In this document: one piece after another, positions 1 to 64,000 of the stretch
Position numbering within the stretch: position 1 is the first letter of the stretch
How the letters are laid out: every line of letters starts with the position of its first letter
The notes under the pieces: generated by a model
The model's input: the letters and a program-made list of their open reading frames with translations, nothing else
Told to the model about the DNA's origin: nothing
The model's database searches: none
Position numbers and translations under genes: made by a program
Origin: a virus
IMG/VR virus record: IMGVR_UViG_3300022752_002834
Location: 54,292 to 118,291 of that record
Length of the DNA stretch: 64,000 bases
Strand: one strand, 5' to 3'

Positions 1-730
1 TTTTGATATTGAATTTATCGTGATAATTTACTATGCTTGGGGTTTTGACCTTAATATCAAATAGCTTTGCTTCTGATATTAGTTCATAAATTTCTTGGTG
101 TGGATCTTGCTTCTCGTTTGCATAATACAAATAAGACAAGAAGAATTCTTTAGTATTATGAGCTTTATAATATGCACTCCAGTATGAACATACAGCATAC
201 GACACGCTGTGAGACTTATTGAATGCATATCTAGATGACTTTTCTATCCATCCGAATATCTGTTCCGCTTCTTCTTTAGATACTGTTCCAACGCGTTCAG
301 CACCCGCTATAAATGATTTCTTGACCTCGTTCATGAGATCAGCCTTTTTCTTTCCAATGGCCTTACGAAGAACGTCAGCCTCTTGTAGATTGAAACCAGC
401 GATCTTTTGGGCAATACGCATGGACTGTTCTTGATACACAAGAACGCCATAGGTTGACTTCAATATTTCTTCTAATGCTGGATGTAAATAAGTAACTTCT
501 TCCCGACCATGTTTTCTATCAACATAGTGCTGTGTCATGCTTTTGCCGTCAACATATGCCTTCAATGTTCCCGGCCTAATGATAGCAATAAGAGCAGACA
601 ATTCTTCTATGTTTGTTGGTGCTAATTTCTTAGCCCAAGATTTGCCTAGATTACTTTCAAGCTGAAAGATGCCCTTGGTTTTTCCTTCTGCAAATAATTG
701 CCAAGTTAACTTATCATTATAGTTCATCAT
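1..730 (-). CDS. dnaE: DNA polymerase III alpha (DnaE), C-terminal part of a split gene; runs off the left edge
   Basis: Not in the ORF track. Manual translation from ATG at 730 gives MMNYNDKLTWQLFAEGKTKGIFQLES...IRPG...TYGVLVYQEQ...LRKAIGKKK...YAFNKSHS, which are DnaE fingers-domain motifs. Confidence 0.93.
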   Translation of the reverse strand, partial: MMNYNDKLTWQLFAEGKTKGIFQLESNLGKSWAKKLAPTNIEELSALIAIIRPGTLKAYVDGKSMTQHYVDRKHGREEVTYLHPALEEILKSTYGVLVYQEQSMRIAQKIAGFNLQEADVLRKAIGKKKADLMNEVKKSFIAGAERVGTVSKEEAEQIFGWIEKSSRYAFNKSHSVSYAVCSYWSAYYKAHNTKEFFLSYLYYANEKQDPHQEIYELISEAKLFDIKVKTPSIVNYHDKFNIK

Positions 731-1121
731 TTTGTAAATACTCAATAGCCTTCTGCAATATTACTCTATTGTCCTTAAACGCACCTATTCCCATGTTGCA
801 ATTGTGGCACAACCATCCTCTGAATTTATTAGTATCATGATTATGATCTAATACCCATCTTGTGCTTTTATTACCTCCACCAGATGATATTTGTTCTTCA
901 TTCCTATTACATATGGGACACTTATAATTTTCTGGTGGATTACCGTGTTCTTTTCGTAGTTCTTTTCTTTGTTTGCTCAATAAATTGTTGCATCTTTTGC
1001 ACTCTGGTCTGAGATAATTACTAGCACTATGTTTACTAAACTCAGAAATTGGCAAATCTTGTTTACATTTATTGCACTTTTTATTTGACATACAAGCCGC
1101 CGTTAGCAAAAGCTTTATCAA
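717..1121 (-). CDS. Endonuclease VII-like HNH (beta-beta-alpha-Me) endonuclease
   Basis: CxxC zinc knuckles; CPIC...LDHNHDTNKFRGWLCHNCNMGIG matches the EndoVII-family motif. Confidence 0.85.
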   Translation of the reverse strand: MIKLLLTAACMSNKKCNKCKQDLPISEFSKHSASNYLRPECKRCNNLLSKQRKELRKEHGNPPENYKCPICNRNEEQISSGGGNKSTRWVLDHNHDTNKFRGWLCHNCNMGIGAFKDNRVILQKAIEYLQNDEL

Positions 1122-1761
1122 AATTCATGTTTTGGTAGATAGCTCTATGAGTTTTCATGAGCTTAATGAATATGTTAGCTTCGTCTTTTACGTCTTGCAA
1201 TGCGTCGTGAGCATTTTCTTTACTAAGTCCCATTCTTTCCCTTAATGCATCCATGCTTATAGATTTTACAGATGGATCGCTTTCTGTCCAAGCAAAAATA
1301 TTATCCATTATATCGAACTTATAAACTTTACTGAATAGTTTTTGCTGCCGACGATCCTTATCCCAAGGACCAAATTGTTCACATAGTCTGTTTATAATTA
1401 TCATATCGAATGATATAATGTTAAAACCAACTGGGATCGGATTAAAAAATGCATCGCCCTTCCAATTATACTGTAAAACAAATTTAGAAAATTTATCCCA
1501 CACAGACTTTAGTGCCGGTGCTTTTTCAAGAGATTCTCTAGTTTTGTTGGTGATCTTTAATGCTTCGTCCTCTACTGGATCTAAACCAGCGGCTATAGCC
1601 TTTTCTTCATCAAAGATTGGCTGTATCTCACTGTTAAATTGACCCTTGACAGAAAAGTTTCTTCCATCTAATGCCAATGCTGCGATCTGCGTTGGTTGAG
1701 TCTTGTGTGGATTGCGTGATCCCGTTTCAAAATCGAACACGACAAAATCTCTTGTAGCCAT
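1081..1761 (-). CDS. DEDDh 3'-5' exonuclease (DnaQ/epsilon-like)
   Basis: ExoI VFDFETG, ExoII FNIISFD, ExoIII HDALQD. Confidence 0.9.
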   Translation of the reverse strand: MATRDFVVFDFETGSRNPHKTQPTQIAALALDGRNFSVKGQFNSEIQPIFDEEKAIAAGLDPVEDEALKITNKTRESLEKAPALKSVWDKFSKFVLQYNWKGDAFFNPIPVGFNIISFDMIIINRLCEQFGPWDKDRRQQKLFSKVYKFDIMDNIFAWTESDPSVKSISMDALRERMGLSKENAHDALQDVKDEANIFIKLMKTHRAIYQNMNFDKAFANGGLYVK

Positions 1762-1766
1762 ATTGT

Positions 1767-2426
1767 TTATCCTATCTTTCTATCCAAATGTGTTAATGTT
1801 TGATATATATCTGATTTTTGATTTTGCAATACAATGGCCTCGCAAAAATCTAAAAACTCTCTCTCGCCCATATTTCCCTTCATAATATTAACTCTTTTAT
1901 GCACCCATTGAACATTTCCCTCTATATAAGGTAGCGACGGATCAATTCTGTCTAGCGATGCGTTAGCCTGTCCCATTCTATGTTCTAGATTGTTTCTTGA
2001 GAAGAACAAAAGTAATCCTGTGTATTTACATTTTCTATCTTGACTTAAAAATAATTCCCATATATATTCATTGGTTACATGGTAATCAATTTTCCTTTTT
2101 CTTGCTCCAGCCTTAATAGAAGATAAAAAAGCCCCCTGCATCTCTTTGTGTCCCGTATATTTAGGATTTTCTTCCCCACTAAGATAACATTTCTTTTTTC
2201 TAAATTTTACGCCATTAGATTTTAATATCTTCTGAATTTTCTTTGGGTATGAATTCAACTCTATTGCTATCGCTCTTGGGCTTTTACCATTCTTATATTG
2301 TTCTATTATATATGTATGGTCTAAGTCTTGTGCAAATTTTTTATCCGGTAAGAATCTTCCCTTATCGTTTCTTTTTAGTGTCATTTTATTCTCCTTGTTT
2401 AAGACCTGTCTCAATGTCTTATACAC
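1767..2426 (-). CDS. Putative homing endonuclease (HTH plus HNH-like domain)
   Basis: N-terminal HTH; CKYTG...SLDRIDPSLPYIEGNVQWVHKRVNIMK. The likely true start is ATG 2384, preceded by GGAG. Confidence 0.75.
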   Translation of the reverse strand: MYKTLRQVLNKENKMTLKRNDKGRFLPDKKFAQDLDHTYIIEQYKNGKSPRAIAIELNSYPKKIQKILKSNGVKFRKKKCYLSGEENPKYTGHKEMQGAFLSSIKAGARKRKIDYHVTNEYIWELFLSQDRKCKYTGLLLFFSRNNLEHRMGQANASLDRIDPSLPYIEGNVQWVHKRVNIMKGNMGEREFLDFCEAIVLQNQKSDIYQTLTHLDRKIG

Positions 2427-2435
2427 GGAAATATT

Positions 2436-4079
2436 TTAAAACTGGTTAATATGTTGTTTATCTTTGATATACATAATTTTATCAAGCAAATTGATTCCTA
2501 GAATATCAAATTTCACATGACCAAGAGCCTCTAAATCTGACATTTCTAATCCGGCTATCTTTTCGCCCGATCCCCTTTGATTCACCATTGGACATACATT
2601 ACTTAATTTATTTGCTGAAATAACAATACCAGCAGCGTGTTTTCCTTGGGTTTTAAAAGTACCCTCTATATCTATTGCTTGTTGAAAGTATTCAGCATAC
2701 TCACCATCTAGTCTTCCATCGTCATTAATATAACAAAAATCTCTTAACTCATCAGCATTGTTGATTAACGCCCAGCGTATGATAGATCTTTCGTCATCTT
2801 CCATGTCTGCCAACTGGTCAGAAATTTCTGCTTCATTAGGTATTGATTTAGTTATAGCATTCATTTCTGCAAAAGAACAGGCTTCATGTATTCTCAATAC
2901 TTCCTTGATAGCACTTCTTCCTTGCAATCTACCAAATGTGATCATTTGACTAACATGATCTTTTCCATACTTATTTTTTAAATAGGCTATAACTTCATCC
3001 CTTTTGTTACCCGGAACGTCCATATCTATATCTGGTAGCGATATATGATCTTGTGTATTTCTTCCAGCGTTGTAGAATCTTGCAAATAGTAAATCATATT
3101 CTAGAGGATCTATCTTAGTAACACCAATAAGATATGAGATTAGACATCCCGCAGCACTTCCTCTTCCCGGTCCAGACAACCAACCCATATCATTTACATA
3201 TTTGATAATGTCTTGAACTATCAAGAAATATCCGAATAGATTAGCACTCTTAATAATATCAAACTCTTCTTTGAATCTATCTAGGTATTTTTGCTTATCT
3301 TCTTCTGTCGATACTTTATCCTGCGATATTAAGAGTGTTCTCCATCCTTCTCTGCATAGTTCTTTTAGATATTCTTCTTCTGACTGATTGTTAGGACATT
3401 GAAACTTTGGAAGAATCGGTTTACTCAAGATATTATAGTCTTCGCATTGGTTATATATTGATTCTAGTTCTGCTGTATTTAAGTTCTTAGACTCGTCTTT
3501 GTTTAAAACATAAAAGTTATCTTGCATAAAGTACACAAGCTTATCCATATGTTCTTGAGGATATTTTGAATCTACGCTTACACCGCCAAGACGATCTGGT
3601 TTTATTGTTTTTTGAATCTTAGTTAGCGTTGTCTTCATGTCTGAACACAATAAAATTCTATGCAGTTTAGCGTCTTTCTTTTCTGCATAATAACTGTGTG
3701 GAATATCTTTTGATGATGAAGAACTAAGTTTGATCAAATTATTTCTAGACAAGGTTTTATCCAAAAAATCTTTTGCAAGTTCTCCATTTTCATCCAAAGA
3801 CGAAACTAAAGAAATTAGATCGTTCCAACCACTCTTATTCTTTGCAAAAAGAGTAAAATTATCAAATGAGCATCCTATGATTGGCTTGATGCCAACCTTT
3901 TTACATGCTTGATAAAACGATACAGCTCCAGATATTGTCTTATAATCGCAAATACCACAAGCTACATATCCGTTGTCCTTGCACTTAGCAGCAAGCTCTT
4001 CTGGCTTAGAAAAACCACGCAATAGACTATAATGTGTAAAATTTTTCAATGGAAACCAAGACATATATTTTCCTCGCAA
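2436..4079 (-). CDS. dnaE: DNA polymerase III alpha (DnaE), N-terminal part (degenerate PHP plus palm)
   Basis: YSLL, KPIIG, GPGRGSAAG, PDIDMD, GKHAAG and KFDILG motifs; the ORF ends just after the palm. Confidence 0.95.
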   Translation of the reverse strand: MRGKYMSWFPLKNFTHYSLLRGFSKPEELAAKCKDNGYVACGICDYKTISGAVSFYQACKKVGIKPIIGCSFDNFTLFAKNKSGWNDLISLVSSLDENGELAKDFLDKTLSRNNLIKLSSSSSKDIPHSYYAEKKDAKLHRILLCSDMKTTLTKIQKTIKPDRLGGVSVDSKYPQEHMDKLVYFMQDNFYVLNKDESKNLNTAELESIYNQCEDYNILSKPILPKFQCPNNQSEEEYLKELCREGWRTLLISQDKVSTEEDKQKYLDRFKEEFDIIKSANLFGYFLIVQDIIKYVNDMGWLSGPGRGSAAGCLISYLIGVTKIDPLEYDLLFARFYNAGRNTQDHISLPDIDMDVPGNKRDEVIAYLKNKYGKDHVSQMITFGRLQGRSAIKEVLRIHEACSFAEMNAITKSIPNEAEISDQLADMEDDERSIIRWALINNADELRDFCYINDDGRLDGEYAEYFQQAIDIEGTFKTQGKHAAGIVISANKLSNVCPMVNQRGSGEKIAGLEMSDLEALGHVKFDILGINLLDKIMYIKDKQHINQF

Positions 4080-4121
4080 CTAGAACTCAATCAATCTATT
4101 ATATCAACGTTAAGCCAAGAA

Positions 4122-4153
4122 AACAATGGTGGGCAGTGTCACCCACCAGTGTT
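4122..4153 (-). terminator. Intrinsic terminator-like hairpin
   Basis: AACAATGGTGGG/CCCACCAGTGTT stem followed by a T-rich tract on the minus strand. Confidence 0.55.
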
Positions 4154-4163
4154 CTCTATACTA

Positions 4164-4457
4164 TCAACCATTTAATCCAAGTTGTTCTTTACTAGCCTTT
4201 GGTAAAGCGGCAACAAACTCTGGACCCTTGCTTTTGCACTTGTTATAAAGCTTTTTTAGAAATGCTTCGTAACTCATATTGCCTTTCATGCGTCCAAAAT
4301 TACTAATAGCATCTTTTACATCTTGTGGAGTTACTATGGGAAATGATCTATCTTCTGGAAAAAGAAAATCACTATCCTTTAGTTCATTGCGTTTCTTACC
4401 TTTGTAAGTTTTTTGATAGGCGTATAAATCTTCTACATCTTGATTAATTTTATTCAT
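4164..4457 (-). CDS. Hypothetical phage protein (DUF6582-like)
   Basis: RNELKDSDFLFPEDRSFPI...VKDAISNF pattern. Confidence 0.55.
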   Translation of the reverse strand: MNKINQDVEDLYAYQKTYKGKKRNELKDSDFLFPEDRSFPIVTPQDVKDAISNFGRMKGNMSYEAFLKKLYNKCKSKGPEFVAALPKASKEQLGLNG

Positions 4458-4890
4458 TATTAGTCTCCGTGTCAGTTAATGGACCGCCAGTTATCCAAGC
4501 ATCACAAGTTCTTGATCCAGCACATTTGAAATCAAATAATTCACAATATCCAAGATTTGCTTCACTAACAATTTCTTTAGATATTATCTCTTCATCTATT
4601 AATGTGGATGCTATTCCCTTTTCTATACATTCTATCATTTTTTCTTTGATTACAAATGCGGCGCAGTTTGAACACCGCATTGTTTTAGCTTCTTCTAACG
4701 AAGTTTTAAACAAGTCTGCTTTCGCTTGCCAAAAATCATCATTAGATAAATCTGGATTTGCTGGTCCATAGTTTGCCTTATCTACACAAATTTTTCTATT
4801 AGCTAGATTTAGACTAATATCTTGTGTTGCTTGTGGACACTCTATGCGAGCTTTAACTTGTTCAAATAATTCTTTTGTTCTGTCTACCAT
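4450..4890 (-). CDS. Cys-rich hypothetical protein with HiPIP-like Cys spacing
   Basis: CSNCAAF...GYCELF...TCDAW. Confidence 0.55.
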   Translation of the reverse strand: MVDRTKELFEQVKARIECPQATQDISLNLANRKICVDKANYGPANPDLSNDDFWQAKADLFKTSLEEAKTMRCSNCAAFVIKEKMIECIEKGIASTLIDEEIISKEIVSEANLGYCELFDFKCAGSRTCDAWITGGPLTDTETNNE

Positions 4891-4985
4891 ATTACACCTG
4901 TAATGATAAAAAGTTGTCTAGACCCATTTGTTCAATTAGTTTATTCATTGATTTATGTAACATTGTTTTCTCCATTAAAAGTAAT

Positions 4986-6011
4986 TTACCAAGATTTACA
5001 AGCCCAATAACGAGCCTTCCATTTTGGGCCGGGATTATCGCAGTTGTGTCTAGCCCTAAAGCTCTTTCTTCTTTCTGGAATGTTCTTTTTGATTTTCATA
5101 TTTGGGTCACCAAATCTTACTATAACAACATTGCCACTCTCATTCTTAACATATACGGCGAACTTCTTAGGACCATCAGAAGTTCTAAATGGTTTATTGA
5201 GCGTTACCTTACGTCCTTGATATTCAGAAGCTTCACCAACATATGTTAATCGCCTACCATCTTTTTCGTAAATTCCTTGACGTTTATAATTATATACTTC
5301 TCCAGTTTTTGGATCTTCGTATTTGAAGCCAGCATCAGACTCAGGCTCTTCTATCTCTAATTCTGATGGCTCTTCAACTTCTTCTGGAGTATATTCGTCT
5401 TCATACTTACCGGGTTCGTAGTACTTTACAAAGTCATAAACATTCTGAATGTATATTTCGGCTTTAGAAATCATGTCCTTTGTCCAATCTTGGAATTCTA
5501 CAGACAAAGACATTCCCTTTAATCTCATTATGATTTCCATCAACTGATCATGCATTTTTTGGATTTGTTCTAATGCCATTTCATCGCCATCATCAGACTG
5601 AGCTTTTTTCCAAGCTTCTTTACTTGGTCTGTCTGGATCTCCCGGCTTGGCTGGCTTATAATTCTTACCTTCGCGTTCTCTTTTCTTTCTAATATTATCC
5701 CATAGTCCCGGCTTCTCACCAGCAACGTCCCACTCTTCTGTTTCTTCGCCAAAATCCTCGTACTCTGCTTCAGAAGGAACATAAAAATTGTCTTCTGTTA
5801 GTTCTTCGGCGTAGCCAGCTTCCATTTGTAATTCAAAATCAGCAGATTCTACACAATCACAATCTGCCGTGGCTTGACCAATACATATAGCAACTCTTTG
5901 CTTTTGATCTGGATAATCCTTTTTCATTGTTTCATTACCCATGCAGCGGGATACGAAAGCGTCCTTTTGTTCATCTTTTCGTCTATTAGGAATTGGCATG
6001 ATGTTCTCCAC
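4986..6011 (-). CDS. Mosaic multi-domain hypothetical protein
   Basis: Long ORF of short basic modules separated by acidic linkers; C-terminal RFGDP...RRKSFRARHNC...ARYWAC module. Confidence 0.7.
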   Translation of the reverse strand: MENIMPIPNRRKDEQKDAFVSRCMGNETMKKDYPDQKQRVAICIGQATADCDCVESADFELQMEAGYAEELTEDNFYVPSEAEYEDFGEETEEWDVAGEKPGLWDNIRKKREREGKNYKPAKPGDPDRPSKEAWKKAQSDDGDEMALEQIQKMHDQLMEIIMRLKGMSLSVEFQDWTKDMISKAEIYIQNVYDFVKYYEPGKYEDEYTPEEVEEPSELEIEEPESDAGFKYEDPKTGEVYNYKRQGIYEKDGRRLTYVGEASEYQGRKVTLNKPFRTSDGPKKFAVYVKNESGNVVIVRFGDPNMKIKKNIPERRKSFRARHNCDNPGPKWKARYWACKSW

Positions 6012-6861
6012 TGTTAAAGATTAATGTCTTAGCTTCTTCGAATATATTGTTCATACTCCATTCTGGAATTCTACTTTGAAAATGATTCTTTATATCTTGT
6101 ATCATTTGGTGATTTGGATCTTGTGTTATTTCCATCCACCCAATAAAATAGTTCCAGATTCTATCTTCTAATACTAGTCGATACTTTACGCCATTTGGGC
6201 GACTAAATCTATGATTCCATTTCAATTGTGGCAAGCATATATTTTTACCACCCCATTGTCTAAATTTTTCTGCTATATAGCCCTCTTCTCCACCGAATCC
6301 TTTAAAATTTGTATTTATGCCCTTCCAAGCAGATTTTTTAAAAGATAACAAACCCATTCCCTGCATTGGAATTTCAAAAGGCTTACATGCATTGTAAGAT
6401 TGGGCGTCTGTAGCCCATATTCCATACATATCTCCACGCCAAACTGGATCAAAGTGCGTAGAATAATGCTTTAAATCATCATACCACAATGGACCTTGAA
6501 CTAAGTCTTTGCACGGGTAATGATGCTCAAAATAGGATAAGAGATTATTGATACCATTATCTTGAATAAGAACATGGCAATCTATTATAAGTACATACTC
6601 CCCGTCAGAATACTCCACAATATCATACTTATTGAAAGATGACTGTCTCTTTTTATATGGTATGTATTTTCCACGTACAGCATTTTCTACAAACTTTTTG
6701 CACTCTTTACCATGTTGTCCATCTGGATTGCTATCTAATACTATAAACTCAACAGCATCTTTATCCGCACATATTGGGTGATACATTCTCAATGATTGTA
6801 TGGAGAAAAATACTCCATCATAATCATCATAAGTCGCCATGCCTATTGTCAATTTTTTCAT
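5986..6861 (-). CDS. Glycosyltransferase family 2 (GT-A fold)
   Basis: LTIGMATYD, FIVLDS, IIDCH (DxD-like) and GFGGEE motifs. Confidence 0.8.
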   Translation of the reverse strand: MKKLTIGMATYDDYDGVFFSIQSLRMYHPICADKDAVEFIVLDSNPDGQHGKECKKFVENAVRGKYIPYKKRQSSFNKYDIVEYSDGEYVLIIDCHVLIQDNGINNLLSYFEHHYPCKDLVQGPLWYDDLKHYSTHFDPVWRGDMYGIWATDAQSYNACKPFEIPMQGMGLLSFKKSAWKGINTNFKGFGGEEGYIAEKFRQWGGKNICLPQLKWNHRFSRPNGVKYRLVLEDRIWNYFIGWMEITQDPNHQMIQDIKNHFQSRIPEWSMNNIFEEAKTLIFNSGEHHANS

Positions 6862-6863
6862 GT

Positions 6864-7883
6864 TTAACCCGGTGCAGAATAAAAGCCTATATCAAATCCG
6901 GGTTTGGTGCATTGTTTTATAGCTTCATCCATACCCTTGGTTTTAAGTACGTTCTCTATATGTATACACATATTGGTGTCTGTTCCCGGCCAGTTATTCT
7001 TGCAATAATGGCACAATTTAGTGCATTTCCAGCCCTGTCTATCTTCTGATATTGGTTTTGGAGTATTATTTTTCTGTATGTCTTTGAACCTCTCTTTTAG
7101 CATATTTAGGAATCTAGACTCATCTGCTTTGTCAAAACACATAGAAAATGGTCCACCATCCTTAATAAAGAAAATGCTCATTATAGACTGTTTGTATTCT
7201 GGAAATAATTTTGATATTGCATAGTTGTATAGCAAAAGCTGTGGATCTGAACATAACTTTTCATATGTTTTTTCCTCGCCCGTAGCCCAATCAAGCCTTC
7301 TGCCAGTTTTCCAATCGATTACTTCTATAATACCATCAGAAGACTCTGTAACTAAGTCTATAGTACCCTTGATTGCTAACTGACCTTTAATCATCTTACC
7401 ATTTACTTCATATTCATAAAACGCCCAATCTTCATCTATCGGTATATCGAAATGTGGCTCTGCTGCAACTATCTTTCTATACCTTGGATCAAACTGACCA
7501 TCATTATATGATAGAGTGTCCCAAACGAGTTTCAAACAATCATTTTGATCAGCTTTGGAGAAACTGTTTTTTGATTCGGATGTATAAAAATTGTAACTTT
7601 TCTGCAAAAGCTCGTCTATGAACTTAGCTGTATACAGTTCTGATTTTTTGATATTAATCTCACCAACAGCCTCGTCTTGAATACATAGTTTTAGTTTTTT
7701 AGGATTATCTTGTGCGAACTTCTTTAGTTTTGCTAAGACTTCCATCACTTTATGGACTATGGTTCCAAGCTCTGCCTTTTTACCACTATCTGATTGATGA
7801 CCAAGTACGTATGTAATAAAGTACTGCATTTGGCAGTATGCATAATTATTATAACTAGATGATCTTATGTATGTTACTAGCAT
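6864..7883 (-). CDS. PD-(D/E)XK exonuclease, Cas4/AddB-like, with Fe-S staple cysteines
   Basis: N-terminal YCQ, GTIVH, GTIDLV, IDWKTG, QLLLY and C-terminal CTKLCHYC. Confidence 0.85.
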   Translation of the reverse strand: MLVTYIRSSSYNNYAYCQMQYFITYVLGHQSDSGKKAELGTIVHKVMEVLAKLKKFAQDNPKKLKLCIQDEAVGEINIKKSELYTAKFIDELLQKSYNFYTSESKNSFSKADQNDCLKLVWDTLSYNDGQFDPRYRKIVAAEPHFDIPIDEDWAFYEYEVNGKMIKGQLAIKGTIDLVTESSDGIIEVIDWKTGRRLDWATGEEKTYEKLCSDPQLLLYNYAISKLFPEYKQSIMSIFFIKDGGPFSMCFDKADESRFLNMLKERFKDIQKNNTPKPISEDRQGWKCTKLCHYCKNNWPGTDTNMCIHIENVLKTKGMDEAIKQCTKPGFDIGFYSAPG

Positions 7884-7884
7884 A

Positions 7885-8622
7885 TTAGCTCCAAAGATGA
7901 GAATATATTTTTAATGTTTCGAACAACTGATTGAGATCCAGATTAGAATTATCTATAACGAGATCGAAGTTGTTCCAATCATAATTCTTTTTATCTAGAG
8001 CAGATTCTGCTTCAAAATCACTATTGAATATATCTCTTGTTAATCTTATGACTTTTCCACCGGCTTTCTTTATTGCGTCTACTTCATTGGGAAATCTAAC
8101 ATCTGGTATGATCGCTATTTCAGAATTATCGGATAATATATTTTTAAGTGTGTATTCTGCCCAAGCGTCAGATTTTATTTTTCGAATAATCGATGTTCCA
8201 AAATACTCTAAAAATTCTCGTATAGTTAGGTTTTCTTCGCTGGCATTTCCACCGGGAAGATCAGACCAAATAAAAGGTGTCTTCTGATTCTTATCATCAT
8301 TGGATCCATATACCAGCTTTGAATCTAGACCAAATAGATTTATAGCCAAATCCTTTAGTGGGTCTGCAAAGTGATAAACTTTTATGTAGGGCCATAGTTC
8401 TTTTTCAGCATACTCTACAAATACTTGATCTTTTCTGGTAACGTCAAATATACCATAGCCAACTTTGCCAGAATTATCTTTTGTTGATACAGCCAAAGAT
8501 CCATCTTGCTCAATAAAAAAGTCTGATATCATTCCCCTATTTGCAAGAACCACACCATTTATGTAGTTAGCAACAGTATTTTTACCAGCCTGTTTTCTAC
8601 CAGATATGCCTACGATCTTCAT
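7885..8622 (-). CDS. Deoxynucleoside monophosphate kinase
   Basis: GISGRKQAGKNT P-loop, FADPLK, REFLEYFGT, DVRFPNE. Confidence 0.88.
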   Translation of the reverse strand: MKIVGISGRKQAGKNTVANYINGVVLANRGMISDFFIEQDGSLAVSTKDNSGKVGYGIFDVTRKDQVFVEYAEKELWPYIKVYHFADPLKDLAINLFGLDSKLVYGSNDDKNQKTPFIWSDLPGGNASEENLTIREFLEYFGTSIIRKIKSDAWAEYTLKNILSDNSEIAIIPDVRFPNEVDAIKKAGGKVIRLTRDIFNSDFEAESALDKKNYDWNNFDLVIDNSNLDLNQLFETLKIYSHLWS

Positions 8623-8623
8623 A

Positions 8624-9643
8624 TTAACCCCTTATTTGTGATAATACATTCTTCTTGATTTGCTCAATAGACATTTCGCCAATGTCTTTATGATTTAATT
8701 TTGGGAAACTAAGCTTATAGAATCTTCCCAATTGTCTTTGTAGCTGTATCTTGGATTCTCGTCCAGCTTGATCGTTGTCCGTTAAAATAATTATATGAGT
8801 CAGAGGCAGTTGTTGCAACTTGGATTGTTGCTCTTTGGTTAAAGTCTTACCAAATATTCCAACCGCGTTATATATTCCAGCCTCATACAATTTCCATAAA
8901 TCTCCCTGTCCTTCTACTATAAAAACAGAATTGGACTGATGTATGTATGGTAATGCTCTATGTATGTTGTAAAAATGGAATCGTTTGTCGAACCCTTTGG
9001 GATAAATAAGAAACTTGGGTATCTTATACTCTTTTATTGATCTACCAATGTATCCTATGATCTGTCCACACTCACTATGAATAGGGATAACCGACCTGTC
9101 ATATAGCTTACATGTCTTGTCTAAACAATCGCCAACGCCAAAATGTTCTAGAGTTTTTTTCTTGAATCCACGATTTAAGAAGTATTTTGATGGTATATCA
9201 AGAGATAATTCTACATCAACGCTGTTTATTGTGGGTTTCGTTGCCGTTTCTTTCAAAAGATCTATAAGCTCCTCAAAATCGCTTTTTTCTTCTTGAGGCT
9301 CTATTGTCGTTGCGGCATTTTGCTCATCAATATTAAGATTGAACTCTTTTCTGATCCATCCCAAAACATCGCCAAAACCAACGTCTTCGCCTTTCTCGTT
9401 CGATAAAGCACCAGATATTAGTCCAAATATATCATTCTTATGATTATTCTGACATTCTCTAGTCCAGCATTTCCATATGCCTCTATTCTTAGAAAATGAG
9501 AACGCTCTTGGATTATCACTTGATTCATGTACTGGGCAAGTGGAGTAGATGTTATCTCCAAAAACTTCATACTTGATACCAAGCTTTGAAAGAACATCTT
9601 CTATTCTATTGTTCAGTACTTTTTTAATCTGTAACAAGTTCAT
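8624..9643 (-). CDS. dnaG: DNA primase (CHC2 zinc finger plus Toprim)
   Basis: CPVH...WKCWTREC; VEGQGD; DNDQAG. Confidence 0.9.
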   Translation of the reverse strand: MNLLQIKKVLNNRIEDVLSKLGIKYEVFGDNIYSTCPVHESSDNPRAFSFSKNRGIWKCWTRECQNNHKNDIFGLISGALSNEKGEDVGFGDVLGWIRKEFNLNIDEQNAATTIEPQEEKSDFEELIDLLKETATKPTINSVDVELSLDIPSKYFLNRGFKKKTLEHFGVGDCLDKTCKLYDRSVIPIHSECGQIIGYIGRSIKEYKIPKFLIYPKGFDKRFHFYNIHRALPYIHQSNSVFIVEGQGDLWKLYEAGIYNAVGIFGKTLTKEQQSKLQQLPLTHIIILTDNDQAGRESKIQLQRQLGRFYKLSFPKLNHKDIGEMSIEQIKKNVLSQIRG

Positions 9644-11096
9644 TGTTTATTGCGTCTTGTATTCTTACCTTTACAATTCCTTCGTCATTAACCAATCCAG
9701 TATCACCCACTGGTTGATTCTTAAATTCATTTCTGGTCTTAAGCTCTTTTAGCTTTGCGTGTGAACCCTGCATAACCATATTTATGTAGTCGCCGTCATC
9801 TAATCCGCCACCATGCCTTGAAACAATTGGCACAAGTTTTCTATTACCAGCATTGGGACCGTCTTCTGCTAATTCTTCTGGGGATTTAATCTTAAAGATA
9901 CTGAAAGATGTACATAGCCAAATTAATCTATCTGAGCCAGAAACAGCATCCGTACTTTCCTTAGTTATACCATCACGATTTAGCTGCACGAAAGACAAAC
10001 ATGGAATATCTAGCTTAACACACAAGTTATGTAAAGATGTGATTTGAAAACCTAACGCTTGGTATTCCTGTATATTATTTGTTATAGAGCTTGAGGACAT
10101 TAGCTTGAGATAGTCATAAATAATCACACAGTTATTTGTTCTTCCTTGATCGTCCATCCTAACTTCTTGTACAACCCATCGCTTGATCAAATTAAGTATT
10201 TGGTCAAATGGGCGACCGGCAACGCTAACATAACTGTATGGTATAGACTCTAATTGCTTAACAGCATCCATTATCTTTTGATATTTGTCTTCATCGTCAA
10301 CAAATTTACCGGTTGCTATTTCATTAATGGGAACACCGCTTATGTTTGATAGCAAACGATTTAGATGGTCTTCTTTACTCATCTCCGTATCCAGCATCAA
10401 TACTGGAATATTTTTAAGAGCAACGTTGAGAGCCACATTATCAGCAAACACTGATTTACCAACTTTTGGTCTTGCTGACACAAGATCCACGCATTTACGA
10501 CGCAAACCACCACCAATTGCTTCGTCATATTTATTGAAGCCCGTGGGAATTCCTATGATGTCGCACTTATTATCCTTAAGAAAATCGACATATTGTTCTA
10601 TGCCCTTACCGATTTTCTCTGGAACATCGCCGCCATCGTCTTCTCTTAGAAAGTCTGTTACCGGATTTTCTAGTATTTGTATAATGTCATTAATAGACTC
10701 TGATCCAGAGATGCCATCTATATCTTTATGTATTTTCTCTGTGAGTTTTTTTATCTTGCGAGCAAACTCAAACTTCTTGATCTGCAAACCAAAATTGAAA
10801 ACATTGTCTTTCTCAACTGGGAAATCAAAAAGAGATTTTATGTATTTTATTTCTTGCGGTGTATTTATCGCTTCCGAAAGATTGAGCCTTGATGCAATAG
10901 AGAGTATGGATGGTATATCAACCTTTTGATCGTTTTTTACTATTTCTTCTATGCATCTAAATATAACTTGGTTATTATGATGACCAAAGCTATCAATAGT
11001 AATAAAATCCGATATAGATACGTAACCGTCTATACCGTGCTGCAACAATCCAGCAAGTACTGCTCTTTCGGACCCAATATCAGATAGTTTTTCCAT
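9624..11096 (-). CDS. dnaB: Replicative DnaB-like helicase
   Basis: SERAVLAG, ARPKVGKS (Walker A), DTEMS, YDYLKL, QLNR. Confidence 0.93.
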   Translation of the reverse strand: MEKLSDIGSERAVLAGLLQHGIDGYVSISDFITIDSFGHHNNQVIFRCIEEIVKNDQKVDIPSILSIASRLNLSEAINTPQEIKYIKSLFDFPVEKDNVFNFGLQIKKFEFARKIKKLTEKIHKDIDGISGSESINDIIQILENPVTDFLREDDGGDVPEKIGKGIEQYVDFLKDNKCDIIGIPTGFNKYDEAIGGGLRRKCVDLVSARPKVGKSVFADNVALNVALKNIPVLMLDTEMSKEDHLNRLLSNISGVPINEIATGKFVDDEDKYQKIMDAVKQLESIPYSYVSVAGRPFDQILNLIKRWVVQEVRMDDQGRTNNCVIIYDYLKLMSSSSITNNIQEYQALGFQITSLHNLCVKLDIPCLSFVQLNRDGITKESTDAVSGSDRLIWLCTSFSIFKIKSPEELAEDGPNAGNRKLVPIVSRHGGGLDDGDYINMVMQGSHAKLKELKTRNEFKNQPVGDTGLVNDEGIVKVRIQDAINNELVTD

Positions 11097-11097
11097 A

Positions 11098-11493
11098 TTA
11101 TCGACCTATGCACCTACTGCAACGATGATATTCCCCATATACATATTTGGGATCGGTTTTAAAAGATCTTCCACACACACTACATTCAACATCCATCTTC
11201 TTGTTTGGCTCTCTGCTTCGTGGCGTTCTAGCCCCATATTTTGTTTCAATATGTCTATCTTCGCCCTCGTCAACCCACTCATTCTTTCTGGCCTTCACCG
11301 GTTCTCTCCTCTTATTGTTTTTATTACCTTTTATGGAACTAACCCTAAAATCTTCTGTGATTTGATTTTTAGTTTCTTGTTTTACTTCTTCTGGAATATC
11401 CTTTAATGTTGTTTCGCCATTTTGCATAAGTGCTTCTAACAAAGCCTTCTTTTGGCTATCATTTAAGGTGTCGATAAAATCTTTCATACTCAT
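11098..11493 (-). CDS. Hypothetical protein with C-terminal zinc ribbon
   Basis: CSVC...CSRC. Confidence 0.65.
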   Translation of the reverse strand: MSMKDFIDTLNDSQKKALLEALMQNGETTLKDIPEEVKQETKNQITEDFRVSSIKGNKNNKRREPVKARKNEWVDEGEDRHIETKYGARTPRSREPNKKMDVECSVCGRSFKTDPKYVYGEYHRCSRCIGR

Positions 11494-11972
11494 GTTCTCT
11501 TACCTTTCTCTAGCAAAATGTCAGCTTTTCTTTTTAGTTCATAAACTTTACCATCTAATGCCTGTAGCCTAGCCTCTGCTATTTCCCTCATATTTTCCAA
11601 AGATGCTGCATAAGAATTAGATTGAGCCAAAATATGTTTCTTAGATTCGTGTTTTGTATACTGATTGAATTCTTGCGTATGTTTTACAATAAGCTTTTCC
11701 ATCTGGTCATGACACCAGCTTAAAGCAACCTTATTCTTATTGATTTCGTCTTGAATATACGTTGCATACCCATACATTAAATAAGCAGCATCGAATAAAT
11801 CTTGTTGGGTTAATTTCTTAAGCTGATCGGATGACAAATCGGAAACTAGCAAATATTCCTCACGAAATGATGAGAATTTGGTATTGCTACTATTTATGTA
11901 GTTATTGATTGCTTCTAGGTGTTCTGATAGTTTCTCAGACGCTTTTAATTCTTTGTCTCCACTCATCATCAC
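11490..11972 (-). CDS. Helical hypothetical protein, possibly a UvsY-like recombination mediator
   Basis: Coiled-coil character and position near recA; the function is inference. Confidence 0.45.
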   Translation of the reverse strand: MMMSGDKELKASEKLSEHLEAINNYINSSNTKFSSFREEYLLVSDLSSDQLKKLTQQDLFDAAYLMYGYATYIQDEINKNKVALSWCHDQMEKLIVKHTQEFNQYTKHESKKHILAQSNSYAASLENMREIAEARLQALDGKVYELKRKADILLEKGKRT

Positions 11973-12357
11973 TTTCTGAATATTTTAAGGTTATAAGATC
12001 AATCTCATTCAACTCACACCAAGCTATTTTATCGTCATCTCTGGCTCTGCCCTTTAAGAAGTCTGCTTTACTCTTATGAAAAAAAGCATTATATTCATAG
12101 TGCTGTTCTCCATGAACTTCTACTCCTAGTCTAATGGACGGGATGTAAAAGTCAAGATACAACACGGATTTTCTGTTTAATGCTGTGCTTCCCGGAAGCT
12201 TAACTTCTTCCAATATTCTATAACTATTATAGATTTCCTTTAATAAATTTCTAGCTCTGATATGATACTTTGATCTTTTTCTTTGATCGTTATTGAATAC
12301 ATCATAACCAGAAAGATTCCATACATACTCTTTGCCATTGATTCCGGTTACTTTCAA
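11935..12357 (-). CDS. Vsr/DUF559-like PD-(D/E)XK endonuclease
   Basis: LDFYIP...VEVHGEQHY...DDDKIAWC. Confidence 0.75.
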   Translation of the reverse strand: MKVTGINGKEYVWNLSGYDVFNNDQRKRSKYHIRARNLLKEIYNSYRILEEVKLPGSTALNRKSVLYLDFYIPSIRLGVEVHGEQHYEYNAFFHKSKADFLKGRARDDDKIAWCELNEIDLITLKYSESDDEWRQRIKSV

Positions 12358-13457
12358 TGCAACTCCCTTATCTTTTTGTAGATAAAATCTGATACAATTG
12401 GATTACTATTTAAGAAGTCAGCGACGTTATTTACGCCTTGAAATTTAAAGAATCTTTCTATGTCATCTGGAGTCTTACCTATCTTGTTATCGTCAAGCAT
12501 CTTGGCAATATCTGGATGAGTAGGCTCATCTACAGCACATTGTATAGTATACCAAGCTCCAGCGGATTTGATCAGTCTAAATTCGCAAGCTATATGAATA
12601 ACCTCTTGAACTTCATCAACACCAATTCCATACCTTATCCATCCTTCTGCGGTGCTGTTTGGTCTTCCGCCAGCGTTAGATGTTTTAATAGACCAATTGG
12701 CTATTTGACCAACGTGCTGTCCCGTATCTTTTGGTATCTGCCACTTTCCCCTGTGTGTAATGATCATGTTCGTACCAGCTTGATATTGTAACATGTTTCC
12801 ACAATCGGCCATTTTTTGTGGAGCATATGGAGATCCGCCAGTATTAGCAATATTGTGCGTAATACAAATAAGAATAGTCTTGTTCTTCATCAACGTTCCA
12901 CTAATTCTCTTAAAAAACATGGAGAGAAGTCTTGGTAGAGCATTACGAACACCAGTTCTAACCTCGCCCTCTAACTCACATGCTGGAACCATATTAGATA
13001 GAGAATCTGCTATGATCAAACAACCGGGATCATTATTGATATAGTATTCTATGATATTCAAAAAGTCTTCTGCCGATAATACACGCTCATCGGTAGACTC
13101 AATAATCAATATGTTATCTGGTTGTAGACCCTTAATGCCATCAAAGTTTTGCTTAGATAGTCTACCTTCGGTATTGACATAAATAACACGCTTGTTCTTT
13201 TGTTGACACTTGGAAGCAAAGTGTAGGGCAGTTGTGGTTTTTCCACTCTTTGGGTCGCCCGTCATTACAACAACAGAACCCTCCCTAAGACCGCCACCAA
13301 GAGCTATATCTAAGGCTGGAGATATACCAATCACTTCTAGATTGTTTATGTTTGCTAAAACTTCTGTTCCGCTACGCACAACATCGCCATATTTTGATAC
13401 AATAGAGCTACTAACGCTATCTTCCGAAAATTTTGCAACCTTTTTTACTTTACTCAT
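12354..13457 (-). CDS. recA: RecA/UvsX-like recombinase
   Basis: LDIALGGGL, GDPKSGKTT, NTEGRL, IIADSL, KSAGAWY. Confidence 0.92.
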   Translation of the reverse strand: MSKVKKVAKFSEDSVSSSIVSKYGDVVRSGTEVLANINNLEVIGISPALDIALGGGLREGSVVVMTGDPKSGKTTTALHFASKCQQKNKRVIYVNTEGRLSKQNFDGIKGLQPDNILIIESTDERVLSAEDFLNIIEYYINNDPGCLIIADSLSNMVPACELEGEVRTGVRNALPRLLSMFFKRISGTLMKNKTILICITHNIANTGGSPYAPQKMADCGNMLQYQAGTNMIITHRGKWQIPKDTGQHVGQIANWSIKTSNAGGRPNSTAEGWIRYGIGVDEVQEVIHIACEFRLIKSAGAWYTIQCAVDEPTHPDIAKMLDDNKIGKTPDDIERFFKFQGVNNVADFLNSNPIVSDFIYKKIRELH

Positions 13458-13987
13458 AGTTTCCTCAGTTGGTTCATCGATGTCTTTTTTGTATTATACC
13501 CTTGAGTCGATCTTGTTTCAACATGCTTGACTTCTTGTTCAACGTCAAGATTTATCTCTACTTTGTTTGACTTATCATCTATAAGCTTTTGGTGTTTTGC
13601 TATTACTTTTTCTGCTAATGGATTAACTTTATAGCCTCTACCATTTTGGATTCCAATAACTAGCAGACTATCGAAATCTTTGGATTTGATGGCGGATAGA
13701 ATAGCTTCTTCGCTGTATTTCTTTTTTAATTGAACAGCCGCACCATATTGTTTCTTCCAAAGCCAATGCAGTGGATCGCCCTTTGTCCAAAATTTGTACG
13801 AAGGCTTACCTAGATTAAGCTTTTCTGATCTTCTTATCACAATAAATTCTGCAACATAAGCTTCAAATGTACAATACTCACCCGTGTGAATATGTTTATA
13901 CTTATGTGTTTCAGACCATTGCTTTTGATAGTTTTGATTAAATAGTTCTGGTCGATTTGTCATTGTGATATATAACCGCTTCAGCAA
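13454..13987 (-). CDS. Hypothetical protein
   Basis: ORF in a tightly packed operon. Confidence 0.6.
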   Translation of the reverse strand: MLKRLYITMTNRPELFNQNYQKQWSETHKYKHIHTGEYCTFEAYVAEFIVIRRSEKLNLGKPSYKFWTKGDPLHWLWKKQYGAAVQLKKKYSEEAILSAIKSKDFDSLLVIGIQNGRGYKVNPLAEKVIAKHQKLIDDKSNKVEINLDVEQEVKHVETRSTQGYNTKKTSMNQLRKL

Positions 13988-14402
13988 AACATTCCTCTAT
14001 ACCATCCTCATTAGAAGAATCTTCAATTAATTCTGGAGTAATCCAAATTTGTTTCTTAACCTTATCGCCATGTATTTTACCGATAGTAAAACTGTGTCTT
14101 GTGTTTTCTCCCATTACCCCAACAAGAGATTTAACCAAGTATACACCATCGCAATCGGTCGTGTCAACCTCTATAGAGTGCGACCTATACTGTAGACCGA
14201 TTTTGTTAACATTCAATTTTTGAGATTCGCAAATATTTTTTATTTCGAACCAATCCTTGTAGGTTGTTAGATAGTATTCGTTGTTATTAGATAAGATTGC
14301 TCTTATCCAAATATTATACTTGTCTTTTCTATATTCTTGAAGCCATGCTTCGTATGATGATATGAGCGACATTATTCTTCTTTTCTTACAACTGTTACGC
14401 AA
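13938..14402 (-). CDS. Hypothetical protein
   Basis: ORF in a tightly packed operon. Confidence 0.6.
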   Translation of the reverse strand: MRNSCKKRRIMSLISSYEAWLQEYRKDKYNIWIRAILSNNNEYYLTTYKDWFEIKNICESQKLNVNKIGLQYRSHSIEVDTTDCDGVYLVKSLVGVMGENTRHSFTIGKIHGDKVKKQIWITPELIEDSSNEDGIEECFAEAVIYHNDKSTRTI

Positions 14403-14680
14403 TTTTGTTTGCTTGCTGGAACTCTTGCTTTTCTTGAGGCATCACCTAGTGTTGATGCATTTTCTGTCATAACCACAGAGCCTTTATGTTTAGCAAATTG
14501 TTCTCCAGCGGTTAATTGCTTTGGAGCATTTTCTTTTTGTGCTTTTGTGTAACACTTTTCTATAGACTTAACTGGTCTATCTAGATCGGAAGCGATTTCG
14601 TCTATGTCTTTTCCGGTCTTTGCGTGTTCTGCAACATAAAATAATTCAGCCTTACTCAACGGTCCTCTTTTACTAGCCAT
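14372..14680 (-). CDS. Hypothetical HTH-like protein
   Basis: IDEIASDLDRPVKSIEK resembles an HTH. Confidence 0.55.
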   Translation of the reverse strand: MASKRGPLSKAELFYVAEHAKTGKDIDEIASDLDRPVKSIEKCYTKAQKENAPKQLTAGEQFAKHKGSVVMTENASTLGDASRKARVPASKQNCVTVVRKEE

Positions 14681-15011
14681 CTATATAGCTCCTATTAGTT
14701 TTAGTCAAAAATATTCTATTTCTGGTTAAAAGATAATTGTTATAGTTCTCAAATGTTGTGCCTGACACTGGTTTTAATTCTGTTCTATTCCAAATTTCTC
14801 TACCAGCTTCTGGACCAAATGGATCTAGTGGCACACTGTTAAATATTCTAACAAAGTACTTGTTTTGAATTTTGCCATTACCTAAGTTTATACTTAGTGA
14901 CTTTGAATATACTTTTTCTTGTTTTCCATCTGTCATTTCTCCGCGAATATTAAAAAACGCTTCTGTTGTTTCTTTGGTAATTTTTTGATCGTGAGAGTCT
15001 ATAAATTTCAT
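14673..15011 (-). CDS. Hypothetical protein
   Basis: Overlapping start/stop with neighbours. Confidence 0.6.
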   Translation of the reverse strand: MKFIDSHDQKITKETTEAFFNIRGEMTDGKQEKVYSKSLSINLGNGKIQNKYFVRIFNSVPLDPFGPEAGREIWNRTELKPVSGTTFENYNNYLLTRNRIFLTKTNRSYIDG

Positions 15012-15364
15012 GTTTCACCAGTAATGATGTATTTCTTTTTTTGTTCCGGGGTCATTTTATTTATCTGTTTGCGTGATGCTTTACCTAGAGATGATAATGG
15101 GGATTCTGAATCTTGTGCTTTTTGTTTCATATCACTTTCTACTTCTGATCTTTTATAATGCCCCATATTCTTCCAGTTTTTATCAGCCAATTGTCCAATA
15201 GTTTTGGCTTCTTTTACAAATGTTCCAAGCCCACCATATATTACTCTAACGAGCGACTCTTGACTACATGATGGGCATTTGGTTAATGCTTCTTCGCTAA
15301 ATGACTGATATACATCGTTTAGCTCATTTTCACAACTATCACACTTATAATCATAAGTTGGCAT
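15008..15364 (-). CDS. FmdB-family zinc ribbon protein
   Basis: MPTYDYKCDSC...CPSC. Confidence 0.8.
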   Translation of the reverse strand: MPTYDYKCDSCENELNDVYQSFSEEALTKCPSCSQESLVRVIYGGLGTFVKEAKTIGQLADKNWKNMGHYKRSEVESDMKQKAQDSESPLSSLGKASRKQINKMTPEQKKKYIITGET

Positions 15365-15365
15365 T

Positions 15366-16067
15366 CTATTCCTCTAACGCGTGTAAAATCGCTCCTAATA
15401 TACCATTTCTTTGAATATCACTGTATTCAAGTTTGCACAATCCAACGCCATTGATATTATTTAATTTTTCAAGACAATAAGACAATCCGCTATCTCTATA
15501 GAGATCCGTTTGCTTTGTGTCACCATTGATAATTACTTTTGAGTTTTCGCCCATTCTTGTTAAGAACATTTTTATTTGTTCAAATGTACAGTTTTGAGCC
15601 TCATCCAATATCATATACGCATTATGAAAAGTTGACCCACGCATTGTTTCAAGTGGTTCAAATCTTATTCTTCTGGTGTTATAATATAAACCAAATTTAT
15701 CTCTTCCAAGGAAGTACTTTAGATTTTCTTCCATTGGCTGGAGGTATGGCTTTATCTTATCGTTTAATTCTCCGGGTAAAGAGCCGATGTCTCTGCCGGT
15801 GCAAACAAGTGGCCTCGTTACTATTATACTCTCAATCTTATCTTTTTCCAAATGTTCGGAAGCTATGCCAGCAACTATAAAAGATTTGCCAGTTCCAGAC
15901 GGTCCTGTACAGAACGTAATATCATTCTCAATTATTGATCTAATATAGGTTTTTTGATTTTCTGTTTTGGCTACTAATACGTTGTTTTCTTTTACTTTTT
16001 TCTTTTTATTTTTGCGAGAATATGGGTTGTTCGAATCGCTCTGTTGAATTGCCATATGGTTCTCCAT
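15366..16067 (-). CDS. phoH: PhoH-family ATPase
   Basis: GPSGTGKS, IGSLPG, MRGSTF, LDEAQN, GDTKQTD. Confidence 0.93.
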   Translation of the reverse strand: MENHMAIQQSDSNNPYSRKNKKKKVKENNVLVAKTENQKTYIRSIIENDITFCTGPSGTGKSFIVAGIASEHLEKDKIESIIVTRPLVCTGRDIGSLPGELNDKIKPYLQPMEENLKYFLGRDKFGLYYNTRRIRFEPLETMRGSTFHNAYMILDEAQNCTFEQIKMFLTRMGENSKVIINGDTKQTDLYRDSGLSYCLEKLNNINGVGLCKLEYSDIQRNGILGAILHALEE

Positions 16068-16788
16068 TATACGGAGGGGTTTTGTTTTTATACCACCAGT
16101 CTATAGATCTTATTGCGTCCTCAAACGACTGTAAATTTAGTGACTGTTTGAAGGAATTGATCCCGAAAGCACACCATACAACATTCCCCTTCACATATCC
16201 ATTTATCGGTTCGATTCTGTCCAAAGACGGACCATCCCACGATTGAAATCCATCTTGTTTCATAGAATTGTTCATAGGTATATTGGAATAAAAACATCGC
16301 CCACTTTGGCTATTCCATAGATTGATTAGATATTCAGAATCTAGATCAAAATTTATACCATTTTTTTCTGCTCTAGATTTAATTGTGCCAATGCGTCTTT
16401 TAATATAAAACTCAATATCACCATTTTCAATAGCATGTTTAAATCTAAGTGATCTGGATCTGGAACATTTTATAACAGCTTGTTCTTTATTGTAACATTC
16501 TTTACATAGCTTGGAAACGCCTCCAGACATTTTTCGACTTTTATTGAAAAAACTTAAGTCTTTCCATTGTTCACACTTATAACATCTCTTTGTATTTCCA
16601 TCTATTATTGGACATTTATGATTAGCATTTGCGTTTCTTCGTTCTCTATGAACGTTTGTGTGACAGTTATCGCATGTTACAACAATCTTTGAGTGAGATC
16701 CATTAGGTAAATCTGAAATATTATATCCAAATGTTGCAAATGTCAATTCTTCATTTATTGTGACTTTAGATAACATATTCATCTCCAT
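16006..16788 (-). CDS. Putative HNH-like homing endonuclease
   Basis: CxxC knuckles; CFYS...SLDRIEPINGYVKGNVVWC...NSFK, the same C-terminal family as 1767..2426. Confidence 0.75.
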   Translation of the reverse strand: MEMNMLSKVTINEELTFATFGYNISDLPNGSHSKIVVTCDNCHTNVHRERRNANANHKCPIIDGNTKRCYKCEQWKDLSFFNKSRKMSGGVSKLCKECYNKEQAVIKCSRSRSLRFKHAIENGDIEFYIKRRIGTIKSRAEKNGINFDLDSEYLINLWNSQSGRCFYSNIPMNNSMKQDGFQSWDGPSLDRIEPINGYVKGNVVWCAFGINSFKQSLNLQSFEDAIRSIDWWYKNKTPPYNGEPYGNSTERFEQPIFSQK

Positions 16789-16840
16789 ACTGTGTTAGTA
16801 TATTATATACTATTATACACATTAACTGGAAAAATGGTAT

Positions 16841-17290
16841 TTAGATTCCAGAGCTACCAAAGCCTTTATCTCCTCGTTGCGAGGAACCTAACGTTTCATG
16901 GACCTCCATAGTGACGCGAGGAACCTCTTGGAATATAATCTGAGCGATTCTATCCCCGGTAGATATACTAACATTTTCTTCCGAAGTGTTGTATAAGCAC
17001 ACCATTATCTCTCCTCTATAACCGCTATCCACTACTCCAGCTAAAATATCTATGCCGTGTTTAACAGATAGGCCCGATCTAGGCCAAATTAAACCAGCAA
17101 ATTGTTCTGGCATTTGTATTGCTATCCCAGTTCTGACAGTCTTGCGTTGTTTTGATGGTACTATGGTGTCGATGGCGGAATATAGATCCCAGCCAGCATC
17201 ATTAGTATTTGCTCTCGTTGGAGTTTTTGCCATAGAATCAAGAAGTTGAATCCTTATTATATCATAATCAAAAAAATCATCAACAATCAT
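16841..17290 (-). CDS. dut: Trimeric dUTPase
   Basis: AGWDL, PRSGL, GVVDSGYRGEI, DRIAQ, RGDKGFGSSG. Confidence 0.96.
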   Translation of the reverse strand: MIVDDFFDYDIIRIQLLDSMAKTPTRANTNDAGWDLYSAIDTIVPSKQRKTVRTGIAIQMPEQFAGLIWPRSGLSVKHGIDILAGVVDSGYRGEIMVCLYNTSEENVSISTGDRIAQIIFQEVPRVTMEVHETLGSSQRGDKGFGSSGI

Positions 17291-18366
17291 ATATCTAAAC
17301 CCCCTAAGTCTATTTCTTCTAAATCATTTTTACTAGCACCAATTTTATACGATGTTATTTCATGTTCTTGCGGTGCAACTTGTACAGACTCGCTATTCAT
17401 CCAAGGATCGGTCCATCCAGATATTGGATTCTTGCAGCCTTTATCGTATGGAAGACCTATGGTTTTTCTTCTGCTCATGCATAACCAATCAATGTATTGC
17501 GACATAACCTTTTCATTCAATCCTATAATAGATCCATCCTTGAATAAATATTCTGACCAAGCCTTTTCTTCGTTAGACGCTGACTCAAACATAGACACAG
17601 CTTCTTCTTCACACTCTTCTGCTATTTTTGTAAAGCCTTCGTCTGGATTATTACGAAGAATTTTAATAATTTCTTGAGTGTTATAAAGGTGTAAAGCCTC
17701 ATCACGTTTAATCAATTTAATAATGTCAGCATTACCTATCATTTTTTTGTTTTCTGCAAAAGCAAAAGCACATATAAATGATACATAGAATCTAACAGCC
17801 TCTAAAATATTGACGCTTACAAGAGTTAGGTATATCTGCTTTTTTATATCTTTTAGCTTGCCGGAATTTCCTATTTCTCTTAAAGCGTTGTATTCTTTGA
17901 TAGCTACATTAGCTCTTTTAAGAATTTCTTTGTCTGTTAAGCAGCTATCTAAAATTTCACTAGGATTATTGTATACATTTTTAATGATGTATGTGTAGCT
18001 ATAGCTATGAATTTGCTCAAAGAATTGCCAAACATTCATGCAAGCTTCTAATTCTGGATTAGAAACATACTCAGTAAGCGTTGGAACCCCACGGCAAATG
18101 ACGCTATCCATCATGGTTTGGTATTTTAGATTTGATGTAAAGATGAAACGCTCATTGGCTGACATTATATCGTCATTCTTGAAATCGTTTCTATCTTTTT
18201 TAAGCTCTATTTCTTCCGGTCTCCAGAAGAATTCTAGTTGCTTCTTATATAGATCAAAAAATACAGGATACTTGAATTTATCATATCTCTGTAGAGAAAG
18301 ATCTTCGCCCAAGAACAATGGTTGGGCTAAATAATCAACGTTGTTTTTATTCAAAATTGTTTTCAC
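17287..18366 (-). CDS. nrdB: Ribonucleotide reductase class Ia beta subunit
   Basis: FFWRPEE, FEQIHSYSY, LEAVRFYVSF, RDEALH, VAPQE. Confidence 0.95.
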   Translation of the reverse strand: MKTILNKNNVDYLAQPLFLGEDLSLQRYDKFKYPVFFDLYKKQLEFFWRPEEIELKKDRNDFKNDDIMSANERFIFTSNLKYQTMMDSVICRGVPTLTEYVSNPELEACMNVWQFFEQIHSYSYTYIIKNVYNNPSEILDSCLTDKEILKRANVAIKEYNALREIGNSGKLKDIKKQIYLTLVSVNILEAVRFYVSFICAFAFAENKKMIGNADIIKLIKRDEALHLYNTQEIIKILRNNPDEGFTKIAEECEEEAVSMFESASNEEKAWSEYLFKDGSIIGLNEKVMSQYIDWLCMSRRKTIGLPYDKGCKNPISGWTDPWMNSESVQVAPQEHEITSYKIGASKNDLEEIDLGGLDI

Positions 18367-19039
18367 TTTTAGAACCTTTTCTAATGTTATCCAAACCCCA
18401 AAGTGGTTGTAGATTTGTGTAATGCCATGCTAAGTGTAGTTTATTCTCTAGCTCATCTTGATCCTTTATATTTTCGAAGTCAAAAGAAGCAAGAGGTTTT
18501 ATATGGTCTATATGCCAGCCATCGGAATTTTTCTTATTTGGCCTCCCATAATTTGACCAAGACATACCATTATTGAATTTAGATTCTAAATACTGTTTAA
18601 ATTCTTCTATTGAACAGCCGAGATATTTTGTTGAATTTGATGTTTTTTGTATATCCTTTATACATCTATTAATACACACTCTAATATTGTGTATTATTTT
18701 TGTTGACCCGTCTTTTTGCCCCAAGATTTTTCGTCTTTCAGATTTTGATTTATATCTAGTTTTTTCATATGTCTGTAATTTTTCTATATTTTGTGACCTA
18801 TATTTCTTAGCATAGCTCAAGAGTTTTCCCCTATGTTCTATATAATAATCTTTAGTTTTTTGATTCAAGGCTATTTTATTTTTCAGATAAAATTCATTCG
18901 AAGAACTTTTTCTGCATTCTTTACAGTGGCTATGAAAATTATTGAGTTTCTTATGAAAGAACTCTTTCGTCATCGGTTTTATGACTCCGCAAACAGTGCA
19001 GGTTTTTTCATTTATATCGCACATGATCCACCAGCACAA
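18347..19039 (-). CDS. HNH homing endonuclease between nrdA and nrdB
   Basis: N-terminal CxxC pairs; WHIDHIKPLASFD...HYTNLQPLW...N. Confidence 0.85.
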   Translation of the reverse strand: MCWWIMCDINEKTCTVCGVIKPMTKEFFHKKLNNFHSHCKECRKSSSNEFYLKNKIALNQKTKDYYIEHRGKLLSYAKKYRSQNIEKLQTYEKTRYKSKSERRKILGQKDGSTKIIHNIRVCINRCIKDIQKTSNSTKYLGCSIEEFKQYLESKFNNGMSWSNYGRPNKKNSDGWHIDHIKPLASFDFENIKDQDELENKLHLAWHYTNLQPLWGLDNIRKGSKSENNFE

Positions 19040-21237
19040 GAGTCTTTCTCTGTCTGACCATCTCCATCCGGCGTATTGCAGTAATAAAAATTTTTGATGC
19101 CGTACTTAAAACCATAAATTTGATCTTTAATTAAGATGCTCAAGGGTATATTGCCGTCAGGATAATGAGCATAGTTATAGTAAAGATTTACGCTAATGCT
19201 CATGTCTACGAATTTTTGTAATACCGCACAAATATTCAGTATGGCCTTATTATCCTTCATTTCCCAAGCTAGGGTATAGTAGTTTTTTCTAGAGCCGTAA
19301 TTTGGTACTAGCTGCTTGAGAACGCCGTTTTTAGCCTTCTTGTAAGAAACTAGGCTTCTGACAGGTTCTATTCCGTTTGTGCTGTTCTGGATGACGCTAG
19401 AGGACTCACATGGCATAATAGCAGTTAGGGTAGAATGTCTTAGCCCGTGAGTCTTTATTCTTTCTCTCAAACCTTCCCAATCCATAGTATACTCTGGGTT
19501 AACCAGTTCGTCAACTGTTTTTTTGTACCAATCTATTGGTAGCAAACCTTGTGCGTACTTGGTGTCTTGGAACTTATTGCACGGTCCAAGTTTTTCTGCT
19601 AATTTGCAAGATTCATTTAGTAAATTCCATTGAACTTTTTCCATTGTGGAATGTACTAGCTTCAGCGTGTCTGCATCGTCATACTTTAATTTATTCTTTG
19701 CTAGATAAGCCGCAAAGTTTGTTATGCCTATACCAAGCGATCTACGATTTTTTGTAAAATTTTCTCCAGCAAGAACTGGATAATCTTGATAATCTATCAC
19801 ACTTTCTAACGTTTGAACAGCCATAGCACATGCCATCTGTATATCTTTATCGTCTTCCATCTCAAGTAAGTTTAGTGCTGATAGAATACAAATACCTATT
19901 TCTCCATCTGGATCATCTATAGAAGATATTGGTTCTGTTGGATGGATTATTTCTTGACATAAATTACTCATGTAAACAGGAACTAACCAAGATCCATGCT
20001 CATTCGCATTATCAATATTCATTACATATATACGTCCAGTTTCTAATCTTTCTTTTGCAAATATCTCTGCTAATTTTCTAGCACTAATCTTTTTCTTCAT
20101 CTTGACATATCTATTGTTTTCATATTTCTCATATAGCTTTTTGAAATCCTCATTATCATTCATAGAACTATACAAGCCGCCCGTTTCCTCTGGATTAAAT
20201 AACGTAATGTCTTCGTTCTTAATTAAACGTTCATAGAATAGTTTATTAAACTGTACAGAGTAATCTAACTTGCGTACTCTATTATCGTCTGTTCCAGCAT
20301 TATTCTTTAGCATCATTACATCTTCTATTTCATAATGCCAAAATGGAATATGTACCGTGGCAGAGCCTCCGCGAATACCGTTCTGGCTAGTTGCTTTTAC
20401 AGTCGATTCAAATATCTTTAGGTATGGGATAAGACCTGTATGTATTACTTCTCCACCGCGAATGCTAGCGTTAATTGGCCTAATACGACCAATATTTAAT
20501 CCTATACCGGCTCGTCGTGCTGTATACTTACCAACAGCGTGTATGCTTGAAAAAATAGAGTTTAGATCGTCATTAACATCTACCAATACGCAACTAGCGA
20601 ATTGTTTAATTTTCGTTCTTACGCCAGCCATAATGGGCGTGGGCAAGTTTATCTTAAATGTAGAAAAGCACTCATAAGCTTTTTTTACTTCTTCTACAGT
20701 ATTGAACAATGCCAATGCAATGCACATGTATGCAAATTGTGGTGTTTCGTAAATCTCGCCACTTGCACGGTTTTTTACAAGATACTTATCTATTAGTTGC
20801 TGCAATCCAGCATAAGTAAATAAATAGTCTCTATCATGATCTATAACATCATTGAGTATGTCTAATTGCTCATCAGACCATTTGGAGATCATATTTTTGT
20901 CGTACACATCATTCTTTACATTTTTTTCTAGATGTTGTTTTAATGTTGGGGGATTGTCATATCTATCCCAAAGATCTTTTCTCAAAGACATATTTAGTAG
21001 CCTTGATGCTACATACTGATAGTTTGGCTTTGAGCTTGATGTTAAATCGTTTGCAGATTTGATTAGGATTTGATGAATCTCTCTTGTATTGATTCCATCT
21101 CTGAGAGAAAGATGAGCATTCATTTCTATGTCTGACCAAGACACATTGGATATGTCGCTTATAGCCCACTCCACAACCTTGTGTATCTTCTCTACATTAT
21201 ACTTTTCAAATGAGCCATCTCTTTTCTGAACCTGCAT
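19012..21237 (-). CDS. nrdA: Ribonucleotide reductase class Ia alpha subunit with ATP cone
   Basis: VQKRDG ATP cone, PTPIMAG, SCVL, SNLCQEI, MPCESSS, FYY and C-terminal CAGGSC. Confidence 0.96.
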   Translation of the reverse strand: MQVQKRDGSFEKYNVEKIHKVVEWAISDISNVSWSDIEMNAHLSLRDGINTREIHQILIKSANDLTSSSKPNYQYVASRLLNMSLRKDLWDRYDNPPTLKQHLEKNVKNDVYDKNMISKWSDEQLDILNDVIDHDRDYLFTYAGLQQLIDKYLVKNRASGEIYETPQFAYMCIALALFNTVEEVKKAYECFSTFKINLPTPIMAGVRTKIKQFASCVLVDVNDDLNSIFSSIHAVGKYTARRAGIGLNIGRIRPINASIRGGEVIHTGLIPYLKIFESTVKATSQNGIRGGSATVHIPFWHYEIEDVMMLKNNAGTDDNRVRKLDYSVQFNKLFYERLIKNEDITLFNPEETGGLYSSMNDNEDFKKLYEKYENNRYVKMKKKISARKLAEIFAKERLETGRIYVMNIDNANEHGSWLVPVYMSNLCQEIIHPTEPISSIDDPDGEIGICILSALNLLEMEDDKDIQMACAMAVQTLESVIDYQDYPVLAGENFTKNRRSLGIGITNFAAYLAKNKLKYDDADTLKLVHSTMEKVQWNLLNESCKLAEKLGPCNKFQDTKYAQGLLPIDWYKKTVDELVNPEYTMDWEGLRERIKTHGLRHSTLTAIMPCESSSVIQNSTNGIEPVRSLVSYKKAKNGVLKQLVPNYGSRKNYYTLAWEMKDNKAILNICAVLQKFVDMSISVNLYYNYAHYPDGNIPLSILIKDQIYGFKYGIKNFYYCNTPDGDGQTEKDSCAGGSCAI

Positions 21238-21276
21238 ATATATTATCCCCTATCTAATTCTATTAGAATAGAAAAA

Positions 21277-21897
21277 TCATTCAAAAATTTTTCTGAAAAT
21301 CTTCTCAACTATAAATTTGAGTATAACTGGCAATAGTACATAAAGCAATACGAACGTTAATATCGCAGAACCATGACGTTCTTCGTTCGCTATGTTGTCA
21401 CGTATAAAATCTTTGCACTGTTGTTTAAGAACCCTTTGTTCTTTTGGTGTGGTGTATGACAAAGCCGCATTGCTACGACTAGCTATTGTAGCCCACTCAG
21501 ACCCGTATTGCAAGCATCTGTTTGCAAGTTTTTGTCTTTGTTCATCTCCATATTCTTTCATAATATCCTGTTGGATACTAGAAAAATCATACTGATTACC
21601 AAATAATTGTTCTTGTGTTTTATCATAAGAAAAATCGATATCTGGTAAATATTTTAATTTTATCGTGCCACCATCTTTACCAAGAGACAGTCCGTTTACG
21701 TGGGCCGATAAAGTTATGATCCTTTTCCAGCTAATCTTTGGACAATCATTAACAAAGTCTAACGATATTGTATCGTCTTTTTTTGTGACTTTGATGTTTA
21801 ACGGTTGTGGAAATTTGATGTTCATATTATTGAACACATATCCACTATCAGAGAAAATTTGATATATTATATCACGAATGTTTTTTAAGTCTATCAT
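21277..21897 (-). CDS. Hypothetical protein with C-terminal TM helix
   Basis: Hydrophobic AILTFVLLYVLLPVIL. Confidence 0.6.
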   Translation of the reverse strand: MIDLKNIRDIIYQIFSDSGYVFNNMNIKFPQPLNIKVTKKDDTISLDFVNDCPKISWKRIITLSAHVNGLSLGKDGGTIKLKYLPDIDFSYDKTQEQLFGNQYDFSSIQQDIMKEYGDEQRQKLANRCLQYGSEWATIASRSNAALSYTTPKEQRVLKQQCKDFIRDNIANEERHGSAILTFVLLYVLLPVILKFIVEKIFRKIFE

Positions 21898-22371
21898 TTA
21901 TTTTTGTATTAAGGCCCAAGCTAGTCCCATAAATTTTGCAGAAATATCTTGTTTTTCTTCTTTTGTCAGAATATGATTATCTGAACCTATCGAAGATTCC
22001 AATAATTTTACAAGTTCAACATCTAAGTTTTTGTATTTATCCACAAGATCGTTATTGAAAAATTTTGATCCTGCTAAGACATATACATCATTTACCTGTT
22101 GATTGTTTGTATTATACGATACAACTCTATTTGCAAACTCTTGATTAAAAATAGCCAATTTAGCTCTGTCCGTTGGGTCGGTAATTAATTTACCAATTGG
22201 TCCAACGATAGATATGATATCGTCTGTTGGTTTTTCTATATTTAGAATAGCAACATCATCGACTTGTGGCTTTTGATTTAGCTGTATAGCTAGAACACAA
22301 CCAAATAGTATTAATGATACTGCTACTAGATTTTTTATATTAAGAAACAACTTCATCTTCAAGAACTCCAT
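21898..22371 (-). CDS. Hypothetical membrane-anchored or exported protein
   Basis: N-terminal hydrophobic segment. Confidence 0.6.
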   Translation of the reverse strand: MEFLKMKLFLNIKNLVAVSLILFGCVLAIQLNQKPQVDDVAILNIEKPTDDIISIVGPIGKLITDPTDRAKLAIFNQEFANRVVSYNTNNQQVNDVYVLAGSKFFNNDLVDKYKNLDVELVKLLESSIGSDNHILTKEEKQDISAKFMGLAWALIQK

Positions 22372-22630
22372 TTAAAAGTGGAAAAACTTCATCAAGTTTG
22401 TCCGAGGCTGTTTTCAACTCAAAAGCATCGCATTTTTCTTTTAATTGATACCACAGACCAACTATGTGTAGGAATTCTTCTTCTTTATTACTGATTTTTT
22501 TGCTTGTTTTATTTGTGCCGAAGAACGTCTTGGAAATTAGATACGAAAAATCTATCATATTAGATAGAAGTATTAAAACTCCTAAACCTATCGAACCATA
22601 AACTAAATAAATTAGATTCATAACTATCAC
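22340..22630 (-). CDS. Hypothetical membrane protein
   Basis: N-terminal TM helix. Confidence 0.6.
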   Translation of the reverse strand: MIVMNLIYLVYGSIGLGVLILLSNMIDFSYLISKTFFGTNKTSKKISNKEEEFLHIVGLWYQLKEKCDAFELKTASDKLDEVFPLLNGVLEDEVVS

Positions 22631-22977
22631 CTTCTTGTTGTTTTACCATGAAACGGGCAAACTGTTTTATGACCATCGCCCTGTACTATGACGCCGGTTC
22701 CCTTGCAAACGCATTTTGCTGGGTCTTCATTGGTTCCATCGTCTGGCTTTGGAACAATGTCTACAATAAATATTTCTTTTTCAGCCTTGTCAAATGATTC
22801 CTTACAAGAAGTTTTCCATTCTTCCACATAAGATGAGTACATATTAGTTATGTCTTCATCGTTTATGAAACAAAAGTTAGAATTGCAGCATCCTGCAATT
22901 ATCAGTAAAGTTGCTATCCAAAAGTATTTCATATTATGACCCCGATGTTGCCACATTGTAATAGTATATATCATCAA
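22627..22977 (-). CDS. Putative lipoprotein with C-terminal Cys/His motif
   Basis: MKYFWIATLLIIAGC lipobox-like sequence; CVCKGTG...CPFH. Confidence 0.55.
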   Translation of the reverse strand: MMIYTITMWQHRGHNMKYFWIATLLIIAGCCNSNFCFINDEDITNMYSSYVEEWKTSCKESFDKAEKEIFIVDIVPKPDDGTNEDPAKCVCKGTGVIVQGDGHKTVCPFHGKTTRR

Positions 22978-23149
22978 ATCTATTTGTATATTTACTCTCT
23001 AGATTTGAGTATGTAAAACTTGACTCGTAAGTTGAATCTAGATTTTCGAATTGGCCTGTTCTTTGACAGAATACAACACACGTTGCATTCTTTATTGTTT
23101 CTACGCCACTGACAACATTAGTTACCACATCTATAGTTGATATAGGCAT
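22934..23149 (-). CDS. Small protein, tandem paralogue A
   Basis: 62 of 71 aa identical to 23164..23400. Confidence 0.8.
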   Translation of the reverse strand: MPISTIDVVTNVVSGVETIKNATCVVFCQRTGQFENLDSTYESSFTYSNLESKYTNRFDDIYYYNVATSGS

Positions 23150-23163
23150 TTATGTACTCCTTA

Positions 23164-23400
23164 TTATATATCGCCGTCGATTATAACGCAACCAGAATTT
23201 GTAACGTTATAATAGTAGATATCATCAAATCTATTTGTATATTTGTTTTCTAAATCTGAATATGTAAAGGATGACTCGTAAGTTGAGCCTAAAGTATTAA
23301 ATTGACCAGTTCTTTGGCAAAATACAACACAGGTTGCATTTTTTATAGTCTCTACTCCAGAAACTACATTTGTAACCACATCAGTAGTTGATATTGGCAT
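23164..23400 (-). CDS. Small protein, tandem paralogue B
   Basis: Paralogue of 22934..23149; RBS GGAG present. Confidence 0.8.
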   Translation of the reverse strand: MPISTTDVVTNVVSGVETIKNATCVVFCQRTGQFNTLGSTYESSFTYSDLENKYTNRFDDIYYYNVTNSGCVIIDGDI

Positions 23401-23415
23401 TTTTTCTCCTTCGTA

Positions 23416-25884
23416 TTAAACTATACCAAGAATATTCGATCCGTTTACACCTTTTCCATATTGGAATTCTATATCCCCATATGTCCCATCATATCCATTA
23501 CTTATCATTTCTTCTGCTGATGACAAAGCGAATGTGCCAGTTCCCGTTATCGTACCACCCCTATTTGTTGCTAAATTTTCAAACAACGCATTCCCAGTAA
23601 TAGTGGCTCCGGTTCCTAAATATGTTTCTTCACTAAAAGTAGCTAAATTACTAACTGTGATATTCACATTCTCAATATATGGATAACTTCCATAAGTATT
23701 TAGATCATAAGCAGCAGCACTTATAGACGGACTACTTGTGACATTACTTTGTATTATCACACTTCTATATGGTATAATATCTGGCGGAACATCATTAACT
23801 GGCAAAGTATTTGCCGCATCAAAATACCAGTTATTTGGATTGCTCCAGTCTCCATTTGCGGTCATACCAAAATATATAGCTCCGTATCCATAGTATGTGA
23901 TGAAACCCGTTACTGTTCCACCAATTGGATTTTCTGATGGATAATAAACGTCCACATCACCATTAATTGTGCCATCATTATAAGAACTATCTTGAAATAC
24001 TGCTGGTACTCCAGCATATGGATTTATTATTCCTTGATTATTAGATAGATCGTTAAAAGTAATTCTATAATAACCATTATATTGTGATTGCGTTAATGTT
24101 GCCCCGCTTACAAGATAAGAACTATCATTAAAATTCGCATAATCACAAGTTATATTGATATTAATAAATGTCGATGAAACATAAACCCCATTTACTGTTA
24201 ACGATGCAACTGTAGTGTCTAAGTCTCCGGTATTGCTGGCTACGCTGGCTTCTATGACCACATTATCTTTAGATATCGCGGGATTTGGGGCGTATGTTGA
24301 ACTTCCACCACCCGCTGTTGCGGTATACCAAAAATTTCCACCCCAATCTTCGCTACTACCGGTATGATAAAAATATACTGTTCGTGATGGATATCCACTA
24401 TATAATAGTGAACCATTTATTGTGCCACCATATGTGAATGGTAGCGAATGATCATAGTACACGGTAACATCTAATGTAACTGTGCCACCACTGAAAGTAC
24501 TATTGTTATAGAACGATGCATTTCCTGTTATTGTGCCAGAATAAAAATCAGAATTATCTTCAAAAACCACATTTCCAATTATAGAACCTGCTCCACTGTA
24601 TATGCCGTTACTACCAAGCGAACTAGTTCCTTTAAACGTTACTGTTCCAGAAGCTGTTAATGTATTATTACCAATAATAAAAGAATCATTTTGAAACTCA
24701 GCATCAACACACTCTATATTAGGTCCACTAAACATGTTTGTGCCTATATATCCATTAGAAATTGTAATTTTTGATGTTACATATAAAGTTATGACTGTAT
24801 TTACAGCAAATTCTGCATTTATAGTAGCATTATTACAATATAAAGTACTTGTAGTGCCATAAATATATTGATCAATAATTACATCTTGACTGCTTGATGG
24901 AACTTCATTTGCTTGTTGGGTATATCCACTATCAATCCACCAGTTTAATCTGTTATTCCAGTCTCCATCTGTAGTAGCATTATTATAATATAGTGTTGGA
25001 TAATTACTATAATATATTGATCCATATATTGATCCAGTATTTCCATTACTGTTATCAAATGGGGTGGCATGAGGATAAATAACTATAGCATCGCCAGTTA
25101 CTGTACCACTATTGGTAGAATTATCGTTAAAATAAGTATTATCGCCATAAGTATAACCAGCATTTTCTGAATAGTTATTGAATGTGGTATTATTATTTAT
25201 AGATCCTCCATCATCACTATTTATACTCCTATCATTAAATGTTGTTGGATAATTTATTGCTCCATAATTTTGTGAAGTGTTATTAAATATAACGGTCCCA
25301 CCTTCTCCGTCGCCAATGTATCCACTATTATATGAGCTATCATTAAATGTAACATCAAATTGTAAAGTACCATCTGTTTGATTGTATGATGAGTTATAAA
25401 ATGTTCCAATTCCATATACTATACTATTATTATATGATGAGTTATTGAATGTTGCATTTCCATTAATTGTTCCATTATTATAAGAAGAATCATTAAATAT
25501 TGCATTATTTTCTACAATACCTGCGGTACTGTTATATGAGGTACTATAGAATGTGGCATCTCCAGCTATTGTGCCTTCATTATAAGAACTATCTAATAGA
25601 GAAACATTACCAGTAATAGTATTCAACAATCCAGATTCAAGATTAGCAGATAACCCTTCTGATACAGTAACAGGTACAGCAAGAACACAGTCATATATAG
25701 AAATAGATAATACTGATATAGGATCTCCAGAATTACTATTAACGGTTGCATATATATAAGCAGTATCTTCACTTGATGGTAAGTTTTCAGCTGGTGTTGT
25801 ATATGTGCTATCCATCCACCAATTACCAAGTTCATTCCAATCATTATCTACAGCGCCATTAAAATAATAAATTATATCAGCCAT
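23416..25884 (-). CDS. Repetitive beta-helix protein (putative receptor-binding or structural protein)
   Basis: About 11-aa FNDSSYNxGxI repeats, arranged in four modules each opening with DW...(N)W. Confidence 0.75.
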   Translation of the reverse strand: MADIIYYFNGAVDNDWNELGNWWMDSTYTTPAENLPSSEDTAYIYATVNSNSGDPISVLSISIYDCVLAVPVTVSEGLSANLESGLLNTITGNVSLLDSSYNEGTIAGDATFYSTSYNSTAGIVENNAIFNDSSYNNGTINGNATFNNSSYNNSIVYGIGTFYNSSYNQTDGTLQFDVTFNDSSYNSGYIGDGEGGTVIFNNTSQNYGAINYPTTFNDRSINSDDGGSINNNTTFNNYSENAGYTYGDNTYFNDNSTNSGTVTGDAIVIYPHATPFDNSNGNTGSIYGSIYYSNYPTLYYNNATTDGDWNNRLNWWIDSGYTQQANEVPSSSQDVIIDQYIYGTTSTLYCNNATINAEFAVNTVITLYVTSKITISNGYIGTNMFSGPNIECVDAEFQNDSFIIGNNTLTASGTVTFKGTSSLGSNGIYSGAGSIIGNVVFEDNSDFYSGTITGNASFYNNSTFSGGTVTLDVTVYYDHSLPFTYGGTINGSLLYSGYPSRTVYFYHTGSSEDWGGNFWYTATAGGGSSTYAPNPAISKDNVVIEASVASNTGDLDTTVASLTVNGVYVSSTFININITCDYANFNDSSYLVSGATLTQSQYNGYYRITFNDLSNNQGIINPYAGVPAVFQDSSYNDGTINGDVDVYYPSENPIGGTVTGFITYYGYGAIYFGMTANGDWSNPNNWYFDAANTLPVNDVPPDIIPYRSVIIQSNVTSSPSISAAAYDLNTYGSYPYIENVNITVSNLATFSEETYLGTGATITGNALFENLATNRGGTITGTGTFALSSAEEMISNGYDGTYGDIEFQYGKGVNGSNILGIV

Positions 25885-25893
25885 TTTATATCC

Positions 25894-26214
25894 TTATTTT
25901 AGTGATTTAACAATTATTTCATGATTTGGAACAAGAGTTTTTAATACTGAGGCTGGATCATTACCAAGAACCTCTAAAACTCTATTTTCTAATTGCTCTT
26001 GAGTATAATCACCAATAGCATCATAATTTTCTCCGCTCCATAATAATAATGGTTTTGGAAAAGGAGTTATTCTAACACTACAAGTTTTTTTATTCACATC
26101 ATCAAGAATAAGTAATTTTAATGATGATAATGTTATTGGTGGTAAAGTTTTAAAAGATCCGTCGCGTTTTAGTATAGGATCAACATTAACAACTATCGAA
26201 TTAGTTAAATTCAT
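25894..26214 (-). CDS. Hypothetical protein, possibly fibre-associated
   Basis: Lies between two fibre-like genes; RBS GGAG present. Confidence 0.6.
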   Translation of the reverse strand: MNLTNSIVVNVDPILKRDGSFKTLPPITLSSLKLLILDDVNKKTCSVRITPFPKPLLLWSGENYDAIGDYTQEQLENRVLEVLGNDPASVLKTLVPNHEIIVKSLK

Positions 26215-26229
26215 AAATTTTCTCCACTA

Positions 26230-28596
26230 TTAATAACCGGGTACGAATGCTACAACATCCCACTTACTTCGACCAGCGTGATATGTTGCTGCTAATATAT
26301 CTGTTGCGTTTGCTGCTGTACTCCAAGGTAGCGGACTACTTGCTGATGATGGAATTTGGAATTGAGTATCTAAACTAACAGTATGACCACCAGCGCCATC
26401 TTGAGTTATTCTCCAACGAACCGTAACTCCATCCACAGCATTTGTTGGATTACTTAATGTAGTAGCTCCAGTAAGTGTCATATCAAAAATTTGACCAGTT
26501 GATACATCTGTTCCAACACTTCCACTAACATTACCGTTACTAATTACTGTTGGATAAAGCTGTTTGAATTTGCCAGTTGATGCTGTTGTTGCTCCTATCG
26601 CAGTATTGTCTATAGAACCACCATCAATATCAACCTTACTAAGATCAACTTCACCGGTTCCATTGGGTGTAATAGCTATATTCCCGTTTGATCCTTGATT
26701 AATTACTATACTTCCGCTATTTGTTCCACCATTTGTATTTATCGTTAGGTTTCCAGTACCGTTAGTGGTTATTGTGGCGGCAGAATTGCTATCTCCAACT
26801 CTTAATGTATCGGCATCTATATATACATCTGCGGTTCCGCTTGGTGCTAATACTATATTACCACTAGTACTACTAATAGTAGTAGAGTCTAAGCGTAAAC
26901 TATCGATATTGAATACACCAGTTACATTAAAGTTAGTGCCGTCAAAAGTCGCATTACTTTCACCATTTATTCCGGTACTAGTACCATCACTAGTTAATAT
27001 TCTGTTATCACTAGCATTAGATATTATGGCTCCTCCACCACCCGTAATAGTAAGTGTATTTGATCCATCATTATAAGAGATACTAATACCGCTAGCGCCC
27101 ACAAGAAATCCGCTAGCTCCAACAACATCCTGCACAGCTTCAGTAAAGTCTGTAATATTTGATGAGGTATGGGTGTGACCACTAACACTAACTCCTGTTC
27201 CGTTTACTAATAGTGTTGAAAAATTACCACTAGACGATGGAACCCACAATGTGCTACCGCTGTTATATTGTAAGAATTGACCATTTGTTACTCCGCTAAT
27301 AGCAACATTGTGTAATTCTTCTAGCTCAAAACCATTTTGAATAGTAACTTCGATAATGCCTTGATTATTGTGATTTCTTACTATTTTACCAACAGCAACC
27401 ATATGATTTGGAGCACTTGGTTTTGTGGCTGTTATTCCTCCCGCAACAGTTGGACTTAAATATAGTGTACTACCTTCAGCAGCTCCAAATTGATTAGTAT
27501 TAACATCAATTAAAGCTCCAAAAGCAACAACATTTCCGCTATTATTATCAGATATTTGCGTTTGTGTTATACCATAAGTTTTGCTAGAATTACCTTCGTT
27601 ATTAGCTTGTGATGGAGTAATAGTTGGCAAGTTTCCATGACCGCCATTAATATAAACAACAGTCATTTTGGGAATAACAGAACCTGTTTGATTAAAACAT
27701 TGTGTAACAAGTGATGACGCGCTAGATGCTGCAACACCAGCAGCAGTTATGGTGTAAATTCCAGATGATGCCCCAATAGAGATACCAGATCCTGCAAGTA
27801 TATCTTTGACCGGTAACAATCCACTAACAGAACTATTAAAATTGGTTATATCGGATGCTGTATGAGCGTGACCACTAACACTAACAGAAACATTATTAAC
27901 ATATAATCCTATTGTAAAATTACCACTACCAGTAACATTTAATAGTGATCCATCAAAAGACAGATTACTTTCGCCATTAATTCCCGTTGATGTTCCATCG
28001 CTTGTTAATATTCTGTTGTCAGCATAGTTACTAATTGTAGCGCCGCCACCAGTTCCGCTAGCCGCTGTTGTTTGAATGCTTCCGTCTGGGAAAATTAATC
28101 CACTAGAATTAATTTTCATATTGTATGCACCAGATCCCGGTAACTCTATTGCTGAATCAAACAAAATATTTGATGCTGTTAAACCGCCATCAGCACTATT
28201 TTTAAGATGACCGCCCTGCCAATTTAATTCATAACCAATAGCACAATTCAAACTAATGCCACTTTGACCACCAGTATCGTTATCAAATGTTCCTTTTGCT
28301 AAACTTGTTCCGTTACTTAATGATACCCCAATAAATTCTGGAAAATTAGTCGTATTTAAGTCTTGATCAAATGGGTTTCCTCCGACTCCACCAGATCCAC
28401 CTATTGCACTTAAGCTTAACCACGGATTTATACCATCACCAATTTTTAGAACATTGGTATCAACAGCAAAAGCTGGTTCGCCAGATGCTAATACTGGATT
28501 TGATGATGTAAATTCAGCACTAGAGCCTCTTCTTAATTGTATTTGAGAATATTGCCTATTAGAACAAGTCATTAAAATACCCTTTCTAATGTCCAA
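26230..28596 (-). CDS. Tail fibre/adhesin with Mtd_N (hyaluronidase-N-like) domain
   Basis: QIQLRRGS..EFTSSNPVLASGEPAF...KIGDG..PW; internal repeats DNRILTSDGTSTGINGESN and SVSGHxHTxSxITxF. Confidence 0.8.
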   Translation of the reverse strand: MDIRKGILMTCSNRQYSQIQLRRGSSAEFTSSNPVLASGEPAFAVDTNVLKIGDGINPWLSLSAIGGSGGVGGNPFDQDLNTTNFPEFIGVSLSNGTSLAKGTFDNDTGGQSGISLNCAIGYELNWQGGHLKNSADGGLTASNILFDSAIELPGSGAYNMKINSSGLIFPDGSIQTTAASGTGGGATISNYADNRILTSDGTSTGINGESNLSFDGSLLNVTGSGNFTIGLYVNNVSVSVSGHAHTASDITNFNSSVSGLLPVKDILAGSGISIGASSGIYTITAAGVAASSASSLVTQCFNQTGSVIPKMTVVYINGGHGNLPTITPSQANNEGNSSKTYGITQTQISDNNSGNVVAFGALIDVNTNQFGAAEGSTLYLSPTVAGGITATKPSAPNHMVAVGKIVRNHNNQGIIEVTIQNGFELEELHNVAISGVTNGQFLQYNSGSTLWVPSSSGNFSTLLVNGTGVSVSGHTHTSSNITDFTEAVQDVVGASGFLVGASGISISYNDGSNTLTITGGGGAIISNASDNRILTSDGTSTGINGESNATFDGTNFNVTGVFNIDSLRLDSTTISSTSGNIVLAPSGTADVYIDADTLRVGDSNSAATITTNGTGNLTINTNGGTNSGSIVINQGSNGNIAITPNGTGEVDLSKVDIDGGSIDNTAIGATTASTGKFKQLYPTVISNGNVSGSVGTDVSTGQIFDMTLTGATTLSNPTNAVDGVTVRWRITQDGAGGHTVSLDTQFQIPSSASSPLPWSTAANATDILAATYHAGRSKWDVVAFVPGY

Positions 28597-29489
28597 GATA
28601 CTTTTCTTGGTGGAAAGCCGTTTACATCACTAAATACCCATGATCCGTTTTGGTTTAGCATTTCAGCAGCGTCACGCTCTCTAATCCAAAAACTTCCATC
28701 TGGTTGATCGTGTCGCTTTTCTCCACCGTTCCAATTTCCCCAACTGTTTTGTACTAAAAATAGAGTCTCTTTGTATACTTCGTGTGTATCGTCCATTCCT
28801 AACCATGACATAGCGTGTGACCATGATCCAGATCTAGAAGCAATACCATATTTATCTCTTCTTGAAGAAAATCCAGAATTACTGCATACGCTAATAGCAT
28901 AACCATTAGCAATAGCATCTCTTGCCTGTTCGACAGTATTTATTAAACTAATTGTTTTTACTTGATGCTTCTTTGCTTCTAAAATTAAATCTTGTGGAAC
29001 GCCAGTTCTTCCCCATTTTCCACCTATGGCACTATATTGAGATAAATCATATTCACCATATTTTTGACGTAATAAGATACCACCGTTTTGATTAACAAAT
29101 CTAGCAGCACCAGAACAAGTCATGCCCTCTCCACCATGACCACGCGATCCATAAATAGCTTCTGTCGCCCCTCTTGCTATAAATTCTTCTTTTTGTCCAT
29201 TGATTATTTCACAACTGCGAGTAGCATCTACGGCATTTCGGGTAGAATGCGAAACACAGTCACCTTGAACTTGTCTTTCTGATGGTCCAAAAGTTGGATC
29301 AAATTTTAGTAAGTTTTTATACAATAGAGCTAACTTACCTTTGCCGCTACTATAAAGATCATGTGCGGCTATTCCAAACAATGGATGAGGCAATTCACCC
29401 ATTAGTTTGTCTAAATCTGCTGGATCACAATATGATCCAATAAAACCGTCTTTGTAAGCTTTTAGTAAATCGCGTGGGTTATTAAACAT
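28572..29489 (-). CDS. Papain-like (C1) cysteine peptidase
   Basis: QxxGDCV (catalytic Cys), SHAM (His), QNSWG (Asn). Confidence 0.85.
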   Translation of the reverse strand: MFNNPRDLLKAYKDGFIGSYCDPADLDKLMGELPHPLFGIAAHDLYSSGKGKLALLYKNLLKFDPTFGPSERQVQGDCVSHSTRNAVDATRSCEIINGQKEEFIARGATEAIYGSRGHGGEGMTCSGAARFVNQNGGILLRQKYGEYDLSQYSAIGGKWGRTGVPQDLILEAKKHQVKTISLINTVEQARDAIANGYAISVCSNSGFSSRRDKYGIASRSGSWSHAMSWLGMDDTHEVYKETLFLVQNSWGNWNGGEKRHDQPDGSFWIRERDAAEMLNQNGSWVFSDVNGFPPRKVSWTLERVF

Positions 29490-29492
29490 AAA

Positions 29493-29702
29493 TCACTTTG
29501 TATTATCTTTAATCCAATTGACTAATGTATTTACGACTATGGCTACTACTGGAACGACCAAAGCCGACGCTGAACCGAGGTCAACGTTAGAAATATGTTC
29601 GCCAACGTATGTTAGAACAGCAGCTAAACCAACAAGTAAAGCATTTTTACCAACACTAACAACGTCGTTTATATCTACCGAAAAAGCTTTTGAAGTTAAC
29701 AT
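29493..29702 (-). CDS. Small two-TM protein, putative holin
   Basis: Two hydrophobic helices and a charged C-terminus. Confidence 0.55.
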   Translation of the reverse strand: MLTSKAFSVDINDVVSVGKNALLVGLAAVLTYVGEHISNVDLGSASALVVPVVAIVVNTLVNWIKDNTK

Positions 29703-29703
29703 T

Positions 29704-30330
29704 TTATTCCCCTTTTAGGATTGTGAGACTAACGATAAAACCACCGTGACTATTTTCATTTATTTTATATGGAAAGCCTACTAACCTTACTTTTTCATTA
29801 TGACAATTTATTGTTTCTTTTACAAATTTTCTATTCATTTGTAGGCATGAATTGAACTCTTCGAAGAGTTCTTCTCTTTCTTCTTCTTTTATGTACGTAA
29901 GCCAATCATATCCTTCTACACTTGTAACACTGTCCGATGTCAAATCGTAAAAATTACTATTTGTCCATGTTAATCTTCCATGCTCGTCCGTTTCAAATAA
30001 AGCAACATTGTTATAATGTAATGCGGCTTTTGTTCTTTGTTCTATTACTTTTTGTCTAAATTCTATTCTAGAGCAGGTTCCTCTTAGGTCTATTATAGCA
30101 TCTTTAATGCTATTTCCACCATTGGTGGTTAGCTCTTTTTTAATGGTATTTACTGATTTTTTAAGATCGTTTTGATTTTCTATTATCTGTATTAGTGGTC
30201 TGATGATCTTTGCCCAACCTATGCTAAAAAATGTAATTAGACCACCAAGCACACTGAAAACTAAAGTAATATTTTCTGGGTTTCTTAGATCTAGCATATT
30301 GGCTCCCCAAAAGATAGTCAGGGTGGGCAT
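29704..30330 (-). CDS. Membrane-anchored PAS-domain protein
   Basis: TM helix, NGGNSIKD motif, then LFETDEHGRLTWTN...LT...EGYDWLTYI..EERE (PAS signature). Likely start is ATG 30297, preceded by GGGGAG. Confidence 0.75.
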   Translation of the reverse strand: MPTLTIFWGANMLDLRNPENITLVFSVLGGLITFFSIGWAKIIRPLIQIIENQNDLKKSVNTIKKELTTNGGNSIKDAIIDLRGTCSRIEFRQKVIEQRTKAALHYNNVALFETDEHGRLTWTNSNFYDLTSDSVTSVEGYDWLTYIKEEEREELFEEFNSCLQMNRKFVKETINCHNEKVRLVGFPYKINENSHGGFIVSLTILKGE

Positions 30331-30351
30331 TCATAGAACACCCACCTTGAC
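30317..30351 (-). terminator. Hairpin/terminator downstream of 30372..31004
   Basis: GTCAGGGTGGG/CCCACCTTGAC stem followed by TATCTTTT on the minus strand. Confidence 0.55.
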
Positions 30352-30371
30352 CAATAACTACCGTTTTAAAA

Positions 30372-31004
30372 TTACGATTCGTAGCTATTTTTTGCCTTGT
30401 ACTCATTGGTTGTTGGAGCAGCCAACGCACCAAAATGATATGTAAGTTCGCCGGGAACACTTCTTGTTGGTGAAGCAGCATCGTCAACACCAGTAGTTGT
30501 TGTTCCATCGTCGGCCTGTACATATTGTGAAAGACCGCCAGCACCAGTACCTTTTGTTCTACCGGGTACAACGTTACCATTTGGAACCGCTAGCACATTG
30601 AAATTAGCATCAGCATAAGCACCAAGCTTGCGTGTTGATGTAAGTTTGTGAATGCTTACTGGAGTTTTGTTTCCACCAACAGCAAGAACTGTTGAAGAAG
30701 TATTATTGACTTTACCAGCATTAGTATCACCAGCGGCTCTTAGTAGAAAGTTTGTGCCTTTTGCTGGTGTATAAGCAAATGTGCCAGAACTAACGGCTTT
30801 TGTTACACCGTGAGGATCGGCATTGCTAGCACCACCATTGGTATCAGCAACTACTTTTGAGCCATAACTTTTTTTTGATCCATTTACTTCAGTTAAATCT
30901 AGAACATTGGCTATTGGACCAGAAGCAGAAACATTACCAGCAGCAACCATTGTGCCACCATTTCTTTTTTCTGCTCCAGAACCTTGTGGTCTTGCAATTG
31001 ACAT
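30372..31004 (-). CDS. Gly/Ala/Thr-rich protein, putative virion structural protein
   Basis: Composition, strong RBS, its own GTGTATA element and terminator. Confidence 0.6.
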   Translation of the reverse strand: MSIARPQGSGAEKRNGGTMVAAGNVSASGPIANVLDLTEVNGSKKSYGSKVVADTNGGASNADPHGVTKAVSSGTFAYTPAKGTNFLLRAAGDTNAGKVNNTSSTVLAVGGNKTPVSIHKLTSTRKLGAYADANFNVLAVPNGNVVPGRTKGTGAGGLSQYVQADDGTTTTGVDDAASPTRSVPGELTYHFGALAAPTTNEYKAKNSYES

Positions 31005-31081
31005 ATTAATCTCCTATTTATAGATATTATTTTCATAAACCACATCCTTTTAAGGTCCAATTCCTAATATAGTATACACGC

Positions 31082-31555
31082 TCAAGAGAATTTATTAGCT
31101 ATTTTTTTGAATACTTTGTGCATTTTCCTACGTGTGCTTTCTCTATTTTTATCGTACTTTTCGGCCATTTCTGCTATAGTCATATTAGCTAGCCTGTCCA
31201 TGAAGATTTCTTTTTCTTCGTCATCTTGTAGTTCGTCTAATAAATCTATAATCAAAAACTGGTTTCTACTACTAGATATATTATCATGTAATTTACCAGT
31301 ATTTCTTAGTGATTTTTGATTGAACTTTATTTCCTTCATACACTCTATAAATACGCCATTATATAGATAGGTCGTAAATTTAGCTCCCTTTTGGGGATCA
31401 TGATTTACAAATGTTTTCCATAAAGCGTTTAACTGGCATGTTTTTATGGTGTCAGTATCTAATTGGTTTTTAAATCTCTTAGAAGCCTTATTCATTATCT
31501 TGACTATATTTGTGTCCTTCAACGCTTCTTCAATCTTGTTATTTAAGCAATCCAT
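31082..31555 (-). CDS. Small sigma70-family-like factor (regions 2 and 4)
   Basis: ALWK...HDPQKGAKFTTYLY (region 2) and MTIAEMAEKYDKNRESTRR (region 4 HTH). Confidence 0.75.
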   Translation of the reverse strand: MDCLNNKIEEALKDTNIVKIMNKASKRFKNQLDTDTIKTCQLNALWKTFVNHDPQKGAKFTTYLYNGVFIECMKEIKFNQKSLRNTGKLHDNISSSRNQFLIIDLLDELQDDEEKEIFMDRLANMTIAEMAEKYDKNRESTRRKMHKVFKKIANKFS

Positions 31556-31561
31556 AATTCA

Positions 31562-32005
31562 TCAATCTCCTTCTTCTAGTAAAGAATCCTCGATATATTG
31601 TCTAACATCTTTAAAGTCGAACATTTTACCTATACCAATAAAAAAACGATATCTACTGCAAATTTTTAGTACTTCAACCCCCGGAATCTTGTTCAATATA
31701 TTCTTAATTGTGGGAGTAACATCAAAGTTTGTATGTCCTATCCAGCAGTCAAAAGTAGAGAGCATTGTTATATCATCTATTAGCTGGTTTGTTATCGGCA
31801 AAAGTGGGCTGATGATCTTAAGATTTTTGTCATCATCACTTTCATCAGTATAGGTGTCCTCATCGTCTTCTTCATCGTCATCTTCATCAACGTGAAGGTT
31901 AGTGGTTGCAATATTTTGCAATATATTTGTTAAGATTGGTGAAGTTAACTGTTTTTCTATAAAGTCTTCGTACTTTTGCCAACCTATCTTTTTGTTATTC
32001 TTCAT
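31562..32005 (-). CDS. Hypothetical protein with an acidic tract
   Basis: ORF with RBS. Confidence 0.65.
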   Translation of the reverse strand: MKNNKKIGWQKYEDFIEKQLTSPILTNILQNIATTNLHVDEDDDEEDDEDTYTDESDDDKNLKIISPLLPITNQLIDDITMLSTFDCWIGHTNFDVTPTIKNILNKIPGVEVLKICSRYRFFIGIGKMFDFKDVRQYIEDSLLEEGD

Positions 32006-32024
32006 TTTGACTCCTTTACTGTGC

Positions 32025-32381
32025 CTACCTTAACATGTCTGAAGGCTTAATGCAAGGTTCGTATTTTGTTTTCTCCTTGTGGCTGTTTACTATCTTTTCC
32101 CTCACATTATTATTTATGCAGGTTAATATCTTGAATAAGATATCCTCTTGATGAGACTTAAGCAGCATACTTTTTAACATGTTGACGGTATCTAAATAGA
32201 ACATATCATTACCTAAAACGTCTAATAGAGAACAAAGTGCTTCTACGCATTGGTCATCATTATCATTCAATGCAACATCTATCATGGGTTCAGAGGAATC
32301 TCGTTTTATAAGATAAGTAATAGATGCTATTGTATCGTTATTTTCTTGCTCATCTGTCTTTTTTTTGAAAAAATTAAACAT
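32025..32381 (-). CDS. Hypothetical protein
   Basis: ORF in operon. Confidence 0.6.
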   Translation of the reverse strand: MFNFFKKKTDEQENNDTIASITYLIKRDSSEPMIDVALNDNDDQCVEALCSLLDVLGNDMFYLDTVNMLKSMLLKSHQEDILFKILTCINNNVREKIVNSHKEKTKYEPCIKPSDMLR

Positions 32382-33438
32382 GTTTTATCATCTCTCTTGC
32401 CGTGTTTTGCCAAGTAAACTTTTTTGCTGTTTCAACTCCATTTGTATTGCAAGTTAATTGGTTATTTTTCTTTTTATCATGAACCTGTCTCATATGATTG
32501 ATAAAAGTTGTTATTTCGGTATCAGATATCTTAGCCCAATTACCCTGACCAAAAAACCACTTATTATCTACAGCCTTTTCTACAGTATCAATATCAACTA
32601 ACATTGCATTTTCTTGATTGCAAAACTCTGTATGTGCGGAATAATTGGTGGTGATAACAGTTTTACCACAAGACATTAGTTCTAATAGCTCTAAATTCCA
32701 ACCTTCTGCTCTAGAAGGAAATATTCCACAATCAACCTGTGACATTATATTATACACTTGCTCTTGTGTATGCATCCTTGAAAATATTCTGATTTTAGAG
32801 CCTAATTTTGAGCCATAATAAAGATTTTGCCAATTTTTTGCTTCTTCTTCAGATAAGAATGGATTTTCACACATAAGCCAAAGTTGTACATCGTCTTCCT
32901 CGCTAAATGCATCGTTAAATAGTTTAACAAGCAGATCATGTCCTTTTCTTACTTCCCATTTTCCGCAATTATAAAATATTGTTGGACCGTCATTATTTAC
33001 TGCACATGGTTTAAAAATGGAAGAATCAACACCAAGTGGTATAACATTGACATTTTTTTCTGCTATATTAATGTTCTTGAGTATGATGCTTTTAGCCCAA
33101 GAAGAGCATACGAAAATTTTGTCTAGAAATGATAGATTGTGTTTTTCTAGTTCTGAAAAAAGATCCAATTCAAATATTGGAAAGCCTATTTTTGTGCCTC
33201 GTCCCACAAACTGGGCCATATCATGTTGATGCCATATTCTTACGCATGGTGCTTCGTAATCAAAGAACTGATTATTTTTTATGGCTTGACTGATAACATT
33301 GGCGTCTGCTTGAGTGGTGATTTGTGGCTGAGATATAGGCCACAACGCAACATCCTCTATTTTAGAGAGAGCCTTCACTATATTAAGGCCAGTTAATCCG
33401 TATCCTAATTGATTTATTGGTGATATAATATTTATCAT
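32374..33438 (-). CDS. Glycosyltransferase family 4 (GT-B fold)
   Basis: IPLGVD, RKGHDLL and PSRAEGWNLELLE (ExxxxxxxE). Confidence 0.9.
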   Translation of the reverse strand: MINIISPINQLGYGLTGLNIVKALSKIEDVALWPISQPQITTQADANVISQAIKNNQFFDYEAPCVRIWHQHDMAQFVGRGTKIGFPIFELDLFSELEKHNLSFLDKIFVCSSWAKSIILKNINIAEKNVNVIPLGVDSSIFKPCAVNNDGPTIFYNCGKWEVRKGHDLLVKLFNDAFSEEDDVQLWLMCENPFLSEEEAKNWQNLYYGSKLGSKIRIFSRMHTQEQVYNIMSQVDCGIFPSRAEGWNLELLELMSCGKTVITTNYSAHTEFCNQENAMLVDIDTVEKAVDNKWFFGQGNWAKISDTEITTFINHMRQVHDKKKNNQLTCNTNGVETAKKFTWQNTAREMIKHV

Positions 33439-33990
33439 TTATTTCTCCGAAAAAAAGAACCATCTTGAAAGACTTGTTACGTCTGAGCATTTATTAATTT
33501 TGGATAAGTATTCTATTAAGTCTGAGTGCGAACTAAAGATATGCTCATGCGGTAACATGAAAAATAGCCAATTTGGAGCGTGTTGTTTGCCTTGTTCGCA
33601 CCACACAAGAACAGGCTTTTTTTGCCTATTTGCAGTAACGATTTCCTCGTATGTTCCACACGCATGAACACTTAAGTCTATATGAGCTATAATGAAGTCC
33701 GATACATCAACACATCTTAAATCAGCGTTTCTTATAATGCTAAATTTTTCCCTTATCTTTGAATATTGTCCTGTCTCTTTATAATAATCTATCCACCATC
33801 TTGTTTCGTCATCTTCTTTTACGCCATAGATTTGTTTATCGCATGGGTTGATAATCTTTATGCCAAAACCTTCTATTAAATCAGATATCTGATTTCTCCA
33901 AGATTTTCCACCATCTTTTACCCTGTCCATAGCTCCAACAAGGTATGTTTTAGTGCCAAATAAATTATTTTTTGAATCCATCGTTGTCAC
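33439..33990 (-). CDS. Nucleoside 2-deoxyribosyltransferase / nucleotide N-glycosidase-like protein
   Basis: TYLVGAM, INPC, DLRCVDVSDFIIA, GTYEE...A...KPV. Confidence 0.75.
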   Translation of the reverse strand: MTTMDSKNNLFGTKTYLVGAMDRVKDGGKSWRNQISDLIEGFGIKIINPCDKQIYGVKEDDETRWWIDYYKETGQYSKIREKFSIIRNADLRCVDVSDFIIAHIDLSVHACGTYEEIVTANRQKKPVLVWCEQGKQHAPNWLFFMLPHEHIFSSHSDLIEYLSKINKCSDVTSLSRWFFFSEK

Positions 33991-34372
33991 TCCACCATAT
34001 TTTTGTTATGTCGAGAGCCTCTAAAATTTGAGTACATTGATCGCACGGCTTACTACATCTCAACTGACCACGCTTATTAAGTCTTATAACTACCATTCTT
34101 AATGTATTGTCTATGTAATGCTTGCCCCATAATCTAGATATTAGATCAGTCTCCGCGTGAAGATATGGGTGTTCGGTATCAGTATTGAAACGTTTAGCAA
34201 GTATCAATGCCTGTGGATGAGTTTTTTCTGGATTATTTTGCCCTATAGCAAGAAGTTTGTTTTTCTTAAAGCCAAACGCAAAATGAAAAAATTTATTCTT
34301 TGAATTTCTTGCGTTTTTTGCTTTAGGTAAAAGCGACAATGCTATATCTAGTGATTGATGTATGAGACTCAT
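33965..34372 (-). CDS. Zn-dependent cytidine/deoxycytidylate deaminase-fold protein
   Basis: HAE...SKPCDQC. Confidence 0.8.
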   Translation of the reverse strand: MSLIHQSLDIALSLLPKAKNARNSKNKFFHFAFGFKKNKLLAIGQNNPEKTHPQALILAKRFNTDTEHPYLHAETDLISRLWGKHYIDNTLRMVVIRLNKRGQLRCSKPCDQCTQILEALDITKIWWSDNDGFKK

Positions 34373-34373
34373 A

Positions 34374-34724
34374 TTATTTCTTAAGTGCTATTAATAGGAA
34401 TTCTTGAACGCTTTGAGGAATTTGATTTGAAGAAAACACTCGCTTGGTTACTCTGGTTGCTTCTGATTTTTTCATTCCTAACGCACGTAGAGCTTCCACG
34501 CAGTCTATATAAAGTTGCTGAGACTCTATGCTTGGCTTATCCAGTGTAGTAACCTTGATATTGTTTACAACTCTTGGCGAATCTTCCATATAACCAATAA
34601 TAAATAGGTCGTTTGTGCATGAAGAATCTGCTGCAAGATATGCTTTGATTGTCAAGTATATAACAAGTCCAGCAAACATCAATGCAAATATTTGTCCAAC
34701 GTATGGTTCTGGTTGTGGGTTCAT
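34374..34724 (-). CDS. Membrane protein with a RuvA C-terminal-like domain
   Basis: N-terminal TM; DCVEALRALGMKKSEA...SVQEFLLIALK. Confidence 0.6.
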   Translation of the reverse strand: MNPQPEPYVGQIFALMFAGLVIYLTIKAYLAADSSCTNDLFIIGYMEDSPRVVNNIKVTTLDKPSIESQQLYIDCVEALRALGMKKSEATRVTKRVFSSNQIPQSVQEFLLIALKK

Positions 34725-34742
34725 AATTTTCTCCTACGCTTG

Positions 34743-34770
34743 ATTATAGCGTAGTATCGTCTTTTGTCAA
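34743..34770 (-). promoter_or_regulatory. sigma70-like promoter
   Basis: TTGACA-N16-TATAAT with CGATAC in the spacer. Confidence 0.7.
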
Positions 34771-34784
34771 GGTCGAACATTAAC

Positions 34785-34816
34785 AAAAAAGCCCGTTCAC
34801 ATTGCTGCAAACGGGC
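34785..34816 (-). terminator. Intrinsic terminator after ssb
   Basis: GCCCGTT/AACGGGC stem followed by T6. Confidence 0.75.
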
Positions 34817-34842
34817 CAGTTTGTCAAGTTGTTAAGTTAAGT

Positions 34843-35178
34843 TCAAGTTTCTTTATCTTCTATTGATACAGTATTAGCTGGTCCAAGAGAGATTTCGTCT
34901 GCCATTACACAGACAGAATTCTTTGTATTACCATCCTTATCCTGATAGTCATCGATTTTTAACTTTCCTTGAACACCAACAAGACGGCCCTTAGTAAGAT
35001 GTTCCTTTAGTGCTTCTGCCATCTTGCCAAAGCAAAGAACATTTAGATAGAGTGTATCATCATTTCTTCTATCATTAACAGCCATTCGAAACTTAGCCAT
35101 AGCAGTACCCTTTTGGGTTGTGCTTAGTTCCGCATCTCTAGTTAATCTACCACAACCAAGCCATGTATTAATATTCAT
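34843..35178 (-). CDS. ssb: Single-stranded DNA-binding protein
   Basis: GRLTRDAEL, FRMAVN, FGKMAE, KGRLVGVQGKL. Confidence 0.92.
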   Translation of the reverse strand: MNINTWLGCGRLTRDAELSTTQKGTAMAKFRMAVNDRRNDDTLYLNVLCFGKMAEALKEHLTKGRLVGVQGKLKIDDYQDKDGNTKNSVCVMADEISLGPANTVSIEDKET

Positions 35179-35182
35179 ACAA

Positions 35183-35500
35183 TTATACCTCCAGTGCTGA
35201 ACGAATTCTACCTCTAACTACCTGTGTGTCACCATGATTATAAGTACCAAGAGTAGCACTATAAACATTTCTAGCAAACTTTCTTGAAATACCTAGCAAA
35301 CGAGCAGCGTATTCTGTTTCATCTCTTGTATTATCAAAAAGACCAAAGCCACTCTTGTGTGCTAGTGCTGTGATTGGATTAAGTGTAAATCCACGATTCC
35401 AGCCACTTTGAATCTTTGCTACAACTCTATTGCCATCTACATCCCAATGGTATGCATTAGCAACATTTTCTAATCTATCAAAAAATTCTGAACGATCCAT
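35183..35500 (-). CDS. Hypothetical protein
   Basis: ORF with RBS. Confidence 0.6.
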   Translation of the reverse strand: MDRSEFFDRLENVANAYHWDVDGNRVVAKIQSGWNRGFTLNPITALAHKSGFGLFDNTRDETEYAARLLGISRKFARNVYSATLGTYNHGDTQVVRGRIRSALEV

Positions 35501-35501
35501 A

Positions 35502-35687
35502 TCAATCCTCCTTACTTTGCTTTAGTAAATCTTGAGAACACTTTTCAATATTCTCTACACCGCTATGAAGATAAGCGTTTAGCTTATCAATTTCTTCGCC
35601 AATATTTTTCTGTTGATTCTTTAGCTCTTCTACTCTTAATGCAACATTCTGTAGATGAGCCTTAGCCATATCCAAAATCATATTCAT
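35502..35687 (-). CDS. Small coiled-coil protein
   Basis: ORF with RBS. Confidence 0.55.
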   Translation of the reverse strand: MNMILDMAKAHLQNVALRVEELKNQQKNIGEEIDKLNAYLHSGVENIEKCSQDLLKQSKED

Positions 35688-35736
35688 GTTATTCTGTCTC
35701 CTTAAAATATTATATGGGCCTATAGGTTAAAAAACA

Positions 35737-35940
35737 CTATCTACTTTCATAGGTAACATAGTCCAATACCTTATCATGTGACCATCCCTCGTTGTAATTA
35801 CCTTCTGTAGATAATTCTGCTAATTCTGTGTAGTTTTTCTGTAATGTAAATATAAGATTTGATAAGAAATCAATTTTATTATTCTTGATACATTCATCTA
35901 CTAAATTTTTGATTTCGGATAATTTAATGTTTTTAGTCAT
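35737..35940 (-). CDS. Hypothetical protein
   Basis: Overlaps the upstream stop codon. Confidence 0.5.
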   Translation of the reverse strand: MTKNIKLSEIKNLVDECIKNNKIDFLSNLIFTLQKNYTELAELSTEGNYNEGWSHDKVLDYVTYESR

Positions 35941-36355
35941 ATAATGTTACTTCCACATTAGCTTCTTTGAACAACGTCTTTGATAATTCAAATTCATCTT
36001 TCCATCTTTCTGGCATATTATTATATGATACAACTCGCCTAATTCCAGTTTGGATTATGACGCTTGAGCAACGTGGACATGGCATAAATGGGTATGTATA
36101 AAGTGTACATGATTTTAATGATCTATTTGCAAATAAAATAGCATTCATTTCACCGTGTACTATTATCTTATACTTGGTTTCTCTTTCTTGCAATCTGCTA
36201 TCATCAATAATGTCTTGAGGGAATCCATTATAACCAACAGATATTATTCTGTTGTTTTCATCAGTTATTACTGCACCAACTTTAGTTGATGGGTCTTTAG
36301 ACCAGCTAGAAATAAATTCTGCTAGATCTAAAAATCTGTAATCCCATTTGTTCAT
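35933..36355 (-). CDS. dCMP deaminase
   Basis: SKDPSTKVGA, GYNGFP, HGEMNAI, PCPRC. Confidence 0.93.
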   Translation of the reverse strand: MNKWDYRFLDLAEFISSWSKDPSTKVGAVITDENNRIISVGYNGFPQDIIDDSRLQERETKYKIIVHGEMNAILFANRSLKSCTLYTYPFMPCPRCSSVIIQTGIRRVVSYNNMPERWKDEFELSKTLFKEANVEVTLYD

Positions 36356-37467
36356 AATGATCTATCAAAATGAACTCTATTTACTCTAATGAATTCTGCA
36401 CACTTGGGTAAGTCTTTTATGCAAGATGCCCCAACATACGCACACGCACTGCGGATTCCACCAAGTATATCTAGCATAATATTTTCTGCTGATCCCTTGC
36501 ATGGGACTGTAATAACTCTTCCTTCACTAGATCTATAATCTTTTATTCCGCCATACTTTTCTTGTGCCTTGTGCGAACTCATTCCATAAAAAGTCAGAGA
36601 GACTTTACGTTTTTCTGTGTCATATCCCGGTTGTATTGGTTGCCAAAATTGTTTTGATGGGCCAGAAGGTTTTGTAAGATACTCATACTTCCACTCTCCT
36701 TCACATTCTTCTGATCCAGCAAACATTCCACCAAGCATAACAAAGTCTGCGTTAGCCGCAAAAGCCTTTACAACGTCTGCTGGTGTTCTACATCCACCGT
36801 CTGCACAAATCAATCCTCCAATGCCGTTCTTGTTTGTTAAACCATGAGCAGCATGAGAACATTCAGAAATAGCAGACAGTTGTGGATATCCAACTCCAGC
36901 CTTGAGTCTTGTTGTACAAGCAGATCCGGGACCAATGCCAACCTTTACTATATCTACTCCACCGTGAAGTATAAGCTCTTGTACCATTTCTGGTGTACAG
37001 ATATTACCCGCCATAATGATTGGTCGATTACCAAAGATATCCCTAACTTTCCTACAAAAGTTTACAAAATCATCCGTATAGCCATTAGCAACATCTATAC
37101 AAATATTGGGTACATCATTCACTGTTTCTGAAAACTGTGCAAGCTTTAATAGATCTTCATCTTTTATGCCGATGCTATACCAATAGTTGTTTAGATCTGA
37201 TAGTCTTTCTTGGTGATCTTCATTTGTATAATGCTTGTGAAGACATACTACGTTATTGAATTTGGTGCATAGCGAATCTGCCATGTCAAATGTTCCAGTT
37301 GTGTCCATGTTTGCAATCATTATTGGAACACCGCTCCAACTTTGAGAAGAGTGGTAGAAATTAAATTTTCTTTCTACTGATACACTGACCCTTGATGCCG
37401 CCCGCGATCTCTGTGGAACGAGTAATACATCATCAAAGTCCAATTTGGTATCATTAATAATTTTCAT
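36352..37467 (-). CDS. guaC: GMP reductase
   Basis: LDFDDVLL, ANMD, IDVANGY, KVGIGPGSACTTR, ADGG, FYGMSS, SEG; no CBS domains. Confidence 0.92.
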   Translation of the reverse strand: MKIINDTKLDFDDVLLVPQRSRAASRVSVSVERKFNFYHSSQSWSGVPIMIANMDTTGTFDMADSLCTKFNNVVCLHKHYTNEDHQERLSDLNNYWYSIGIKDEDLLKLAQFSETVNDVPNICIDVANGYTDDFVNFCRKVRDIFGNRPIIMAGNICTPEMVQELILHGGVDIVKVGIGPGSACTTRLKAGVGYPQLSAISECSHAAHGLTNKNGIGGLICADGGCRTPADVVKAFAANADFVMLGGMFAGSEECEGEWKYEYLTKPSGPSKQFWQPIQPGYDTEKRKVSLTFYGMSSHKAQEKYGGIKDYRSSEGRVITVPCKGSAENIMLDILGGIRSACAYVGASCIKDLPKCAEFIRVNRVHFDRSL

Positions 37468-37496
37468 GACTTTCCTTTGGTGTTACATAATACAAA

Positions 37497-37577
37497 TGGT
37501 GTGTGAAGGATTCGAACCTCCGAAGTATACACATCTGATTTACAGTCAGACCCCTTTGACCGCTCGGGAAACACACC
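37497..37577 (-). tRNA. tRNA-Tyr(GTA)
   Basis: GGTGTGT/ACACACC acceptor stem, CT-GTA-AA anticodon loop, GGTTCGAATCC T arm, long variable arm. Confidence 0.92.
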
Positions 37578-37629
37578 GAAAATATAACGGAGCAAGTTTC
37601 CCCACTCCGTTATACTCACTTTCAGTAAA

Positions 37630-38511
37630 TCAGACACTAACAACTTCACGATTAAGACGCTTTGCCAAAACTTGATTGATCTTCTCAATCTTGGCTGTTA
37701 CTTCAACAATCCACTCACGATTACGCTGCTTGCGTTGAACATATTCAACATCATCACTTGTCATATGCACAACCTTATCAAAGATACTATCGAATTCAGC
37801 AACAACCTCATAACGGCAACAACGAAGCTTTTGAAACTTATGATCCGTTGGGACGCTAACAACGTCGCGGGGATTAACCTTGCAGATCATGAGGCGATTA
37901 CCACCACCCTTGTCATCATCATCAAGATCAATACCACCATAACTCTTAGCATAATCAATCGCACCAACATGAAGACCGTGACCGCAGCCATTATCACGAT
38001 TGTTATCTACCTTATTACGTGCGACCTGACAGGTCGATCCGATGCTATTATCAAAAGTGCCAGAGTAAATATCCTTATAATCTTCGCGAACAGCCTTGTA
38101 CGCAAGGAAGCACCCATCATAAGTAATGGGCATATTCTTGTTCTCCATAAAATCGAACAATTCAACAACGGCATGATCAGAAGGATTCTGACTAAGATTG
38201 TCAAGGAAGTTAAGCATTGGCTCAAAAGGAAAGCCCTGCTTAACCATATCAAGAATAGTGCTTGTAAACATATTCGGCATCTTGATACCATCCCAACTCA
38301 AAGAACCATCTGTGCAATTAACATAACCCTCACAGTAGGCATTAACGTGAGAAACAATATCGTAAGCTGCTTCAAAATGCTCAACATTGTTACTCTTAAG
38401 ATGATTGATCAACTTATTGTAGTTAGGGTGCGACTTGCCGAAGCAATAGGTCTGACCGCTAACAATCGCAGTAACCGTACCATCATTTGCAATAATATAC
38501 TTTGTAGACAT
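37630..38511 (-). CDS. rIIB: rIIB-like protein
   Basis: DGCFLAYKAV, CGHGLHVG, VNPRDVVSVP, KLRCCRYEVV; directly downstream of rIIA. Confidence 0.88.
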   Translation of the reverse strand: MSTKYIIANDGTVTAIVSGQTYCFGKSHPNYNKLINHLKSNNVEHFEAAYDIVSHVNAYCEGYVNCTDGSLSWDGIKMPNMFTSTILDMVKQGFPFEPMLNFLDNLSQNPSDHAVVELFDFMENKNMPITYDGCFLAYKAVREDYKDIYSGTFDNSIGSTCQVARNKVDNNRDNGCGHGLHVGAIDYAKSYGGIDLDDDDKGGGNRLMICKVNPRDVVSVPTDHKFQKLRCCRYEVVAEFDSIFDKVVHMTSDDVEYVQRKQRNREWIVEVTAKIEKINQVLAKRLNREVVSV

Positions 38512-38530
38512 AATATTTCTCCTAGTTAAT

Positions 38531-40687
38531 TCAGATACGACTCAGAACATTAGACATATTTTCGGCAGACTCAATCGTGTCGATATAGTCAACCACAATC
38601 TTAACATCATTTTGACTAACACCACCATAGTATCCCATATTAGCAATTACCTTAAGCATAGGATACTTCTGTACAGCATCATCAAATCTCTTAGAAAACT
38701 TTGTGTTATCAATCTTTGCTGAAGACAAATCAACGCTATCACAATTCGGGATGATAGTGCTAATAGCACGAACAAGTTCCATTTCATAACGCATAGAAGT
38801 GATACGCTTCTCATACTCATTATACTCAGCGACAACCTTCTTTGCTTCATTGTCTGTTTTTGTGGCACTAAAAATGTTTGCAAACTTTTCATTTTTATGA
38901 GCCGACAAGCCGCAGCGAACGTTGCAGTCGATAATATCTTGCTTATGATCTGCAACAGCCTTGTTGAAAACTGTACGTACTACATCAACAGCATCACTCC
39001 AGTTCGAACGCTCTGCCAGTTTGCGATTCTTAATCACAGAAGGCTTAACGGCATAGAACATCATACCATCAACATCGTCTGGATAATGCTTATGCATATA
39101 ATTCAGAGCATTGGAGATATAATTCATATCGATATCCTTATATCCAAGAGTGATATTACCCTTCGATTCAGTGAAATAATAAGCATTCTCGTATTTTACG
39201 CTCATATTGCACTCTTCAAATCGACCGGTTTCTTCATTAAAGACTTGGATATGAACAGGCGGAAGACCATCACTAGAACCAGAATTAGTTCTATCGCAGG
39301 TGATCTTGGGCAAACTAGAAGTCAGCACAATATCATCCTTAGTCGCTCCACCAAGTATATCGTACAAACCGTTGTTGTCAACAGTCTCACCGTCCTTAAG
39401 TTTGTACACATAGCACTTTTGTTCATCACCATATGATTTTTGATTTTCACGCATGAATTGCTTGATACGGCTCAGACCGCCGCGATTCAAATCGTCAACA
39501 AACACCTTCATATCGCCAGTAAAGTTGACGAACTCAACATCTTTAGAGCTATTGATCTTCTTACGATAAGAAGACTTACTGAGGAATGTGAGTGAAAGCT
39601 TGTCCTTAACATTGATGCTCTCATTAATAATATTGTCGAAAAGCTTCTGGCCGTTCCAAGTAATAGACTTCTGAAGCGATTCAATAGCATTCTTGATAGA
39701 AGAACACTGATCGCTAATCTGAACATACTTGATACGAGCCTTATAAAGCGAAGGCTGGCTCTTAATCTGATCCTCAATCTTAGATGCAATTTCAGAAGTA
39801 ATACGATTAACGATGCTCTTGATATTGATCTTGGTATCCTTACTGTAGGATAGAGATTCACGACTAGGAGTAATATCGACATCGCCAATATTCACGAAGA
39901 TACGCAGACCGTCAGAATACTGGATGAATCGTGCTTCTTTGTTATCGCCGTCGCCCATGATTTGGAAATGATCAACGGGGTAAGCAATTTGACCCATGAT
40001 AATCAAGTTGTTATCAGCGTTGTCATCAAAATACCAACCATCACCAGCAAGAACCTTATCAATTTTACGGAAGGAGATCTTCTCGCCAATAAAGTTGGGC
40101 TTAACCTTGAAAAATTCGTACACCTTGGATGCTTCAGCATTGAACCTATTTACGTCGTTGGAATTAACTTGAATAGAAACTTTGATACCATTAGGTTCAG
40201 TTGTATCATTCTCATGCATAAGAGAAAACACGGGGCTTCCATCTTCATTCTTGTAGGCATTATAAATACGCTGCTTGCCATCAAGATAAGCCTCTACGGT
40301 AAAACTATCAGCATAAGCAAAGGGAGCCTTACTACCAAGACCAAGGCAACCAACGGCATCGTTGCTATTATTACGAGTACTACGGAAATACGTAGTATAA
40401 AGCTGCATACAGTTTTCATGATCCATGCTAGTGCCGTAGTCACGAATAAAGAAAACAGGATTCAAAGCGGTAGGAAGATGAACGTCGAACGCAACGTCAC
40501 GCTTTCCAGCGTCAACATGAGAATCGTAAGCATTAGTAGAAAGCTCACGAACAACTGCGAGAATCTTGTTAGAATACAGACCGTCAGAAAGAATAAAGAA
40601 AGCCTTGGAAGAAGCTTCGATGCTAAACTTAGACTCTTCGAAGTTACCAGACTTTTCAATGACGTTATTACCAGCGTGAAGTTTCAT
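38531..40687 (-). CDS. rIIA: rIIA-like protein (GHKL/HSP90-type ATPase N-terminus)
   Basis: LYSNKILAVVRELSTNAYDSH, RDYG, GLGSKAPFAY, TPSRESL. Confidence 0.9.
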   Translation of the reverse strand: MKLHAGNNVIEKSGNFEESKFSIEASSKAFFILSDGLYSNKILAVVRELSTNAYDSHVDAGKRDVAFDVHLPTALNPVFFIRDYGTSMDHENCMQLYTTYFRSTRNNSNDAVGCLGLGSKAPFAYADSFTVEAYLDGKQRIYNAYKNEDGSPVFSLMHENDTTEPNGIKVSIQVNSNDVNRFNAEASKVYEFFKVKPNFIGEKISFRKIDKVLAGDGWYFDDNADNNLIIMGQIAYPVDHFQIMGDGDNKEARFIQYSDGLRIFVNIGDVDITPSRESLSYSKDTKINIKSIVNRITSEIASKIEDQIKSQPSLYKARIKYVQISDQCSSIKNAIESLQKSITWNGQKLFDNIINESINVKDKLSLTFLSKSSYRKKINSSKDVEFVNFTGDMKVFVDDLNRGGLSRIKQFMRENQKSYGDEQKCYVYKLKDGETVDNNGLYDILGGATKDDIVLTSSLPKITCDRTNSGSSDGLPPVHIQVFNEETGRFEECNMSVKYENAYYFTESKGNITLGYKDIDMNYISNALNYMHKHYPDDVDGMMFYAVKPSVIKNRKLAERSNWSDAVDVVRTVFNKAVADHKQDIIDCNVRCGLSAHKNEKFANIFSATKTDNEAKKVVAEYNEYEKRITSMRYEMELVRAISTIIPNCDSVDLSSAKIDNTKFSKRFDDAVQKYPMLKVIANMGYYGGVSQNDVKIVVDYIDTIESAENMSNVLSRI

Positions 40688-40731
40688 AATGCAAAATCTC
40701 CTACAAGTGCTAAATTACTGAACGTGCTTCA

Positions 40732-40759
40732 AGTATACCAGATGTATCGGCACTGTCAA
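40732..40759 (-). promoter_or_regulatory. sigma70-like promoter for rIIA
   Basis: TTGACA-N16-TATACT with CCGATAC in the spacer. Confidence 0.7.
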
Positions 40760-41073
40760 GCGGTGTGCTTGAATTTTTTTTCTTCGATGCAAAAAACTAT
40801 TGGCGACAAAGAAAAATCTACCAGATTTCCATCTGCGTAATCATTCCATTCATCAAGAAAACTTTTAACCAAATTTATATCTTCTGTGCAATATCTATAG
40901 GATGTATAGTCATTTATTTCGTCGTTCCATACAATTATAGAATCATATCCAACTTCTACATTCCTTGGGTCATCTTTTAAGACTCTTGCAGAGCATAACT
41001 GTATGGGTGAAATATTGTTGCTTTTCATAGAGCGAACTATATCGCCTTCAAACATTTCTACTTTGATTTTCAT
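40756..41073 (-). CDS. Hypothetical protein
   Basis: Coupled to the thyX stop codon. Confidence 0.55.
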   Translation of the reverse strand: MKIKVEMFEGDIVRSMKSNNISPIQLCSARVLKDDPRNVEVGYDSIIVWNDEINDYTSYRYCTEDINLVKSFLDEWNDYADGNLVDFSLSPIVFCIEEKKFKHTA

Positions 41074-41705
41074 TTCCAGCCTAAAGCCTCCGAAACTATG
41101 GGGAATTGCTGAACAAAAATATCCTTGATTCCATTTGCTATATCCATATGTTCTTTCTGAGTTCCATTAGATGATCTAAGATTTATGTAATGAATCCATG
41201 ATCTAATGCTCCCTGTCATATAAAGTCTGGTTGGTGTTGCTAATGGAAGTACAAATCTTGCACATTCTTTTGCTATTCCATCCTTTAGCATACCTTCGTA
41301 CAATGCGACAGACTTAGAAAAGTGTTCCCTTATCTTACTTCGCCACTTTGCTTTTGTTTCTATCGATACATCATCTACACTATTCTGTCTGTTTTTAGAA
41401 TCTTGACTTCTCAATTCAAATAGCGGTATATCTTCCATCAATAGTGTGGCATCGGCATATCTTTGGCTAAATTCTTGAAATGTAAAACTTCTATGCCTCA
41501 ATATTTGAGCGGCTATACCTCTAGAAGTATTTATTTCTACTGTCATATATCCTTGCTCAAAGATACTCCAGTGTTCGTGCTTGATACAATAAGCGATTAG
41601 CTTTGAGTATTCATCATTGTCTTGATTATTTGGATTACTTACTCTAGCACAATATGCTATTAATTTTTCAGCGTCTGGTGTTGTAGATACTAGTTTAATA
41701 GACAT
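41070..41705 (-). CDS. thyX: Flavin-dependent thymidylate synthase
   Basis: HWSIFEQ, QILRHRSFTFQEFSQRY, ECARFVLP, QKEH. Confidence 0.96.
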   Translation of the reverse strand: MSIKLVSTTPDAEKLIAYCARVSNPNNQDNDEYSKLIAYCIKHEHWSIFEQGYMTVEINTSRGIAAQILRHRSFTFQEFSQRYADATLLMEDIPLFELRSQDSKNRQNSVDDVSIETKAKWRSKIREHFSKSVALYEGMLKDGIAKECARFVLPLATPTRLYMTGSIRSWIHYINLRSSNGTQKEHMDIANGIKDIFVQQFPIVSEALGWK

Positions 41706-41759
41706 TTATTCTCCAGTTTCAAATTTGAGTTTCATCAATCTATTGTAGCGTCAAGATGT

Positions 41760-42530
41760 TTATTTGTCAATCTTCTTTTTTCTTTTCTCAATTATTTCTT
41801 TTATCCATCCTACATATTTGCTTACTCTAGTATGACCCGCTTCATCACCATACATAGATTTTGGCGCTTTTCCTTCTGCCATAACGCAAGAATTTATACC
41901 AGCTAATTTTCCGTTAATGAAAAGTCCTCCACCGCTGTCTCCGCTGGCTATCATAAATTCTAATTCAGTTCTTCCATCTCGTATTGTTCTACTTGGTGTG
42001 CATATAAGTAGATCTCCAGAAATACTATCTATTGTATTTGATCCGGCCCTCTTTTTACCGTCTGATATTTTTTGACCCTCAAGAAAGGTTCCAGTTAATC
42101 CATATCCAGATATGCAACAAATTTTGCCAACCTCATCTTCTGTTTCATATAGTGGTGGGTAGAAATCCAATTCTAAAGGTTCAACTAGATGGCATAATGC
42201 TATATCAGCAACGCCAAAAGATCCATTAAAATCTTTATGCCATATTATTTCATCTGTTAATATTACTGTGGAATCTTTTACATGAACCCCACAATGTTTT
42301 ACTCCTTTTACAACATGAGCGGCTGTTATTATCCATTCTGGATCAATTACTACAGCAGATGCACAAAATAACTTATTATCTTCAGAAAGACCGCATATAC
42401 TCAAAACATATTCAAACTTATTCCCATACTCAACATACTTATTGTCATTCGTTAGTGGGTCTGTTGTTCCGGCAAATAAAGAAGAAGCTATTAATAAGAA
42501 AGAAAACACTGTTTTAGTTAGACTTATCAT
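41760..42530 (-). CDS. Trypsin-like (S1) serine protease with signal peptide
   Basis: Catalytic triad TAAHV, DIAL, GDSGG; hydrophobic N-terminus. Confidence 0.9.
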   Translation of the reverse strand: MISLTKTVFSFLLIASSLFAGTTDPLTNDNKYVEYGNKFEYVLSICGLSEDNKLFCASAVVIDPEWIITAAHVVKGVKHCGVHVKDSTVILTDEIIWHKDFNGSFGVADIALCHLVEPLELDFYPPLYETEDEVGKICCISGYGLTGTFLEGQKISDGKKRAGSNTIDSISGDLLICTPSRTIRDGRTELEFMIASGDSGGGLFINGKLAGINSCVMAEGKAPKSMYGDEAGHTRVSKYVGWIKEIIEKRKKKIDK

Positions 42531-42837
42531 GATATGGCCTCATTTTGATTTTAGATAAATATAGCTCAGAATCTTCCTCAACGTTTGGATTCCAACTTTT
42601 ATAATCCATCAAATGGCCGAACATTAGGTGACAAGTTTTACCGCATAATGTTATTAAATTATTTGGATCAAGTTCTTTAGAGGGGTCTTTATGCACTGGT
42701 ATAATATGATGAACTTCAAGATCTTCTTTTCTGCCACAAGCTTGACAATATGGTTGATATTTTATATGTTCTTTTCGTACATCGCTCCATTTTGGCGATC
42801 TTTTATCAAAAAACAGAGATTTGAAAAGTGCAAACAT
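42514..42837 (-). CDS. Small HNH endonuclease
   Basis: CQACG...EVHHIIP...NLITLC...CH...H. Confidence 0.88.
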   Translation of the reverse strand: MFALFKSLFFDKRSPKWSDVRKEHIKYQPYCQACGRKEDLEVHHIIPVHKDPSKELDPNNLITLCGKTCHLMFGHLMDYKSWNPNVEEDSELYLSKIKMRPYHDKSN

Positions 42838-42876
42838 TATTATCTCATAATATTATGTAACCATTATTATACACTT

Positions 42877-43401
42877 TTATGCATCTAGTTTATTCCTAAA
42901 CACTATAGAATACCTATTGTTTTCTACTGGTAATATAGAATGTCGCCACTGCCAACGAATAGTATCTTTCATTTGTATCAGCATTTTAGGCGCTAATATC
43001 AATTCAAAATGCTCTTTTCCATTAGAAAACTTCATTGTTGCTGATGAATTTAAACTTAGTATAGTGACTATTGGCCCACTAGCGGCTCGATCAATATGTG
43101 GATGAATAAAATCTCCAGTTAAATATTCGTTAATATTGATGGTATCTGGCTTATATTTTACTATATTGTTTTCTACTAATTTTGAGCAAATTATATCTAT
43201 ATTTGGTGGAATTAAGTTGCTAATATGATTATTTTCACACATTGATTTATCACCATACCTTAGAACTTTATTTCTATGAATATATCTGGATGAATAATGC
43301 GTGGATAATTCTAATAAAATCTCTTGCATAATAATATTATGATCTTCGTCAGAAATAAAGTCATAATATGTATTTAGCCCTATATTTGTGTAATTTATCA
43401 T
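42877..43401 (-). CDS. AlkB-like 2OG-Fe(II) oxygenase
   Basis: INEY, HxD (HID), LSL, HSI, RYSIVFR. Confidence 0.85.
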   Translation of the reverse strand: MINYTNIGLNTYYDFISDEDHNIIMQEILLELSTHYSSRYIHRNKVLRYGDKSMCENNHISNLIPPNIDIICSKLVENNIVKYKPDTININEYLTGDFIHPHIDRAASGPIVTILSLNSSATMKFSNGKEHFELILAPKMLIQMKDTIRWQWRHSILPVENNRYSIVFRNKLDA

Positions 43402-43467
43402 AATTTTTTAGTTTAGTGTATATCTAGATAGTGGCATATTTTCACAGGTTTATATGGAGATCAAATT

Positions 43468-43818
43468 ATGGCCTATTATTCTGATCCAGCAAATCTTTTC
43501 CCCGGTTATACTACGAATGAAGGGGCTGACGCTTGTTTTCCAACCGAGTATTTACCAACATGCTCTGGTGATTCTAACAATTTAAATGATATTAAAGAGA
43601 TTCTTTTTTCCTTACTATCTGTGATTGATAATGATTATGCTAGTTTGCCAGCATATTCAAGTGGCGTTGGTGTTTCGACTAAAGCTAAAAATTTTAGTAT
43701 TAATTCACAGTTAACTGCTACCGGCGGGGAAACAACTCAAAAAACATTTACCGTATCATTCATTACTAATTCACCCATTACAGATGTGGTGGATGAACCA
43801 GAATACAATCCCGACTGA
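43468..43818 (+). CDS. Hypothetical protein (isolated plus-strand gene)
   Basis: GGAG RBS, GTGTATA upstream, terminator downstream. Confidence 0.75.
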   Translation: MAYYSDPANLFPGYTTNEGADACFPTEYLPTCSGDSNNLNDIKEILFSLLSVIDNDYASLPAYSSGVGVSTKAKNFSINSQLTATGGETTQKTFTVSFITNSPITDVVDEPEYNPD

Positions 43819-43850
43819 TATTAATCAATAAATAGTTAGTTATGATATTG

Positions 43851-43879
43851 AACCCCCAATATAATGTTGGGGGTTTTTT
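43851..43879. terminator. Terminator between the plus-strand gene and the convergent tmRNA
   Basis: AACCCCCAA/TTGGGGGTT stem followed by a T tract. Confidence 0.75.
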
Positions 43880-43890
43880 ATTATACATAG

Positions 43891-44243
43891 TGGAGGCGAG
43901 GGGAGTCGAACCCCTGTCTTGCGATATGTCTAACTATATCTTCTACAAGTTTATTTTGTTCATAAGTTTTGAGAAAGATTAAAGAACAAACAACATTTAT
44001 CTTTCCGTACCAACTAATCTCAGGCTAGAACCCGTTGGCTATTCTAACAGCCGAAGGATTTTACGACAATCTTTTGAACGCTACCTTCATCGCTTTCTAA
44101 GATTGTTGCTACTTTTTATTAAGCAGCAAGAGCTAACTGAGTTTCGCCAGTTAAAGCGTTTAATCGACTTTTAAAGTGGCCGGTCGATCAACCACTACTT
44201 GCTGATATAATCTTCTATATCCAATCGATACCGTTACGCCCCC
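43891..44243 (-). ncRNA. ssrA: tmRNA; tag peptide (A)GETQLALAA
   Basis: 5' GGGGGCG pairs with 3' CGCCTCC-A, including the G3:U alanine identity pair; GGTTCGACTCC T arm; tag ORF 44148..44119 with tandem TAA stops. Confidence 0.93.
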
Positions 44244-44578
44244 TATTTTAGAAAGTTAATTAAATCACTAGGTCCACGATAACCGTTATATCTTTTTAGT
44301 TCTTTTCCATCTTGAAAAACTATAAATGTTGGTATAGATTTTATCTTGTGACCGTCGATTATATCCTTATCTTTATCAAAGTCAAGCACAATAACATCGT
44401 ATTGTTTTATAATCTCTGATAAGGATGGATCAGAATTTAGATCATTTTTGGCAGTGATACAATATTTGCACCAGTTAGCACTAAAAAATAGTAAAGTTTT
44501 TGTTGAGTCTTTTGCGTAACAAAATAGAGTAGCACAGGATATTAAAAACGATAGTAGAAATACTTTGGAATTATTCAT
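44243..44578 (-). CDS. Thioredoxin-like protein with signal peptide
   Basis: FSANWCKYC, SIPT; N-terminal signal peptide. Confidence 0.85.
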   Translation of the reverse strand: MNNSKVFLLSFLISCATLFCYAKDSTKTLLFFSANWCKYCITAKNDLNSDPSLSEIIKQYDVIVLDFDKDKDIIDGHKIKSIPTFIVFQDGKELKRYNGYRGPSDLINFLK

Positions 44579-44618
44579 GGCTTTCTCCTTGGGAATTTGC
44601 CACTAATATATACACAAA

Positions 44619-44816
44619 TTAACTTTTATCTTTTCCACACCATTCTGGAAAATCAGTAATTTCTAAATTTCCCAATAGAAGCATGGAGGGTTTAGTAGCA
44701 AGATTACGAATAGCATAACATTTGTTATTATCAGTATCATGCCCACAGTCTATAATATCGTATTCTGTTACGCTGTGTAGCATTTTAATCAATTGTTGTA
44801 TAGTTAGAGTATTCAT
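44619..44816 (-). CDS. Hypothetical protein
   Basis: Small ORF. Confidence 0.5.
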   Translation of the reverse strand: MNTLTIQQLIKMLHSVTEYDIIDCGHDTDNNKCYAIRNLATKPSMLLLGNLEITDFPEWCGKDKS

Positions 44817-44967
44817 TCTACCTCATAAAGTTCTGGAAAAAGGTCAAGATATAAATCAGCAAACGGGGCGTTAACCCCATCGTTGATTTGTAATCCATAA
44901 ATAGGACACTCAGAGTTTTGTTCTTCGGAATTTGTCATATAATTTATTGAATACAAACAGTATAAAA

Positions 44968-45126
44968 TTAGCGAGCAGAATACCCAGAGATATTTCTAAT
45001 ACCTTCAGTAGATTCATGATTATATTTAGGTTTCTTATAGCCGAGAAATATTTGACTTGTAATTACGCCCATGCCAGCTATTAGAGTAACTGCAACTCCG
45101 ACACAAAAAATAACAATATTACTCAT
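44968..45126 (-). CDS. Small single-TM protein
   Basis: MSNIVIFCVGVAVTLIAGMG...; the ATG overlaps the upstream stop. This is shorter than the track ORF. Confidence 0.5.
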   Translation of the reverse strand: MSNIVIFCVGVAVTLIAGMGVITSQIFLGYKKPKYNHESTEGIRNISGYSAR

Positions 45127-45277
45127 TAGAGAGATTTCCCAAAGATAGAATACTAGGAACCCACAATCCAACAAAAATAGCTTGATCTCTTGATAGATCG
45201 GTATCACCCATAAACCAAAGACTAACGCTAAAAACAAAACTAGCAAAAGCGGCCACAAGAAAATAATACTTACTCAT
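45119..45277 (-). CDS. Small two-TM protein (52 aa, not in the ORF track)
   Basis: MSKYYFLVAAFASFVFSVSLWFMG...AIFVGLWVPSILSLG, translated manually. Confidence 0.55.
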   Translation of the reverse strand: MSKYYFLVAAFASFVFSVSLWFMGDTDLSRDQAIFVGLWVPSILSLGNLSNE

Positions 45278-45307
45278 ATCTATTCCTATCTATTTGTAAA
45301 AGTTTAA

Positions 45308-45532
45308 TTAAGCCCTACCATCTTTAATCATATTTAAAAGTTCCACAACATATCGTGCTGTATCTGGAACATTATTTCCACCAAGATAATAACTACCAAC
45401 AAAATCATACATACGTTGTAGATTGTTGTCCTTGGTGAACTCACTATAGTATTCTGAACCATACTCCATGTAAATGTATGATCCAACACTATCTAAAAAA
45501 CTTGAGATTTGTCGATAAATTTCTGTGTTCAC
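45308..45532 (-). CDS. Hypothetical protein
   Basis: Small ORF in operon. Confidence 0.5.
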   Translation of the reverse strand: MNTEIYRQISSFLDSVGSYIYMEYGSEYYSEFTKDNNLQRMYDFVGSYYLGGNNVPDTARYVVELLNMIKDGRA

Positions 45533-45786
45533 AAATAAGTATCCATTTTAGCGTCTTGGTCGGTATAGTCGCAATCTCTATATTGATCCAGTTTAAAACA
45601 TTGGGTCATTGTGTCCATTAACTTATTTGTTTGGAGCGTAAGCAACACATTGATGCCCTGCAAAGCATTTACAATCTCATCTTTCTCTAAGTCATATTCA
45701 AGAATTCCCTCTCTCAATGTTTCAAGATTTACCGAGAGAGAATACAGTGAGGAGATTTCATCCTCAAGATCAAATCGGTCTTTCAT
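45529..45786 (-). CDS. Hypothetical protein, paralogue of 54697..54927
   Basis: DRFDLED...KDEI..AL.G...KLDQY is shared with 54697..54927. Confidence 0.65.
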   Translation of the reverse strand: MKDRFDLEDEISSLYSLSVNLETLREGILEYDLEKDEIVNALQGINVLLTLQTNKLMDTMTQCFKLDQYRDCDYTDQDAKMDTYL

Positions 45787-46453
45787 ATTTTATCTCCACA
45801 ATTCCAGAATTAATAGTAATAAAAGAACAGGAATTTTCTGTCCAACAGCCACAGTTATGGTATTGTACCATATCAGATAGTTTTGTCAATACTGAGTGTG
45901 TATGTCCACAAATAACAATATCACAATCTTTATCTTTACAGTATTGTATTGCACGATCTGCTATTTGTTCTGAACATCGTAAAAATGTTTTGCTATTTCT
46001 TTTGGCTAAATTAGAATAGTAGTATTCATTGTTGTGAAATCTATCGTATCTCTGAATAAGTCTATAAATTTTATCAGCAAACTTTGTGAATATTGGATAC
46101 TTTGAAATGAAGTTGTCAAAAATGTCTCCATGTAGAATAATTATCTTTTTATCTCCGCTATCAGTAAAATATTCATCAACAAAATCCACACCAATAAGAT
46201 GGCTAACTAATTCTGCTGGCCCATCGTGATTACCACTAATCCAAACTACCTTTATGTTATCGGATAGTTGACGCAGTTTCTTTAGTATTTTCCAGTGATC
46301 CTTGCGTAATCGTCTAAAATCCCAACTATCAAATAAGTCACCATTAATAATTAGCGTTTGAGTTGATACTTTGTCAAGAAATTTACATAGTTTTTCCACC
46401 TGACAAACATCACTACCCAAATGAATGTCACTAATTATAACAATTTCATTCAT
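45770..46453 (-). CDS. Calcineurin-like metallophosphoesterase (LpxH-like)
   Basis: SDIHLG, GDLFD, GNHD, HGD, GHTH, NCGCW. Confidence 0.88.
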   Translation of the reverse strand: MNEIVIISDIHLGSDVCQVEKLCKFLDKVSTQTLIINGDLFDSWDFRRLRKDHWKILKKLRQLSDNIKVVWISGNHDGPAELVSHLIGVDFVDEYFTDSGDKKIIILHGDIFDNFISKYPIFTKFADKIYRLIQRYDRFHNNEYYYSNLAKRNSKTFLRCSEQIADRAIQYCKDKDCDIVICGHTHSVLTKLSDMVQYHNCGCWTENSCSFITINSGIVEIKYERPI

Positions 46454-46626
46454 CGTGATTTTTTAATCAGCCATTCAACACAAGAAATTAGCATTTCGCA
46501 GCATACGAAATAGAAGATTATATTCTGTATCATTTTACTTTTGTACTACCTTTAATGTATCTTTGAGAATAAGGACAGTGAACACATTTTCTACCACAGC
46601 AAACTTTTCTACTAATAAGAAATTCT

Positions 46627-46848
46627 CTACTTAGTGGTTGGGTCATTCCACGCTCTTTCTAAGTAATCTAGAGTAAATCTTACTGTTCCATCATCGTAAA
46701 AACAATCGTAGTCTCCACCGGATATTTCTTTGTACTTTTCGGGCCAAACTTGATGTAGTACATTCATAACAGTTTGACCATGACGAAGTTCAAATTCATT
46801 TTCGTAATAAACTTTATCAACGCGATTTAAGAATTGTTCAAAAGTCAT
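46627..46848 (-). CDS. Hypothetical protein
   Basis: Small ORF. Confidence 0.55.
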   Translation of the reverse strand: MTFEQFLNRVDKVYYENEFELRHGQTVMNVLHQVWPEKYKEISGGDYDCFYDDGTVRFTLDYLERAWNDPTTK

Positions 46849-47011
46849 ACGAACAACCTATCTTGTAGTAATTCTTTAACTGTTTCTGTTACATTGATTC
46901 CATTAACAGTAATATCATTACTTCCACCCTTAATTGGATTGGAAGGCATTTTTTCAGCAACCCTATTGTATAACCAGAGTATAACAAATTTTTGTTCTTT
47001 TGTTAAATCAC

Positions 47012-47293
47012 TCATAGGTATTCAATCCCTTCTAATGGATCATTATCGTAAGGATATTTGAATGGCCCCAAAACCTTACATCTTTTCTCTTTGATAAAGT
47101 TTATCACATCAACGAAACAATTTTCACAAATATCAATGTCATATTTATAACCATCATGTATACTACCATATCCCCAACAAGCACTAAGTTCAGCCCATGA
47201 TGGCCCCATATTCATTGTGGTTGCTGATTTTCCGCAAACATCACAATTAACATCATCAATCTCTTGAACGATTTTATCTTTCAAAGTTTTCAT
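47012..47293 (-). CDS. Hypothetical zinc-binding protein
   Basis: CDVC...WGYGS.HDG...CENC. Confidence 0.6.
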   Translation of the reverse strand: MKTLKDKIVQEIDDVNCDVCGKSATTMNMGPSWAELSACWGYGSIHDGYKYDIDICENCFVDVINFIKEKRCKVLGPFKYPYDNDPLEGIEYL

Positions 47294-47511
47294 TTATTGT
47301 ACCAAGTTACGTCTTTGTATTTGGGATAATCGACCGGCCAATACTTTTTGTCTGTATTGTCTGGTGGATAATATGGTCTAGAGTATTGTAATTGCTCAAC
47401 CTTTTGAATCAACTCCTTAACCTTTTGCTCAAGATTAACTAGTGATTCTAAAACCACATCAATCTTTTGTTTTTTAGGTTTATTTTTGATCTTTTTCTTT
47501 TTCATGTTCAC
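47290..47511 (-). CDS. Hypothetical protein
   Basis: Small ORF. Confidence 0.45.
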   Translation of the reverse strand: MNMKKKKIKNKPKKQKIDVVLESLVNLEQKVKELIQKVEQLQYSRPYYPPDNTDKKYWPVDYPKYKDVTWYNK

Positions 47512-47632
47512 ATAGCCTTAATATTGATCCATCTTTAAATTGTAGAGTAAGAGTTTCTGGTTTAGAGAAAGACAGAATATAACTAACAATATTTTTGTGT
47601 TGACGTAAAATTTCTAGTAACTTATCCATAAA

Positions 47633-47839
47633 CTACCAGTGGTGAATAACATTTGCAATAATAAAAGCACAAGTAATAAAATTGACCAATATAATACTCA
47701 ACTTAATAGCGAACGCTGTCCATGCCTCATACTGAGTTAAAATAGGAATGTCGGGAGCATCATAATCATCTTTACCAACCCTATGATCTATTGCCCTTGC
47801 TAAGATTAGAAGTTTTCTATTCATTAGATTTATGTTCAA
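47633..47839 (-). CDS. Small membrane protein
   Basis: C-terminal TM ending ANVIHHW. Confidence 0.55.
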   Translation of the reverse strand: MNINLMNRKLLILARAIDHRVGKDDYDAPDIPILTQYEAWTAFAIKLSIILVNFITCAFIIANVIHHW

Positions 47840-47999
47840 GTTTAAGAATCATATCGTTGTAATCTCTTGTGACTTTTAGTATTTCTAATTTGAGAATACA
47901 GTCTGTTAAATCTCCATGTTTTGATATTAAGTTCTGAACTATCTTAAGAAACTTATTAGCTTCTATTTGTTGATTTAATGATAAATATGTGCTACTCAT
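47817..47999 (-). CDS. Hypothetical protein
   Basis: Small ORF. Confidence 0.45.
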   Translation of the reverse strand: MSSTYLSLNQQIEANKFLKIVQNLISKHGDLTDCILKLEILKVTRDYNDMILKLEHKSNE

Positions 48000-48104
48000 C
48001 TATTGAACCATATGTGTGGGTCAAGTATGTATACATAGATAAGTACGACATTACTATAATTCCTATAATTAGATCGCCATGCTGATCAAAGTATCCTAAA
48101 TCAC

Positions 48105-48566
48105 TCATACTTTATTCCTACAGTTATCGCACAAAGTAGTTATCCATCCAACTTTATTTGTTTTTCCAGCGTTGCCACAAACTTCACATATTTTATAAGA
48201 GTATTCTTCTGCCATACCAATAACGCCCTCTACATAATCATCGCCACCACTAAAATAAATACGAAGTCCACCATACTTTTCTTTAACTTGGTCAAACTTA
48301 ACAGGAAAATACTCTGGTTCATCACCTTCTATTTTGATACCAAAGTCTTGTTGAATATCTTTGTTTTGTTTGGCTAGATATTTTTTATGATCTTCGATAT
48401 TTTTTTCGTATTGAGATATTCTCCAGCAAACAGATGATAACAATTCATACCAGCCGTTATTGCACTCAATACCCCATGCCATACAACTGGCTTTTATTCC
48501 CTTATCTTTGTTAGAGAAAAGGTTTGGATACTTTTCGTACAGTTGATTTTGTAGTTCTTGATCCAT
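48105..48566 (-). CDS. Conserved phage hypothetical protein with zinc ribbon
   Basis: QVKEKYGGLRIY...CEVCG...GWITTLCDNC. Confidence 0.7.
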   Translation of the reverse strand: MDQELQNQLYEKYPNLFSNKDKGIKASCMAWGIECNNGWYELLSSVCWRISQYEKNIEDHKKYLAKQNKDIQQDFGIKIEGDEPEYFPVKFDQVKEKYGGLRIYFSGGDDYVEGVIGMAEEYSYKICEVCGNAGKTNKVGWITTLCDNCRNKV

Positions 48567-48573
48567 AGTCAGG

Positions 48574-49029
48574 TTATACCTTAATATCGGCAGCTGTCAA
48601 GTCACGCTTTAACATTTTTCCATCACGAACCACATAAATATCAACACGATTAATAGACGAACGAATATATTCTCGTCCACCATCAATCATGTTACCATTA
48701 TCGAAACTTTTATAATCGTGGTGGGATTGAGAATATTGAAGATTCCCGTCATCATCTTCTACCATGCCAAACGAGAAATCTTCTACCGCATCAGCGTTAA
48801 AGATAACGTATGAACCATCCTCGTAATTAACCGCAATGCCAAAATATCTATTATTAAATTCTGGATGTGGAGTTTCTCTATAAAAAATATCCACAGGACG
48901 ATCACTTATACTAAAATCTGTGGTACAAATATACCTAATAGGAACACCATCTTTATCAGAATAGTGCTTGATAACCTTATCGGTATTTGTAATTGGAAAG
49001 TGTTTAATCATTTGTAATATTTTGCACAA
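48574..49029 (-). CDS. Hypothetical phage protein
   Basis: YSQSHHDY...IDGGREYIR. Confidence 0.65.
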   Translation of the reverse strand: MCKILQMIKHFPITNTDKVIKHYSDKDGVPIRYICTTDFSISDRPVDIFYRETPHPEFNNRYFGIAVNYEDGSYVIFNADAVEDFSFGMVEDDDGNLQYSQSHHDYKSFDNGNMIDGGREYIRSSINRVDIYVVRDGKMLKRDLTAADIKV

Positions 49030-49271
49030 CGAATAAGAAAGTCTGGTAAGTTCTTAGAAATGATATAAGGAAGCTGTTCAAAATCATTTCCGGTAATTGC
49101 TCGTCCGATTGCTATTTCAAGAGCCATACGCTTTTCAAATCGATCATGCTTACTGCATAGCGAGTACCCAATATTATACCCATCTGCACTCTTAACCGCA
49201 ACTAGAACTCCGCGAGGAATCTTGTTCTTATCACGAACGTACTTAATAATAGTATACTGTGGAATGTTCAT
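49008..49271 (-). CDS. Small hypothetical protein
   Basis: GYSLCSKHDRF...IAIGRA motif. Confidence 0.6.
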   Translation of the reverse strand: MNIPQYTIIKYVRDKNKIPRGVLVAVKSADGYNIGYSLCSKHDRFEKRMALEIAIGRAITGNDFEQLPYIISKNLPDFLIRCAKYYK

Positions 49272-49468
49272 TCTTTTTCTGCGATTGTTCTTTGTATAAA
49301 ACCGGCCAATAACTCTAGATCACTTTCACTAAATCGTACCGAATAAGGCTCATTATCAAAAGTGTATATCTCAACCAAAAATGGTTTGTGTTTTAGATTA
49401 GGGTTGTGCTGAATACGCACCATACTATCATCAAGATATATTTCACTAGTCATTCTAGATTTTTCCAC
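49268..49468 (-). CDS. Hypothetical protein
   Basis: Small ORF. Confidence 0.5.
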   Translation of the reverse strand: MEKSRMTSEIYLDDSMVRIQHNPNLKHKPFLVEIYTFDNEPYSVRFSESDLELLAGFIQRTIAEKE

Positions 49469-49665
49469 ACAAACTCAGGCCCACCACTTTCATTCGCTTG
49501 ATAAGTGGCAACATTAAAAGATACTGCTTGTTGTCTCATATGTTTCACACCAAACGCCCAACCAATAAAAAAACAACCAACAAGACAAACAATAATACAA
49601 ATATTACAAATCCACGAATTATTACAATAGCACATGATTTTATTCCTTTTCTTTTTTAGGATCAT
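49450..49665 (-). CDS. Small membrane protein
   Basis: One TM helix. Confidence 0.45.
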   Translation of the reverse strand: MILKKKRNKIMCYCNNSWICNICIIVCLVGCFFIGWAFGVKHMRQQAVSFNVATYQANESGGPEFVWKNLE

Positions 49666-49943
49666 AAATAGTGGTACTTATTAAAATATAATTGTCATTA
49701 AAATGCTCTAAACCCCATTGTGACGCTTCTTCACCGCTATTAAATGAGCCAAAATATTTGGTTTTTTCTGACGCTTCCTCAGTAACTATTAGGATAAATT
49801 TCATTTGTTTTCCTCAATAGTTTCTTCTAAGAGATCAATAGCCGTTTCTAAAAATAAATCACAGGTTGCCCAATTAGCATCCTCTATAGTATTATCCCAA
49901 CTAACAATAAAGTTACGGATTTTTTCCTTGAGTTCGTTAGTCA

Positions 49944-50126
49944 TCATTTATTTTCCCCAATAGTCTCAAGAATAAAATCTACCAAATCCATTAGTTCATA
50001 TTCGTCTGTGAACACAACATGGTTCTTTGTTTCATCACTATTAGAAAGAATTAGAGTAGTATCCTTACCATTCTTCACAATGGATAAAATAAAATGTTGA
50101 CCGAAATATGATGTTTTAGTTTGCAC
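49944..50126 (-). CDS. Hypothetical protein
   Basis: GGAG RBS with a promoter upstream. Confidence 0.5.
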   Translation of the reverse strand: MQTKTSYFGQHFILSIVKNGKDTTLILSNSDETKNHVVFTDEYELMDLVDFILETIGENK

Positions 50127-50149
50127 TATTTTTCTCCAATGGTATTGTC

Positions 50150-50177
50150 AGTATAGCATAAAAGATCGTTATGTCAA
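50150..50177 (-). promoter_or_regulatory. sigma70-like promoter
   Basis: TTGACA-N16-TATACT with CGAT in the spacer. Confidence 0.65.
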
Positions 50178-50240
50178 GCGGAGGAAACAGGATTCGGGAT
50201 TGCAGAAATGACAAATCGAATCCTTTCGTGTATAAACCAG

Positions 50241-50326
50241 TATCCTGCTGGGGAATCGAACCCTAGTCATCCACCCACAATGTTTGTGACACAAGCTTAG
50301 AAGGCTCGTTGTGGTTACAGCAGGAC
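50241..50326 (-). tRNA. Atypical tRNA-Arg(TCT)-like RNA with truncated D arm and long variable region
   Basis: GTCCTGC/GCAGGAT-A acceptor stem, CGAGC-CT-TCT-AA-GCTTG anticodon arm, GGGTTCGATTCCC T arm; only 11 nt where the D arm should be. Confidence 0.65.
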
Positions 50327-50348
50327 TCATATTATCATAGGTGATAAA

Positions 50349-50867
50349 ATGGAAGTAAACTGTAAAAACTGCAATAAAGTATTCGATAAAAATATAACAC
50401 AAATTCGTAGAACTAACAATAACAATTTTTGTAGTAGAAGTTGCTCTGCAACATTTAATAACAAGAAATATAAAAGAGTTAACTTAAAACCTATGGAAAA
50501 AACAGTTAAAAAATATTCTAATTGTAAACGGTGCGGAATTGAGTTAGATTACAAAAAAAGGCGTATGTTGTGTAAAAATTGTAAGGATACGCAAGATAAA
50601 ACATTGGCTGAAATAGCTTATGATCAACATCATAAATCTTCCTGTTGGGCTTTGGTTAGATCACGGGCCAGATCAATAATGAAAGATAAGCCTAGAGTAT
50701 GTGTTAATTGTGGATATAATAAACATGTTGAGGTTGCTCATATCAAATCTATTAGTGAATTTGAATTAGACTGCCTTGTGTCAGAAGTAAACAATGAGAG
50801 TAATCTAGTTTTATTATGTCCCAATTGTCATTGGGAATTTGATCATAACTTAATTAGTATCAAGTAG
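50349..50867 (+). CDS. HNH endonuclease inserted antisense within the tRNA cluster
   Basis: Several CxxC knuckles (FCSRSC); CVNCG...VEVAHIK...NLVLLCPNCH. Confidence 0.88.
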   Translation: MEVNCKNCNKVFDKNITQIRRTNNNNFCSRSCSATFNNKKYKRVNLKPMEKTVKKYSNCKRCGIELDYKKRRMLCKNCKDTQDKTLAEIAYDQHHKSSCWALVRSRARSIMKDKPRVCVNCGYNKHVEVAHIKSISEFELDCLVSEVNNESNLVLLCPNCHWEFDHNLISIK

Positions 50868-50938
50868 GAGTAGTCGGATTCGAACCGACACTTGCAAAAT
50901 TTTAAGTTTTGTGACTCTTCCGGTTGGTCTATACTCCC
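50865..50938 (-). tRNA. tRNA-Leu(TAA) with short variable loop
   Basis: GGGAGTA/TACTCCT-A acceptor stem, CAAAA-CT-TAA-AA-TTTTG anticodon arm, GTCGGTTCGAATCCGAC T arm. Confidence 0.9.
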
Positions 50939-50951
50939 AACTACTTCAATC

Positions 50952-50980
50952 ATTCTACACTATCATCGTCTAGCTGTCAA
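50952..50980 (-). promoter_or_regulatory. sigma70-like promoter for the tRNA cluster
   Basis: TTGACA-N17-TAGAAT. Confidence 0.7.
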
Positions 50981-51387
50981 GCGTTCTTTAAACTTTCTGT
51001 GAGCCGTTTGAATTCTTCTTTATTTGAATATAATGGTAACACAGTAGTTTCGTCAACGTGTGGATTATGTTGCAATCTTAAATCATACAAGTCGCCACGA
51101 CTATTTATCCTAGCAAAAGCAACAGCATTGTTTAGACTTTCTTTTAACACAGCATTTTCTTCTGCTAGTTTAGCTCTATCTTGTTCTGCACTAAGCCATC
51201 TGGAACGATCTTCTCTTGCTATAATTCTTGTATTATAGTAAGAGGATAACAAACTATCAGCTTGCTCTCTCATTTTACGCAACTCGTCTTTCGCATTCAA
51301 TACATCAAATTCTGTTGGTAGAATTCCTTGTTGACAACAATTCAATACATGTTCCAATGGATTAGAAAATTTTAGTAGTTCACTCAT
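50977..51387 (-). CDS. Hypothetical coiled-coil protein
   Basis: ORF in operon. Confidence 0.55.
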   Translation of the reverse strand: MSELLKFSNPLEHVLNCCQQGILPTEFDVLNAKDELRKMREQADSLLSSYYNTRIIAREDRSRWLSAEQDRAKLAEENAVLKESLNNAVAFARINSRGDLYDLRLQHNPHVDETTVLPLYSNKEEFKRLTESLKNA

Positions 51388-51649
51388 GATTTTTTGGTAG
51401 ATATTTCCTAAATTTTACTGTGATATAAGTCCCAAGAAAAGCTCCAGACGCTAATGGTATAAGATACCATACGTTTTTTGAATAACTCAAAACACCAAAT
51501 GCAAGTAAGCTATATATAATAGCCGTACAGGTTGATGCTAACACAGCCTGACCACGACCTACTGATATTACATATGCTGCATATAAGCAATCTATTATCA
51601 TATAGACAAAAAATATAGTGATCGCTGTTATATAACTAAACTCATTCAT
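51380..51649 (-). CDS. Three-TM membrane protein
   Basis: Three hydrophobic helices ending GAFLGTYITV. Confidence 0.65.
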   Translation of the reverse strand: MNEFSYITAITIFFVYMIIDCLYAAYVISVGRGQAVLASTCTAIIYSLLAFGVLSYSKNVWYLIPLASGAFLGTYITVKFRKYLPKNHE

Positions 51650-52959
51650 ATTGTTCTTTTAGCTCCATGTATAATCTTGAGGGTTGGGAATCTTAGGCTA
51701 ATTCCACCGTCTTGGTTGTTGGTTTCTTCAAAATATTGTACTGTGATTATTTTACCAATAATATCATTAGGATTTCTATAGAAATATTGACGTTCGGCTA
51801 TAGTGAAACCGCTACCAACATCTACATTATATCCCTTGTGCTGTATCGTTACATTAGATAGCATTTCTTCTTCACATTCTTTACCATCTTTAACATATCG
51901 AAATGGACCAACTTTAATAGCAGTTACAGCGTATTCATCATCATAAAAACTCTTATACTTTAAAAGATCTTTTGATCGCTTTCCTTTGTATGGTTCATCT
52001 GCACGAAGAATAAGACCCTCCCATTTATTTGAAGTAAACCTTACGATCCACTCATTAAAATGGTCATCATTTTTAATCTTCTCTTGTTCTAATAGGCTAA
52101 GACACGGGCATGAATTAGCTTTCATAATCTCTTTAAGACTATTGTATCGAACAGAGTATGGACGATTATGCGATCCTTTCTTACTATAGAACTCGTCATG
52201 GGTCAATATATCAAACACCTTATAAGAAGGATTAGAAATAATATGGTCCTTCTTCTTAAGTTGCTTCATAATTCCTTGAAAGTCTTCATTACCTTCATCG
52301 TCTACCAAGCAAAGTTCGCCGTCCAAAACAACATTACGAAGATACGGAATGTTCTTGATTCCATCGGCAACTATTTGGAGTGTTTCAAATGGCTTTCCTG
52401 TGCGAGACACAAAGGTAGTATTACCTTGATCATCAACGATAGCGATGCACCTAGCACCATCAATCTTTCGACTAACATACCAACCATCCTTCCAATCTAC
52501 AAGTTTAGGCTCGTACTTATCTGCAAGAGCAACACTAAACTCTGGAATATGATCTGGAATAGCCTTGTTAATAATCTTGTCACCAGCACGGGTTTTCAAA
52601 TCTTTGTCGATAATACAATGTATAAGCTCCTCATATTCTGGATGATTATCAATAAAACTGTTCACAGCACCAATAGCGTCATGTCCAGTAATTGAACGAC
52701 TCTTTAGATCGTCCAGCAAATTAAATATATTATGATACTTTTGTCCACGCAACTGATTCTTTTTCTTTAGGTTGTCACTGGTAACATTGTATTGCCAAAG
52801 CGGATGATATGTATAGAGCAAAATCTTTTTAGTGAACGAAGCTCCAATATTATTGATGTTGCAATAGTCTTCAATAATCCCTTGCTTGTCAATAGTACTG
52901 CTAGTAGCCCTAAGATCGCGGACCATGCCCCAAACATAATCAAAATCGTGAGTCATCAA
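51646..52959 (-). CDS. ATP-dependent DNA ligase
   Basis: KIDGAR (motif I), LDGEL, VFDIL, EGLILR, LLKYK, GSGF, SLRFP. Confidence 0.95.
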   Translation of the reverse strand: MMTHDFDYVWGMVRDLRATSSTIDKQGIIEDYCNINNIGASFTKKILLYTYHPLWQYNVTSDNLKKKNQLRGQKYHNIFNLLDDLKSRSITGHDAIGAVNSFIDNHPEYEELIHCIIDKDLKTRAGDKIINKAIPDHIPEFSVALADKYEPKLVDWKDGWYVSRKIDGARCIAIVDDQGNTTFVSRTGKPFETLQIVADGIKNIPYLRNVVLDGELCLVDDEGNEDFQGIMKQLKKKDHIISNPSYKVFDILTHDEFYSKKGSHNRPYSVRYNSLKEIMKANSCPCLSLLEQEKIKNDDHFNEWIVRFTSNKWEGLILRADEPYKGKRSKDLLKYKSFYDDEYAVTAIKVGPFRYVKDGKECEEEMLSNVTIQHKGYNVDVGSGFTIAERQYFYRNPNDIIGKIITVQYFEETNNQDGGISLRFPTLKIIHGAKRTI

Positions 52960-52980
52960 ATATTCTCCTGTGTTTAGAGT

Positions 52981-53009
52981 ATTCTAACATACTCTAGTCC
53001 TAGTGTCAA
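52981..53009 (-). promoter_or_regulatory. sigma70-like promoter
   Basis: TTGACA-N17-TAGAAT. Confidence 0.65.
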
Positions 53010-53043
53010 GTATCGTCAGAGCGTTTTTGGAACTTTAGAAATT

Positions 53044-54288
53044 CTAGAAAAGTTCTTTGATTACCTTACCGCTATTAGCAATCTTCATAGGTCTTCCATT
53101 CTTAGAAGTAAATGTTGTCTCTAATGATATTCCTAAACTTCTCAAAACACTAGCCATTAAATCTTGTGAAGTGTAGGCTTCTCCAATCACTTGCTTACCA
53201 TCTTCGCTCGTTTGACCAATAGCAATACCTGTCTTAAAATCAGCACCACCAACAACAACACTCCAACTTCTGGCCCAATGATCACGACCAGCATTACCAT
53301 TAATATTTGGTGTGCGACCAAACTCTCCCATCCATATAATTGCTGTGTCTTGTAGTAGGCCGCGACTATCTAAGTCTTCGATTAATGCACTCATCGCCTT
53401 GTCCATTTCTGGAAACTTTTGGTTTTCTAACGTTGGAAAAATATTAGCATGGTTATCCCAACCGCCCAAGTCTACTTCTATAAACGGAACCCCTGCTTCT
53501 ACTAATCTTCGTGCCATTAAGCATCCACGACCAAATCCAGTATTACCATATCTTTCTCTTACTTCTGTTGGTTCTTTTGCAACTTTAAATGCTTCCATTT
53601 GTGGACTTGTCATAAGTTTTACTGTTTTGCTTAAAACCTTCATGTGATCACTAGCAAAGTCTCCACGTTTTTGTGATATAAACTGATCTTCGATAGACTT
53701 TAGCATTGTTAATCTTTGGTTCAGTCTATTTTGATCTATACCCATATTAAGATCACGAATATTTCCGTTGCTATCAACAACAAACGGGGCATAACTCATA
53801 CCAAGAAATCCCGGCCCAACGCTACCGCCTCCTACGCTCACAAAAGGTGGAATTTCTAATTCTGGAATTTGATCAATCAACTCATGGGATATAACACTAC
53901 CATAACTAGGATAATCTATGGTTGGGCTTGGAACATATCCAGTATGCATATAATATCGTCCGCGACCATGATCGGCCTCTCTAGTACTCATATTTCTTAT
54001 GATACTTAGCTTGTCCATGTTTTTAGCAAGCAAAGGTAAGTGTTCGCATATTTGAACACCATCAGCATTTGTGTCTATTGGCCTAAATGGACCGCCAGTA
54101 ACTCCACCAGATTTTAAATCCCAAATATCTATGGTGCTTGGGCCACCACTCATCCATAAAAGAATTGCACTTTTATGTCTCTTCTTTAAGTCAGAAGAAT
54201 TTGCGAGTATAGTATTGGTAAAATTTGTTGCTGGAATTGATAGTGCTGAAGTGGCAGCTAAATGTGATAAGAAATGTCTTCTATTCAT
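53044..54288 (-). CDS. DUF1501 family protein with Tat-like signal
   Basis: MNRRHFL; LWMSGGPSTIDIWDLK; CLMARRLVEAGVPFIEV; GWDNH; GEFGRTP; GRDHW. Confidence 0.92.
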   Translation of the reverse strand: MNRRHFLSHLAATSALSIPATNFTNTILANSSDLKKRHKSAILLWMSGGPSTIDIWDLKSGGVTGGPFRPIDTNADGVQICEHLPLLAKNMDKLSIIRNMSTREADHGRGRYYMHTGYVPSPTIDYPSYGSVISHELIDQIPELEIPPFVSVGGGSVGPGFLGMSYAPFVVDSNGNIRDLNMGIDQNRLNQRLTMLKSIEDQFISQKRGDFASDHMKVLSKTVKLMTSPQMEAFKVAKEPTEVRERYGNTGFGRGCLMARRLVEAGVPFIEVDLGGWDNHANIFPTLENQKFPEMDKAMSALIEDLDSRGLLQDTAIIWMGEFGRTPNINGNAGRDHWARSWSVVVGGADFKTGIAIGQTSEDGKQVIGEAYTSQDLMASVLRSLGISLETTFTSKNGRPMKIANSGKVIKELF

Positions 54289-54297
54289 GGAGTTCTC

Positions 54298-54504
54298 CTA
54301 ATTATTTAGTTTATATTCTTCTTGGTATTCTACCCAAATATCGCCAGAGATTTTATTGTATATAGTTTTTGCTAATCTACTGACGCTTTTTTCAACTCCA
54401 TTTATAGACGGATCATCTGATTTATACCATGAATAACAATCCTCATCCTTTGAGGATTCGTACCCATTAGATTTAGCCCATCTTTTTACTTCAGACCACA
54501 ACAT
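54298..54504 (-). CDS. Hypothetical protein
   Basis: Small ORF. Confidence 0.5.
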   Translation of the reverse strand: MLWSEVKRWAKSNGYESSKDEDCYSWYKSDDPSINGVEKSVSRLAKTIYNKISGDIWVEYQEEYKLNN

Positions 54505-54704
54505 TATTCTGGTTCATCTGTATCTAAGAACATTGATAACATTTCGCATTTAGATTTCCAATAATTCATCTCTAATGCTTTATCTAACAGTTGTTCCATC
54601 ACGACAGCGGCTTCATTTAAAAGATCTGATCTATCTATAGCCCTTGCTTGCTTAACTGAGCTTTTCAAGGACTTAATAAGATCACGTACTTCCTTTTCAT
54701 TCAT
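54504..54704 (-). CDS. Hypothetical protein
   Basis: Small ORF. Confidence 0.5.
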   Translation of the reverse strand: MNEKEVRDLIKSLKSSVKQARAIDRSDLLNEAAVVMEQLLDKALEMNYWKSKCEMLSMFLDTDEPE

Positions 54705-54927
54705 TTTCGTAGTCTAGTCCAGAGTATTGATCTAACTTATGAACCTGTATAAATACATCGAATAACTTTTTCAACTTGACTTCGGTTATTACAGCCAATC
54801 CATCTAAAGCACTAGCGATTTCGTCTTTACTCATACCTCCTTCAAGAATACCAAAAGAGATATCGTTAATATCATCAACTATATTATGTAGTTTGTTTAT
54901 TCTATCTTCCAAATCAAACCTGTCCAT
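54697..54927 (-). CDS. Hypothetical protein, paralogue of 45529..45786
   Basis: Shared motifs; GGAG RBS. Confidence 0.65.
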   Translation of the reverse strand: MDRFDLEDRINKLHNIVDDINDISFGILEGGMSKDEIASALDGLAVITEVKLKKLFDVFIQVHKLDQYSGLDYENE

Positions 54928-54938
54928 TTTAATCTCCT

Positions 54939-55280
54939 TTATGGATAAAATCTTGAAAATTCGCCCTGTATATCACTCACAAAATCAGATTTGCCAGTAT
55001 CATCTGGCCCAGTTTTAAATTCTTGTGGTACTTCCTTGTAAACGCCTTTTTGCTTTGCTTCATCCCAATCAAAATGGCCGTGTCTCGACCAGTAAAGATA
55101 CTTGAATCCGTTATATTCTTTTGTTTCTTGCAAAAGTTTTTCCATCATTATGCAAAGTTTTTGCTTGGTGGATTGAGGTATCTTTGTTTGAAGCATATCG
55201 TTAAGACTATTCTTAACGTGATCTAAAAAATCAATCGATACTTGTTTCCTCAGTTTTGGTTTCATTTTTAACTTCCTCAT
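54939..55280 (-). CDS. Hypothetical protein
   Basis: ORF. Confidence 0.55.
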   Translation of the reverse strand: MRKLKMKPKLRKQVSIDFLDHVKNSLNDMLQTKIPQSTKQKLCIMMEKLLQETKEYNGFKYLYWSRHGHFDWDEAKQKGVYKEVPQEFKTGPDDTGKSDFVSDIQGEFSRFYP

Positions 55281-55539
55281 GATTTATAGACAGATAAGGA
55301 ACCCATCCTTCATCTTCGCCATCAACACCTTCGTTTATTAAAAGTTCTGTGATATCGATATTATATTCAGAACCATCAGAATAATCATACAACTTTACTT
55401 GAGAATCTAGATAAGATTTATCCATCTTAGATATAAACTTTTTAAGTTCTTGCCAAGTCATCATTTGTTCTCCGGGTGAAGTGTTCATTCTACTGTATCG
55501 ACTCGCTTGAGTCAACACTTGAATCTTGTTTTTCAACAA
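55231..55539 (-). CDS. Hypothetical protein
   Basis: Likely starts at the internal MMTWQELK, after a promoter at about 55487-55515. Confidence 0.5.
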   Translation of the reverse strand: MLKNKIQVLTQASRYSRMNTSPGEQMMTWQELKKFISKMDKSYLDSQVKLYDYSDGSEYNIDITELLINEGVDGEDEGWVPYLSINHEEVKNETKTEETSID

Positions 55540-55789
55540 GGTTTAGTCTATTTTTTTCATTAGCATATCTATTGGGATCTGCGATCTTTGTATTGATTCT
55601 ATCTTTAGTTGTAATATAGAACCCCTTGTCATCCTTGCAGACCACTTGATTGTCTTTTAGAACAATTGCGGGATCTGAGGTATAATTTCCTATATCAACA
55701 ATCATATCGGATGTGCTACCATATGCTGTCTTGGTTGTAATAATAGTGCCAGTTTCATGCGAACGTGGCTTGTATATCTTTTTTGCCAT
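55490..55789 (-). CDS. Hypothetical protein
   Basis: ORF with RBS. Confidence 0.55.
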   Translation of the reverse strand: MAKKIYKPRSHETGTIITTKTAYGSTSDMIVDIGNYTSDPAIVLKDNQVVCKDDKGFYITTKDRINTKIADPNRYANEKNRLNLVEKQDSSVDSSESIQ

Positions 55790-55798
55790 TTGTTTTCC

Positions 55799-56128
55799 TT
55801 ATTTAGATTGAAATATCATACAATTTTCTTCACTATCCCATGTAACTTCTAGTTTATCCGCAGAAGCCATTTTTGCAAGCTGAATTCCTAAAACCCAATT
55901 TTTGATTTCTGTAAATATCTTTTGCAATATCATAGTATTCATCAAATATTGGTCATCTTGGCGAATGCAATATTGTTTTATAATTGAAGAAACCTCTTTG
56001 GGTTTAATATAGCTACTCATTTCTTCGATAGGAATAAGCATTTCCTTTGCAACATCTTTACCAATATGTTTTGCTATCTTTTTTATGCTCTTTACCTTGA
56101 CCATCTTTTCATCATTCATATCTGACAT
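55799..56128 (-). CDS. Hypothetical protein
   Basis: ORF with RBS. Confidence 0.55.
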   Translation of the reverse strand: MSDMNDEKMVKVKSIKKIAKHIGKDVAKEMLIPIEEMSSYIKPKEVSSIIKQYCIRQDDQYLMNTMILQKIFTEIKNWVLGIQLAKMASADKLEVTWDSEENCMIFQSK

Positions 56129-57033
56129 AGTTGTTCCTCCATATGCTTGAATATTGCTTTGTCTTTCATCTTTAGCTCAAAGTCAAGATCAAAGTCAAGA
56201 TCGTGCGTGTCAATAGAATTATAAGCAAAATCGGCGTGCGCTCTTGGATTGTTACCGGGGCGACTCTCGCTATAGTGGAACAGCGGTTTAAAGCCCTTCC
56301 AAGTGGCGTGACAGGCCCGTATAGCCTCTTTCTCAGTAAGACCGTCTGGATGGCACTTGTGGTGCAAATAATCAAACGTGATAGGTATATTGGTTGCTGG
56401 GTAGAATAGTTCTGTTAGCTCTTTTACAGACCAGCAATTTACCTTATCGTCATTTTCGATAACAAGTCTGCTACGACAATTGCTATCAAGGCGAGAATAA
56501 TTGGAGAGAAATCTAGCAATAATACTATCATGGTCGCCAGTTTTGTTATGTACGTGCAAATTCATTGGTGATCGGTAGTCGGCTGGACATCCGATACGGT
56601 CCATGAATGCAGAATAGAAATTAAGTTCTCTGATTGTCTTTTGTACCGCTTGCTCGTTTTCAGATGCCAATACATTGAACTCGCTAGGGTGACAAGAAAT
56701 ACGGACCCCAGTATCGGAAATAGTCTTTTGAATAAAATCAAACCCAACCTGTATTTTGTCATATTGTGGAAGATCCTCTAATGTTACATTTGCAAGGTCA
56801 TATGTTATCAATGGAAATAGATCACTACTCAGTCTATAACACAGGTCATTGTCCGCACAATGCTGTATGGTTACACAAGTAGCGATCATATTATGGAATA
56901 TACGGTCGCCCAATATGTCTAAAGCCTCGTCACGGTCTAAGGACGAGAATCTTTTATAAGTCATGGTCTTGAACTTAACTGGATCGTCAAGTTCTTGTAA
57001 TTCTAGCGAAATGCAACAAAGCCCGTACCGCAT
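56116..57033 (-). CDS. uvsE: UV damage endonuclease (UvsE/UVDE)
   Basis: YRLSSDLFP, RISCHP, LVIENDD, FDYLHH, HYSES, AHAD, ELKMKD. Confidence 0.92.
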   Translation of the reverse strand: MRYGLCCISLELQELDDPVKFKTMTYKRFSSLDRDEALDILGDRIFHNMIATCVTIQHCADNDLCYRLSSDLFPLITYDLANVTLEDLPQYDKIQVGFDFIQKTISDTGVRISCHPSEFNVLASENEQAVQKTIRELNFYSAFMDRIGCPADYRSPMNLHVHNKTGDHDSIIARFLSNYSRLDSNCRSRLVIENDDKVNCWSVKELTELFYPATNIPITFDYLHHKCHPDGLTEKEAIRACHATWKGFKPLFHYSESRPGNNPRAHADFAYNSIDTHDLDFDLDFELKMKDKAIFKHMEEQLCQI

Positions 57034-57058
57034 ACATTGTCTCCTGTGTGTCTATGCT

Positions 57059-57087
57059 ATTCTACATCGACACAGCAGGGTTGTCAA
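57059..57087 (-). promoter_or_regulatory. sigma70-like promoter for uvsE
   Basis: TTGACA-N17-TAGAAT with CGAT in the spacer. Confidence 0.65.
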
Positions 57088-57344
57088 CTGTTGTTTTTCT
57101 TCCAAGAGAATAGATTGTTTAGGTAGGCTTTTCTTTTACTACAATTGCATTCCTTAAGATTAAACCACGACTTGAATCTTTCTTCTGTAATACCAACAGT
57201 CTTTAGTACAGATTCCACCACATCCCCAAGGCCCGTTGTGTCTTCTTGTTTATGTGCATTAGGATTGATACCTAATCTCTCTAATTCTTTTATAGCCTTA
57301 TCCATCTCTTGTTTAATAGAGTTATTTTCTTCTCTTGCTGTCAT
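57084..57344 (-). CDS. Conserved phage hypothetical protein
   Basis: GLGDVV...GI...CNC..RK..LN motif. Confidence 0.65.
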   Translation of the reverse strand: MTAREENNSIKQEMDKAIKELERLGINPNAHKQEDTTGLGDVVESVLKTVGITEERFKSWFNLKECNCSKRKAYLNNLFSWKKNNS

Positions 57345-57695
57345 TTTTTTCTCCCTAGTTTGTGGGTTTTATTCCCATTTACTATGTTTTTTTGTAGTTT
57401 TCTGTGGGTCGTTAACCACAATCTTACACTATATTATACACCCAAAACGGTCATAAAACGGGTGGTTATACGAATAGCCTGTATGTGCATTTAACACTAC
57501 AAAATACGATATAGGATAGTAAGAGTATACATAGTAGACATACATACAATACAACAAAGGCTATGGCTGAAAATATATTGAAATTCAACCTGGATATTTC
57601 ACATAATATATAATTATTGCATATCTGTTTCATGTTTCATCGTATCTGTATAGGGTGTATGGAGGATAGAGAGTAGGTATGTATGTATAGAAAAT

Positions 57696-57731
57696 GACCC
57701 CTGCTATCCAGAATATAGGACAACAGGGGCC
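57696..57731 (-). terminator. Intrinsic terminator
   Basis: GGCCCCTGTTGTCC/GGATAGCAGGGGTC stem followed by ATTTT. Confidence 0.65.
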
Positions 57732-57737
57732 AAAAGG

Positions 57738-58034
57738 TTAGTCTTGCATATGTGTAAGGGCGTAGTCTACCATACTAATATACTGGTCTACTTGTCTTGG
57801 TGTGAGTTCCTTACCATTAGCAGCAAGAGCGTGTCTATATGCTAATCGTTCCCTTTTAGTCATAGTAGTAAGATCTTTAAGCTCATTGATATAATTCTTG
57901 TCTTTTATCTTAAGAATACTCTTCATTGTCTTATAAGTATCATCATCTTTGTAGTCTTCGTCGTATAAAGTACTCATATATTCGAAAAATTCTCGTTTAT
58001 TGACCATTTGAACGTACTCCTTATGATTTTTCAC
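57738..58034 (-). CDS. Hypothetical protein
   Basis: ORF. Confidence 0.5.
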   Translation of the reverse strand: MKNHKEYVQMVNKREFFEYMSTLYDEDYKDDDTYKTMKSILKIKDKNYINELKDLTTMTKRERLAYRHALAANGKELTPRQVDQYISMVDYALTHMQD

Positions 58035-58082
58035 CTCAAAAGGGGCGAAACTTTATGTTTTATGGGCCTTTATCTTATAATC

Positions 58083-58526
58083 TCAGCGTAAAACGGGCCT
58101 AATTGGAGTATTGACTTTTAGTAGTTTATGTGGACTTCTATACATATTTGGGATAGTATCAGAAGCAACTTCTGGTCCCATGTATATATACCCGTATCCA
58201 CCATCGTATACTCGTAACCCCAAGTCATCCTTGTCTTGTACTGTATATACTCCCATATCAGTAAGGTACTGACGTTCACCATCACCATTAACATAGTAGT
58301 TACCAGATCGGCCAACAACCTTTACTCTGTCTCCTTGCTTAAGAGATCGCCAATCCTCAATCTCTTCATACTTCTTAACCTTAACCTTCTTTGTCTTCTG
58401 TGGCTTATTACTATTAGCAACAAACTCGTTTCCACAATGTTTACAAACATGAGATCGTGCGCCATTAATCCCATTACATTTCTTACAAAGTTTTTGACCA
58501 CGCTTCAATTTCATAATTATCTCCAA
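58083..58526 (-). CDS. Zinc-ribbon hypothetical protein
   Basis: CKKC...CKHC. Confidence 0.65.
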   Translation of the reverse strand: MEIIMKLKRGQKLCKKCNGINGARSHVCKHCGNEFVANSNKPQKTKKVKVKKYEEIEDWRSLKQGDRVKVVGRSGNYYVNGDGERQYLTDMGVYTVQDKDDLGLRVYDGGYGYIYMGPEVASDTIPNMYRSPHKLLKVNTPIRPVLR

Positions 58527-58589
58527 ATGCTAAAGTCACTGACTACCAGTACAGGCCAGATCTGAATTATTTAGGTGAGACAGCCCTTG

Positions 58590-58618
58590 ATTATACATCG
58601 GGTTTACCAGCTTGTCAA
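58590..58618 (-). promoter_or_regulatory. Consensus sigma70 promoter
   Basis: TTGACA-N17-TATAAT. Confidence 0.8.
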
Positions 58619-58684
58619 CTTTAAAAAACCCAAATCTCACTGACTACCAGTAAAGGCCAGATCTGATTATATAGGGTGAGACAA

Positions 58685-58912
58685 TCATGCGATTATCTTA
58701 AGTTCACCAGTATTACTATTAAAAGAAGTAAAGAAGCTCTTGCTGATATACTTACCTTCTATACCATCAATGAGTCGCTTACTATATATGTTAACGCGCC
58801 ACCGGTCATCGTATACGTTCATGCTCTTGCACATAAGATAATCCTTTGGCTTCTCTGTATGATTAAAGATTACATCACACGGAGTAATATCGTAGTTATT
58901 TATTTTCTTCAT
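58685..58912 (-). CDS. Hypothetical protein flanked by repeats
   Basis: Small ORF. Confidence 0.6.
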   Translation of the reverse strand: MKKINNYDITPCDVIFNHTEKPKDYLMCKSMNVYDDRWRVNIYSKRLIDGIEGKYISKSFFTSFNSNTGELKIIA

Positions 58913-59098
58913 TGGAAATCCTTCTATTATATTAATCGTAAAATATCAAATCTCACTGACTGTATTGCAATATGTTGATCTCGACGCTTCGCGTGAGACA
59001 CCCCACGATTTCGTTAGATTACCCAAGTCTCCCAGCTTAACATATGAGAGAATACGATAATCCCGTACCCCCATTATACCTTATCGACATACTGAACG

Positions 59099-59226
59099 CA
59101 AGTCCTTGAGAGGAAACAACTTACGTCAAATGGTTCTATAAAATGACGTAACCCCTTGAAAATAAAAGACTTATGAATCCGGCGGCGGGCCGCGTTCGCC
59201 CTAAACCCTTGTGGGGCAAGGACTTA
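59099..59226. repeat. Cluster of three 25-bp 9-7-9 palindromes
   Basis: 59099-59123, 59149-59173 and 59202-59226; consensus TAA(A/G)YCCTT-N7-AAGGACTTA. Confidence 0.88.
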
Positions 59227-59243
59227 GAGCAAATCGCGTTTTC

Positions 59244-59582
59244 CTAGATAGAATCGAAGTAGGCTTTGGCTTCCTTCATCTTTTCTTGAATGCCCTTGTG
59301 TACAGGCGTATCCTTATTTACCTTTTCGTATTCTTCGATCACGGGCGGTTCATAATCACAAGTATAAAACCCCGCATTTTGTTCAAGGTAATCCATACTT
59401 ACCTCGCCCAAAAGTTCGTGAAGTTCGTCAGGGTCTTTTGCCTCTACTACAAACTTGGCCTTTTTGGCTTCAACATAGTTCATCGTTACTTGATACTTTG
59501 GCATATTATATTCCTTATAAAGTAGTGAGAGCGGGATGGCGGGCGAAAGAAAGATATATTCCCGCCACCCCAACCCTCCCAC
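59244..59582 (-). CDS. Hypothetical protein
   Basis: Likely start at the internal MPKYQVTM, preceded by AAGGA. Confidence 0.55.
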   Translation of the reverse strand: MGGLGWREYIFLSPAIPLSLLYKEYNMPKYQVTMNYVEAKKAKFVVEAKDPDELHELLGEVSMDYLEQNAGFYTCDYEPPVIEEYEKVNKDTPVHKGIQEKMKEAKAYFDSI

Positions 59583-59585
59583 TAA

Positions 59586-60812
59586 CTAAGCGTTAAGACT
59601 GTAAACCTTCTCGTAATCCTTGTCGGTGAACGTATCCGCACGACGAAGGATGGTTGCCCAGCGGTCAGCGGACGTTGCCATTAGACTGCCAGCAATCTCA
59701 TCGAACTTGACCCATGTAGTATTATCAAACTTCTGACCAGCACGGGTCAAGCCGTTGATGATACCGAACAGGTTACGATTTCCAGCCTCATATTCTCCAT
59801 ACTGATTAAGGAACTCCGTAGCCTCACGCTTGCTCAGTTTATAATCCGAAGCAACCGACGCCACGATACCCTTAATACTAGCCTTACCAGTTTCCATCGA
59901 ACGGGTAGCGAGGAACTGCTTGATACCCGGAGCGAGGAGCGGAATCTGGTGTTGGATATTCCTAGCGATTTCCAACTTCAGACTATCAAGGTCGATATTA
60001 CCGCGATGAACCTTGCGAATCTTTTCGCCAGAAGTCTGACCCCAGATGCAACCGTTCATGCAAATCGCACGAAACAAACTAGGCGTCTGACTAATGCGGC
60101 GAGTACCGATCTCGCAGTTACCCACACTAATCATACCACCGTAATCACTATCGTCCGCACCATAGTCCATAATGGTATCGGGGATAAGAACATTACCATA
60201 GATGGTATCCTCATCGCCACGCCAGTGACTAAAGCGACCGCCGGGAATAAACTCCGACAGCACTTCCAAATACCACCGATTATCAATCGGAGCATACTTG
60301 TCGGTCACGAACGCACGGCAAGTACCGTCCGTATAAGTACGCAGCCGGAACTGCTTGTCGGGATCAACGTGACGCAACGCATTGTTACCAACGATAGCCA
60401 TAGTATTAGCATCGCCAGCGTCGAAATCCTCACTCTTTCGCATCTCACGCAAAAACGTGGACGAAGGAATATCGCTACGCACACTAAACTGCTCAATAGC
60501 ATGATCGGTCGGGCGGAACTTGCGACCATCATTCAACTGAAGATAGAAGTGTCCCTTGTCGGCAACACAAGCAATATCCTTGGTGGCAACCATGATATCT
60601 TCACGATTTTCCACAGCCATCTGACAGGCTTGCATAACCTGCTCATAGGTCTGGGTCTTTGCCCACCAATCCTTATGAACGTGCGTACCATCTTGAAAAC
60701 CCGTACCGGTAGCACCTTGAAGGGTGCGAACAAAAGAGCCAGCATTGGGATCGCTATTAATCTGCAACTTCTCGTAACTCATAATCAAACTCCTAGTAGT
60801 GGGAACTAACAA
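59586..60812 (-). CDS. DUF932-like protein
   Basis: RAFVTDKYAPIDN...NCEIG...LFRAICMNG...H...NGLTRA. Confidence 0.75.
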   Translation of the reverse strand: MLVPTTRSLIMSYEKLQINSDPNAGSFVRTLQGATGTGFQDGTHVHKDWWAKTQTYEQVMQACQMAVENREDIMVATKDIACVADKGHFYLQLNDGRKFRPTDHAIEQFSVRSDIPSSTFLREMRKSEDFDAGDANTMAIVGNNALRHVDPDKQFRLRTYTDGTCRAFVTDKYAPIDNRWYLEVLSEFIPGGRFSHWRGDEDTIYGNVLIPDTIMDYGADDSDYGGMISVGNCEIGTRRISQTPSLFRAICMNGCIWGQTSGEKIRKVHRGNIDLDSLKLEIARNIQHQIPLLAPGIKQFLATRSMETGKASIKGIVASVASDYKLSKREATEFLNQYGEYEAGNRNLFGIINGLTRAGQKFDNTTWVKFDEIAGSLMATSADRWATILRRADTFTDKDYEKVYSLNA

Positions 60813-60819
60813 CTCTCGT

Positions 60820-60847
60820 ATTATACAGGATCATTCGGCATTGTCAA
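60820..60847 (-). promoter_or_regulatory. sigma70-like promoter
   Basis: TTGACA-N16-TATAAT. Confidence 0.7.
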
Positions 60848-61064
60848 GGTCGGAAAACAAACTATCGAAACACGATCCACAAGTATTAGAAATAAGCAAC
60901 TCACGCTCATTCGCGGAAAGATAATCTAATACTTTTTCAATCGGGCCGGAACCGCTCATCCAATCAATAACGTCCTCTTTATTGACAATAATGGAAATAA
61001 TATTGCCACACTTCCAGCACTGGCAATCCATCACAAATGAACGATCTTGGTATGCCGCAACCAT
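60831..61064 (-). CDS. Small zinc-binding hypothetical protein
   Basis: CWKC...ERELLIS.TCGSCFD. Confidence 0.65.
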   Translation of the reverse strand: MVAAYQDRSFVMDCQCWKCGNIISIIVNKEDVIDWMSGSGPIEKVLDYLSANERELLISNTCGSCFDSLFSDLDNAE

Positions 61065-61081
61065 GTTTCACCTTTTCCACG

Positions 61082-61110
61082 ATCATACCATACAGTATCG
61101 GCACTGTCAA
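61082..61110 (-). promoter_or_regulatory. sigma70-like promoter
   Basis: TTGACA-N17-TATGAT with CCGATAC in the spacer. Confidence 0.7.
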
Positions 61111-61139
61111 GCCTCTACCATTAGAAATATTTTTTGACG

Positions 61140-61217
61140 TAAACCCTTGGTATCAAAGGACTTATGTCGAGCGGGGCGGGCCGCATCGGCCCTAAACCCT
61201 TATGGGGCAAGGACTTA
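61140..61217. repeat. Pair of 25-bp 9-7-9 palindromes, 53-bp period
   Basis: 61140-61164 and 61193-61217, joined by a GC-rich linker containing GGCGGGCCGC. Confidence 0.9.
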
Positions 61218-61220
61218 AGA

Positions 61221-61475
61221 TCACCCGTCAAACTCTTCTATTTTTCCAGTAGAAGGCTCACGAACTTTTAGAAAAGCCCATGATTCCATATGTTTAGTAC
61301 TTTCATCTGGATATTGAGGCATAAGATCACTACATTTGTTCATAGCGTCTTCAATAGATTCACAATCACGCATAACAATATCAACAGTAAGATAGTGGTA
61401 CATATTAGACTTTCTGGTAGTAGTTATCGAACACTTCCTGCCACGTTGGAAACTCATAGAACGGATCGCCCTCAT
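61221..61475 (-). CDS. Hypothetical protein
   Basis: Likely start at the internal MYHYLTV. Confidence 0.5.
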   Translation of the reverse strand: MRAIRSMSFQRGRKCSITTTRKSNMYHYLTVDIVMRDCESIEDAMNKCSDLMPQYPDESTKHMESWAFLKVREPSTGKIEEFDG

Positions 61476-61614
61476 TCACGCAAACGCCCGTCTTATCATT
61501 ATAAATGTCATAGAAAGAAACATTCCTCTTATCCATATCACGCAAGGACTCATAGCAAGCGTATACGCTAAACGTAACATCGTCCATAACATATGTAGCA
61601 ACTAGTTCATTCAT
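61405..61614 (-). CDS. Hypothetical protein
   Basis: GGAG RBS. Confidence 0.55.
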   Translation of the reverse strand: MNELVATYVMDDVTFSVYACYESLRDMDKRNVSFYDIYNDKTGVCVNEGDPFYEFPTWQEVFDNYYQKV

Positions 61615-61943
61615 TGGTTATACTCCCTTACGTCTATAATGTTATCTTCTGTCAACTGACCAAAAAACTCGGGGTCTTCATATACCGTGTTATTTATGAA
61701 ATCTGCGATTTCTTCTTTGGTTGTTAGTTCTTCCATATTATGGATATGAAAGTACATCATGATTTTGACTTCTTTGATATTCATATGCTTATCCAGTTTG
61801 GTTGGGGGAATATTGGTACTTTATAACATGACACAAAACTATTCCTATTTATTTCTTATCTTGATACAGCAAACTCCAAACGAATATCATAATCATGAGT
61901 TCTAGCAACTAATCTCCCTAAGTGAAATGATAACATAACACAG

Positions 61944-62019
61944 TAGGGCGTGTACGAGTCGAACGTACCTATGAACACCTTATAAGAGTGTCGGATGCAA
62001 CCGGCTTACCTTACGCCCC
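61944..62019 (-). tRNA. tRNA-Ile(TAT)
   Basis: GGGGCGT/ACGCCCT-A acceptor stem, ACACT-CT-TAT-AA-GGTGT anticodon arm, GTACGTTCGACTCGTAC T arm. Confidence 0.85.
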
Positions 62020-62039
62020 GTGAACGAGTGACCCGCACC

Positions 62040-62068
62040 ATTATAGCACGGGCCACTCGCTCTGTCAA
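62040..62068 (-). promoter_or_regulatory. Consensus sigma70 promoter for tRNA-Ile
   Basis: TTGACA-N17-TATAAT; the -10 lies in the loop of a CGAGTG-CCCG/CGGG-CACTCG inverted repeat. Confidence 0.75.
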
Positions 62069-62074
62069 GGGAGA

Positions 62075-62293
62075 TCAGCGATAGCAGGACGTTTCCAGCA
62101 TCTTAGAAAACAGGAGCGTTCGCACAGTATTATCCATAGCACGAACCACAGCATACTTACCATTCGGGCCAGTACCAACACGCTCAACACGACCCGTGTG
62201 GAACTTCAGAATGTTCCTATTACCATGAAGCGGATACTTGCAGCGAATGTGACGATCCTTCTTCAGACTAGCAAAGTTATTCATTGTAATCAA
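62075..62293 (-). CDS. Hypothetical protein
   Basis: GGAGG RBS. Confidence 0.55.
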   Translation of the reverse strand: MITMNNFASLKKDRHIRCKYPLHGNRNILKFHTGRVERVGTGPNGKYAVVRAMDNTVRTLLFSKMLETSCYR

Positions 62294-62453
62294 CCTCCAA
62301 AAACTTCTTTTTCAACTTGCGAGAAAGTCACGTTGACCTTCTTCCCTTGACAATCAACCACAACACCCTCGCGGGTAATCTTCACAACAGTACCAACTTT
62401 GAGTTTAGTACCAATACCAACAATCTTCATTTCATTTCTCCTTGACGTTACTA

Positions 62454-62825
62454 TCACCACCAACTATCGTACACCACGGTCAACCCATTGTCAAGAGCCT
62501 CGCGGGCCTTATTGACAAAATCCAGATCCTGTCGCTTGTAATAGTCATCGCTATCACTACCGAAGAAAAATCCTACGGTTTGTGGCAAACCAGATCCACG
62601 CACAGCATCTTCTAGATCGTCCAAATCTTCCTTGGTCAACTCTAGCGGAATACAGTTGAACTCGCTCATGCCCATACCATCTTCATCTTCGCGGCGACCG
62701 GGACGGCCCTTGCTTTCCCAAAGGTTTTCCATCCAGCCTTGAAGATTAGGATGCTTACGCCAGTAGGCAAGTTCTTCCTTCGATCCGTTACTACTAACCG
62801 CAAATGCAAACTGATCTAAACCCAT
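62454..62825 (-). CDS. Conserved phage hypothetical protein
   Basis: MGLDQ...YWRKH...GFFFG...YDSWW pattern. Confidence 0.7.
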   Translation of the reverse strand: MGLDQFAFAVSSNGSKEELAYWRKHPNLQGWMENLWESKGRPGRREDEDGMGMSEFNCIPLELTKEDLDDLEDAVRGSGLPQTVGFFFGSDSDDYYKRQDLDFVNKAREALDNGLTVVYDSWW

Positions 62826-62936
62826 TATAAATCTCCTAGTTAGTGGTGGTTAGAGCCGATACTAGATTACTAGCGATTCCGATCTAAGCGTGGCGTTCAT
62901 CTAGTATCGACATTCTAACCGAACGACTTTAGAAAA

Positions 62937-63212
62937 TCAAGCCTCGACCGTTTCGGCAACCTCGGCCTTGGGAGCCTTGGGCGGCTTCGGAGTAGCAAGG
63001 CTCACGCCAGCCACACGCTTCGCCCACACCTTGTAACCCTGCTCCTTCATAACCTCAGTCTTGACACCATGAACCGCACACAGCGTACCGATACCGTCGA
63101 TAGCAGCGAGCAGCGAACCACGAACACCCTCAACGTCAACGCCAACCGGCGAATCAGTCACAATATCAACCGTAAAAGAAAACTTCTGCATAATCATCTC
63201 CTTTGTTATCAA
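62937..63212 (-). CDS. Hypothetical protein
   Basis: GGAG RBS before MQKFSF. Confidence 0.55.
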   Translation of the reverse strand: MITKEMIMQKFSFTVDIVTDSPVGVDVEGVRGSLLAAIDGIGTLCAVHGVKTEVMKEQGYKVWAKRVAGVSLATPKPPKAPKAEVAETVEA

Positions 63213-63239
63213 GTTAGTGTTATCAACCTTACTCCAATG

Positions 63240-63268
63240 ATTCTACTATGTAGTATCGGCCTTGTCAA
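63240..63268 (-). promoter_or_regulatory. sigma70-like promoter
   Basis: TTGACA-N17-TAGAAT with CCGATAC in the spacer. Confidence 0.7.
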
Positions 63269-63298
63269 GCACCGTTCTTGAAAAAATATTTTTTGCTC

Positions 63299-63376
63299 TA
63301 AGTCGTTGTGGCGTAAGGACTTACGACAAATCCGGCCCCCGGCCTTGTTCCTAAATCCTTACCCAGCAAGGACTTA
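63299..63376. repeat. Pair of 25-bp 9-7-9 palindromes, 53-bp period
   Basis: 63299-63323 and 63352-63376; the final TTA is the stop codon of 63374..63745. Confidence 0.9.
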
Positions 63377-63745
63377 CGACAAGTACCCTTCGCAACCAAG
63401 CGATGTCAGGTCACGCAGCAACTGCTCGGCCTTTTCGGGAGTGCTAAGAGTAAGACTGATGGCCTTTCCACCATCACGCCAATGTCCGCTCTCGTCGTAG
63501 CGACCAACCATGCCATCGGTCCAATCCTTCGATTCCTTCAATCCCCAGCCGGTGTGCTGTCGAACAGCCTTGATGCAAGGGATACGATTGTTTGTATCCA
63601 TGCCGTCAGTGATAGTAACCCTACGCTTCTGGTTCACGCCCAAAGCCACCTCCAGCGCACACACGATCTTCTCGTACATGTCCAGATGGCAACCGTTCGA
63701 CACCAGATTCAGAGCCTCACGAACACTCAGTTCAACCTTAATCAT
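63374..63745 (-). CDS. Protein with a ribosomal L7/L12 C-terminal-like domain
   Basis: NRIPCIKAVRQHTGWGLKESKDWTDG...EKAEQLLRDLTSLG resembles KIxVIKAVRxxTGLGLKEAKDLV. Confidence 0.75.
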   Translation of the reverse strand: MIKVELSVREALNLVSNGCHLDMYEKIVCALEVALGVNQKRRVTITDGMDTNNRIPCIKAVRQHTGWGLKESKDWTDGMVGRYDESGHWRDGGKAISLTLSTPEKAEQLLRDLTSLGCEGYLS

Positions 63746-63984
63746 ATTCCAAAACTTTCTGTATACTTAGGGTTTATTTCGCTAATACCGTCAAAACTAC
63801 CGTTACGCTCTTCTAGAATATAAACTTGCTTACCATCGGTAATCAAGGTATCATATTCCGTTCCATCCCAAATGAACTCGTTATTGTCGCTTTCTCGTCG
63901 CCAGTGTGGATCACGAAGTGGATTATAAAACAACTTCTCAAGATTGTCAACAGGCAGAGCGGGATAAAAATCCTTCCTCAACAT
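63742..63984 (-). CDS. Hypothetical protein
   Basis: Small ORF coupled to the next gene. Confidence 0.5.
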   Translation of the reverse strand: MLRKDFYPALPVDNLEKLFYNPLRDPHWRRESDNNEFIWDGTEYDTLITDGKQVYILEERNGSFDGISEINPKYTESFGI

Positions 63985-64000
63985 AACTTCTTCACATCGC

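Follow-up and report, generated by a model that had tools for sequence, protein, structure and literature searches.

Early gene blocks of this viral genome are bounded by paired 25-bp palindromes at an exact 53-bp period, which are placed at fixed helical positions upstream of sigma70-type promoters. At about even confidence, we read the element as a paired operator platform at which a putative, probably phage-encoded protein would regulate early promoters, with a secondary role as a junction for module exchange. Shut-off or attenuation seems a somewhat better guess than activation for the direction of control. The element behaves as duplex DNA, its half-sites flanking a 7-bp spacer of unconstrained sequence, and not as a hairpin.

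Anatomy and distribution of the paired palindromes

The seven sites listed by the first-pass annotation are all present in the window, that is, the whole 64,000-nucleotide stretch of DNA that was analysed. A window search for TAANNCNTT-N7-AANNACTTA (at most one mismatch) places them at 59099, 59149, 59202, 61140, 61193, 63299 and 63352. Nine pattern matches fall at these seven places, two of which match on either strand, and shuffled controls (n = 100) gave a mean of 0.43 matches and a maximum of 4, with none of the 100 reaching 9. The three exact 53-bp pairs (59149/59202, 61140/61193 and 63299/63352) and the G+C-rich 28-bp linkers within them were confirmed, as was a spacer of fixed length and variable sequence, all seven window spacers being mutually different. 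A pair of palindromes with its linker forms a rigid 78-base unit. The site at 59099, 50 bp from that at 59149, has one mismatch (CAA in place of TAA). Throughout the 118,291-bp record, the exact pattern is confined to the window clusters (6 forward and 1 reverse matches), whereas a backwards control pattern gave 0 matches in the same record; the sole further AAGGACTTA lies within a gene at window position 54667 and has no partner.

All genes and promoters in the cluster region are on the minus strand, and the clusters cut it into blocks of about 2 kb, as had been described. Each cluster lies 0–18 nt past a stop codon and just before a near-consensus sigma70-type promoter, also as claimed; the further statement that one arm supplies the TAA holds only at 63352, the other stops being 4 and 18 nt away. 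A canonical terminator at 57732-57695 is among the hits of the consensus terminator scan.

All features that follow are on the minus strand. Cluster 3 consists of a promoter-distal palindrome at 63352..63376 (TAAGTCCTT-GCTGGGT-AAGGATTTA), whose final 3 nt (TTA, 63374-63376) are the TAA stop of ORF 63374-63745, a G+C-rich 28-bp linker at 63324..63351, and a promoter-proximal palindrome at 63299..63323 (TAAGTCCTT-ACGCCAC-AACGACTTA), whose promoter-facing arm, AACGACTTA, is the same as in relatives. The A/T tract AAAAAATATTTTTT at 63281..63294, which we take to resemble an UP element, separates the proximal site from the -35 hexamer of a sigma70-type promoter, TTGACA-17-TAGAAT (11/12), at 63240..63268; the gap from site to -35 hexamer is 30 bp. 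Cluster 2 has its distal palindrome at 61193..61217, 4 nt from the stop of the upstream ORF 61221-61475, a G+C-rich 28-bp linker at 61165..61192 that includes GGCCCGCCCC, a proximal palindrome at 61140..61164, an A/T tract at 61125-61135 and, after a gap of 29 bp from the proximal site, the promoter TTGACA-17-TATGAT (11/12, with TG) at 61082..61110. Cluster 1 holds three palindromes: the distal one at 59202..59226, 18 nt from the stop of the upstream ORF 59244-59582, the second at 59149..59173 beyond a G+C-rich 28-bp linker (59174..59201), and a degenerate third at 59099..59123, 50 bp from the second, which is kept in the relatives G005 and G003. The promoter that follows, TTGCGT-17-TATAAT at 59073..59101 with GTCGATAAGG in its spacer, has a -35 hexamer of which 3 nt are overlapped by the third palindrome. 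This promoter was read by eye from the sequence, and is absent from the consensus scan list because its -35 hexamer matches at only 3/6 positions; this -35 variant was also seen by eye in relatives.

The 53-bp spacing, which was to be sought beyond this genome, is conserved across many phages. A single-site pattern scan of IMG/VR returned at least 152 viral stretches, and a strict two-site pattern (20 fixed bases) was found in at least 225 stretches of IMG/VR contigs, its matches always clustered within one early region. Among the 152 loci listed, the commonest distance between neighbouring sites is 53 bp (60 cases), followed by 52 bp (8) and 50 bp (5), and a partner at ±53 bp accompanies 67 of 153 anchor sites, compared with 2.3% of random 25-mers that attain an equal score. 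Sites are confined to 18.7-29.8 kb in G001, to 60.7-74.8 kb in G003 and, with two exceptions, to 27.7-41.5 kb in the 125-kb G004. In the record studied here (G000) they occur only in the final 5 kb; this record is 74% complete and its end falls inside the early region. Paired elements occur in bacterial data in only 10 contigs of 8 metagenome-assembled genomes, which bear 8 different taxon labels, and a search for paired elements in isolate bacterial genomes found none.

Half-sites, polarity and helical phasing

In the logo of partner sites, information is located at the TAAGT, TT, AA and ACTTA blocks and in the CG flanks, whereas the spacer carries about 0 bits. The half-sites are about 11-15 bp long with the consensus yGnCG-TAAGTCsTT, two per 25-bp palindrome, a layout that one would expect if the binding protein is a sequence-specific dimer. 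The module is polar: across 118 promoter-oriented elements, half-site variants are position-specific and the linker consensus is oriented. A promoter departs within 150 nt of 118 of the 215 distinct pairs; in a set of 211 pairs, 120 are flanked by a promoter on a single side and none on both. It is also evident that the distance to the promoter is quantised in helical turns, since the gap between pair and -35 hexamer peaks at 20 bp (19 cases), 30-31 bp (30), 41 bp (12) and 52-53 bp. A period of about 10.5-10.75 bp fits best (R = 0.685; 0 of 2000 random sets as high), in counts that include orthologous elements of related phages and so are not independent; a first, smaller pair set gave R = 0.63, likewise 0 of 2000. 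The strict promoter pattern used for the phasing set left out TTGCRW variants of the -35 hexamer, which were seen by eye and not counted.

Each cluster is a rigid module of about 78-90 bp, running in the order distal palindrome, 28-bp G+C-rich linker, proximal palindrome, CGWCAA, A/T tract and sigma70-type promoter. Two dimers would occupy the same helix face five helical turns apart, likewise separated from the downstream -35 hexamer by an integral number of turns, and the complex bound there may act on the RNA polymerase of the next early promoter; blocked read-through from the upstream unit would be a likely by-effect. A repeated nucleoprotein site for early transcription, one of the functions first suggested, agrees with the double-stranded half-sites, the conserved 53-bp spacing and the helical phasing to the promoter. 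The near-consensus promoters and the overlap of site 59099 with a -35 hexamer lean to repression, although the helical phasing would suit an activator equally well. That isolate bacterial genomes are without paired elements leans to a phage-encoded binder, and the promoter-facing arm, which is AACGACTTA in 6 of 6 G001 pairs and more often AACACTTTA in G004, differs by lineage in a way that fits a co-evolving phage protein. Against the platform reading, many early promoters manage without the element; between 56 and 64 kb, only 2 of 8 strong promoters on the minus strand have a pair. The suggested co-occurring DNA-binding protein did not emerge: Pfam and PHROGs searches of 107 window ORFs, another 19 from the same genome and 109 early-region ORFs of four relatives turned up no classical DNA-binding family, and no counterpart of the G004 HTH proteins was found in G000, G003 or G005. 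RNA-library contigs span cluster 1, showing neither ends nor strand.

Block boundaries and homology breaks

The location of the window clusters between a stop codon and a promoter would also suit an element whose main role is to bound transcription units, with bound protein or the DNA itself halting the incoming polymerase and the link to the promoter being secondary. Promoters within blocks carry no element, so the elements mark block ends and not every promoter; moreover, stem-loops have been shown to terminate transcription (available text of PMC2839356) in PeSLs, the promoter-early stem-loop cassettes of T4-type phages (PMC2839356, PMC4122927). We consider such a main role rather unlikely, as a U-tract is absent after every arm or linker, the consensus terminator scan lists no terminator at the clusters, selection for a hairpin was not found, and helical phasing to the next -35 hexamer is not needed by a pure boundary.

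Homology blocks shared by the window and its close relative G003 break off at 59226, at 61217 and within 63352-63376. G003 is without the 112-aa gene adjoining cluster 1 and has an additional 156-aa ORF adjoining cluster 2. Upstream of cluster 3, the 123-aa and 80-aa genes are 66% identical to the distant G004, whereas G003 shows 40% identity to the 123-aa gene and no match to the 80-aa gene; window 63240-63996 shares 69% DNA identity with G004. Long matches end at elements in 14 of 59 cases versus 3.0 expected from coverage, with reciprocal comparisons counted twice, and such ends may reflect gene boundaries in general. The synteny breakpoints to be tested for were found as ends of homology blocks at the sites, but not as rearrangements, gene order being collinear with the two closest relatives, G005 and G003. 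Being conserved and repeated, the module would also be a junction for the exchange, gain or loss of gene blocks among related phages, probably through ordinary homologous recombination as in PeSL cassettes. The idea of cassettes survives in this weak form, with homology ends and gene gain or loss at the elements, and loses its dedicated recombinase.

These block ends with gene gain and loss alongside, the genes upstream of cluster 3 that are closer to G004 than to G003, and the RecA and endonuclease VII homologues encoded by the phage would all fit repeats kept as homology patches for general recombination, like PeSLs, with no dedicated binding protein. This explanation is unlikely in our judgement: orthologous elements retain their arms through a full turnover of the 7-bp spacers and linker core, so that homology as such is not the conserved thing, and the fixed 7-bp and 28-bp lengths, position-specific half-sites and phasing point to a shape recognised by a protein.

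Strong bacterial promoters have upstream activation regions, which the position of the element above an A/T tract and its phasing resemble, and an activator of early genes must pre-exist any phage protein. It is nevertheless improbable that the phage boosts its early promoters by recruiting a nucleoid or architectural protein of the host (IHF, HU or a Fis-like factor) to the sites, given that WATCAANNNNTTR fits only 29 of 544 half-sites, none of 5 records yielded an HU/IHF gene, isolate bacterial genomes searched for pairs had none, and half-site preferences vary by phage lineage.

An RNA-level hairpin in early transcripts, acting as terminator, RNase III site or 3' stabiliser, is already disfavoured and very improbable. 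The window clusters fold somewhat better than shuffles (z -2.4 to -4.5), and 4 of 7 window sites pair fully only as minus-strand RNA, via G-U pairs, but plus-strand folds of the clusters are about equal in quality. Among 35 promoter-oriented elements, 83.5% of cells are paired versus 85.4% in shuffles (500 of 500 shuffles at or above the observed level), arm covariation scores 0.043 versus 0.068 in shuffles, and one inner position fails to pair in 22 of the elements, a second in 28. Pairing shows no strand bias (sense 7.51, antisense 7.54 of 9 positions), linkers of the 35 elements have no folding advantage over shuffles (mean z 0.02; 9 of 35 below -1), and an Rfam search with E up to 1 gave no match.

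There is equally little to be said for the idea that a site-specific recombinase uses the palindromes as core sites for cassette shuffling or exchange. The 9-7-9 geometry here, long arms around a free spacer, does suit tyrosine-recombinase core sites, and homology breaks coincide with the sites; known tyrosine recombinases, however, need matching spacers, and the spacers here differ at 7 of 7 window sites, comprise 187 distinct sequences among 272 sites and vary even between orthologous sites. Searches of 5 element-bearing records, one of them 89% complete, found no tyrosine recombinase (Phage_integrase), serine recombinase (Resolvase) or HUH (Y1) transposase domain in any, which extends to relatives the earlier remark that the window has no recombinase. 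The collinear gene order of G005 and G003 argues in the same direction, and the junction reads to be looked for came down to read joints at the sites with flanks of only 24-34 letters, which therefore look like cross-matches to other elements.

Relation to known systems

Upstream operator pairs act on polymerase from one helix face at the phage phi29 p4 sites of A2c/A3, which serve the early-to-late switch, and at CRP class I sites. These share with the present element dyads well upstream of -35, whole-turn spacing and paired dimers, but there are few of them, whereas dozens of copies per genome occur here; the half-site sequence is unrelated, the binder is here only predicted, and every copy additionally marks the boundary of a gene block. 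The conserved inverted repeats of phiC31 and the stoperators of mycobacteriophage L5 are multi-copy repressor sites in phage early regions. Similarly, many intergenic copies of a short protein site lie in one transcription region, with genome-wide control through a single phage protein, which is a prediction in our case. The phiC31 and L5 sites are single, in temperate phages with a known repressor, while those described here are paired, rigidly spaced and promoter-phased, and neither integrase nor repressor was found in this phage.

The CGTC-tagged REP dimers (REP/BIME), as far as the available text of PMC3733652 describes them, are likewise short palindromes with 8-9-bp arms starting with A/T pairs, CG-rich end tags, head-to-head dimers and conserved spacers, intergenic and after genes. 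They sit on chromosomes in high copy and form hairpins with 4-5-nt loops (PMC3733652), whereas our elements have a 7-nt spacer, pairing that is not conserved and a phage-borne distribution only, with no Y1 transposase found in 5 records. PeSLs, in the available text of PMC2839356 and PMC4122927, are also repeated composite elements between small early genes, with a near-consensus sigma70 promoter, an A/T-rich upstream tract and a G/C-run just upstream; they too are concentrated in a plastic, ORFan-filled region, gene gain, loss or replacement between related phages maps to them, and they have no recombinase. The PeSL has a single stem-loop that is a terminator, whereas here a G+C segment without excess folding lies between two 25-bp dyads with a 53-bp period and oriented half-site variants, and the -35 helical phasing seen here is not described in those parts of the two papers.

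The window element, from an uncultured phage of a lake, is one copy of a large, apparently undescribed family that recurs in many of its relatives. Early promoters would be coordinately controlled through it by a predicted, probably phage-encoded protein.

Palindrome clusters in the window

All seven 25-bp palindromes listed by the first-pass annotation were recovered by pattern search, with starts at 59099, 59149 and 59202 (cluster 1), 61140 and 61193 (cluster 2) and 63299 and 63352 (cluster 3). The seven sites give nine pattern matches in the window, as two places are matched on both strands; dinucleotide-preserving shuffles (n = 100) gave 0.43 on average and 4 at most. Across the whole 118,291-bp record the exact pattern is confined to these places, and a backwards control pattern gave no match. 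The anatomy described for the sites also holds: three pairs keep the exact 53-bp period, a 28-bp G+C-rich linker joins both sites of each pair, and the 7-bp spacer is constant in length and variable in sequence, seven sites carrying seven different spacers.

Each cluster follows the same order on the minus strand, namely gene stop, distal palindrome, linker, proximal palindrome, CGTCAA or GAGCAA, A/T tract and promoter. The sigma70-type promoter expected next to each cluster is present as TTGACA-17-TAtnAT with a gap of 29-30 bp at clusters 2 and 3, and as TTGCGT-17-TATAAT, a sequence absent from the consensus promoter scan list, at cluster 1. Read by eye, the third, degenerate site of cluster 1 overlaps the -35 hexamer of this promoter by 3 nt. 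The proposal that one arm supplies the TAA stop is correct only for the site at 63352, the stops at the other two clusters lying 4 nt and 18 nt away. The sole canonical intrinsic terminator of the region (57695-57732, minus strand), with a 15-pair stem and a T tract, is located at the end of the block downstream of cluster 1; the phage therefore employs ordinary terminators elsewhere.

The record is 74% complete, the window is its last 64 kb, and the contig ends within the early region. The phage is of the large lytic type. Its genes include a split DNA polymerase III alpha, DnaB, primase, RecA, PhoH, ribonucleotide reductase and ThyX, as well as endonuclease VII and rIIA/rIIB, and a phage-encoded DUF1501 protein of 414 aa lies at 53044-54288 (minus strand; E 2.6e-101). 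Two very long ORFs of 2376 and 3757 aa are on the plus strand outside the window, in the structural half of the genome (G000:C1:9629-28037 of this phage). One tmRNA (43890-44243, minus strand; tag peptide GETQLALAA) and three tRNAs are carried: tRNA-Tyr (37497-37577), tRNA-Leu (50864-50938) and, in the middle of the early region, tRNA-Ile with anticodon TAT (61943-62019, minus strand). Its own promoter, matching the consensus at 12/12 positions (62040-62068, minus strand), stands directly ahead of tRNA-Ile. The minus strand holds nearly all genes rightwards of about 40 kb, and the clusters sit there among small ORFan genes with many near-consensus sigma70-type promoters. Early promoters at 63240-63268, 61082-61110, 60820-60847 and 58590-58618, and those of relatives, share a conserved GnCGATAA block in the 16-17-bp spacer; a -35 variant, TTGCRW, is by eye frequent in the relatives. 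DNA of the stretch is present in freshwater and lake DNA runs of several studies. Cluster 1 is covered by RNA-library contigs in which neither ends nor strand are visible, and cluster 2 is without cover in the RNA run.

A polar and helically phased element in other phages

The single-site pattern TAAGTCCTT-N7-AAGGNNTTA matches at least 152 stretches of viral contigs, part of the matches to this 16-base pattern being due to chance. Among the matches listed, 53 bp is the commonest distance between neighbouring sites (60 cases), followed by 52 bp (8) and 50 bp (5), and a partner stands +/-53 bp from 67 of 153 anchor sites, while 2.3% of random 25-mers score as high. When two sites are required and 20 bases are fixed, the strict pattern matches at least 225 stretches, and the two-site matches listed yielded 215 distinct pairs. 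Relatives were mostly compared through flanks of 200-600 bp. In the five records examined whole, the sites are packed 1-2 kb apart in one region of 5-15 kb, with the exception of two A/T-rich matches in the distant relative G004. Only 15 stretches, on 10 short or phage-like contigs, carry the paired pattern among 185,579 species genomes. These contigs come from 8 metagenome-assembled genomes, each bearing a different taxon label, and we read them as binned phage contigs that are uninformative on the host. A literature search, to which subscription journals were outside coverage, found no account of this element, and a text search with four 9-mers gave only unrelated papers among the matches listed.

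In the closest relative, G005, 54 bp instead of 53 bp separates the sites of both orthologous elements (L181:15234-15312 and 17211-17289); one extra base is therefore tolerated. Two more repeats appear in relatives, in the flanks downstream of the elements at L200, L222, L283, L305, L307, L315, L358 and L370: an inverted TTGTCAAAATCTCTTGACA motif, and a string of TAGCAAAATGC-like units that separates the element from the gene after it.

The module is polar, since its four half-sites favour different variants (118 promoter-oriented elements among the matches listed). The distal-left half-site is TAAACCCTT or TAAAGCCTT, the distal-right AAGGACTTA, the proximal-left TAAGTCCTT or TAAGTGCTT, and the promoter-facing proximal-right AACGACTTA or AACAACTTA; the oriented linker consensus is GGGC.A...GGCCGGCC...TTyGaCG. 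Of 211 pairs among the matches listed, 120 have a strict promoter on one side only and 0 on both sides, and for 91 none was found; many of these 91 show the TTGCRW variant by eye, uncounted. The distance from proximal site to -35 hexamer, taken over 118 distinct elements among the matches listed, has maxima at 20 bp (19 elements), 30-31 bp (30), 41 bp (12) and 52-53 bp; minor groups lie around 61-65, 73 and 81-85 bp. The period fits best at about 10.5-10.75 bp, with R = 0.685, a value reached by 0 of 2000 random sets (R was 0.63 in an initial smaller set), although the phasing events are non-independent because the counts include orthologous elements of related phages. The in-phase spacing proposed for the site pairs thus extends to two levels, whole helical turns from site to site (53 bp, 60 cases) and from site to -35 hexamer.

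The logo of the partner sites, which is unaffected by the selection bias of anchor sites, reads G-n-C-G, TAAGT, two weak positions, TT, seven uninformative positions, AA, two weak positions, ACTTA and C-G-n-C. It describes what would be a pair of long half-sites on double-stranded DNA, typical of the footprint left by a dimeric protein. Together with the fixed, sequence-free spacer, these dyad half-sites argue for the repeated nucleoprotein site, or paired operators, put forward in the first-pass annotation. Two protein dimers would be held on one face of the DNA, and the bound pair would act on RNA polymerase at the next promoter. As judged from sequence, such an arrangement may best explain why the lengths are fixed, the spacer is sequence-free and the half-sites are position-specific, and why phasing occurs at two levels. 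A predicted shut-off or attenuation by a phage-encoded protein is favoured on four grounds: the promoters are near consensus, one site overlaps a -35 hexamer, the paired element was not found in cellular genomes, and half-site preferences vary by lineage. Activation by a host or virion protein is possible.

Pfam and PHROGs searches of the window, of 19 further ORFs of this phage and of 109 early ORFs of four relatives turned up no classical DNA-binding family. G004 encodes two HTH proteins, which have no counterpart in this phage, G003 or G005, and one sigma-like protein. Sigma-like proteins with a Sigma70_r2 domain are encoded at L185:8173-8802 (G004, 209 aa) and, in the related records, at G003:77165-77689, G001:16774-17295 and G002:12685-13317. 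The gene adjoins the start of the early region on the opposite strand in G001, G002 and G003, and is 6.6 kb away in G004. The available sequence of this phage holds none; the gene would fall past the contig end. Among early proteins, a 77-aa zinc-ribbon protein with four cysteines (60831-61064) is the most widely shared; its 35 homologues are all hypothetical. Its model has a confident fold (mean pLDDT 82.3), and no PDB structure matched at E 0.001; a Zn_ribbon_Brz match of the G001 homologue (E 0.0086) is below the cut-off and gives no evidence. In the Protein Atlas, the 123-aa and 147-aa early proteins match unnamed viral clusters only.

A sigma54-type motif, TGGCAC-N5-TTGC, follows an A/T tract in relatives, 9-15 nt from the proximal palindrome (L159:13672-13685 and 14947-14960, L160:10647-10660, L161:15149-15162 and many more among the matches listed). 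It is directed into the element, antisense to the early genes, and turns up at 27 of 142 pair ends, its backwards control giving 0; among the matches listed it accompanies 35 of 211 pairs, 27 of them without a strict sigma70 promoter nearby. The motif is not present beside the clusters of the window. We rejected a sigma54 enhancer (bEBP sites) on three grounds: the window clusters lack a -24/-12 motif, the motif of relatives faces the element, and PF00158 (Sigma54_activat) was found in 0 of 4 phage records.

Apparent mosaic junctions and rival explanations

The rivals to paired operators are a boundary element, a mere homology patch, a host architectural protein, recombinase sites and RNA hairpins. 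Gene order is collinear with G005 and G003, at protein identities of 40-93%. The elements nevertheless appear from the alignments to be mosaic junctions between relatives, and a match end at the edge of a conserved site is no proof of a precise cut. Homology blocks shared by the window and G003 stop at 59226 and at 61217, which are the outer edges of distal sites, and within the 63352 site; G003 is without the 112-aa gene adjoining cluster 1 and has an extra 156-aa ORF adjoining cluster 2. The promoter, element and two upstream genes at 63240-63996 share 69% DNA identity with G004, whose replication proteins are only 26-51% identical to those of this phage. When matches of at least 300 bp are taken over seven early regions, 14 of their 59 ends fall at elements, against 3.0 expected from coverage, a count in which reciprocal pairs are entered twice and to which an enrichment at gene boundaries in general may contribute.

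Binding by a host architectural protein was considered for IHF, and rejected: the consensus WATCAANNNNTTR fits only 29 of 544 half-sites. A search of the phage records for HU/IHF domains gave 0 matches.

The sites resemble tyrosine-recombinase core sites in having inverted arms around a 6-8-bp spacer, but differ from them in that the spacers of partner sites are not identical. There are 187 distinct spacers among 272 sites, and orthologous sites of close relatives carry different ones; known tyrosine recombinases require matching spacers. Domains of tyrosine recombinase (PF00589), serine recombinase (PF00239) and Y1 transposase (PF01797) were each found in 0 of 5 records, which are 12-89% complete. 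In assembled contigs, joints 59227>63306 and 63323>61191 have flanks of only 24-34 letters with other letters between, and are read as elements of other phages. The absence of a recombinase domain from the five records, the unlike spacers and the collinear gene order speak against the site-specific recombinase system suggested initially.

An RNA hairpin was at first attractive, since four window sites pair fully only as minus-strand RNA, via G-U pairs. It fails across the family, where the arms show no covariation in 35 promoter-oriented elements (score 0.043, against 0.068 in shuffles). Paired cells amount to 83.5% in these elements and 85.4% in shuffles, all 500 of which equalled or exceeded the observed value. 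Two inner arm positions lack pairing in 22 and 28 of the 35 elements; the outer five arm pairs are uninformative because the search pattern fixed them. Sense and antisense pairing are equal (7.51 and 7.54 of 9 positions in 70 sites), and the 28-nt linker folds at shuffle level (mean z 0.02; 9 of 35 below -1). RNA folds of the three clusters on both strands have modest z-scores, the predicted fold differing among clusters, and Rfam covariance models gave 0 matches in 56000-64000 at E up to 1.

Known repeats and early-region control

Among described elements, PeSL cassettes of T4-type phages (PMC2839356, PMC4122927) come closest, as far as the available parts of these reports go. Both have a strong sigma70-type early promoter with an A/T-rich upstream tract within the repeat, a G/C-run segment and a plastic ORFan region, and in both, gene gain, loss and replacement among related phages map to the elements. 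PeSL differs in its stable terminating stem-loop (G-run, loop, C-run), whereas the linkers here fold like shuffles. Mini-circles that arise through exchange of adjacent elements are a further PeSL trait; the assembled contigs here show joints at the sites with flanks of 24-34 letters. Relative to PeSL as presented in those parts, the long dyad pair at a fixed 53-bp period, the polarity, the helical quantisation and the lack of a selected stem-loop are new. Unlike REP/BIME sequences of the CGTC type, as described in the accessible part of one account (PMC3733652), these elements are without a conserved hairpin or chromosomal high-copy spread. GTAG types have a RAYT transposase, whereas the Y1 transposase domain occurs here in 0 of 5 records.

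It would be a long shot that a dedicated phage protein, early or virion-delivered, docks at the twin palindromes, sets all early promoters from a fixed helical face and also directs insertion and exchange of gene blocks to the distal site's outer edge. If true, lytic phages would possess an integron-like cassette system that is guided by a protein and needs no classical recombinase. The operator model is directly testable through the exact helical quantisation, and the 78-bp element is usable as bait for the regulator. The element also offers a sequence handle to locate, in metagenomic phage genomes, the early regions and the limits of transcription units, and a handle on early-gene swapping at fixed junctions in lytic phages. 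One rigid control module is common to hundreds of uncultured, mostly freshwater phage contigs, and, if the operator model holds, a single undiscovered regulator would govern whole early regions across a large phage clade.
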